NCBI GenBank assembly: GCA_037447605.1
Contig: CM074805.1
Coordinates: forward strand, 1,459,361 to 1,523,360
DNA length: 64,000 nt
Source: Zygnema circumcarinatum SAG 698-1b
Lineage: Eukaryota > Plantae > Zygnematophyceae
Direction of reading: 5' to 3'
Each line of letters begins with the position of its first letter. Positions within the stretch are counted from its first letter, which is position 1. Shown here piece by piece: positions 1-64,000 of this stretch. The position numbers and the translations under genes are program-made. The notes beneath the pieces were generated by a model that was given only the letters and a program-made list of their open reading frames with translations, made no database searches and was not told where the DNA came from.

Positions 1-576
1 GGAGGGGCACGTGATCGACCGAAGGAGCCGCTCTCAATGGACAGAAGCGGATCGTTCACGCGCGGCCTGGGGGGAGGAGCTCTGCCTCCGCAGAGGGGCG
101 GCGAGGAAAAGGATAAAGCATTGTAACCGGGTTTTTTTGTCGCTTGATTGTTTCCGAGTTACTTTGCGGAGGGGTGGGAGAGCTTGTTCATAAGTTTTGG
201 GGGTTAGGCTTAGGTAATGGATGTCCGGGTTGATCCATACTGAAAGAATTGTACAAAGTTTGGCTAAACGCGCCTTCTGAGGAATGATGAGTGCCTGCAG
301 AATAGGTAGATACGCTGGCATGTCCAGAGCTCATCTCGGCATATGTAATGCGGCTTATACGGGCTGTAATAGCATCTGCCGCCAGCACTCTACGGCCAGT
401 TGAAAGGATTTGCATAATGCTTAAATGAATGAAACTGGCTGTGGTTGCATGCTCGCTAATAGTGCTGCCATTGCTTGTCTCGTGATCTTTATAACGGCCC
501 ATCTAATCTTCCTTTCGAAGGAGGTAGCTCCCCCCCTCCCTTGCTTCCTCCCACTCCCCCTCCCCCTCCCCCTCCC

Positions 577-586
577 NNNNNNNNNN
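577..586. other. Scaffold gap (10 N); further gaps at 10446-10455, 12109-12118, 12467-12476 and 32100-32109
   Basis: Runs of N read directly. Confidence 1.
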
Positions 587-1578
587 CCCCACTTTTTCTC
601 TCGCTCTCTCTCTCCTCTCCCTCTCTCCTCTTTCCTCTTTCCTCCCTCTTCCTCTCCCTCTCTCTCTCTGCTGTTGCTGCTCTTGCGAAGAACCTTCGAC
701 CCCTCCCTCTCTCTCGCGCCCGCTCTGCTGTTCCGCTCCCGCGTCATGTCACGTCACGGGAACCTTCTTCGGCGCTTCGGCCCGGGCCAGTCCGGTCGCG
801 GCGGGCGGGCGCAGGCATTATTATCATTTGTACGGACCGGCTAATTGCGCCGCCTGGAGGGCCGCCGCTCTGCCCGGCGGACGCCTCACGGACGCCTCAC
901 GGACGAGGCGGAATTTAGACATGCGTTTTTTTTCCAAAGATTGCGGGCAGGAAGTGAAGATATTTGACTCGTGACACGACACCGCGCGACGCGGCACTGG
1001 CCAGAGCCACGTCCTGTCCTGTCACGTTCCTTGGCGTCATATCGACCGTTAGATTCCTTCTCTGTGTGAAGAGCACGGCTGCGATTGACTGTTTGACTTG
1101 GGTTGACCCATTTTTTTTTTTCTAGGTTTTTTTAAATTGTCAGCTGGTTGAGCGAAAATTTGTGAGGTCAGAAGGGAGGGAGCCGAGGCCGGGGCAGGTC
1201 TGCAAGGAGTGAGGGAGAGCTCCTGCAAGCCTGTCTGGGGCTTGGCTGGGCTAGTGGGTGCCTGTGGGGCTGCATATGTATATGGGGAGAGGAGCAGAAG
1301 CAGGCAGGCTGCTGCAAGCGGAAAGACTGTGAAGGTCTGAGCTTTTGCTCCGTTAAGGTAGGGGAATTCACGCTGAGGTGGGAGCCTGTCAGGGGCTGCT
1401 CACAATTGTAGCGATTCGGGAGGTGGGCCCGAGAAGGGAAGAAGAAGCAAGGGCTGGGAATCACTCGTGTTAGGGGGTCGTTACATTGTGTGTTTGAGAG
1501 GTGGGAGGTAGCTGGCGAATACGGGTAGCGCTTGCAGCCAGGTGCATCGTGCTTAGAGCTCCCAGTGTTTGGTTCAAG

Positions 1579-5088
<3,510 letters not shown>

Positions 5089-5745
5089 TATTCAGATCCA
5101 CTAAAAATGGAGGAATGGAGGGGCTCAATCGTTCGTTTGTGTGTGGTGTAAAAGATCGAGCCGGATTAGTGAAGCTAATACTTGGCTTGTTTCTGAAGGA
5201 TGTGCAGTCATGTGTAATGTAGATTAGGTCAAAGGACCCGGCGTTCTGTGTCAAATTGTAACTGTAAACGGGATATAGTAGTTGGATAATGGTGTAAAGA
5301 GAAGGCAGTAAAGAGAAGCGCGGCCAACGGGGGATTTTACTTTGTGTCTGTTGGAATCTTTAAGAAATAAAACTGGAAGTTTCAGCAGCTGCAGCAATGC
5401 AAGTCGAGCTGTTCTTTGCCATCACTCGTATTGTGCCTGTTTCTAATTTCGTGTTGAATAAACCCACGTTGATTGAAAAGCTTTACAGGCACGCAGTAAA
5501 CAGGATAAAGCAGGCTAAAACACGGTTTCTCAAATGCAACATGAAGCCGGTCTGCAAATGTTCTTTCATGCGCGCGTGCCCAAACCCCTCCTCGACAGTC
5601 AAACAGGACCCCTTCCCCACACCCTCGCCCCATTTGCACCGTTGCTCTTCGTTGACCGCCACTCGGGCCTGTCAGCCTTTCAAAAAACTCGTCATACTAA
5701 ACCCTCCACGTTCGTACCATTTGGAGTGACCGTCAGCAACACGCC

Positions 5746-5803
5746 CCGTCCGTCCGTCCGTCCGTCCGTCCGTCCGTCCGTCCGTCCGTCCGTCCGTCCG
5801 TCC
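5746..5803. repeat. (CCGT)n tetranucleotide microsatellite, about 14 copies
   Basis: Direct reading. Confidence 0.97.
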
Positions 5804-6033
5804 CTCGCGGTCCGTCCGTCTCCGCCCCTCCGCTCGCACATGGGGACGCGTAGTCACGTCACGTCACGGCTCGTCACGTCACGGCGTCACGGCGCGTCGC
5901 GACAAACTGAAAGTGAGGGCCGCCCTCCGTTCGTGGTGCGGTTAATTACTATTTTCAACATGCGCCAACCAACCACGTCTCGCCACGTGTGCAGAAAAGA
6001 CCCGAAGATGACGCCATGATGGCCCTTATCGGC

Positions 6034-7643
6034 AGGGGCGACTATTTACAGTGTCCTTTTTCTGAATGTAGTGTACGTTTTCGCCGGGCAGCAAAAAAAA
6101 AGGATTTTTTTGGCGAAAAGTGCTGTTTCATACTTTTCAGAATAGATACAGACCTTTTTTCGTCGGATGTACGGATGGTGATTTGAAAATGTACGAAGCG
6201 CGCGCGTCTACAAGGTATAAGGGCGCAACACGTGGAGCGACGTGATTGGTCGTGACAACATATGACGTGGCAAGTATGTTTGGGACCATGACGTGACGAA
6301 ACGAGACGCGACAAAAGTGGAGTCCGCGGTCGGCAGTCGGAAATGGTGGGAATTAAAACTGACAGATTTTTCCTGAAACACGCTACGTTATGTGCCCTAT
6401 CTTTTGGGTAGTGATATTTCCACCCCTTTTTTGGATCCAAACACCCCTTCCCGGCCGGGCAGATTTCAAAAGGGATTAAAAACAGAAAATGCTTTTTTCA
6501 CACCTCTTTGGAATCGATACCCACCTTCTTCCGTCGGCTGATTTTATTTTTGCTAACCAAGGAAAATGATACCCCGTCACCGCATTTTGAATACTGTATC
6601 CCGTCTCCCTGAATTTTTTTTTTGAGGGAAAGAAATATCTGCCTGCCCGAATCCGCTCGGAGCGGAAGATCCGTCCGCCACGAGATCGTTCGCGGGTGTC
6701 GATTCCCTCGCAGATCACACCACTGCAGATCACCGTTCGATCTGCAGCCGGGCTCGATCTTAGCGAATGGAAAGCGCCCACGATTCCCGTCAAAGCCAAA
6801 TCGCACGTGCGAGTGCGCACGTCCTTCAGCCCGAGATCTCATCATTGTTAGCTCCCAGCCAATCAACATCTGCCACGTGTTACGTTTTTGACGTGGAAAA
6901 TTTTGATTGGTCTAAGGTCTCAATGTACGAAATTTTGGGTTCTTCAAGTTGCGACCGTACGACATTTGTACGGGCAAACTTTTGAGAGGACTTTGGCGGG
7001 ATACGTGGGCTCGTGCCATGCGCTGTGACCGAGCCCGGCTGCCGATCAAATAGTGATCTGCCGTGTTGCGATCTGTGAGGGAATCGACGGTTGCGATTGC
7101 GATTGACCGCACGCGTGAAAAAAAATTCAGATAGGCGGGATTTTCAAAATGGGGTGACGGGTTATCATTTTCCTTGTTTCGCAGAAATAAAATCTGCCTA
7201 TGGAGGGTGGTATCGATTCCAAAAAGGTGTGAAAAAAGAATTTTCCGTTTTTAATCCTTTTTGAAATCTGCCCGGCCGGGAAGGGGTGTTTGGATCCAAA
7301 AAAGGGGTGGAAATATCACTACCCTATCTTTTTCTGTCAGTTTTTATTCCCGCGGACTCCACTTTTGTCGCGTCTCGTTTCGTCACGTCATGGTCCCAAA
7401 CATACTTGCCACGTCATATGTTGCCGCGACCAATCATGTCGCTCCACGTGTTGCGCCCTTATACCTTGTAGACGCGCGCGCTTCGTACATTTCAAATCAC
7501 CATCCTTACATCCGACGAAAAAAGGTCTGTATCTATTCTGAAAAGTATGAAACAGCATTTTTCGCCAAAAAAATCCTTTTTTTTGCTGCCCGGCGAAAAC
7601 GTACACTACATTCAGAAAAAGGACACTGTAAATAGTCGCCCCC
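6034..7643. mobile_element. Non-autonomous foldback / Mutator-like (MULE) element with very long terminal inverted repeats
   Basis: The arm at about 6034-6760 is the reverse complement of about 7025-7643 (e.g. GGGGCGACTATTTACAGTGTCC / GGACACTGTAAATAGTCGCCCC), with two insertions in the left arm. Spacer about 265 bp, no transposase ORF. A 9-bp TSD CTTATCGGC lies at 6025-6033 and is recoverable on the right once the adjacent MITE is removed. A 9-bp TSD with long TIRs is the Mutator signature. Confidence 0.85.
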
Positions 7644-7647
7644 CTTA

Positions 7648-8172
7648 CAGGGGGTCCTCGTCATATTTTCCACCTTCAACAGTGCGTCACCAATAAATTC
7701 GCACCGATTTTGCCGAAATCACCTTTTTGTACGGTAACTTCGTGTTAGCCGTACTAACGTACTATTCATACCCTAAAAACCCTGAAACCCTAAAAATCCG
7801 TACTAACCGTACTAACTGTACTAGCCGTACTAGCTGTACTAGCCGTTACGGGTTACGCAAAACTTCACCTAATCTCCTCGCACGTGCCCCCGTACGAGGC
7901 GCTCGCTCTTCTCCCCTTCTTTTTGGCTTCGATATGATACGATACTCCCCGATACAGTACTATCCGTACTAGCCGTATGACCTGTACTAGCTGATACAGT
8001 ACGACACGGTACAATATGACAAAAAACGATACGATACGATACGTACGGACATACATGAACACTAACATCATTCCGCTTGCCTATTGGTACCACGGACCTT
8101 CTATTTGCCAAAAACAATATTTTCGCCCGGTATTTGCCAAGACCAGGTGGAAAATATGACGAGGACCCCCTG
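7648..8172. mobile_element. Tc1/mariner-type MITE (525 bp)
   Basis: Perfect 27-bp TIR CAGGGGGTCCTCGTCATATTTTCCACC (7648-7674 / 8146-8172), TA flanks on both sides, interior rich in CGTACTA and GATAC short repeats, no ORF. Confidence 0.9.
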
Positions 8173-8409
8173 TATCGGCGCCTCGTTTGGGTGTGAGCAA
8201 AATCGTACGGAGTGTTGTTTTGAGTAAACCGCGCAAGTCAATCTTCGCAGCATTTATAACCCATTGACTTAACACAGTTGACTTCAAGTCGGTTCAGTTT
8301 AGGTTCGAAAACGTCGTGAATTTTTTTCAGTACTTGGTAACCTTCGTTTTAGCACTACTAAAAACTCGATATTTGTAACATTTTTGTTAAGTCTGACCCG
8401 TTCTATCAT

Positions 8410-10396
8410 TGTAACGAACCCAGTTCTAACCTCAATCTATCTTCTGTTGTATATCCATCCATGGATTTACCACCAGCTGTGTCTCCTCCACCTGAATCTC
8501 CAGTCTCAAACATCTCAGACATAAGACAAGCTCAACAGATTGAGAAAAGCCCCATCGGCCCAAAACTCTTGTTTTAAATGAATGAGTATAAGACATGTAC
8601 AGCAGTGCCACACTACTTGTCCTTTCTTGCACTAACCCGCATATATCCCATTAGCAGCTTCCTTACCTACAGCCAAACGTCTGAGCAAGCTCTCTGAAAG
8701 CAGCTAAATCAATGAAGGGTTCAAGCTGTCGGAAGGCTGCATTCTATGCCTAAAGATACGATGCCACACTTCTTGTACATCTGTACTGTCCGTACAATTC
8801 ATACACCAGGTAAAAGTGGTACGGTACAGTATGGTACGGTACTCGGACTGCCATACACATGCACCTCTAACACCTGCAAGGCACATCTAACCTCCCTAGA
8901 GAGTCTGTAGCAAGCCTTGAGCACAACACCCAAAGCCTGCTAGAGACTAAGTCACTTGTGTTGATGTATGGGGTACATCAAGTTGTTGGTACTTAGTTCT
9001 TAGCATGAATGTTGTCCGGGAGATCAATGTGCTGGTATAGGGACAATGTCATGCATGAACGGTCATGTTTGGTGTAGGACCGAACATGGGGGGTGCCCGT
9101 ATCATTAGGGCACGGTACGGCAGGTCTAGGAATAGTCTAGGGTCGTAGGTTTGCGGCTTTGACTTAGATCGAACCAAAGGGGGCGCGCGGAGTGCGCTTG
9201 GACGGATTGGAGCGCGGCCGTACGGACGGCGCGCGAATTGTACGGACGACGCGGAAGTTTGCGGATGCGGAGATTTGGAAGCGCGGGAGGCGGATTTGCA
9301 TGAAGCGACATGATTGGTCGCGACAGCACGCAAAACGCGGCGCATCTCTGAGCATGACGTGACGCAGGGTTCAGCAATGTCGGTGGAGAACTTGTGAGAT
9401 ATTTGGAGTGCGCTGATTGGTCGCAGCGCGAGTGCGGAGTACGGAGCGCAAAGCGGCTGAGTGCGCCGCGAGTGCGTGAAGTACTGACGAGCGATTCTGA
9501 TTGGTCGTGGCGCAAGCGCGAAACGCGGAGAGCAAAGTTGCGGCGCGGAAACGACAAGGGAATGTCGGCGGCGAATCGAGACGCGCCATGTGGACCACTC
9601 GCGGAGTGGGTTTGCTGGCTCGAGTGTACGGCAGAATGGTCGGCGGGCGAAGAATGCTACTGAGGGCTGGCGAAGCGGCGGAACTGTACGGATGGACAAG
9701 AACTAGGTCGGTGCCATCGTAGGTTTACGAGGCCCACGAGCTGGTCGCTAATTCTGAGTGCGCCCACTCAGCGGAATGCAAGGGCCGGCCGTGACGTGAC
9801 AATTATGTCGCGTCACATCGCCATGGTTACTTAAGAGACAGCAAGCTTGGCTCTCTCACTACTCAAACTCAAACTCTAACTCGCTCACTCTCTCTGAATG
9901 TAATGCTGCTCTGTCGTTGGTTGTTTAGGAAGAGCAAGCAGAGGTTGAGGCGTAGAGGAGTCCGGCCTTGTGTATGAAGGTCGTGAGAACTAGCTCTCAT
10001 CATGCTAAGCTTTAGTAATGAAGTTAGATGGTGTGTCCCTCATGTGTTGAGGTAGAGGAGGAGTTCAAGGAGGCAATTAGTGCCTGGCTACTGCAGTTGG
10101 GGTGTAGGCTATCTATGAGAATAGGATAGTGCTCATGTAAGGAGGTGAATCTAGCATAAGGGATTATGTAGATTTCCTAAAGAGCTTGTATTACACTCTT
10201 GAATTTTAAGGAGTTTTATGGTCGTGGGCTTTCTCCTTATTACTGCATCATTTTATTGAAAAAGACGGAGTGGACATTGTACGATCAAAGTGAGGACAGA
10301 GAGAGTTGACACAAAAAGACAGATGTGTGATTAACGTGGTAAAGTGTACAATGTCCTAATCTGTTTTATATACATTGCGGCTAGAGCTACGCGACA
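8410..10396. mobile_element. Probable long LTR (about 2 kb) or LTR-retrotransposon remnant
   Basis: Begins TGTAACG and ends CGCGACA (TG...CA with an imperfect terminal inverted repeat). Non-coding, carries the recurrent AAGGAGTTTT...GCTTTCTCC motif, and ends shortly before a scaffold gap. Boundaries are inferred. Confidence 0.4.
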
Positions 10397-10777
10397 AAAG
10401 AGTGTGGAACTAGCCTGAGCAAGGGCGGCCGGGTGTGAAGCACACNNNNNNNNNNGTACGGCGGCGCGCCGCGTCGCGGCGAGCGTTCGTACGTTGCACT
10501 CCTCTGACTATAGATCCGTATTATACACTTTGAGGTTCGATACAATGTATAATACAGTATTAATACTGTATTATACACTGTATAATACTTCAACGCAACT
10601 GTTAACAGCCGTACAATCAAACATAGATCCGTACGGAAATTATGTACGGAAAAGGTGTACGAACATGTACGGACCACTGTCGTCATCCAACCAACGTACC
10701 GGCATACAGTTGCACCCTGCCCAAGGCTGCCGTTCTCTCTCTCACTCTCTCTCGCTCTCGCTCTTGCTCCTGCAGGC

Positions 10778-11925
10778 ATGCCACCCGTTCCCGCTTGTGA
10801 GTGGGCAGAGTTCGGTCCCAAGTTTCAGGAGAGAGATAAAAAGTATGCCAGGGTTAAATGCAAGCAATGCAATGCATTTGTTGTTGCAGCGATTGAAAGG
10901 CTAAAGCAACACCTTCAAGTATGCCCCCAACGCGCAAAAAGAGTGGGTCAGATGATGTCTTTACCCCATCCTTCATCATCTCCCGCTCCGATTGCTGAGG
11001 AAGGCTTGACCATCAGTTCGGCCAGTGCTCATCCTTCCTCTGAAGTTCCGACCATGAAAAAGAGAAGAAAGGACACAGCTTCAGCTTCTGTCATCAACAA
11101 CAACAACAGCTGGTTTGGACCCTTACGCCCCTTTGTTGATTCCATCTCCTTAAAGGAGAAAAATGAGCTGGACGAGCTGTTTGCTACTGCTATCCATCGT
11201 ACTGGAACGGCATTCACTCTCTTCTCAAACCCACACTACATGAGGTTCTTTCAGAAGCTCCGTGCTTGTTATCAGTTACCAGGTCCAGATCGGATTGGAG
11301 GAGACTTACTCCGACTAGAGTACGACAGAGTTATGCGAGAAACGTTTGCAGAGATTCAATCTTGGAGGACAATATGTTTCTCAATTGATGGAGCTACAAA
11401 CATTCAAGGGAAGCAAGTCCTTAACCTTATGGCCTGTGCTCCAAGAGCCTTCTTTTTGGAGCATTTTACAATGGAGCTTAGGAGAGAGTCTTCTGAGAAT
11501 CTGCGAAATAAGATGCTGGATGCCAAGCAACGCGTGAAATGGCAGTTGCAAGAAGCTATTCCTGATGTTATCGAGGTCCCAAATGCAAATGACTCTACTA
11601 CTACGGGCCCTTCACAGCGTATTCTTTGGAGCTTTGTTTCAGATTCTCCAAACGTCATGTGTCGTCTGCGAAAACTTTTGTACCAGTCAAAGGAGTTTGA
11701 TGTGGTCTACGGGTGCGCACCACACAGTTTAAATAACTTTTGTTTGGACGTGCTAAAGCTTCAAGGTCCCTTGAGAGCGCTTAAAGAAGCAATTGCAGTC
11801 GTCAAGCACCTTCGTGGAGTACATTTGGTTAACCAACTTTTTGACCGCCTTTGCAAGGAGAAGTTCCAGCGCACGTATGCTTTGATTCTTTTCACAAAGA
11901 CACGGTGGTCAACTTCACACTCACG
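10778..11925 (+). mobile_element. hAT-superfamily transposase (BED zinc finger + DUF659-type catalytic region), 3'-truncated
   Basis: Within ORF 10655-11971: BED-like W...VKCKQC...RLKQHLQVC, then FSIDGATN (first catalytic D), FVSDSPNVM (second D), GCAPHSLN (CxxH) and TRWS. Similarity stops abruptly after RWS. GTAC-rich subterminal-like repeats lie upstream at 10456-10680. Confidence 0.85.
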
Positions 11926-12108
11926 TTTCATTTCATGCAACGTGAGTTGCTTTATCTTGGGCATATCCTGAATGATCAGGGCCTTCGGCTTGATCCTGCC
12001 AAAGTTTCAACGGTAGAAACTTGGGCGCCACCGACTGACTTGCACCAGTTGAGGTCTTTTCTGGGCTTTGCGAATTATTTTCGTAAGTTCATCCAAGGGT
12101 TTAGTAAA
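11926..12108 (+). mobile_element. Ty3/Gypsy reverse transcriptase C-terminal fragment
   Basis: HFMQRELLYLGH...DPAKVSTVETWAPPTDLHQLRSFLGFANYFRKFIQGFSK is the typical Gypsy RT end; it runs into gap 12109-12118. Confidence 0.9.
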
Positions 12109-12118
12109 NNNNNNNNNN

Positions 12119-12466
12119 TAACCAGCGTGACTGCCACCGCTCCCTCCAAATAGCAACGCCATGTCCTCAGGGCGTGAACAACGGCCAAGAGCTCTTGCTC
12201 TGTGGCGGAGTAGTTTCGCTCAGCTGGGTTCATCTTGCGACTTTCGTAAGCAAGAGGTTGGTTATCTTGGAACAAGACCGCACCCAAAGCGAACCCAGAA
12301 GCGTCACATACCACTTCATATGGTAACCGCGGGTCAGCCAACCTCAACGTAGGTGCTGTCACAAGCGCATGTCTAACACCATCAAAAGCCTCCTGGCACT
12401 CTGGTGTCCATGCATACGCGACACCGGAACGTGTCAAATTGGTAAGAGGTGTTACCAACTTACTAA
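12119..12466 (-). mobile_element. Ty3/Gypsy connection + RNase H fragment, on a short contig between two gaps
   Basis: SKLVTPLTNLT...W..ECQEAF...LVTAPTL.LAD...VVCDASGFALGAVLFQ...LAYESRKMNPAERNYSATEQELLAVVHALRTWRCYL. Confidence 0.92.
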
Positions 12467-12476
12467 NNNNNNNNNN

Positions 12477-12656
12477 ACACCTGTACGGACGACCAGTACG
12501 ATCCAAAAGAGATCCTTGCCCGCCACAAGGATCGAGCCCAAGACCTCCTGCGGTCTTGGCAGCGTCCTAACCTATCCGCTAGGCGCTGAGATGAAGGGGT
12601 AGTCATAGTATCACTATGAGTACGCCTCCGGGGTCACGCTGTAGCGTTACGCTACA
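12477..12656 (-). mobile_element. LTR-like segment starting TGTAGCGTAACGCTACA and containing a degenerate tRNA-like sequence
   Basis: Terminal palindrome at 12640-12656. Cloverleaf-spaced tRNA relic at about 12517-12590, followed by a TTTT run. The segment is cut by a gap. Confidence 0.5.
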
Positions 12657-13414
12657 GGAGATCATTGAAGGAGCATGGACTTGAGGAGCCGAGACCATGG
12701 AGGAGTTGAAGTGTTCTTGTAGGTGTCGCTTTTAGTTTTCCGTTGTGCGCACCTGGCAAGGGGTGGATGGAAGGCAGATCGTGGAGGAAGCGGTATGTGG
12801 CCCAAGTGGAAGTTGAAGAAAGTTTTTGATCTTCATCCGGGCATGTATTTATCCCTTCTTTGAAGTCTGCCCTCTGGGCCCTCCTTGCACCAACAACTTG
12901 AATGTAATACTGGTTTCTGGAACAATTGGAACAACTGCAAGTGCATCTTTCCAAGATGCCCCCTCTTGCATTCGCCCCACGCCCTTTATACACTCCCCCT
13001 GTCGAACCCTTTACCAGCGTAAGGGACCGGGAGCAGGGCTAGCCAATGGCGCCATGCCACGTGGCCAATCGGCTGGCCCAATGCCAGTTGTATGAGAGGC
13101 CGATCACGATCGCCAGCATTTCCCAATGTATAACTGTGACGCGTCATGCCGCATAGTGACTGGCGGTCGTGGTCGCGTTCCGATCTCGAACGCAATGCGC
13201 GACACCGTAGAATCGTCGTCAGTCCGTACTGTCTGTACGAGTGGTACGGATCTATACGACTACACCATACGACTATACGGATGATCCGTACGGCCAAACC
13301 GTACGGAGACCCTTAGGATGCCGGCAGTACCGTGGTGTCTATAGCGTTCAGTTCGCTACAGAGTCCATGTCCCACAAAACATTGTACAGTCTCTAGTGCT
13401 CTTGGGGCCTAGGC

Positions 13415-15140
13415 TCAAAACGGGCCCAACCCCAGTAGAAGACCATTCTTCCACATGATGGGTCCACTGACCCCTTTTGTAAGCATGTCTACTGCCATGT
13501 TTTTTGTCTCGACAAAGGACACTGTGATCTCACCCACCTCCACTAGTTCCCGCGTGTAATGATAGTGGAGCTTGATGTGCTTGCTCCACCGATGAAACAC
13601 TGGATTCTCAATAAGCGTAATGGAGGATTAGTTGTCGGTGAGAATCGGCAAGGGAAGTTGGGGCTGCCCACATTCCTCAAAGAATAATGATAGCCACACG
13701 GCTTCTCGGGCGGCATGACAAGCAGCCATGTACTCAGATTTGGTGGTCGAGAGAGCGACTGTCTTTTGTAACTTTGAACTCCAAGAAATGACCCCACGTG
13801 CATAGAGATAAGCATAGCCCGAAATGGACCTAGAAGTATTTAGGTCCCCGCCCTAATCAGCATCTGTGTATCCATACACAGGAGTGTCGCTCCCCCTCTC
13901 AAACCGAATTCCAAAATGAGATGTGCCCTTGAGGTACTTGAAGATCCTCTTAACAGCCTCCCAATGCTTGGCCCCAGGATTTTCCATGTACCTGCTTGCA
14001 GTGCTGACAACCTTGGCCAGATCAGGGCGTGTGCCCACCATGAGGTACATCAAGCTACCAATGGTTGATCAGTATGGAATCTTTATCATCTCTCTCGTCT
14101 CTGCCTCAATCTAAGGGATTATGTCATGGCTGAGCTTCACGCTGTCGTCCATGGGGGTGGAGCTTGGTATGCACGTCTCCATATTGAATTTTGCCAAAAC
14201 TTCTCTGGCATACTTCTCCTGGCAGAAAAACATACTGCCATCCTTCCCCCTCTTAAGTTGGATGCCTAAGAGATACTCTGCAGGGCCGAGGTCTGAAATC
14301 TGAAAATTCTGTTGTAGAAGGTCTTTGAGACCCTGAATACTGGGCAAAGAGGCATTCACAATGATCAGGTCATCAACGTAGATGCCTACAAATAGTTGGG
14401 CACCTCCCTCCCCCTTCTTGTACACTGAATGGTCAACATTGAACTGGGTGAAGCCATTCACTACCAACAAGTCATGAATCTTTTGGTACCAGATCCTTGG
14501 TGCTTGTTTGAGCCCATAGAGGCTTTTAACAAGTCTACAAACAAGATGTCTGTTCCCTTTGACAACAGTCCCTCAGGCTGCTGCATGTAGATTTCTTCTT
14601 GGAGGTCCCCATAGAGGAAAGCACTCTTGATGTCCAACTGGTGGACATGTATGCCTTCTTCAGCATCGATAGAGATCAATGTTCGGAGTGAGTTAAACTT
14701 GACCACGGGTGCAAAGGTCTCAGAATAGTTTATGCCGTACTTTTGTAAGAACCCTTTGGCCACTAACCGCGCCTTGAATTTGTCAACACTCCCATCTGAT
14801 TTCTGTTTGACCTTGAATACCCACTTGCAGCCGATAGCTTTTTGTCCTGGGGGCACCGGCTCTAACCACCACGTTCCATTCTCCTTAAGGCTATTTAACT
14901 CACCATCAATGGCTTCCTTCCACTTCTCTACATCCGCGCCCTCCAATGCAACGGAATATGTTTGAGGCTCCTCGACGTGGGCCATGAGACAAATGGCCAT
15001 CCCTGCAAAGTCAGCAGAGTCCAGCGGAACTCTCTCCTCAACTTCTTCTGGGGGTCGCCTTTTGGAGCCCTTCTTTTTCCACAGGGAGCACTTCCACTCA
15101 CCATACCAATCCGGGGTCCTCGTATCTCTGACGGGTTGTT
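13415..15140 (-). mobile_element. Ty1/Copia RT-RNase H, frameshifted remnant
   Basis: EEPQTY...GCKWVFKVK...KARLVAKGF...FAPVVK...QLDIKSAFLYG; YVDD box (GIYVDDLII); TRPDL; GYTDAD; KHIKLHYH...DMLTKG, spread over several frames. Confidence 0.95.
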
Positions 15141-15529
15141 GCTTCTTCTTTGAGTGAGGACCCCATCTACGGCTAGCCTTGGGCAGTACCTCGGATGGTG
15201 CCGGCGCCAAATATGCATCATCTGCCATGGGGCCCATATCGGGGTGCTAGGCTGCCTACACTTGTGTCGTGAGGTAGTGAGTAAGAGGGACCTTAAGTGG
15301 TGGGAGAACTTCATTATGGGAAGACATTTTTATTATAAGGAGTTTTTGAGCCGCGAGCTTTCTCCTAACACTCTCTCTTTGTGAATTCCGTTTCGCTTAT
15401 CTTGAAGCTTCATTCTGTAGTTATGGGCGATGAGTGAAGTGAGGTAGAGCTTTGAGAGTTGAATGTCTTCATCGGTGGGAACTCAAGTTCCAATGGAGGG
15501 TGACATGCAAGGTGGCACCAGAAGTGGGG

Positions 15530-16989
15530 AGCAGAACCCTGCTTCAACAACGTGGTGGTTGGAGCAGTTGCCAGCTGGTAGAAAGACCATAGGATGTAAA
15601 TGGGTCTTTAAAATTAAAAGGAAATCTGACAGGAGTATTGACAAGTACAAGGCCAGATTGGTAGCAAAGGGGTACAGTCAGCAGTATGGACTCGACTACT
15701 CAAAAACCTTTGCTCCAATCGTCAAGTTCAATTCCTTAAGATCTCTAATCTCCATTGTAGCATCTGAGGACATGCACGTGTACCAACTAGATATTAAGAC
15801 CGCCTTCTTGTATGGCGATCTAGAGGAGGAAATCTATATGGACCAACCTGAAAAAACGGTCAAGCCAAGCAAGGACAAACTCGTGTGCAGGTTGGTGACG
15901 AGCCTGTACGGCCTGAAGCAGGCGCCTAGAATTTGGTATGAGAAAATTGACAATCTTTTGCAAGTTTCGATTTGAACCAGATTCGAAACAGATCACTCTG
16001 TCTATAGGAAGGGAGCAGGAGACGAGATGGTGTATATTGGCGTATACATGGACAAATGAGCAAATCAATGACGAGCATTCAAGATCTCAAAGATCTCATG
16101 GAGACGAATTTCTAGATGTCTGATCTTGGGGAGGCTGAGCATTTATTAAGGATTTAGCTTAAGCGGGGGGGCCGACGGAAGCCTATTTATGAGTGCGGAG
16201 AAATATGCCCAGGATATTCTTGCAAAATCCTGCATGCAGGATTGTGTTCCTACTACCAGCCCCATGGATCCGAATGTATAGCTCTCAAAGGAGATGGGGC
16301 CTCAGATCGCGGCGGAGACCAAGGCAATGACCAACATTCCGTACAAGTCAGTCATTGATAGCCTAATGTATTTGATGGTAGGTACTAGGCCGGATTTAGC
16401 CAAAGCAATTAGTATAATATCAAAGTACATGCAAAATCCAGGACAATAACGCCGGGAGGCGGTAAAGCGAATCTTGCGATATGTAAAAACGACAATAGGA
16501 TTGGGGATAAAGTTTGAGAAAGGGTACAATAGCCAAGTGTATGGATACACAAACGCTGATTGGGGAGGAGATCTTAATACGGCAAAACCAACATCAGGGT
16601 GCATGTTCATTAACTGTTGCGGATCTTTGACCTAGAGCTCAAAACTCCAAGACACGGTGGTGCTGTCAAGTACAGAGGCTGAATATATCGCAGCCTGCTA
16701 CGCCACTAATGAGGCGATCTAGTTATAAAGAATGCAAGAGACTGCAGAATCAAATCGAATTGCTAACCGACAACAAAACTTCAATCCCCTTGTTGAGAAT
16801 CTTATTTTTCAAAAGCAATCTAAACACATCAAGATCCAGTATCACTATGTCTGTGAACATGTGGAAGTCGGCCGTGTGTCTGTCTATTTTGTTAGTACTT
16901 TGGAGCAGGCTGCCGACATGTTAACTAAAGTGGTTAACGGTGAGATTCTCTGGACCAACTGGTGCTTAGTTGGGATTAGGCCTCTCTAA
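15530..16989 (+). mobile_element. Second Ty1/Copia RT-RNase H remnant, degenerate, opposite orientation
   Basis: GCKWVFKIK...KARLVAKGYSQQYGLDY..TFAPIVK...LDIKTAFLYG...LYGLKQAPRIW; KHIKIQYH...ADMLTK; multiple stops and frameshifts. Confidence 0.93.
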
Positions 16990-17339
16990 CCAGACAAATC
17001 CCAAGAGGAGGAATATCGGTGTATGGATCTCTGTACCAATATTATGGGATTTAGTCAAGATGTACTAATGTACGGTCAAGTGAAATAAATAGTATGCTTA
17101 TTGTTTGGCGAGTATTACAGGATTCCATCGGTTGGCTGCACCAATCTAGGACTGCCATGTGGCAATTAGGGTTACAGGCTTGCTGGAGGATGGAGGCAGG
17201 AGGTTGGGACTGCAAGGAGGCAGTGCAGGAATGACGAGCTCCCAAGCTCACGGGGTAGCGGACATGGCTAGCCGAGCAGCCAGTGAGTACAAGACAAAGG
17301 CTAGGGTGGGAGCCAAGGCAAGCATTGGGGCGAGCATAT

Positions 17340-17760
17340 TCTTTGACGTTTATCGACAAAAAGACCCCTACATGCTTCACTTGCGGGAAGCCTGACCATC
17401 TATCAACAAACGACCCGAGAGGTTGGAAGAGCCTTCCAATAAAGACGAAATCAACAAGAGGTCTACCTTTTAAGGGACCTGCTTCAAGTGCGGCAAGAAA
17501 GGACACAAATCCATTGTTTGCCGAGGCGGCGCTACCGAGACAAACCTTATGATGAGGTTGGGCGTATGCAGTAGTTTTGAACGAGTAGAGTATGTAGGAT
17601 TAGTTTGAGAGACTGTGGCTTCACTTCCACAACCCCTTGACTCTTGTGCTTCTAAGCGCATGTGCTTGGAAGAAGCCTCCTTCATAAAATTGAGGACATT
17701 GGAAGAGAATAGCATAGACATTGTCGTGCTGGAGAATCTAATAGAGGAGGACGACAAGAG
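17340..17760 (+). mobile_element. Retrotransposon gag zinc-knuckle and Copia-type protease remnants
   Basis: CFTCGKPDH and CFKCGKKGHKSIVC (CCHC knuckles), then LDSCASKRMC (Copia protease DSGA-like motif). Confidence 0.75.
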
Positions 17761-17921
17761 TTTTGAGGAGGAAATTGGGCTGAGGACGAATTTTGAAAGA
17801 ACTTATGAAGCGAACGGTGGAGATTCACCGATCCCAAGAGGAGCGCCTGCTGACTTTGAACCCACAGTGGAGATGAACTGACTGGAGGCGACTATTGATC
17901 ACACGGATCTTACACTATATG

Positions 17922-18106
17922 TGTAGTGAAACGCTATACATGTATTATACGGCCTAGTACTTACATCCGCGGTTGCTTTTTAATGGTAAAGCACATAGGT
18001 GGATACCGAGAGGTCCTGGAATTGAACCCTCCTGAGGGCAGTATGAACTTTGTTGAAGGCAGTATAAACTTTGTTGAGGGCAGGTTATGACATTGGTATC
18101 AAAGCC
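17922..18106 (+). mobile_element. Short 5' LTR (17922-18092) with tRNA-like insert, followed by a tRNA-iMet-type PBS
   Basis: Starts TGTAGTGAAACGCTA and ends ...TGACA, then TGGTATCAAAGCC (one mismatch to the canonical TGGTATCAGAGC). tRNA-spaced sequence at 17966-18040; 21-bp tandem duplication at 18034-18075. Confidence 0.7.
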
Positions 18107-18169
18107 TAAGGACCAGTATTTATGATCCACCCCAAAAATACCGTGATCTCTGAGCATGATACGAGTTGC

Positions 18170-18620
18170 TCAGTGCCTTAAAGTATGAAGGACATCGCCC
18201 ATGATGACGATTTGCTTTTCTTTCCTTCATGGGTCTCAAGCTCTACGGATCCTCCTTGAGTGTCATGCATTCCTTCACTCCTCTTATTGCAGCGTAGACA
18301 GAACGTGTAATTTTCAACGTCTTTAGTTCTGCAAAAGAGAATTCTTTCGAGTACATACGCTTGGAAGCACACCCCAATCAATTAGCCATGGGACATCATG
18401 CTTCTTGTCTCGAACCCTTCCCATGAACTCTGCCTTCTCAAAGGCAATGCGTGCGCACTTTTTTCATCATGAGGATTGTCTCCTTTAGCACCGCCACGAC
18501 AAACTGCCGACTTGTGACCCTTCTTGCTGCACTTGAAGCAAGTCCTACTGAAAGTAGACTTCTTCTTGCTTGGACTTTTTCTTGCTTGGTTCTTTATTGG
18601 AAGCCTCTTACTTCTTCATA
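18170..18620 (-). mobile_element. Copia gag knuckle + protease remnant, inverted relative of 17400-17760
   Basis: The reverse strand reads KSTFSRTCFKCSKKGHKSAVCRGG, then WLID.G-like protease sequence with frameshifts. Confidence 0.7.
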
Positions 18621-19880
18621 GGTCGTTCCTTGTTTTAGAAGTAATCTGTCAAAAGAGTTAGACAAAGCATATTAATGTGTAGATATTTATTCGTCAGACA
18701 TATTCTTTGTAATAATCCCTATTATTATTAATGGAGTTTTAGGCTTAGAGCTTTCTCCAAAAGTTTTGCAATGTATGTTATGTTCCTTTGCATGTTCTTC
18801 ATTTTGAAATGTCTATTGCTTCAAGTGAGGGAACATTTGTTGGGGGATCTAACTCTAACAAGTAGGAATTAAGGGAGTTAGTTAGAAGGGAGTTAGTCCG
18901 AGTAGAAGTGGAAGTATGAGGGTTTGACGTTAATGTTTGTTTCTCTTCATACTTTATTAAGGAGTTTTGAGGCCGGTGGTGCTTTCTCCTTACTTATTTT
19001 CTTTCGGTGTTTGCTTGTTTGAGTACATCTGCTTTTTAGTGTGTGCACTTGAGGGGTTGTCTTGATTCAGACTTGCAAGCGTATGAGAGAGTGAGAGTAG
19101 TAAGAAAGACCAAGCCACAATTGTCAACACTCTCCTTGGCTGCAAAACCAATCTTCTCTACGACATCCCCCATCAAGTCGATCACTTCCAAAACATATGT
19201 GTTTATATAGGAAGGTGTGTCATATATAGGAAGGTGTGTCAACACCGCTGCCGCCAGTGATTGAGGATTTTAACTTTATATTGGTACAATAATATACAAA
19301 TTTTTTGGGGGTTTTGCTTTGCAACAATCACATAGTGATATAACACATCTCAGAATTCAAAAGATGACTTCCTAACACATGTGTGGCCTAAGAGTAAAAA
19401 GTGCGTGTAAAAGTTAGAACCGTTGGCTTGGCGACTCATGAAATTACTTGCAACACGAGAGTGAACGACAGAGGAAGATAACTAGAGGCTGGCTATCCTC
19501 CCGCTGCTGCAAGAGAGAGCACACACCGAAAGCCTCACCCACTCAGCGCCGTACACGCCCCGCCCTTCACATCCCTCACACGCCTCACTCCCAAGACAAA
19601 GCAATCGCTTACCTCGCACCCCTCGAGCTCTCTCTTTCCGCCACCTTCCATTCCCGTCCTCCGCCCGAGCGTTCCCTCTCGCCGCCATGGCCAGCGCCTT
19701 CCGGCCATCGGATCTATGTCATTCGCACCGTTCAAATTGCTTCCCCCATGCGCTGTGCCGATACCGCCCCTCCCCTGTGCGCGAATGCGGCCATCCAGAC
19801 CGTCGCGTGCAGGGGCAGCCTCGGTAAGGGAATCTGGTGCCGTACTGACCCATTCGTACAGTGGTGTATGGTGCGCTGTA

Positions 19881-20071
19881 CAGTAGACCCCCCCAATATT
19901 TTCGCCATGGTTTCGGCAAATATTGGGCGAAAATATTGGGTAGCGAAAATATAAGGGTGCGTGTTAACAATAGGCGGGCAGTATTATGTTAAAAAGTGGT
20001 TTTGGCAAATTCAGGGCGAAAATATTGGGGAGCGAAAATAAGAGGGGCGAAAATATTGGGGGGGTCTACTG
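19881..20071. mobile_element. Tc1/mariner(pogo)-type MITE, 191 bp
   Basis: Perfect 26-bp TIR CAGTAGACCCCCCCAATATTTTCGCC, TA TSD (19879-80 / 20072-73), internal repeats of GCGAAAATA. Confidence 0.93.
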
Positions 20072-20244
20072 TACTGTACAGTACTGTACTGTAATGACCA
20101 TCCAGCCGTACCGTACGGCTCGGTGCTTTGACCGCACAGACCGTACAGTGACTGCCTTTCGTCGGAGCGTTGCGTGGCGGTCAACGCGGTCAACGGCGGC
20201 TCCTGGTCGCCCCTCCCTCCCTCCCTCCCTTTCGCCGGGAGGCC

Positions 20245-20250
20245 TATAAA
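20245..20250 (+). promoter_or_regulatory. Candidate TATA box of the CDPK-like gene
   Basis: CCTATAAA, about 90 bp upstream of ATG 20339 in a GC-rich context. Confidence 0.45.
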
Positions 20251-20338
20251 GGAGGGAGGAGGCCTGGGAAGGTGAGGTGGAGGCTGCGACTCTTGGAAGA
20301 GAGGGGGTGGGGAGGCAGGGTGTGTTGCAGACTGAGCA

Positions 20339-25576
<5,238 letters not shown>

Positions 25577-26756
25577 TGACCGGTTCGATATTAAGTAAGG
25601 GGTTTCAGAGGTGCCTTTTCAGCAAAACCGTCACATAGCTTGTACACTATGTACATCATGTATATAACGTACAGAAATTGCCTTTTGTTTAAGCGTTTTG
25701 TAAAGTGAACATTTCCCATTTGAGTTAATAAAAAGCCGCTTCCTGTTCAGCTGCATAGGGACAGCGGGTGCTTTTGAGCTAGATACTCGGTCTTTCTCTC
25801 AGATCAAGGTTCAATCACAGCTTCTGCACCTTCCTGTTGACTAAGGCTGCGACTGGTGCCTTATCAGATGGCAATGGACAGCCTCTAGCCATTGGGCCTG
25901 GGTAACATTGACATGCATTGGCCAAAATGGGCGGACGAGTCCAAAGCTGGTAGCCCCTCCCTCACTTGTGGGATTAGAGGGTTTCGGGATCAGGGTTTTG
26001 CAACTGAAAGGTTTTGGTCCATTGGTGTGTTCGGGTGCGAGTGCGAGTGATGATGATGAGACGTCGTGGCATGAAATTGGCAGTTTGGAGAGAGACCGCC
26101 ACATATGAAGCCCAGGAACTGGGTGACCTCAACAACTACTTCCTGCAGTAATCAGCTCACTGCAGGACACTAGAACTGTCACAGTCACAATCAGACATCA
26201 AGGAACGACTCCGGAACAGGCAAAGTTTTTCAGACCAAACAAGATTCGTGAACACTCGGCCTTCCATATTAACGCCACCTCTTCAGCACACCATGAATTC
26301 AATGGAGTCGTTAACTTAAGCGCCTGCCCGCCTGCTAAAGCGCCCTAACATAGAATTCCGTGCCTGCCATTTCGTACAAGCCGGACATCTTTTTGCAAGG
26401 CCCAGGGCGCCTATTGGGACCACTGCAGCAGTGGGCCCACCCTGCTTGCTATCTCCGACCTCCTGAAATTGATTACAGACTCCGCCAGGGGACAACTGTT
26501 TGATCAAATACAAAATAACTTAGCCCAAGGAAAAGGTTCTATGACACCAAAGGCAATATCCAGTACTAGGAGTGCTAAGCCCACTCCTCCGGCTGTTGAA
26601 GGAGGAGAGAGGGCATAGGAAGACTTACACCAAACCAAAACTGCTTTACAACCGTGAAAAGTCTTCCGATTGCACTGACATCATAAACAGGTCGTAGCAC
26701 TCTGTTAAGATGAGCCGTGAGAGAGAAAAGGAGATAAATACAATCAATGGCCACCC

Positions 26757-29700
26757 TCAGCTCCTCCGGCCTCCAAGTGATGAAGGATGTGAGCCCTCCC
26801 CCCTGCCTGTTAGATCAGCCTCCTCGTCTTCAAGCGCTATGTCATCCATGGTGTCATGCAGGTCTCCCTGAAGGTCAGAAGCTCCTCCATGAACCTCCTC
26901 CTCCATACCTGCTGCATCCGACCCAGGCTCCATTTTGACATCTGTTACATGATGTTGACTTCCCACGTTCTCCGATGTTGCTGCCATTGCAATAGGCATC
27001 AAGCATAGCCCCTTGCTCTGGAGATACTGCATAGCACTGCCCATGTCGGTCTCCAGAAGAAGGGCGACCTGCCAGAAGTTACCAAAGACCAGAATCGCCA
27101 TCGAAAGAGATGAGTATTTAAATAAGAAAAAGAAAGATGAAGAGCAGCTACTACCGAGACCTACAATCTCACCTACACGTTCAGAGCCCCAATATAGTCA
27201 CGTCACATATCATCTCTGGCGAACTGCTAGTATAAAGCAGTGTCCTATGCAACCTGGCTTCAGAGTTCGCTTAACTTTCACACCAAACCAACCAATAGAA
27301 CACGGGACAGGGTAAAGACTGTCATGTCTAGCTCGGGAACGAGGGTTTGTAAAAAACCTGTCGTTCCGTATGCTTCATTTCTGCGTCAGTCATTCCTCCA
27401 ACCAACTGCTCACCATCGACAAAGTTCTGAAAAAAACTCCCAGGCGTAATACGATTCAGATAAATACTTTTGTCATTTGAAATGACGAAAAGGTAAGGAA
27501 ACGCAAAACTTTAGAGCCTACAATGACCACAAGCATACGTTTAATTCTCCTTTTTTCATGGAATGCATTCTCACCTCCTTTTCTAACTCTTCCATGAGCT
27601 GCTTCACTGCTTCTGCTGCCGCACCGTTCAACCGGCTTATGCTCAGGACCTGAATTTTCTCGATGCCAACTTCCATCACAGTTCAGCTTGAAAATTGAAA
27701 TTGGCAAGTGCAGGGCTCACCAAAAGCATAAAAGTGCGGATGGGGCTCGGAAAAGGGAAAGCGTAAAGACAGGTCTCCTTTTGAATTTTCCTGGATCTGT
27801 AAATCTAACTAGTAACAGAAGTGTGTCTGCCAGGGTACAAGGCTGAAAGAACGCACCTTAACCTGAAGCTGAAGGAAGCGTACATACTCAATAATCTCAT
27901 CCAGCATTGATGCCTTGTCAACACGAGTTGAGTTCGGTACAAGTTCTTGAAGTGACTTCATACGCTCTGCAATTCGTTCCCTCCGTAACTGCAACAGACA
28001 TCCGCCAAAAGTCAGGCCCTTCTATCAAGGGAGGCAGAGCCCATCGCCTCACTGGTCTGCTCCCAAAAGTGAATAACCCATAACAAACCCAGAAGCGCAT
28101 GCAACGCCAAAAATCAATCCAAGATAGGCGAAGGATGCCCTGCCATTCATAGCTTAAACAGGCCTTCTCCACATCTTCTTCCCATTCAGGCTCGTCCTTT
28201 TCTGCTGCCCTCCTATACCATCACAGCACTCACCTACCCTCTCCTTACCCTTTCTGCTATGCTGTGAGGATCGGTCGCCTGCCCTCTCCGTGCCCTTTGC
28301 TTTGACCTTCCCGGTGCGGCCCCACTCGGAGGGGGAGCTGGCGGGGCAGCACTGGAGGACTGGGGACCCGAGGGAGAGGATGCAAAGGCTTGTGAAGATG
28401 CTAGAGAGGGTGATGCCCCTGCAGGCTGCTGCACATGACATTTTTGGGGTTTCAGGAACAAAGAACCCATCACAATAGAGGAGATACACGGTACTATCCA
28501 AGTTGGACCAAACATGGGGGTTTGGTAGATAGTTGTTTGGGCAGGTTGGGGTTTGTCAAAAGAAAGAGCTCCTAGTATGAGGGCAATGTCAACCTCCAGT
28601 CCAGAACAAGGTACAGGAGACAGTAGTTTGCAAAAGTAAGGGTGTCTGCTCATGGGTGGTATGAAGGAACATAACAAACAGATCTATTGGAAGTAAAGGA
28701 GCATTAGAGTGTCCAAGGGATTCACCAAGAGGATTCATAAAGTGGGTCTTATGCTGAGTTAAATGCAACTGTCAGATCGCCTTACTTTGAACAAATTCGC
28801 ACTCATTCCTCTATGACGGAAGGACATGCTAAATAAGTCAAACCTTGAAAATGTTTAGGTAGAAACAGCCAGGAAACTCGATACTCACCGGAAGGCCATG
28901 GACCACCCCTGGATATGGCTGTCGCCATTGTGGTGCTTGCGGTGGATTGATGCTCAAAGGCCCTTTTTTTGAAAGAACGCTGCCAGTCTCGTCCTTCACC
29001 TGTCCTTGTCCAATATCGGGAGAAACACCTCGTGAGCTGCCAACGTCCCCTTCTGCCCCTCCCACTGTTCCTGATGAAGTTGCGAGAACAGCCGTTGGTG
29101 CACTGTGCGAACGCAAAAGTGAGGCAGCTCCCAATCCTTGATTTCCCCCTCCATGCTGGGCATTTTGTTCCTGTTGCTGATGGTGGTGCATTAAGCGAAG
29201 AAGAGAGGCTTGATCAAATTGGCCACCTGGCAATCCCCCCACTACGGGAGGGGGTAGGGCTGACATGCTGCTCAAGTTGGCAGCTACATTTGTCAAACCT
29301 GCAGTGGCCAGAATCTGCTGGCCCAGGCTGCCCCGCTGCCATAGACCCGGCAACCCATCCACCCATCCTAGTATGACTTCAGCTCCATTAAAAAAGTCAC
29401 CTTTCAAAGTTTTTGTACTCTTCGTTGCAGAATTTTTGCAGCAACTAGGAACCTTGAAGTCTGACTTGACCAAGGCAAAATTCAACAATCCATACATACA
29501 AATGCAAAGGTTTCCCTTAGAGGCTTCACTCTTGAGCAAGTTCTTAAAAACAGAAAAAATCGAAATGACGGAAGCCGAATGCTAGCAGAACAGCGTTGCA
29601 ATGCTGTTGTGATAATCAGCTTCGCAGCGGAAGTAGACACTCTTGAAAGAAGAGTCAGCAAACTGATAAAAACGAAAACCACTGAACTCAACTCTTCAAC

Positions 29701-30538
29701 TCTCGTTTGCCGTCAACTCTCGTTCGTCAAGGTACCAAGCAGGAAAGGTGAAGTTGGGTTGAATAAAGGCTTAATTGCGGAACCTAAAGCGGAAGATTTG
29801 ATGTACACAGAACCTGTTGTGAAACAAGATGTATCTCTATTTTATCGGTGTGACTTCAAACTTTGTCCTTGCTTAGTTTTGGGTAAAGTAAATGGCAAGG
29901 AAGCGGTGTTTCCGAGAGATTATTTGTCCATTTTCCCGTTCAAAAATACGAGTGTTACGAACATCCACTTCAATAAACAAGTCATGGAAGAGATCACTTC
30001 TGGTATGAACAAACGTACACCGAGGTCCAGACTTCGCCTAAAGGCGAATAAAGCGGGGAGTGACTGCCACTTATCAGGGTAAATACAATGAAAAAAGGCC
30101 ATACGTGAAAAATATTTCTAGAACCAAAAATCAGTAAAGAAGATGATGCGAGAACAGAGCTTTTTATTCCCGAACGCCAGTGCTAATAAGTTCAGCGTTA
30201 CCATTCCTGCTGCGGCTATTGTCTCGCTGCACAGTTAGCTCCTTTCTGAGTAGACGATCAACTGGAACCTTTCCAAACATCCGAAGGGATCTGTTACGGG
30301 ATCACTCTTCCAACATACAATTCAGCCATAAAAAGCTCCGAAGGCAGTTCAATCAGATGTCGCGGCGATGGTTATTTGGATATCCTTCCTTCTGCTCGAA
30401 TCGGCGGGTGGTCTACAAAACTACGAAAAGCCTCAAACTCCTGTTGATATGCGCAGCGATTCTCACCTTGAGCGCAGCAGCCCCTGATGATGGTCCGGCC
30501 TCCCAACTGTCGCGTTCAGGCTCAGACGGCTGCGCCAT
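26757..30538 (-). CDS. LRL: LRL-class (ROOTHAIRLESS-like, bHLH subfamily XI) transcription factor
   Basis: [16 protein letters not shown]|[44 protein letters not shown]|VLSISRL, plus the LRL domain [29 protein letters not shown]. Solid exons: 28889-?, 28249-28428, 27857-27988, 27575-27649, 26757-27068. The first exon 30467-30538 (MAQPSEPE...) and the acceptor of exon 2 are tentative. Confidence 0.9.
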
Positions 30539-30580
30539 CTCCGGCCAACCCCAACAGATGCTGCCGGAAATTGGCCTTCA

Positions 30581-30585
<5 letters not shown>

Positions 30586-30650
<65 letters not shown>

Positions 30651-30657
30651 GAGAGAA
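30586..30657. repeat. (GA)n microsatellite, probably in the 5' UTR of the LRL gene
   Basis: Direct reading; lies just upstream of the tentative ATG on the minus strand. Confidence 0.95.
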
Positions 30658-31908
30658 AGACGGGTGAGGCGGGGAGGCGGTTGAAGCCGGGCTTCCACGC
30701 GGCACGCGCGCGCCTATGGGTGCAGATGGATGGCTATGTGTCCCATGGGGAGTGAATGGATGGATAGTCAAATTTTGGTCAAATTTTGTCTAAGTACTTG
30801 TTGCGAAGCAGTGCGTGCGTGCACAGGACCGCAAGTGCCGCGGGTTCAACAAGCCCTTGCGCGGCCGCGTTGACCCTCAACTAAACAAGGAAGAATTTCC
30901 CTCTCCCACTCTCTTCACCATCTACTTTTACATTCTCTTCCTTCTTCAATGGCTGATGGGGTTCTTCCTCGCTCACTCCCCCCCTCTGGAGAAGGGCGAG
31001 AAATGCTCTAGTGGGGCGGCTCCAAAGGCCTTCACTTCGAGGCGGAAGGGCCGGATCCTCCCCTACGCATCATGGGGCAGGAAGGGGGCACAGTTTTTTC
31101 AAGTTCTTCTCCCACCCTGTTGCTGGGTCAAACTGAATGTAGGAATGCGGGTGAATGATGAGCGGCCTCTAGCTTTTGCCACATATCGATTGCATTGTTT
31201 GGCAGCAAATTCTCTCTCAAGGTCGCAGTGCAAATTCCGAAAACGGAATGTCACCTTCAATGTGCGGCTCGTCTAGTTGAGTCCCCTCGCTGCTTTGGGC
31301 AAAGTCCCTGCACTGTTCGAATTGGGTACTTTCCTCTTCATTCTATTGTTACAAATACAGTGGACTTTTATCACAATCAAATCCAAGAAAACACACCTAC
31401 ATCCTTTAAAAAAAAAGCACGAGCCATCATGCATTGCCAAATTCTGCGAAAGCAAGATAAGCAAGACAACAAACGACGAAGTTTAAAGGTCTGAAAAGGA
31501 AATACTTTGAACTTCAGGGTCCGTCAAACAAAAATTCGTTGTCACCTCTTCCCAATAAGAGAGAGGGTGGTATTTCATTCAAAGGAGGTTTATTTGCGCG
31601 GCATCTTCTGACTGCGTGCTTCTCTTCCACTTTCCTGAGAAGGTGCCACACACTCACAAAGGAACCAATATGCACATACCTTCTAGAAGAAATTTCCTGT
31701 CAAAACAAACCTCCTGTCCTAGGATCCCAATCATGTGTCACATTCCTCTTAGGAATGTGACGATTGCAAAGGAGGGGCATGCCTATGTTGGTTAGAGCAT
31801 AGTGTAAAACGCCAGTAGGGGGGTGCAATCCTCACTAAAAGGATCCCCTATGTCCCGAGCAGTCGTATCCGGAAAGCTCCCAAAGCTCCCTTAGGCGCGG
31901 TCAGTCTG

Positions 31909-36043
<4,135 letters not shown>

Positions 36044-36853
36044 GCAATGCAGAACTGAACCAAGAAAATTACAGTTCAACATTGGTGAGCACATCTGCTT
36101 CCTGTAAACCTTACAATGTCTCCTTCTCAAAATGCTTCAAACGCTAGCTCACTTCCTTTTCCTCTCTCTCTCTCTCCAGCCTCCACTCTCTCCCTCCCTC
36201 TCCCTCCCTCTCCCTCCCTCTCCCCATTATCCTTGCCTAGAGTCCCCTTTCTTCTGTACGGTCCGTACAGGCCTCCCTCCGGTCCCTGCAGGCCTCCCTC
36301 CGGTCCCTGCGTCCTCCCCCTAAGTCTGAGGATCGCCGTCGATCTCCCTCCCATCGGACGGCCTCCACCGCGCCAGCCCTCCTCATTTTCCGTAATGGCA
36401 TGTGTCCGGATTCCCAGTTTGTGGTGCCGCTATCGAGCCAGCTCAGCGTCGTTAGGAGCACACCAAAACGGTCCCTACCTTAAATGGTCAACGAACGCAG
36501 AAAGTCAAACATACTGTCCATTTTTGCTGACGTAGCTCAACTTTGCTGATGTCATTTCACGCGTGCGGAAGGTTTTGAATTGTTTGGAGACGGGGGAAGT
36601 GGGAGACGGGGGAGGTTGAATGGACGAACCTCTCCAAATTTGGGTTTCTCCGTCGTACCCGAAAAGGAAAATGGGAGGAAGTGGCAATGATCTCACAATG
36701 GCGAGGCCATCGAAATGTACATGGACGAAGTTAGCATGGGGGACCACGAAGAACTGGTCGCAATGGACCCGAGGACAAAAGAAAAAAGCTAGGAGCGGAA
36801 AACGGAGGAAAATGGAGTACACTGACGAAACCTGAATTGCCAAGTCACACACC

Positions 36854-36901
36854 CACGTGGCTCCGGGTCCGGTTGCTGGGCGCTTTACGAGGCGCCACGT
36901 G
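36854..36901. promoter_or_regulatory. Paired G-box/ABRE-like CCACGTGG sites upstream of the canonical CDPK
   Basis: CACGTG at 36854-36859 and 36896-36901, both in a CCACGTGG context, about 0.8 kb upstream of the ATG. Motif match only. Confidence 0.35.
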
Positions 36902-38188
36902 GATGCCACTTGGCGCTAATTCATTGGCGCCGGCGGCCATAGGGGCCCATGCATGTTTTCCACTTTTCCCTAACCAAAAGTTTAAGCTAAAAGGGATAGG
37001 GGAGAAATGCCTCAGCTCCACTTTCATGATCCCCTCGCTCACTGCAACAAAGAAGTTAATCAGAATTCGAAACACTTTTCCTTGGACGAGCCTGTGGAAG
37101 CAGCTGTGACGACTTCCTTGTTTCAGTATCCGAATCGCCAAATCAGTTTGAGAGCCGCGCATCTTGAACGCAGGACAATGAACATATGTTTCGCTTCATG
37201 GATATTGTCGACTGCCCGCTACAATTCAGGGTGGGATGTCATTCCCAGAAGCGTCGCTCGACATGTGGCTACACCCTGGGTAAGGCTACTGACTACCACG
37301 TCGATTTTCGCCATGCGAAGTTAAAATATCCATAAGGAGACGTCTCGTTTACTAATTAGTACACACTAATTCTGAGTACTTATAGTAACTTACCTTTTTC
37401 TCAACTTTTGGCAGTTTGTGTTAGTCTAGTCAAGAATTAGCCAGTTTGATAGACTTTAGGTACAGCAAAAACCAAATGATAGCAATCGCTCACATACCTT
37501 TCAATTGGAAAACCAGTTGGAATAATTTTTCTGATCTTGGGGTCTAACACATTCTTACGAGCCATATCCGTGACCCTTCCTATTCACGCTTTCGACTTAT
37601 ATTCCCTCCAGATTTGGAATGACTCCCACGATGTTGGTCGGGCAACTTTGAGCTGAGAATGTCACATAGGCGTCTACAGGCTGAAAATGTACCAAGTGTC
37701 TGCCGGCACAAGGGCTGACCCTGGTTCCGTTTTGAATTCCTGTGTCTCGATTATAACTTTTGCCCCTTCGATGAAATCACGCCAAAACTCCGCTCACAAA
37801 ACACGATCTCAGTTTATAAGTATGCAAACAATTATTTTAGAGATGACAATGAAATCGCTCGCTGCTTTGCTCACTCAACAACACTCCTTTCAGTTCATGC
37901 TCTTCGATACTTCCATCCTCACAGTCAGAATGCTTCCATAAATGAGCAGCTAGTAGTAGGGATGGTGAGCGCTTTTCCTCGATGTAGTGTTCTACTGACG
38001 CATGCAGATTCGACTTCTTACACATCTGTTGGTATACATATTTCGAGAATGTCATCGTGGTCAACTTCTGAAAAGGCTTTCTCCATTCTAACCTTAATGA
38101 CCCATGATTGTCACACCATTCATAATCACCTTGAGTTTAACAAATTCTGTCTCATCTCTTCAGGTCGGACAGAAATTGGTGAAACACG

Positions 38189-41100
38189 TCATGAAATGTC
38201 GGAGTCGTAGTTGACACGGTACTTTGGAAAGGCGGAGAGCATGGCTCTGTCCTTCTCACTTGTCGCCGCCGATCTGTCAAGTCCCATTGCTGCCCGGAAC
38301 TCCACCTGGTTCACACCCGCCCAATGCGCAGGGGTCAGGATGCACCCTTTTTCTCTCCTAGGCATGAAAGCCCATCCCCCCCCATCGCTCCTCAACTATG
38401 CAGCCGCTTCTGGAGTCTCACCTCAAAGGGATCTCCATTGGGCTGTGAAAATTCTGGGTCGAAGTACTCAGGTTGCCCAGCCATTAGCTCCTCTCGAAGG
38501 TAGTTCAAATCAACTCCAGTCGGTAGCCCCTCTGCGAAGTCCTCCTCTCCAGAAAGTGAATGCCTCTGCTCATTTCCCCATTTGAGCTCTTGGAATGCAG
38601 CTTCTTCAAATCTTGACCCTCCAAAGCTGAACTTCGATCATTTGACGCATTGCACGTATTGAGTTTTCTGCTTCAGAACTACATTCAATTACAAGTTGAT
38701 AACTTAAAGTCTCACCGTGAAGAATTAAACGGCCACGGGCCCACACCGAATGAAGTGCAGCTCCACCAACTCCCCCACTGCAACCAAAAATACATTCAGA
38801 ATGTTCTTGTAGGGATTTTAGGCTCTTAAGGCTCTGGAAGCACAAAACTGGAGAGAAAGCAGAATATTTTGAACAAAAACTGTGTTTCACTACCTCGCCC
38901 ATACTGGATGCTATTGGATTGATCAGCACTGCATAAGGTATAGCTTATTGTCATTCTTGGAATAGCGTCTGTCTTCCTCCTCTCTCCTCCATATCTTCCT
39001 CACAGGCTCCCAAAAAACACAGACCGAAGGTAGAACTGAACAATGTGTAAATAAGATCCCTCCACCACCCTCACCCCCCCCCCCCCTCCCCCCCTCTCCT
39101 TTCCCCCTTTCCCACCACACTATCCCCACCTCTCTTACCTGGGGCGCCCCAGAACAAGTTTGTCAATAGGATCACTTCGGCGCAACAAAGACAAAGCTGT
39201 GAGGTCATATAACGCCTGCAACATCGCAGACCCATTTACACCAAAACCTGGGCTTCAAACTGGGAAGAGAAAAAGATTAATCAAGCATTATTGATAGTTT
39301 TGTATCGCTCCCATGGGAAACATCGGAGCAAGAGAACAGACTCACTTTGAAGCAAGCATAGCACCTGCTATTGTCGACAATCCAACTAATCCCCCGTGCT
39401 TTTCCAATTCCTCGAGGATAGTGAGAAATATTCACACTTCCTATGGCAGGGTTTGAGAAGTTTGGGCGTTTAAGCTCTCACCATGTCTGCCTCATACCCC
39501 TCCTTAATGGCTCCTATTTTTGAGCTCAGACCAAGAGCGGCTGCACCTCCCTCTGCAGCAAGTTTGATGACTTGCCGTGGGGAGACCCACTGGCGGTATT
39601 CAGGGCTAGTGAGCTGGAGGGGCAAGGAAGGCCAGTCAGATTCAGAAAAAGGGGTCTCAAGAAGGGAAAGGAAAAGGAGACGCAAGAGGGGGGGATGGAG
39701 AACAAAAAGAAGGGAATGGAGAGGAGTGGGGGGAGAAAAGGAGGGATGGGAAGAAAGGAGAGAGCAAGTGAAGAGTGGAACGAACGGAGAGGAGGAAGGA
39801 AAGAAAGGGGAAAGCGGGAGGGAGGAGGCAAGGAGCCAAGAAGAAAGCAGGAGAGAATTGAGGAGAGGAACAGTGGTTCAGGGAAGGAGAAACAGGGCAG
39901 ACTTGATGGAAAGGGATAGCAACTTAAAAGGGAAGTAGACAGAAGAGAACACTCCGTTAGCAACTTCCCTGTTCAGCTCGACTGTTTCAAAATCTTGTTC
40001 TACCGTTGAATTAGAGAGTTTCTACAGCCTTTGCTACTTATCTATAGCAGGAAGCACTTACCGGATTGAGGATACAGGCCAACTTCATTGCTTCAAATAG
40101 ATCCTGACAAAACGAAGCCCCCATCAGCATGTCTCCGTTATGCTCTCACTTGAAGAATGACAAAGAGGGCAAAAAGTACAATTTATGAGGAGGCTTCCTT
40201 TCTCATAACAAGTAAACAGCACATTCAGCACTCTGGAATCCCTATGTTCGCAGTTGCTCAATCAACACATTCTTTCCCAAAGTGTCTCACCTGCCCATCG
40301 TTGGAGGCTGGTCCATCGCAGCCTATAGCCACTTTCATGCCTTTGTCCAAATACGACCTGCGTTCCAGGAATGGTAACACTGTCATGGTTGAATTACACA
40401 TCAGTTTTTTCTCAATCCCACCTTCACCACTTGCCATTTCTCCACCTCCACGATGCAGTTTACCATATTGAGGAAAATGAGGAAGAAAACTGATGTTTGA
40501 TGACTGATGCGCAGCCAATTGACTATGAAGAGTAGATTTAGGAGAAACCTGAGGAATGGAAAGGGGTAGTTGAGAAACTGACGTTAGTGGAGCGATTCCT
40601 GATCCTAATCTGCAATTGGCGACAGGATTGTGTACCGCAACCGCACCCTTTCTCGCCATAATATTTTGCTCCTCGTCTTCCTGCAGCCATTGCAGTCACA
40701 GCCACGTGAGCCTGAAGCAAAAAAAGAGATCCATGCCTGGGTATGTATGGCATGAAGCTCTATGTATCGCAAATCTAGCGAGGAAAAGAGGGACTTGAAG
40801 AAATGGGGGGAAGGTCTTACTAGCCAGACAGAATGCGCGCATGAAGTGCCGGGAAGGTCAAACCAGCCTATATCACTGAGCCACTTCACTGCACCTCCAT
40901 CCGGAAACACTATTCGGCTTTGCAGTCTGCACGGAACCCTCTCTTTCCATGCAATGAGCATCATTTCAAGCCCTTCTGCACCTTCCCCTCCCTCTGATCA
41001 TGCCCTTCTCTGCTCTCGCGCACACCAACGGCATGTAGGCTGAATCCAAGCATTACTGATTTCTTTTTTAGCATTCAGAGTAATCTGAACGAACATATCT

Positions 41101-44100
41101 TTCATTACTCCTGCCTTTGAGCGCACCTCTGACCCCGAGTCTCCAACATGTGAATGTGCCCTGCTAGGTTGTACTTTTTCCGCAGCTCTACGGCACCCCT
41201 CATTAATTCCTCCTACGGGAAGACCACCAGAACCCAAGCAGACACAGACAAGGTCAAATTGATCTTCCCATAAAAATTAATTCCTCGGATAAACTCACCA
41301 AACAAAGTCACGCAGTATCTGACGAGTACGAGAAAGGAGAGCATTAAGCCTGATGCATGACAGCTCCATGACTATGAACATATTCCGCCTTTCAGAATAG
41401 ACACTCGAATCAAACCAAACCAGCTATGAAACCCAAACCATGATTACACACAGTACCCGAAACATGCTTCCCACGCAATGACCCTCCTGCTTGATAACCT
41501 GTATGTTTGAAGCTGCATGCTGCTCCCGCTGCTTTCGTAATAGTCTGTCGTCAAGATAAGAAAGTATACAAGACCTGTATTCCTGCCTCTGCGTTTGCAG
41601 TCCTCTTTCAGTCACCACTCAATATAGAAACAGGTTTGAACTGACCGAGCAGCTTGTGATCTGCACAGGGCCCAACGCAATGTTGATGCCTTCCTCGGGA
41701 CGGTGAAACTTTTCCACAGCTGCAGTCCAAAACTCCAAAATTCTTTTGGTTTCTGCAGGCTGTCCTCTATGCAAAAAGCACGCAGAGTCCCCCAAACCGG
41801 CATCAGAGAACAAAAAAACGAGGCTCGAGTCAGTATGTGAAAGGTGTGCAACAGGTTTGAGCGCATTGTCATAAAGGAAATAGAAATGCATACAGCCAAA
41901 TGTGCAAGTTCGTTGAAAAAGAAATGAATAAAAGACACGCTCAACGTTCTGGGTCAACCGCGTTCTTTACAGCAAAGTCTATTTCATGTGATTCTTTTGT
42001 AGTTTTTGACGTAATTGCACGGTCCTTACATCGCGAGGCGGATACTCTTCTCGAATTGTTCCATCAGGCTGAAGCCCCCCTAATACCCTTCCTTCTGACT
42101 TGGCCTGCGCATTTTGCTCCTTAGCATTCAATACCAAGGGAATGTAATTCTGCAAACATGCAGTAAGAGCGGGCTTCAATGGACAGGCTCCCATCAACCG
42201 TTCCTCGCTAGCCTGTTTGCAGCACATTGCTAGAGTTTCGTAGCCTGCAGTGGATAGCATGCTCCTGAAAATTGCTCCTGGAACTAAGGAGTGAGAATTG
42301 AATAGTCCAAAGGGCACAATGGGAAGTCGTTAATATGATGGGCTACTCGTTGAAGGGAACACTATTGTCAGCAATGGGGTCATGACGACTGACATGCTCA
42401 AGCATGTTCACTGGTCAGCTAGTAGCCTATGACACAGTTGAGGACTTCCTATATATTTTCTTGTTTCTACGATATATGAGAAATAGATGGTCAAGGACAA
42501 CACTAGAATTGCAAATAACTTTACATGTCATCAGTATCTAGCAAAGCATGATTGAAAGCCCATTCAGTGTAACTCAAAAGTGGAAACAGCACTGTCAAGC
42601 TGTGTTGAAATATCTCAAATCATTTGGCAGACATCCAATTACCGTTCGAGGCATGTCTCCAAACATCCTGAGGCCCTCCAAAACATTGAAAGGTGATTTA
42701 GTGCATATGTTTCGCTTAACCCAAACGCTTTCGACACACAGTAAAAGAGAAACCTTGCGAGAGATACAGGTGATTGGAACAGTATGTTGAGCAGTGTTGC
42801 ATGAAAGGAGATGATGCTCAATCGAGGAAAGCCAAGCAATCGAGCATCAAGCAAGAATGTCCGAATGACGACAGCTTCCGGTTTCCAATTTAACGTTTCA
42901 GAACAAGGTTAGTCTCTTGTAAGGATACCGGAGCTTACGGCGCGATGAACGCGCGTAGACCGAGCTCCTTGTATGCTTTCACTGCTGCCTCCACATCTTC
43001 CAAATTCCGGACAAATCTGTGCTTTACATCACCCGCGAAATCTCCAACAAGTTCAGAGGATAGCACGCAATGGACAGGATAGGTACGTGCGTGTACTGTC
43101 TTTCCTTCAAAGTAAATGATACTCTTTCATGTTTTCTGGCTGGGGCCATTCCAACTGACCTTCAATACTGTCAAAGCGGATGACAAAGAGGTCCCACTTC
43201 GATGGTGTGTGAAATTATCAATCGGATAAAACCATTTTTTTTTCGTTACAACATGACCTTTTTTTTCGTTATACAACTTTTTCGTCTTTCTTTGGGCTGG
43301 AAAATAGACTACAGAGTGTCTGGACGACAAGCTTTTTTAAAATGGAAGGTGGTTACAGAAGAGAGCAAGGCAAGAAGGTGGCCATGATATGGAGTATTGA
43401 GTGAGTACAAATGATCCATAATCGCTGTTCCACCCGATAGAATTGTCTCGACTCCAGTCCATAAGGCCGACAAGTACACCTGTTGTATCCACAGCATTAC
43501 ACAACACATATCCACCGTGAGGAGGTCATACACAATCACAGCCAAAGCATACCCTGGCCAGCATCATAACTCCAACTATCATCAGTCAGGCGTCATGAGC
43601 TCTAGAGACCGACTAGTTGGATTAGTTGATCTGCAACAGCTGAGCACCTCCGTGATGGAAATGGGAACTCGAATACGGATAAAACTGTTAAGGGATCTCA
43701 AGGTTAATGCCTTGGTCCAAGAAATGTAACAAGCTTATAACCTTACCAAGGCCCACTTTGTGGGCCCGAACGAGTTTGAAGTATTGGTACTCATGCGGAT
43801 AAGCAAGAAGAAAAATTATCATGAAGCACATCTACAGAATACTCATCAAAGCATGAGTTCCGGTACCAGTTCTACTTCCTGATACAATCCTGTATGGGAG
43901 CAGCATCTCTGACTAGCCTCGCTATCCTCCTAGAAGCTGTTCGCTCCAGATTCGGAAACTGGTGGTTTTGGTCGCACACAAATTCAAACTAAGCTTCTAA
44001 CAGATTTGGCTACATTGGCAGCAAGCGCATGAAGCTCGTGAAGGACACTGCATGAAAATGAAAACCTCAAGCGGTGCATAAACAGCAACATCCTGTCAAA

Positions 44101-45813
44101 TTACCACGTGAGAAGATGTTGAAGGGTCTCGCGAGCGCGGGTCACAATTTTTGTACTGTTGTGGCAGCCATAGCTCAAGCGGCTGCAGGATAGCGAATGT
44201 AAGCAGAAGAGGATCGGTGAGTCACAGAAAATGTCAAGATAAAGGCTACTGGCCAAAAGGAGATAATGAGACTAAATCGGGACCAGAACCTCGATCACCG
44301 GAATTCATAAAACTACTGCACGTGGGAATCCTTTATCTCAAGTGGTCTGACTCTTGGCAGGTGGCTTAAGGAGACGTAGGGCCTACCAGCATTTTCACCA
44401 ATCCTCGGCCCCATGCTTGAATACTGTGCGTGTGGGCATTTACAAAGCCAGGGAGGAGCTGCAAGGTGTCGAGAAACAACGAGAAAGATCTGGTGAGTAA
44501 GGTGAGGTGAGTGAGTGAGGCGAGTGAGTGAGTTCAATGTCATTGCTCTTCCAATTCCCATGCAAAAATGGTCCAGCATTTTCTCTATATCGATAAGTGA
44601 CCTGATAGGTCAACCTGATCCTCTTCAATCAAGGCACCTACACTAACTATTAACTGTGAACAGCTTGTGCAAGAGACTGGTGGTTTATAAATCATTCTGC
44701 CCATAGAGCCCTTTCACACTGGAATGGATTTAAAGCTCTATTTTAAAATGGCAGAAATCAGAAAGAGTATAGATGATAAAGCATTCGATATTTCCTGGAC
44801 ATAAATGATTCTATCTGTATAAGACACGTGAAGCTTGCATTACATCGTTCACACATAACTGATCCAACTCTCCAACTACGTACCACATTGGTCAAAATGT
44901 TTTCAACTTTCAATTGCATTTCTGTTCAGAAAACCTCTGACCGAAATCGTACGTCCTTTACCATTCTACTCCATCGTTTATCGTCCATAAACCAATCAAC
45001 GAAATATCTGGAGGCTGTCTAAAGCATTTACAATTCAGCCGTCAGTATCTCTGTATTACATTTGTATCGAGTATTGTGCTGCCGTTACACTTCAGTATAC
45101 CGTGACTCAAAATGACCATTTTCTTCCTGGCCGATATTTATCACGGCAAGATGATTGCATGAATGCCTCTTATTCCTAGAATCCCGTCCCAATTCAAAAT
45201 GAGGCACTAGACACAAAGGGTTCTGGAACCAAAAAAAAAAACTTGCTGTTTTCTTGCCAAAAGTTCAGCTTAAATCAGACTTAAAAAAGTACATACACAA
45301 AGAGAAAACACAATACTTAGTTCCAAATAATGAAGGCGCGGTAGTGATTTTTTTGATGAAACATCGTTCTCGCTGAGCCCCCCCATTCTTTGCAGCAAGT
45401 CCACTGGGCCTCACTTAATGAGTGTTGAAGTAAAACAATATTGGTACAGTAAAATGAACAGGCGCATGCTATATCTGAGAAGTTCTAAGCCTTGCTGCCA
45501 TTACCTTAGACAACAACCTCCCCGACACCCTCCATTCAAGAACATAAGCTGTCCATTTCCAGGACCAACTTTTGCTCCTTTGAAGTGACATTGTGTGAAA
45601 TTATGAATATGCAGGAACATTAAAGTTTAAAATGAGCACCATTTTGTTCCTCCCGTCAACAACAACGACATCCGAGCCCTGCAAGGATGGGGCTTCCTCC
45701 TGCAGCGATGGCTGCACGCTCGAGATGAAGCCATTGCAGACGCGCACATCGCAAGTGGCATACCCCTCCTCCTGAGGGACCAGCACATTCGTAATGAGGA
45801 GCTCGCCAGCCAT
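38189..45813 (-). CDS. Metal-dependent amidohydrolase, TRZ/ATZ / MTA-SAH deaminase-like family; many exons
   Basis: MAGELLITNV...; LLPGFVNAHTHS (HxH metal motif); QVYLSALWTGVETILSGGTAIMDHL; KAYKELGLRAFIAP; FHRPEEGINIALGP; AHSVWL; VAVHNPVANCRLGSGIAP; VAIGCDGPASNDG; IGAIKEGYEADM. One internal exon could not be placed exactly. Confidence 0.9.
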
Positions 45814-46192
45814 GGCCGCCCCGCTCTCCCTCCCTTCCTCCCTGCGAGGTGCTCCTGCAGCTGCAGCCCTGGCCCTGCAGCGCAGCACAAGCTGCCAGTT
45901 TTCCAAGCAATTGTCCGACCCCGATTTCGAGGGCGATATGGCGATATCAGAACCAATATAGCCGGCCGTCAAACATCGCTGACGGCCGTCTCGGAGCATA
46001 CACACATACATAGCATGGCCCACGGGCCACGGCTAGTCCGCTACAGCAGCGGCCGTCCGGCCGGCGCCCGCCTGGGAACGATATCGATCGATAGCCGGCG
46101 ATATGTTCGGTACGCGGCGACCGGCCGCCCCACGAGACCTGCTCTCGGCGGACAGTCTCGGAATCTTGGACGATTATTCAGACGACGAACAC

Positions 46193-46630
46193 TGACCGTT
46201 GGATCTCCGATTGCAAGGTAATAGTGACCGTTCGATAACCATGTGTCACCACGTGGACAATCTCGCTTAGCTGACCGTTGAATATGTCACGTGTACATCG
46301 TTGACCGTTGAATATGCCACGTGTACATCCTTGGATCATTGACCGTTGGATAAATCACGTGTACGTACTTGGAAAAGTGACCGTTGGATAGGTCACGTGT
46401 ACATACTTGGAGTAATGACCGTTGGATACCGTACTCACAGCCGTTGGATTCTCCACGTGTAGAAAAGTAAATAGCTGGCACGTGTCCTTTTGTCGGGTGT
46501 CGAAACCAACGACCATTGGATGTGGGACCACGTGGACCAATAGGGCTATCGGTAGACGCGTGTGAATTGAAGGACGGTTAACCGTTGGATATGTCAAGTG
46601 GAGAGGCGAGGGATTTCTGGCCGTTGGATG
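46193..46630. repeat. Degenerate tandem array, about 11 units of TGACCGTTGRAT, most followed by CACGTG
   Basis: Units at about 46193, 46225, 46272, 46302, 46340, 46378, 46416, 46439, 46510, 46580 and 46619, with 30-40 bp periodicity in the core. Confidence 0.85.
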
Positions 46631-47422
46631 CTGGCCCTGGTGGGCAGCCGTACGCCTTGTTGGCCGGGGCGGCCCGGCTGGGCTTTGCTCGTTCAGGGCC
46701 TGCAGTGCCTGTAGCAGGCAGGCAGGCGCTGGAGCGCAGGGCCACGCCTGCAGCTTCGGGTGCAGGCGAGATGTGAGCGGCCAGACCCTCCCGTGCGCTA
46801 ATTTCTGGAGAATTTAGTGGACTTTTTTTCAGTTTTGAATGAAAATAGCAGAAAAAATCACGAAAATATTCACGCTGTTCTTTCCCTTAAAAATAAATTT
46901 TAAGGAAATATTTTTCTTCTTTGTTGCCTTCCCTGTTTAACTACATCGATTTAAAGAGAAGCTATCAGTGCCACTTACATAGGTTTTATGTCTCTTTAAT
47001 AAAATTGGAGGGGAACGTCGTCGCTGGCCCTTCATTCATTCTATCTTAAGATGCAATTCAGCTTCCTTTCGATTGTGAAAACATAATGAAAGGACTATTC
47101 TCAAGTTTCGCTTTATCTAATTCGCAGAGAAAAATCATTAGCATGGACACTGGCGTCCGGTCATATTGTAAAGTCATGTTTTGAGGGACTCGCAAGTCTC
47201 GCTTCAATTAGTGAGTGGCAAGAGTTTCCCAGTCTAGAGCCTGTCCTCGCATTTTACCAAAATTCATAACGTATCCTTGCACGAAACAGGGCATAAAGTA
47301 TGTTTTTACATTATTCAATCTTGCTCATTCGTTTGTTATTTTTTTTTTTTTTTGCTTCGTGCGGTGCAGTTGCCCATCATATTTTTATCTTGCTCGCTTT
47401 CTAGCCGCTGGAGGGCTTTACA

Positions 47423-50400
47423 ATGAAGGCTCTCGTGTGCCAGCGCTTAGGAAATCCTACAGCTTCACTTAATTCAAAGGCATGTACTTTTCCACATTAT
47501 CGTACAAGAACTGATATCGTGCGTTGCAAATCGCTACATGTCTGTTGTGGCGACAGCGACGTTTGACAGCACGCGGTGAATCAAACTTTGTAGGACTGGA
47601 TGTCTTCGCATTGCAGTTGAAAATCAGGAGACTAAAATGAAAGTGATGTGGCATTGATTTCACGATGGCGATGGTGCCATCCAATGTACATGGACAAAAT
47701 CATCATGGGAAACCTCAAGGAACTGATCACAAGGGAGAGACTAACGTTTTTTATCTGTTGATGTGTTATCATAGAGAATGCAATCTATAAGACTTTTGGC
47801 CATCTCACGAGAGCTAATATAAGGTTGTGCTGTAGAAAATGAGCACTTGAAAGAATTTTGCTCTTGTTCATTTATGTGGAAGTGAAGTATGTTTTTTTCG
47901 TCAGGCACTGTGTAGTCGTACTTATCATTGCCCCATGACAGTCCAAATTTATATCTGTATGCGCATGCCAACAAACATAAACATTTGCTGTATATGAGTT
48001 GCTCCTAGATTGGAAATGTCGACTGGTACAAAGCACACCCATGGTCTTTTGTACAGAGTTCCACATTTGTAAGGTTAATAATCAAGCATCTGCTTGGATG
48101 ACGCTCGTCGATATATCGTCCTGTCTGCAGGATGCGCCATTGACTTTTGAAGAAAGTTATCCTGCTCCGTCTGGTTTGAAAAGTGGCTCAGTACGCATCA
48201 GAGTGGCAGCTGCTAGTCTCAATTTCGCAGATGCGCTTCAGGTCATGGGCAAATATCAGGCAAGCATGGAGCGATTTCAGCTACCCATACAGCTTGTTTC
48301 ATTGCCTTAACAATACGTCGTATGAGTTGAATTCGCGAAAGCGTCCGATGCATTTGCATCGACATGGAGAAGGGAGGTAATGTGTTAAATGACCCACTTT
48401 GGGATGCCTAACTAGCTTTCTTACAGTCAATAGGTAACGTTGTAAAGCGTTCATTACTACTTGTTTCCGTGATGATATGGCGCTTGCTTCAACAGGTTAG
48501 ACCTCCTTTGCCATTCATTCCGGGCTCGGAAGTCTCTGGAGTCATTGTGGAGGTCGGCCGGGCAGTTACGGAGCTGAAAGTTGGGGATCGAGTCTGCGCT
48601 GTTGTGGGAATCGGCGGCTTTGCTGAAGAGGTTCTGTGCGATGCTGCTGCAGTGTAGGCACTGCCGGCCCACGGTGGGCCTCCACACTGAAGGAAGGCCA
48701 TTTCACAAGGAAAAACTTCACACATTGGGTTGCTGTGCGTTTGTTCTGTGTTCGGAGGGCCAAAGTGGGGTTTCTTGCATTTCATAGAGTCTGCCTTCCA
48801 TTTGGGTAAGTAGGCGTACATGACACTGAAGGCTTAGCTGAGAATAGGGCTAGGTTTGTGTCTCTTCTGTGTGGTTGGAGAGTGTGCTCTTTCGAATGTC
48901 TGTACACTGGAAAAAGACTTGACCTCCTGCATTTGAACTTGTGGAGAGGCATGTCTTCGTCTGATCTCTATTAGCAATGGAGAGATGGAACTTAGGCACC
49001 GGAAAAAAGGATGTTGCCTTCTGCAATTGATGCAGTTTGCCAATTCTGTTGGATTTTCCGAAACTATCTCCATAAGAGGGTACAAGTTGAGTCTGATTTG
49101 CTGCTCAATCTGTCTAACAAGGGCCGGAGAGGTTGTTGCCAGGTTCCCTGTTCCAAAGTCCTGTAACCTCACAGCGGCTGCAGGACTTCCTGTAGCATTC
49201 GGTACTGCCCACCTCGGCCTCGTCCATAGAGCCGGTCTTCGTGAAGGGCAGGTACAATCACAGTGGGCACAAGTTTGGAAATGGCGTTGGATACCGACGA
49301 GTATAGTGCATCATAACCGACACAATGCATATCTATACTAGAGTACATCCATGCACTCTGCCAGCTGCTCTCAGTCAAGAGAATTCTGTGTCTCAAATGT
49401 ACAAGCATTCGGGAATCCATCGGATGGTTAGTGTGAGGTTTTAAAACGGAGACTACATAGTTAGTCTGAACAAACTTAGTTAGTCAGTTACTATTTAGTC
49501 ACCATTACTATTCAAATTATGCACTAAACTGTCGCTTCCGCTGCTGTCTCGTACAAGACCTGACTCTCTCTCTCTCTTCCTGGCTATCACTTGCAGGTGC
49601 TGCTTGTTCTCGGAGCGGCGGGAGGAGTTGGGACTGCTGCGGTGCAAATTGGAAAGCTTTGCAAAGCAATCGTCATTGCTGTGGCTCGGTACGTAGCCTA
49701 CGGAAAGCCTGCGTTCCACGCCTGCATGTTAATTTTGTGTTCGTGTATTTTCCGTACGTCTTAAACATATAGGCAGACGATCTTTGCAAATGCGGCCCTC
49801 TTGCTGTATTCCGCAGCTCCACTGTGGACGAAACAAAGTGCACCTAATAACTGCAGTTCACATCATCTATCTCTTTATGGGGACCAAAGCAAAACCATTT
49901 TTGTTTTCGTGAACTCTGAAATGATCTAGCTAATCTGGCATATCACAACCCCTAAATTGTCGTTGATCAAGCGATTTGACTTATCAGGCACAATGGAAAC
50001 ACCGCCTGTGTCACTGTCTGTCCTTCCTCTCTTCGGCACTTGGATAAGCAGATATTACCACCATTTCCTGCTTGATTTAACTTTCAAACTTGCCATCTGC
50101 TTTGTGTTGTTTGCGGTCACTATTTTCAGGGGGAAACAGAAGGCAACTTTTTTGCAAAGCCTGGGAGCCGACCATGTCATTGACACGAGTGTGGAGACGA
50201 ATTTGAAGGGCTCGGTGAAAGTGTTCCTTGACTCTCGAAAGCTGAAGGGAGTGGATGTGCTTTTTGATCCGGTTGGTGGAGCCCAATTCAAGGAAAGTCT
50301 CAAGATGGTGAATTGGGGCGCCCACGTGGTCATCATTGGGTTTGCGAGTGGGGACATACCCAATATTGCGGCGAATGTTGCGCTTGTGAAGGTCAGATTC

Positions 50401-51547
50401 TGTCCAAACAGTTCGGGCCTTGGGCCATAGGACTCAAGCATGAGTGTCAAACAGTTTTTTAAATGAGGCTGGACAATGTCACTTACTGAATCATGCTCTC
50501 GATTGATGATCAGAAGTCGCTTTTCTGACTGCTTTTCTTGATTGCAACGTAGATGCATTGTGAATTGCCTTTACGGGCAAAGATACTGATATTACAGCAT
50601 GCACCTCTGTTTTTCAATCACGTCTACTCTATGGTTGCCTTTTGTGGCAAAAGCTAGTGTTTCGCTCTCGTTTTGGCATGCTTGACTGGTATGTCTATTT
50701 TGACTTAGCTCCCAAAGCATCTTTACGATTGTTTTCTGAGTAACGACTGTTCAAGTTCACAAGAAACGTGAGATCGACAATGTCTGCTTCAAGGAAAGGA
50801 CATAAAGGGAAAGCCTTGCACATTTGAGATGCAATCTGGGAGATAGTCATTCGTTCTGTTCGCTACTCATCTCTTGAGGGCTGACATGCAGAATATCACC
50901 ATTCATGGAGTCTTTTGGGGAAGCTATATGACCCATCATCCGGTTGTGCTTAAAGAGTCTCTTCAGACACTGTTGAATTGGCTGGCGGAAGGTGCTATCT
51001 CAGTCAACGTTTCTCACCAGTTCAGTTTGACCGAGGTATGGGATGCCCACCCTTTACTGCTTAGCTCTGGTTGTTCAATAATTGGTGGTGATGAGGGAGA
51101 AAAGTTCACTAGCTTATTTGGAAAGGAGCTCTAGCCATACTTCCTTGAAACCACCTCAAAGAAACGTGTATCCCCTTCAGTTCCTATTCCTTGCCGAGTC
51201 AATAATTTTGTATATCAACTGGGTACTCAACTAGCTGCAAGCGAGCACTTCAGCCAGTGCTGCAGCGAACCATGGGCTTTATCCGGCATATCTTTCTGTC
51301 CTTTGGACATCCGACTTGTGCCTGTCTGGAGTCAAGCGGATGTGCCCAGCCCGTCAGTCTGTACCGCAGTTCTATTCGCAGGTCATCTTGCGCATGAATT
51401 GATGGTGTTTGGACGTATTGTGTGTTCCAACAGGCCAACGAGGCGTTTCGTGTGCTGCTGGCCCGCGATGTGGTTGGCAAAGTGATTCTGAAGATAGACT
51501 CCGACTCAATGGCGTCAGAAGACTTCCGTTACCACTCCAAGCTTTGA
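47423..51547 (+). CDS. Zeta-crystallin/quinone oxidoreductase-like MDR enzyme with C-terminal PTS1 (SKL)
   Basis: MKALVCQRLGNPT...VRIRVAAASLNFAD...PPLPFIPGSEVSG...VGDRV; AFGTAHLGL; VLLVLGAAGGVG; GVDVLFDPVGG; IGFASG; VGKVIL...HSKL*. Resembles the Arabidopsis At3g56460-type protein as recalled. Confidence 0.92.
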
Positions 51548-53214
51548 GATAGGCAATGCTATTTTGCCTCCTTTTGTATCAGACAAGTGACTGTTCCGCT
51601 GCCGCTAGGGATGTCATGCATGGCATGGTCATCGCCTCCGTCCATAGAGCGGGTGGAGTTGTGATATATGGTGCCAGTTTTGTCCTGCAAAAGGACACTT
51701 TTTTTTTCCTTTTTTTTTTCTTTATCCTTGCTGCTACCGATAATCAAACGGCAAGGAGCATAGCTTTGATGCCTTGTCAAATTTCAGACATGAGGTTGGT
51801 GCAATTCGATGATGTGCATGTGCCCATTCTTCCACGTCTGCTTAATCATTTTGGTTGTAGTAAATAGCTCACAACCGAAGCGCTTGTTGTGTTGTTTGTC
51901 CTTAGGTCCTTTGCGACCAGTTTCTCGTGGTTCCCCATGCTGATTTTGCCATCTCCATGTGATGGCATCGCCATCGTGATATCAGTGCCACATCCAACGC
52001 TTATTGTGCACGTTTTTCGGATGAACATGTGAAGGGTGCATGTTTGACAATGTGGGCATGCATGTGCTTGCAAGCCGTAGGGGCAAAGCCACTCGTGCAC
52101 CCTTCACATTGTCCCAGCCCGTACGGAAGCTCGTTATCTCCACCCTTGTGTGTCCCTGCGAATGGAGGCCTTTCTTCCGTAACTTGGGTTTTAACTCAAA
52201 CCCAACTTACGGAAAGTTATGTATGTCCTTGTGCAAGTTTTATTGAAGCGTTTACACCTACGGCCTCAGCACTACAACTTAGCCATAAAGCATGAGCTTC
52301 GTTCCGAGCTTTCATTTGCAACTGAAGCAGAGTTCTGACAGACATCTTTTACCATAGTGGCTCGTGAAAGGTTTGAGAAGTCAATTGCCTGGGATAGCTT
52401 ATCCTGACCATGAATTCCTTTCGTTCTGCCAACTTGAGTTTTGAGGGAGGGAAAAGGCATGTCTCCCACTTCTGAGTCAAGCTTCGGCCCCCCTTGAGCG
52501 ATTGGCTGCCCATGCAAGCCCAGCGTAGTTTGCGTCCTGCAAATGGCTGGCGACAAATGAGAAAAAAGGGACCCATAATGGCCCAATGGAAGGGCCGCCC
52601 CCAACGGTCAGAAGGCGCGGGCTCCTTTTGACCGTTCGAGGAAAAGTATGAATTCAAAACGAGGCCTGAAGCGAACTGCCGATATATCGGCTTTTCGATA
52701 GAGTCGATATTTCCCCGTTTTACTTTTTCCAAACGTTTTTCTGACTTGCCGAATGCTGCCCGCGGACCATTTTCCAGCCCAAATGGCCAAATCAGAAGCT
52801 CGGAGAGTTGCAGACTAAAAACGTAAATACAATTTGGAAAGGGAACCTTTGGAGAAATTTTAGTACGGGGAGGGCTGCTGCGCACAAGGCTCCGCTCTCC
52901 CTCGTTTCTCCCTCGTCTCCCTCCCTCGTCTTTCTCCATCTTCTCTGCAGCTGCTGGAGTGAGCTCCAGGAGGGCAGGGGCCGGCTGAGGGGAAACGGTT
53001 CCTGGCCTTGATTTAACAGGAGTCCTGGTTGAAGCCGAGAAGTCATTCCAGGAGGACAAGCAGTAGGACTTGGCAGGGGAGCTGCAGTGAGGAGCCACTG
53101 AATCCAATCGGCTGTCGGAAGCTTGAGTTTTTGTGCTGTAAGGAACATTCCATGGTCCTTGGTTATTTCTGAGTTGTGAGTTTAGCTCGTTACGATTGCT
53201 GCGACCTTTTTCTG

Positions 53215-55905
53215 ATGCGGTTTTCACGTTCGCCTGCAGACTTATCACTACGCACGCTCAACGCAATGTATTATCATTTGTCCGTTACAGTGTGCGCGCT
53301 GATTGCAACTTTGTTCCTCTCAATCAGAGCGGATGCCACCGAGGGCGTATCCGCGCAGGGCGAAAATCATCAAGAACGGGCAGACAAAGTCTTTCAGGTG
53401 ATGCATCAGCTTGCTGGTTGCAAACGTCCTCTCCAGCTGTGGATTATTCGTCGCTTAGGAAAGACGATGGATCATGTCGTGCTATGTAATTTAGTGTCGT
53501 TGCTTGGTCTATGTCATGGTATGCGGAGACATCAATCTCCAGAATTGGAAGCCTTTTCTGACTCTTTTGCGTGGCAACAGGTTTGGACCGATCACTATGG
53601 TTTGGAAACAGATGCGGGGCCGCCTCGCCGCATTCAGCTGCCAAGCAGAGGATCCATCTGGAAGCACGCAGAAGGCGACAAAGCACCATGGGCTCCTCAT
53701 TTGGAAGACTGCAATGAAGAGACGCAGACGAGAATTGCTTCAGAGACGAGGGGAGAGCACGGCTCGAATCCGGCATGGCTGCAAGAGCCTGCAAGACCGC
53801 CATGGGTATTAAATATTCCTTTCATATCTATGTTCTCGCAAGTTCATTCAGAGTTTTGGCAAAACTCTAGATTAAGGTCTGCTGAATTCGTTGACGAATT
53901 TTATTGCGATCTAGTCAATCCATAGTGTTTCCTTGAAAGGTAGTTGACTCGTATCGATAATATGAGCCTATCATGCAAATGATCGATCCGTCAGTATGAT
54001 TCTCAAAGCACCTTTTTGAGTGCAGATTAAAGGTGGAGACGCTGACAATCTTCCATTGACACGAATGGTGCAAGCGGACATATGGCAGCATCAATTTCCA
54101 ATGAATTGCAGCGATGAGAAGCATAAATTTGCACTTGTGAAGTGGACAAGTGCTCGTTCGCATGGCTTCGGCTCCCAGATACATGTCCTGGCTGGAGTTT
54201 TCAATGTCATTTTGGCATATGGCCGAATTCTCGTTCCATATCCGAAGACCTTCACTCGCGCAGACCATGCTGGCTGCAAAAGTAATTCTCAATCTCTTTT
54301 CCCAAAGCTTGGAATTTCATATTGGCTTCAATAGGTTAAAGAAAATATTGAAGGAGCGGTCATTGAAAGACAAAGGCATAAGAGTAGCGGGGAGAAAGAA
54401 CACAGGCCTTGCTCTTAAGAGATTCCCAACTGTCAGAGGCAAGTTCCACAATAAATTGACAAATATATGGTGCTCGCTCAGACTCTTAGAGCCGGGCTTC
54501 CTGTGACTAGAATCAGAGCTAACCTCCATTTGTTTTTAAAAACTTTGCAGACAGTAATCTGGGATCCCTTGACTGCTATTTTTTCCCGATGGCGTCGAAG
54601 GCATGTGAGGAGAGAGCCATGGACCTCCTACAGAAGTATCCTGCACCTGAAATCAATGTAACCACTGTATGGTCTGTTCTGGGGACGGAGGCACCGGTGG
54701 TTGTTATCGATGGGTGGCAGGTGCTCATAAGGAATAACGATTCATTCTCGTAAGTCAACATGCCGATGTCTTTATTCAAACGCACTCTGCTTTATCTGCA
54801 TGCTTTGCTGAAATTTTCCATTTGACGCTCACAACAACCTGGTACGCTTCTTCCGATGTGTTGTGCAGCAAATGGGGTGAACCTTGGAAGGACTCATACC
54901 CTGTTATCGAGCAACTCGGGGCCACTGTGTCTCTCGATCAGGTAAAGCCATGTTTTGGGCTCTCGTTCTCTCCTTGCACTTGCCTGTCCTTCTTTCTCCC
55001 TTTCTTACGAGTTTAATAATTCTACCTCTGCAGCGGTTATGGTGGAGGTCTCAAGCAGTTCGCTTCATCCTTCGCTGGCCCTCTGCATACCTCTGCCATC
55101 TTCTTAATCGCGCCCGCCATGAATCCTTTGGCCGGCATGCCGCCTCCCGTGTGGCTTTAGCAGAAGCAGGAATGTCTTTCGCGGCAAACATGAGTAGCAC
55201 CGCTTCGGAACAGGAACATAAAATCCTTAAGCGAATTGATTTGACTCGGTCTCCCCTTGAAAAGACGCTTTGGAAGCAGAGCCAACCCTACCTTCCTCGA
55301 CCCATACTGCACATGCATGTTCGGCTTGGGGACAAAAGCCGAGAAATGCATCTGTTTTCACTACATGCCCATATGTGGCTTGCGGAGAGACTTCGTCTAC
55401 ATGTGCCGAACTTGCAAAACATTTGGCTGACGACGGAGGTGCAGGTGAGTGTACATTCATAGGCCTTCTCCTCCTAAGGTTTCCCAGGCACCCGTCTTCC
55501 TTTTGAAGCTTTCCCATCATATTGCGGTGCTTGTTGACGTTTCGAGCTCCAAATTGTCCTTATCAAGATGTGCACTTCTTTCACGGGTATTTGTAAACTG
55601 ACGCGCTCGTTTATTGCATATGACAGAGCGTAATTGACGAAGTGAAAGTATATTCAGGCTGGAAATTCTTCTACTCAAGCGAGTCTCGCGGTGATGGGTC
55701 GGCTGATTTCCACCACTATGAAAGGCAGGGAGCAGCGAGAGCAACCATGGAGGGGAGCTACATCGTCAACTTGCTGCTGGCGTCAGAATGCGACTACTTT
55801 GTGGGTGCGCTGGGCTCAAATGGGCCTCAATTAGTGAACGAGCTTCGGCTGACGAGCGGAAAATTGAGCGGCGGCTTTTTGAGTCTAAATTCCCAGCGGT
55901 GGTAA
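53215..55905 (+). CDS. GT23 / alpha-1,6-fucosyltransferase (FUT8)-like glycosyltransferase
   Basis: N-terminal hydrophobic anchor; WQHQFP.NCS...HGFGSQIH; CYFFP; WWRSQAVRF; MHVRLGDK (GDP-fucose motif of FUT8-like enzymes); IWLTTE; NLLLASECDYFVGALGSN...SGGFLSLN..RW*. The 5' end and first-exon structure are uncertain. Confidence 0.78.
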
Positions 55906-57011
55906 AACACGGGTTGATTGACAACAGCAGATGGCTTGCGTTGAGAATAGTGGGTGGCAGAGACACACACGGCCTGGAAGAAAAAAGCGAATCATTTACT
56001 CGCGGTGTAGGAAGCAGCGCCAAGACCTGCGCCTTAAGGCTGCTTAAGGCGGCCAGGGGGGGTGCTCTTAGTAGGCTCTATAACGAAAAAGCGCTCCGCC
56101 GTCCTCCGAGCAATGGTTGGAGAGAGGGGACGGTGAAGGCAGAAGGCGGCCCCTCCCCTCCCAGTGGGCCTGCCAGCCTGCCGCCAACACTGTCTTGCAG
56201 CTTCCGGTTAGAAGCGCTTGCTGTGGACGAGGAACTGAACCAGTTTGAGCGCGTTATCAGCGTGATGACGATCATCACTATTGTGATGATGATGATTATT
56301 ATTATTGTTTAATATCATCACTATAGTTATTAATAATGTTTTTTTTTATGTTTTGGTCAAGGAGGTATCGATTGGCTGTGCCTCCGCAAGGAAGCCAATT
56401 CTTGTATTCCCCACGTGTTCGAAATGAAGTATTCCGGACATTCTACTTGTAACTGAACCTGCCCATCGCCGCATGTGCCGTGGCTGAATTTTAAACTGTG
56501 CATTCAGATTCAGGCTTTGTTCCCTTGTACCAGTCGGCTAAGTTTGGGCTCCCCTTGCCGCCTGGGAGTCGCTCTGCGCTTGCAACTGGCGCTAGGAGCT
56601 GCACATCAAAACCGTCATATTTTAAAAGTCCGCCACGCCACTTGGGGAGTATGACGAATGAAGCACTCAGCCCCTGCTGGGTTAAAGGCCGTCAAGGAAC
56701 GGAATCTCAGTAAGGTTGATCTATGAAGGGCGGTCCGCAACACACTTCTCTTCACAATCAATGCCTGTTGTACGGCCACCTGATAACAGACACAGAGAAA
56801 TGAGGGCATTTGCCACCTGCTCGGTCATTTCCATATCGAATTGTAACCTACCCCACGGTGCTGAGTCTGATTGAACGAATCAAGTTCGAGGTTGAACGCA
56901 GGGAGGTTACATCCCATCCTGGAAACAGGAGAAGAGATTGCGCCTCCTCCAGCATGGCTGCTCATGTGATCTAGAACTCTACAAGAACCCTAATCCTAAC
57001 ATGACTTGCTT

Positions 57012-60000
57012 TCAAAATGGCGGCAAACTCCCTCGTGACTGCCGTGCCCTGCTTGAAACCTTCACAGCCGGAAACCCTGCAGCCTGAAGTCTCACTACAA
57101 GCTCATTCTGGAGAGGCTCCACAGTGCGGTTATCTCCAATAGGGACACACCAAAACACCATCCCTTGGAGCCGCGGTTCATCCTGGTACACCTGCACTCG
57201 TCGGCGAATGTTCGGCGCCTGAAACCCCACTCCAAAGCCCGGCGAAATAGAGGATTAAGTCAACATTTGGGGGTGGATACCCCGAAACTTGCAGCTCATT
57301 ACTTAATCACCCAACCCATTCTCGCAGGGCTTCATCCCCAGTGAATGCGACTCACAATTCCAACGTGGTACTGCCCGTTTTGAAGACGGACAATGTACAC
57401 ATGTGACACCTTTGCTGCTTCGGATGGAGGCAGCTCCCCGGCCTTTAAAACTGCGATTGAGACTTCGTGGCCTATCACAGCACTGCACGCCTCTGCAACC
57501 ATTGATTTTAAATCCGCCGCACGATCCCCAGGAGACGACTCCATGGAGGAATGCTGCCACAGACGGCCATTTGCCAATTGAGCTCCCTCCTTCGTTTCTC
57601 GTCCTTGCCCCCTTTTTGTCTTGATTCCTATCTCAGCGGGGTCGAATGAAGAAGTACTGTCATCTGGTAGTGCGTCAGATACTGTATGCTGCTGATCAAA
57701 TACTCTATGGTTATGTTCATGTCCATTTATTACCAAAGACTCTACGAAGCCTCCATCTGCAGAGCTCTCTAATCTGGTTGCTGCATCCTCCTCATCCCTC
57801 GTGTCTCCCTCGCCGCCGGTCACTGGAGTTTCTTCATGAATTGAAGGCCAACTTCTGTGCCTTGCAACATCCGGTAGTGCTGGCGTCATCCTGCCCTCTA
57901 CACCCGAGCCGTCCAAGGTTCCCCCTCTCCCATTCGTGGAAAGAGAAGTAGCCGTTGCTACCTCTCTCCCATTCCAGCATCCAGTCATATCATTCCCGTC
58001 ATTGACATGCCGAATAGGAGCTCCCCCCTTCCCTAGGGTAATTTCCAGCAGCTCTCTGTAAACCTCCTCTCCACGCTTGACAAGGCGTAGAGGCACCCCC
58101 TCCTTCAGAGCCACACTAAACGCCAAAGACTCCCTGCGAACAGGTCAATGCCACACATTTGATCACCTTCAATACACTTTATTCCAACTCGCTCTCTCGC
58201 AGCCCTTGAAGGGTACAAAATGCGAGAGTTTCCTCATCATCTAATCATAAAGTATAGAACTTTCGACCATCAACTGAGCCTACAGTGTCCAGTCTCCTAC
58301 TCACCTACACTCTCCATCGACAAGTGTCCACGTCGGCTCTGTCTGTCCATTCTTCACTATTGTTCCCATAGCCTTTCGAGCCACATTTCCCGCCTTGAGC
58401 TTTATATCAAGCAAGCCATGGAGGTGCGTGGAAATAATTCCAATGCAGGCGCGCGAGGCCAACTCTTCCAAAGACGCAGCGACGAGGCCCGTCCCTTTCC
58501 CAACCTCTGTCCCTTTGCAGAGCTCATCCACGAGGACAAGACTCCTCCCGCTTGCTTCTGCGAGGATGGTACTCAGCTCCGACATCTCCATCTGCACAGG
58601 CAGCATAGCAGAGCAGCCCACTCACATGAAGAGCCACGCTTAACACCAACACTAGGGGCATTTTGACGTCTGTTTTACTCGAGAATCAATAGTTGTGGCT
58701 TTTGATTGTTAGGGCGTTATTGTGACAGTTCTTGGATGGACTTTGGTGGAACTAACTCGTTAGACTCAGCAGGCAACAAACGCATGCATGCTTCATTCAA
58801 GGAACATGAGCGTCAACTGATTTAAAGATAGACACCAGGCTTGGAATGCTCGAAATGAAAAGGAGTCCCTGTACACATAACACATGACACATAACTGTAG
58901 CAGAACACAAGAATCGTTTGAAACGTTGTCCATTTCACAATCCAGAACCCCAATACAATATGTCACGCAGCTACAATTACGTGCAGCAACCTCGCCCCGG
59001 TCGGCTCCTTTATCCATTCACTTTCATTTGTTCTCCCCCCTTCTGTCCGGAACTTCAGACAGAACGTATCCTCATCTAGCCCTCCCACCTCACCTGAAAA
59101 GAACTCTTTCCGTCTGCTGGGCTATCCGCTGCCATCATTCGGAGAAAGAAGGCGTCAAAGCGTGGCAGCCTTGCCTCCTTGGCAGGAACACATAACCCAC
59201 AGTTGGCCAGAAGAGCTGCAGCATATACTGAACGCAGAATGCTCGACTTTCCACCCCCATTGGGACCAGTTAATAAACACATTGAGTTTAAACTGACGGA
59301 GTTTGCCACGACTTGAGACCCCGTAAGGTTAAGCCAATAGGGAACGAGTCCTTCCAGTTGCAGTTGGCGGAGTGGTCGATATTCATTTGAGTCAACCTTT
59401 CGAGCTGTGCTGCCTTCATCCATGAGTGTGGCACGGACCCATCCTCTCCGCTGTGTCTCTCTGTATACCCCCAAAACAAAAGAATTTTCCTTACACTCCC
59501 ATCAGGACGCTTGTGCCACTCTCAAATACTTTCAGTTCCAAAAGGACCCAGTGGACAGGGTTACATAGGAAGAGAGCCTGAGAATTAATCAGCTGATGAC
59601 GAGATGATGGAGCTACACCGCTACTACCGTGACGACTAACTGCGGTATCAAACCAAGGGTTGTCCTCCCTGTTTTCCAAACCTTTCCTCGCCAAGATCAA
59701 AGACTCACATCATTCGAGAAAAAAACTGAGGGCAGTACCATTCATGAAATGACATGTGTCTTATTTTTCTATTCCTTGACTCGATTCTCGACTTTTGTAC
59801 CATAAACCTGCATGGTAAACCTGGGGACTTCACTCACATGAATTTGCGGTGGACCGTTCAAGAACTAGCTTGAGAGCACCTCAATGTAGTATAGTTGGAG
59901 GTGCAAAGCAATGCATGTGATATTCGTATTGAAGGCCGACAGGGGAGAAGGTAAAACGAGGAATGCAAATCAGAAGGACAAAAAGTTTAATGGACTTACT

Positions 60001-63000
60001 CTGTATGCTGGATCAAGGTGCATGCGATCACAGAAAAATTTGCAGCTGTGATGATTGAATCCAATTTGTCCTCTAGCTCAGATGCAAGCTTCTTGAGCAC
60101 AGCAATCACTGCCTCACAGGCTGCCTCACAGGCCTCGCGATACCTGCAGGCAAAAGCAGAGTAAGGGCACGGACCCACCGTTGACAAGATATGCTGCAGA
60201 TAGTAGTGCCAAGAGGGGGCTATTGGGAGAAGAATTGTTGGCTTGATACAGAAGAGGTGTAAATCATGTCCAGTTCTATGATGCAACAAAACTTGGAACG
60301 CCAAGCAAACATTATCAGTTCCTTGTCCTTTGAACCCTCTCTAATGTGCAAAAAACGGCCTTCAATCTCTTCATAGTACACTCCTTGGGCTTCTGTTAGC
60401 ATCAGAGTCTCCTCTCTCCCACCAAACTCAAACGACCTCTGCCTCCATAGTAACTCTTACTTCAATTGTCAGTTCATAGTCATGAAGCCTCTAAGCTTCC
60501 CATCTCATGAACTGCTAATCCCGCCACACATGTCATCCCCTGGAAGCCACAACCCTCACCCCCTGGCATTTGTCGCCTCCCTGGAAACATCTCAAACCCT
60601 ATAATCCCCGAAGCCATACCATAGCCCGGAGGGTGAGGGCGGGGGGCGGGTTACCTGGTGAGGGCCTCATCTACCTCGGGGCAGGTCCACCAGTCCTCTC
60701 CCACTTTGCGGGGAGTTCGGTTGCCCCTCTCCAGAGCGTGTTCCAGCGCCGCTGCCTGCTTCACTCCCGGCTGTGCGCCAAGCCGCATTTCCTCGGCCTG
60801 CCGAGGGCAGAAACATGCTATTGGTGTATTGGTGCTATTGGTGCTTGAACGACCTTGTTATCAAGTCTAACGATGCAGATTTCTTAGCAGAGCTATTGAG
60901 ACCCCAAAGGAGATTAAGCGGCTGGGATGAGTAGCTAGTGTTGTTTATTTGGTCTGTGAAAGAAAACAAGTAAACTATTCATAGACGGAGTCCTGGTCAT
61001 CCGCGATCAATGAATTTCCAGAAAGCACACAGCCTCCATCTTTGAAGCACTGACAAAGCGAAAATGGAGAAAGAGGTCTAAGGAAAAAATGTTGAGGATT
61101 GTCGTTGTACCGTTGGGCGCAAGCTCTTTCCCTTGAGATAAACACCTCCTTGATCCTTGCTGTATAGAATTTCCACCTTTCTAGACCTCGCTCTTGGGCC
61201 CGATCGTATCCATTGAACAATAGGTATGAACCACTCCTCCACCTGACGATGAGCCACACTACATCCAATCCTTCAGAAAATGAAGTGGCGATTCGAGTTC
61301 TATTTTCTGAAAATACTGGCCCACTCCACTCGACTTTCCTGGACCAAGATGATGAAGCGCCATTTTTTTGTATAAATCCAGCAACTATATTATCCTATTG
61401 TCACTACTTTAACAAGGGAACATCTGCTCCCATAATTAACGAGCGGCTCTGCTTTCTCACCGCATCGTTAAGGTCAGTCGCCGCGCTCTGCACCCTTGCG
61501 TAAGCATCTTCCACGTGTTTCGACTTCACTCGTCCCCGCCAGCTCGCCTCCTCCTCCATATAAAATTCCTGAAGAGGCTCCACTCCATCCAAGCCCTTGC
61601 TGCACATGGAGGCCATGGAAAGGGGATGAAGGGGGGCCTCCTCCGCCAGAACGTCGGCAATGCTTGCAGCAACTGCAGCACAATCTGAAACCTGTACAAA
61701 GTATGAGATGGGTCAGCTTACTTACGTTGGAACTCTCTACATATTGCTATTTACAAACAATGGTTCAGAAAGGCTGATGCCAAAACTCGTCTGACGAAGT
61801 CAACGTTGAAACGTGCCATCCTATCCTCCAGTAGGGGATACAAGAAACACACACAAGCAGGTATACCAGCTTACCAGCTGCTTTTTGTCCATATGGATCC
61901 CTGATGACAGCCACGTGGGGAGGAGGAGGTGCTCTCCAATAGGTTCAAGGGCTTCAACTTCAAACATGTACACCAGGTTTTCCGCTATGAGCCGAATTTT
62001 GCGGAGTTCCACGTGGTTCACCTCTCCTGCTCGAAGTAATTTGACCAGCTTTGAAGCAGGTTCTGTGTGGAATTCGGGTAGGGAGTCATGTACTGTAGAA
62101 AGGAGCCGACAGGCCCCTGCGATGCCTCCAAGCACGAGGCTGTCTGTCAGCATTTGTTAATTGAGAAGAAAGCGCAAGGACGAGGGGAAGGGAATGTGAA
62201 AGGCAAAATTGGAACGACAGAACACCTGCCTACTGCTTTCGAGTTTCACCTTGAGGTCTAAGTTGTGTTACGTCGTCAAGTTTAATGTCAGCAATATTAG
62301 CACGTATGTTAAAGGGCAGGGCGGGAAGATAGTGCCTAGTCTATACATCCAAATTGTGTTGAGGTCATAAAAAATAAAAAATGGAAATGGGTGCTGTCCT
62401 CCACAATAAAATACGTGAAAGTCTCCTACCATTTCTACGTGTTTCTTAACAAGCAGACGTCAGCACATTCGTGGCAGAAGGAGAATATTCAAACGACTTG
62501 AACTCGAAGAATATCGTCTCATTCAGCTACCATAATGTCCGCCATGATTCCGGCTAGATTGAAGGTCTACAAGCAGCAACACAGCAGTAATCCTAACGCA
62601 TGCACCTTGGATGGCGTCTGCCACATTTGAAGGAGGAGGATTGAGGAGAAGCTCCCGGAGGTAAATCTGGCAGAGCTTGTTGGCCTCCGTGGGAAGCAGC
62701 ACTTGCAGAAGGCTCGGAACGCCAACAGTCGCCTGCAGACCTGAAATGGGTCCAGGTCGCCTCTGCGGCGACAAGAGCTAATCAATGGACTGTACAAGCT
62801 AGCAGCAAAATATGGATATAGGGATTCCGTTCAACAGAAAGAAAGTAAGATCCCCTGAGGAAAGAAATAGCTCAGTCACAGGGCTTAAGGATAGAGGAGA
62901 CCTGCACTTCAGTGGGAGTGGCCAATGCACCCACGCACATACATTTTGTGTGATTCGACTTCGATTTGCATTGTCACGCATGTCCCGGAGGTCAAAAAGC

Positions 63001-64000
63001 AGAGGGCTTTACTGGCCTAAAGACTTGCAAGACAGAATGAAGCCTGCACACACTACTCGATTACTGCCAAAATATGGCAGTTGACAAAGACAGATGGTTC
63101 AAAGTTTAGAGTCGAATGGTCTGTGCAGAGAAAGTTGGGGGAGAAGAGCGCTCACCAATCTGCGAAGCTGCAGAAGTGTAAAGTGGGCGAGGCCTATTCC
63201 CTGGGGGCGATTCCATTTCGCGAAAAACTACATCTTCATCCAAAGCGTAGTGCTGTCTGACCTGCACCGCAGAGGCAGATCCGAAGCAGCGAGCACTTGA
63301 ATACTCTGCAGCTTTATAATCTCGCTAACGGGGGGGGTGAGCTGCAGCTGCGGTTCCGTTTAGGCATAATCTACGGCACTTCTTTACCTGCTCTTAGAGC
63401 AAGGCCGTACGAATGATACGAAAGAGGCGAGCTCCAATCCTCCAGGTTTAAGAGTGCATATGCTTCCACTCTTAAAGCTCAGAGGTGATATGCGGACGGG
63501 CTACAAACCATGCAAACATGGCATTGACATTCATCGTAAAATAGAAGTGACATTCCGTTTCAGGAAACAGGAGGTCGTACCTTTTGCAAGAGGCCGTGCA
63601 GAGAATCGCCGAAATACTCGTCGTATTGGCGGCTCATGCATTCGCTCTGAAGCCGACCACCCCATTTATACACACCTGAGGGCCACATTCAGCGAACAGG
63701 CAAAAATCATCAATTGTGCTGCCTCACAACACAGATAAAAGCTGCACCTATCAGCCTTTCATAGTCGGCAAGAAGAATGAACTAAGGACTGCTTTAATAA
63801 GCCATTCAAATAGCAGACAGCGTCATTGTCAGCAAAATTGTTCACAGTAACCACGTTTCAGCAGGCAGATACAGAGAATCCAACGATAACATCAATAAGA
63901 AGGTCCACAAATACGACATCTTGTCTCACCAGTGACATCAATCTTGAGAGATTCGTGAAGAAAGCCTCCGGCGGTATCAATGCTTCTCATCTTTGCCAGA
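57012..64000 (-). CDS. MSH1: MutS homolog 1 (organellar MSH1), 5' part outside the window; C-terminal GIY-YIG-like domain degenerate
   Basis: MSH1-specific blocks: NRPRPLY...QIG, GVPSLLQVLLP, YLRELLLNPP, SKLVKLL...NHVE, SWRGRVK, GLVPYW, LLTGPNGGGKSSILRS, DSPADGKSSFQ, DELCKGTE, IISTHLH, GEC|RESLAF. Last two exons encode VYIVRLQNGQYHVGI|APNIRRRV... Confidence 0.93.

What the first reader, a model, noticed from the sequence alone, without database searches (positions are those of the whole stretch)
57012..57400. MSH1 with an apparently nuclease-dead GIY-YIG domain
Seen in sequence: the spliced C-terminus is HVYIVRLQNGQYHVGIAPNIRRRVQVYQDEPRLQGMVFWCVPIGDNRTVEPLQNELVVRLQAAGFPAVK. Aligned to the angiosperm MSH1 pattern as recalled (VY.....LYIG.TD.L.GR..AH...LE..LI.QL...G..L.N), the YIG Tyr is His, the His after the catalytic Arg is Tyr, the metal-binding Glu is Gln, and the terminal Asn is Lys. 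The ATPase motifs (GPNGGGKS, DE, STH) are intact. Inference: a mismatch-sensing or ATPase-active but non-cutting MSH1 variant or paralogue. A moss MSH1 copy lacking the nuclease domain has been reported (from memory), so this may be an independent or intermediate case.
Basis: partly seen in the sequence, partly recalled or inferred. Interest (0 to 1): 0.75.

Follow-up and report, generated by a model that had tools for sequence, protein, structure and literature searches.

The report
Algal MSH1 with decayed nuclease domain
A streptophyte alga expresses an otherwise normal organelle DNA-repair gene (plant-type MSH1) whose built-in DNA-cutting domain keeps its shape-forming residues but has lost most of its catalytic ones, so it probably senses DNA faults without cutting.

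Summary
The minus-strand gene is a plant-type MSH1. Its last intron (57219-57355, GT..AG) is spliced exactly as proposed in transcript contigs of four public runs from three studies.

An MSH1-specific profile of the GIY-YIG domain matches only these two exons in the whole window, collinearly and weakly: 13.6 + 12.8 bits, against 57-120 bits in 179 homologues.

At columns that are nearly invariant in those 179 proteins, the window differs:
- YIG Tyr is His.
- Thr/Ser-Asp is Ala-Pro.
- His-Arg is Tyr-Gln.
- Lys-Ser is Asn-Arg.
- The metal-binding Glu is Gln.
- Asn/Ser is Lys.
- Asp is Ser.

The GIY Tyr, the Gly and the Arg are kept. Tyr for His is tolerated in the wider superfamily (RxxxH/Y). 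Glu-to-Ala kills cleavage in Arabidopsis MSH1.

The decay is confined to this domain. The core and ATPase parts diverge at the normal rate, hydrophobic core positions are kept (16 of 21), and the C-terminal Gly-Ser-x-Pro-Pro-Phe tail is kept.

The case is independent of the truncated moss MSH1L. I could not test for a second, canonical copy elsewhere in the genome. I found no published description. Best reading: an expressed MSH1 with a pseudo-nuclease domain.

The parts
57015..57218 (-). Last coding exon (68 aa). It holds the second and larger part of the GIY-YIG-like domain: RVQVY (Arg kept, His replaced by Tyr), Gln at 57110-57108 in place of the metal-binding Glu, Lys at 57062-57060 in place of Asn/Ser, Ser at 57053-57051 in place of Asp, and the conserved tail GSLPPF at 57032-57015.
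   Evidence: Translation. Profile positions 32-93, 12.8 bits. MAFFT alignment A1. RNA contigs.
57012..57014 (-). Stop codon
57219..57355 (-). Last intron, 137 nt, GT..AG, phase 0. It lies one residue after the YIG Gly, the same place as in land-plant MSH1.
   Evidence: The joint is present in 4 runs from 3 studies. GT/AG ends checked. Land-plant gene fragments that read through the intron after YVGQ: P0006, P0007, P0009, P0012.
57356..57406 (-). First part of the GIY-YIG-like domain at the end of exon 8: S-H-V-Y (GIY Tyr kept) and Y-H-V-G-I (YIG Tyr replaced by His at 57367-57365, Gly kept).
   Evidence: Profile positions 2-29, 13.6 bits; coordinates.
57356..58133 (-). Exon 8. It holds the end of MutS domain V (ESLAF.., from 58132), a linker of about 190 aa with no similarity to the homologues compared, the ELPPSE motif (57436-57419), and the first half of the GIY-YIG-like domain.
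58305..58591 (-). ATPase exon with Walker B (VLVDELCKGTE, 58537-58505) and STHLHG (58432-58415).
   Evidence: Pfam MutS_V 1.5e-13. 53-65% identity to streptophyte MSH1.
59094..59460 (-). ATPase exon with Walker A (GPNGGGKS, 59267-59244) and the DGKSSFQ signature.
   Evidence: Pfam MutS_V 6e-14.
60000..62118 (-). Five further RNA-confirmed core exons: 60000-60143, 60655-60797, 61111-61242, 61461-61691 and 61875-62118.
   Evidence: Joints, refined to GT..AG; homology.
62560..63679 (-). Upstream MSH1 exons located only by tblastn (about 62580-62765, 63154-63267, 63578-63679). The 5' end of the gene, including MutS domain I, very probably lies beyond base 64000.
   Evidence: tblastn. The X1 transcript contig has 1574 nt 5' of base 62118.
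56600..57011 (-). 3' UTR of at least 412 nt. The contigs run on past 56600.
   Evidence: table 8

Best explanation
This is the expressed MSH1 orthologue of a streptophyte alga. MSH1 is the organelle-targeted MutS homologue that normally carries its own GIY-YIG nuclease.

Shown: the MutS core and the ABC ATPase are conserved at the usual rate. [quoted passage not shown] It has lost the metal-binding Glu (now Gln), the YIG Tyr (now His), and most of the other polar residues that are invariant in MSH1.

Inferred: the domain still folds but cannot cleave DNA. It probably serves as a DNA-binding or docking module; its net charge is +6 and the Arabidopsis domain binds branched DNA. The protein would then act as an ATP-driven sensor or clamp on mismatched or branched organelle DNA, without making the mismatch-directed double-strand break described for Arabidopsis. 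Any cutting would be left to another enzyme.
For: Expression and gene structure:
- The splice is confirmed in transcript contigs.
- The intron position is shared with land plants.

The domain is a weak but real homologue:
- Only these two exons in the window match the MSH1 GIY-YIG profile. They match collinearly, at 26 bits in total against 57-120 bits (median 107) in 179 homologues.

Catalytic and signature residues are lost (census):
- Glu 178/179, window Gln.
- YIG Tyr 178/179, window His.
- Thr/Ser 179/179, window Ala.
- Asp32 170/179, window Pro.
- Arg42 171/179, window Gln.
- Lys-Ser 160 and 166 of 179, window Asn-Arg.
- Asp88 178/179, window Ser.
- Asn/Ser 171/179, window Lys.
- AtMsh1 Glu1078Ala does not cleave.

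The decay is confined to the domain:
- The ratio of domain identity to core identity is 0.39-0.79 for all 27 window pairs. It is 0.82-1.46 for 351 other pairs.
- In a tree of the core and ATPase columns, the window has one of the shortest root-to-tip paths.

The fold appears to be retained:
- 16 of 21 conserved hydrophobic columns hold an allowed residue, against 4.8 expected by composition (p = 3e-7). That is within the family range (minimum 15).
- Only 8 of 19 polar or catalytic columns do, below every homologue (minimum 12).
- The tail GSLPPF matches Closterium GSVPPF and Marchantia GTGPPF.
- Codon-position GC is exon-like.
Against: - There is no biochemical test.
- No close relative was found (nothing above about 62% identity), so purifying selection on the domain could not be measured with dN/dS.
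- A Glu lies two residues after the Gln, and a His replaces the Tyr, so altered chemistry is not formally excluded.
- A 68-codon open frame has about a 6% chance of staying open without selection.
- The contrast between hydrophobic and polar columns is only borderline (Fisher p = 0.05).
- The joined domain could not be folded. The half-domain model gave no structural match.
- The rest of the genome could not be searched for a canonical second copy.
Confidence: 0.6

Rival explanations
1. The gene is a sub- or neo-functionalised paralogue. A second MSH1 with a canonical nuclease elsewhere in the genome does the cutting, and this copy plays a side role, as moss MSH1L/MSH1A does.
For: Mosses keep a nuclease-less MSH1 copy beside a canonical one, and Spirogloea has three copies (PMC10487979). 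The sister lineage's transcriptome holds two MSH1 forms, P0155 (canonical) and P0015 (YIG Gly replaced by Asp).
Against: MSH1 is single-copy in most green plants. The core and ATPase parts of this gene are not accelerated, as an orthologue under full constraint would show. It is well expressed in all four runs. The window holds no second copy.
Confidence: 0.2
2. The domain is a neutral relic. Nuclease function was lost and the tail is simply decaying, with no retained role.
For: Identity to homologues in the last exon is only 15-24%. Eleven of 19 conserved polar columns are lost. An open frame of this length survives by chance about 6% of the time. The half-domain model found no structural match.
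Against: The alignment is ungapped over 85 residues to the very C-terminus. The hydrophobic core is kept far above chance (p = 3e-7). The G-S-x-P-P-F tail and the PP motif are kept. The intron is spliced correctly. The moss lineage shows that truncation is what happens when the domain is dispensable.
Confidence: 0.12
3. The domain is still an active nuclease with re-wired chemistry: His in place of the YIG Tyr, RxxxY as in UvrC, and the Glu two residues downstream or the Gln holding the metal.
For: RxxxY is a functional variant in the superfamily. The GIY Tyr, Gly and Arg are kept. An unrelated chlorophyte-like MSH1 (P0094) shows the same His-to-Tyr plus Glu-to-Gln pair, which could hint at a coordinated change.
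Against: The four hydrophobic positions and Gly-Phe around the Glu column align without any register shift. The downstream Glu would therefore face away on the helix. Seven further signature residues are also gone, unlike in P0094. Loss of this Glu abolishes cleavage in AtMsh1.
Confidence: 0.08

Closest known systems
Arabidopsis MSH1 (AtMsh1, AT3G24320), a mismatch-directed GIY-YIG nuclease of plant organelles
   Same: [quoted passage not shown] The intron after the YIG motif is shared. Core and ATPase identity is 42% to the crucifer (Hirschfeldia) MSH1 used as its stand-in in the panel.
   Different: The catalytic triad Arg1048, His1052, Glu1078 reads Arg, Tyr, Gln here. The YIG Tyr and seven other MSH1-invariant polar residues are replaced. 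Identity in the domain is only about 16%.
AtMsh1 Glu1078Ala, an engineered nuclease-dead mutant (bioRxiv 10.64898/2026.06.11.731605)
   Same: The same Glu column is lost, so the expected behaviour is the same: binds DNA but does not cut.
   Different: This is a natural allele. It carries many additional substitutions that have accumulated over evolutionary time.
Moss MSH1L / Physcomitrium MSH1A (PMC10487979; PMC7076466)
   Same: An MSH1-type protein without a working nuclease.
   Different: The moss proteins are truncated soon after the ATPase domain. They arose by a moss-specific partial duplication beside a canonical MSH1. The window gene keeps a full-length degenerate domain and groups with a streptophyte-alga transcript.
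P0094, a chlorophyte-like MSH1 fragment from a public run (Logan contig)
   Same: It is the only other protein of the 179 with Gln in the Glu column and Tyr in the His column.
   Different: It keeps the YIG Tyr, Ser-Asp, Lys-Ser, Asp88 and Phe-Gly, and it is unrelated in the tree sense. It is an independent event.
GIY-YIG nucleases UvrC and I-TevI
   Same: Same predicted order of helices in the part that could be folded. The RxxxY form of the Arg motif is as in UvrC.
   Different: Those enzymes have the second Tyr, the Glu and the Asn. The window lacks all three.

Membership tests
Plant-type MSH1 (MutS homologue 1 with C-terminal GIY-YIG) | MutS domain V ABC ATPase with Walker A, Walker B and the STH loop | tested here: met
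   Pfam MutS_V matches at 6e-14 and 1.5e-13 on the two exons. Motifs located.
Plant-type MSH1 (MutS homologue 1 with C-terminal GIY-YIG) | Falls inside the MSH1 clade in a tree | tested here: met
   Maximum-likelihood tree on 465 core and ATPase columns. The window is sister to a streptophyte transcript (P0155) with UFBoot 98, inside streptophyte MSH1.
Plant-type MSH1 (MutS homologue 1 with C-terminal GIY-YIG) | C-terminal domain homologous to the MSH1 GIY-YIG domain | tested here: met
   Collinear profile hits on both exons (E 0.003 and 0.011 within the window). Ungapped alignment to the PPF terminus. Shared intron position.
Plant-type MSH1 (MutS homologue 1 with C-terminal GIY-YIG) | [quoted passage not shown] | not testable with these tools
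   The 5' part of the gene lies beyond base 64000.
Catalytically active GIY-YIG nuclease | GIY Tyr | tested here: met
   Tyr in HVY; 179/179 homologues.
Catalytically active GIY-YIG nuclease | YIG Tyr | tested here: not met
   His at 57367-57365; Tyr in 178/179 homologues.
Catalytically active GIY-YIG nuclease | Arg-x-x-x-His/Tyr motif | tested here: met
   RVQVY at 57200-57186. Tyr is allowed in the superfamily but is seen in only 1 of 179 MSH1 proteins.
Catalytically active GIY-YIG nuclease | Metal-binding Glu | tested here: not met
   Gln at 57110-57108; Glu in 178/179 homologues. The register is fixed by four hydrophobic columns and Gly-Phe.
Catalytically active GIY-YIG nuclease | Conserved Asn (Asn or Ser in MSH1) after the Glu helix | tested here: not met
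   Lys at 57062-57060; Asn or Ser in 171/179 homologues and Lys never.
Catalytically active GIY-YIG nuclease | Match to Pfam PF01541 | tested here: inconclusive
   No hit on either exon alone. Canonical MSH1 domains reach only 18-30 bits, against a cut-off of 22.6. The joined domain was not submitted.
Moss MSH1L / MSH1A type | Truncated after the ATPase domain; member of the moss-specific duplicate clade | tested here: not met
   A full-length domain is present. The moss-like proteins P0165 and P0166 group with Ceratodon MSH1, away from the window.

The most novel reading that the evidence does not exclude
This alga's only MSH1 cannot cut. Earlier notes on the same genome say that its DPD1-MutS1 fusion has also lost its mismatch-binding residues. 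Together these would mean a close algal relative of land plants maintains its plastid and mitochondrial genomes without the mismatch-triggered break-and-recombine pathway thought to explain the very low organelle mutation rates of plants. The alga would then be a natural separation-of-function test of that model.
Probability: 0.25. Interest if true: 0.8.

Novelty: new variant of a known kind. Interest (0 to 1): 0.55.

Why it matters
MSH1 is held to keep plant organelle mutation rates very low by recognising a mismatch and cutting nearby with its own GIY-YIG domain. A 2026 preprint shows this cleavage and shows that it depends on the Glu that is missing here. Surveys state that all green-plant MSH1 proteins carry the domain and that its catalytic motifs are conserved.

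A naturally nuclease-deficient but otherwise well-conserved and expressed MSH1 would separate the sensing and ATPase role from the cutting role without any engineering. It predicts measurable consequences in this alga: a higher organelle substitution rate, or more repeat-mediated rearrangement. It also points to a non-catalytic role for the domain and its conserved C-terminal tail.

Tried and rejected
Searches that gave nothing useful:
- Pfam on the separate exons gave no GIY-YIG hit. This is uninformative, because canonical MSH1 domains are themselves marginal for PF01541.
- A PDB sequence search with the last exon returned only chance matches to designed HEAT-type repeats that share IGD.R.VEPL.
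- A word-index search with exon 8 found nothing in its allowed length range.
- Searches for a close relative or for the alga's own annotated protein all failed. Nothing exceeded about 62% identity, so no dN/dS could be computed and no stored full-length protein was available.
- The ESM Atlas search on the last exon gave only sub-threshold leads to Eco29kI and GIY-YIG clusters (0.87).

Structure:
- AlphaFold on the last exon with a homologue alignment gave pLDDT 83 and helices where the family has them. The alignment largely drives this result.
- The half-domain model found no significant structural match (Foldseek E > 6; best VIA Z 3.3).

Step left out:
- The spliced (joined) domain or protein was not sent to any search or folding tool. 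Exons were handled one by one, by reference.
- In local scripts only, the exon translations were placed as separate rows in alignments. Their columns were pooled for identity counts and for the tree.

Readings rejected:
- An alternative canonical last exon in the window: none of the 2546 six-frame fragments fits.
- A register shift that would put the nearby Glu in the catalytic column.
- Kinship with moss MSH1L.

Organism:
- The organism is coded. Earlier notes call it a streptophyte alga. A Zygnema identity is only a guess, based on the MutS1 remark in PMC12292046.
Full report
**What is there.** The finding lies at the 3' end of an intron-rich gene on the minus strand.
- Exon 8 ends ..S-H-V-Y-I-V-R-L-Q-N-G-Q-Y-H-V-G-I at base 57356.
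- A 137-nt GT..AG phase-0 intron occupies 57355-57219.
- The last exon, 57218-57015, encodes 68 residues and is followed by a stop codon at 57014-57012.
Everything else matches.

**Expression and splicing.**
- Seven public runs of the same coded organism hold 70-83% of the sampled words of 56600-59600.
- I laid four of them, from three studies, on 56600-62499. Their contigs match with no differences and skip eight GT..AG introns, so they are transcript assemblies.
- All four join 57356 to 57218.
- The refined introns are 57219-57355, 58134-58304, 58592-59093, 59461-59999, 60144-60654, 60798-61110, 61243-61460 and 61692-61874.
- One contig is 4421 nt long and has 1574 nt 5' of base 62118. The 5' part of the gene, including MutS domain I, therefore almost certainly lies beyond base 64000.
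- No alternative last exon appears in the contigs, but contigs drop rare isoforms.

**Family.**
- Pfam finds MutS domain V in exons 59094-59460 and 58305-58591 (6e-14 and 1.5e-13).
- Walker A, Walker B and the STH loop are intact.
- An exhaustive search with the second ATPase exon returned plant and algal MSH1 proteins at up to 62% identity. Named members include Psilotum, Ceratopteris, Adiantum, Closterium and Cymbomonas MSH1.
- A second search centred on the closest long protein added about 120 named land-plant MSH1 proteins.

**The nuclease domain.**
- I built an MSH1-specific profile of the GIY-YIG domain from 51 homologues and scanned all 2546 six-frame fragments of the window.
- Only the two RNA-confirmed exons hit, at consecutive profile positions (2-29 and 32-93). 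Their scores are 13.6 and 12.8 bits.
- The 179 homologues with a near-complete domain score 57-120 bits, median 107.
- The window therefore holds no other, canonical exon.
- MAFFT gives the same ungapped alignment from V-Y to the C-terminal P-P-F.

**Column census in the 179 homologues, with the window residue**.

| Column | Homologues | Window |
|---|---|---|
| GIY Tyr | 179/179 | Tyr |
| YIG Tyr | 178 | His |
| Gly | 177 | Gly |
| Thr/Ser | 179 | Ala |
| Asp32 | 170 | Pro |
| Arg | 179 | Arg |
| His | 178, one Tyr | Tyr |
| Arg after His | 171 | Gln |
| Lys | 160 | Asn |
| Ser | 166 | Arg |
| Glu | 178, one Gln | Gln |
| Asn/Ser | 171 | Lys |
| Asp88 | 178 | Ser |

- The Glu column cannot be rescued by a register shift. 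Four hydrophobic columns and Gly-Phe fix the alignment, so the Glu two residues downstream would point the other way on the helix.

**What the literature says about these residues.**
- A 2026 preprint (bioRxiv 10.64898/2026.06.11.731605) shows that full-length Arabidopsis MSH1 makes mismatch-directed double-strand cuts.
- It names Arg1048, His1052 and Glu1078 as the catalytic triad and writes the motif as RxxxH/Y.
- It finds that Glu1078Ala does not cut with Mg or Mn.
The loss of the Glu and of the second Tyr is.

**Is the change confined to the domain?** Yes.
- Exon by exon, the window is as similar to streptophyte MSH1 proteins as they are to each other in the ATPase exons: median 56-57% against 56-62%. 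It is slightly less similar in the core exons.
- In the last exon it drops to 19%, against 50% among the others.
- The ratio of domain identity to core identity is 0.82-1.46 (median 1.10) for 351 pairs of other MSH1 proteins. It is 0.39-0.79 for all 27 pairs that involve the window.
- In a maximum-likelihood tree of 465 core and ATPase columns, the window is sister (UFBoot 98) to a streptophyte transcript from EukProt (P0155/P0015). It has one of the shortest root-to-tip distances.
- P0155 has all the canonical catalytic residues, so the loss is younger than that split.
- That sister's domain also scores low (57-78 bits), which hints at earlier relaxation in this clade.

**Relic or retained module?**
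- Of 21 conserved hydrophobic columns, the window holds an allowed residue at 16. Composition predicts 4.8 (p = 3e-7), and the family minimum is 15.
- Of 19 conserved polar, Gly or catalytic columns, it holds an allowed residue at only 8. The family minimum is 12.
- The contrast between the two classes is borderline (Fisher p = 0.05).
- The extreme C-terminus reads G-S-L-P-P-F. Closterium has G-S-V-P-P-F and Marchantia has G-T-G-P-P-F.
- The E-L-P-P-S motif before the domain is kept.
- The intron sits where land-plant gene fragments read through after Y-V-G-Q.
- The exon has exon-like codon-position GC.
- The domain has a net charge of +6, against a family median of +3.
- A 68-codon frame would stay open by chance about 6% of the time.
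- Taken together, I read this as a folded, non-catalytic domain. Without a close relative I could not measure selection directly.

**Relation to the moss case.**
- Mosses carry MSH1 plus MSH1L (MSH1A in Physcomitrium), which lacks the domain (PMC10487979, PMC7076466).
- The moss-like proteins in my set, P0165 and P0166, end about 70 residues after the ATPase domain. They are sister to Ceratodon MSH1.
- The window gene is a separate event of a different kind: decay in place, not truncation after duplication.

**What I could not settle.**
- Whether the genome holds a second, canonical MSH1. Earlier notes of this scan mention none, but that is weak evidence.
- Whether mismatch recognition is intact, because domain I is outside the window.
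- The fold of the joined domain.
  - The last exon alone folds with pLDDT 83, with helices where the family has them.
  - That half-domain finds no structural match.

**Context and novelty.**
- Earlier notes on the same genome call it a streptophyte alga with zygnematophyte affinities. They report a DPD1-MutS1 fusion whose MutS part looks de-functionalised. I did not test either claim.
- PMC12292046 reports loss of the mismatch motif in MutS1 of Zygnema circumcarinatum. This is compatible with these notes, but it does not identify the organism.
- Bai and Guo's survey states that all green-plant MSH1 proteins have the GIY-YIG domain, and the streptophyte algae found in its supplementary tables did not include Zygnema.
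- The 2026 preprint states that the catalytic motifs are conserved in Msh1 proteins.
- I found no description of an MSH1 with a degenerate nuclease domain.

**Verdict.**
- The 'nuclease-dead' reading is well supported by comparative evidence, after correcting the role of His-to-Tyr. It remains untested biochemically.
- The paralogue question is open.
- I class this as a new variant of a known kind, of moderate to good interest to people who work on organelle genome maintenance.

Noticed in passing
P0094 (Logan contig protein, 618 aa), residues 416-518: A chlorophyte-like MSH1 fragment with intact ATPase motifs. It is the only other protein of the 179 with Gln in the catalytic Glu column and Tyr in the His column, and it keeps all the other signature residues. 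This is an independent second case of the same pair of changes.
   Followed up: partly
P0015 / P0154 versus P0155 (EukProt Trinity DN733 isoforms), C-termini: The window's sister lineage has two MSH1 forms that differ in the nuclease domain. One is canonical. The other has the YIG Gly replaced by Asp (F-Y-V-D-K-T-D-D). Their domain scores (57-78 bits) are the lowest among the canonical set.
   Followed up: partly
window 57015-57032 (-); also Closterium P0020 and Marchantia P0162 C-termini: The extreme C-terminal G-[ST]-x-P-P-F tail is conserved from Closterium and liverworts to this alga, even though the catalytic residues are gone here. Its function is unknown to me; it may be a docking motif.
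   Followed up: no
window about 57470-58030 (-), inside exon 8: A linker of about 190 residues, rich in Gly, Asp, Glu, Ser and Thr, lies between the ATPase domain and the nuclease-like domain. It has no similarity to the homologues compared.
   Followed up: no
window 58565-59123 and 59687-60029: Low-depth contigs (depth 2-10, against 20-160 for the spliced contigs) cover parts of two introns in several runs. They are probably unspliced pre-mRNA or a trace of genomic DNA.
   Followed up: no
window 57126-57155 (-), I-G-D-N-R-T-V-E-P-L: This stretch gives spurious PDB sequence hits to designed AlphaRep/HEAT repeat proteins that carry I-G-D-E-R-A-V-E-P-L. I judged this a chance match amplified by the repeats.
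   Followed up: yes
other pieces of the same genome (earlier notes s1-404109, s1-404140, s1-337100): Earlier notes report a DPD1-MutS1 fusion whose MutS part looks de-functionalised, and a GIY-YIG-like domain fused to plastid NFU1. Either could bear on how this alga handles organelle DNA if its MSH1 cannot cut.
   Followed up: no
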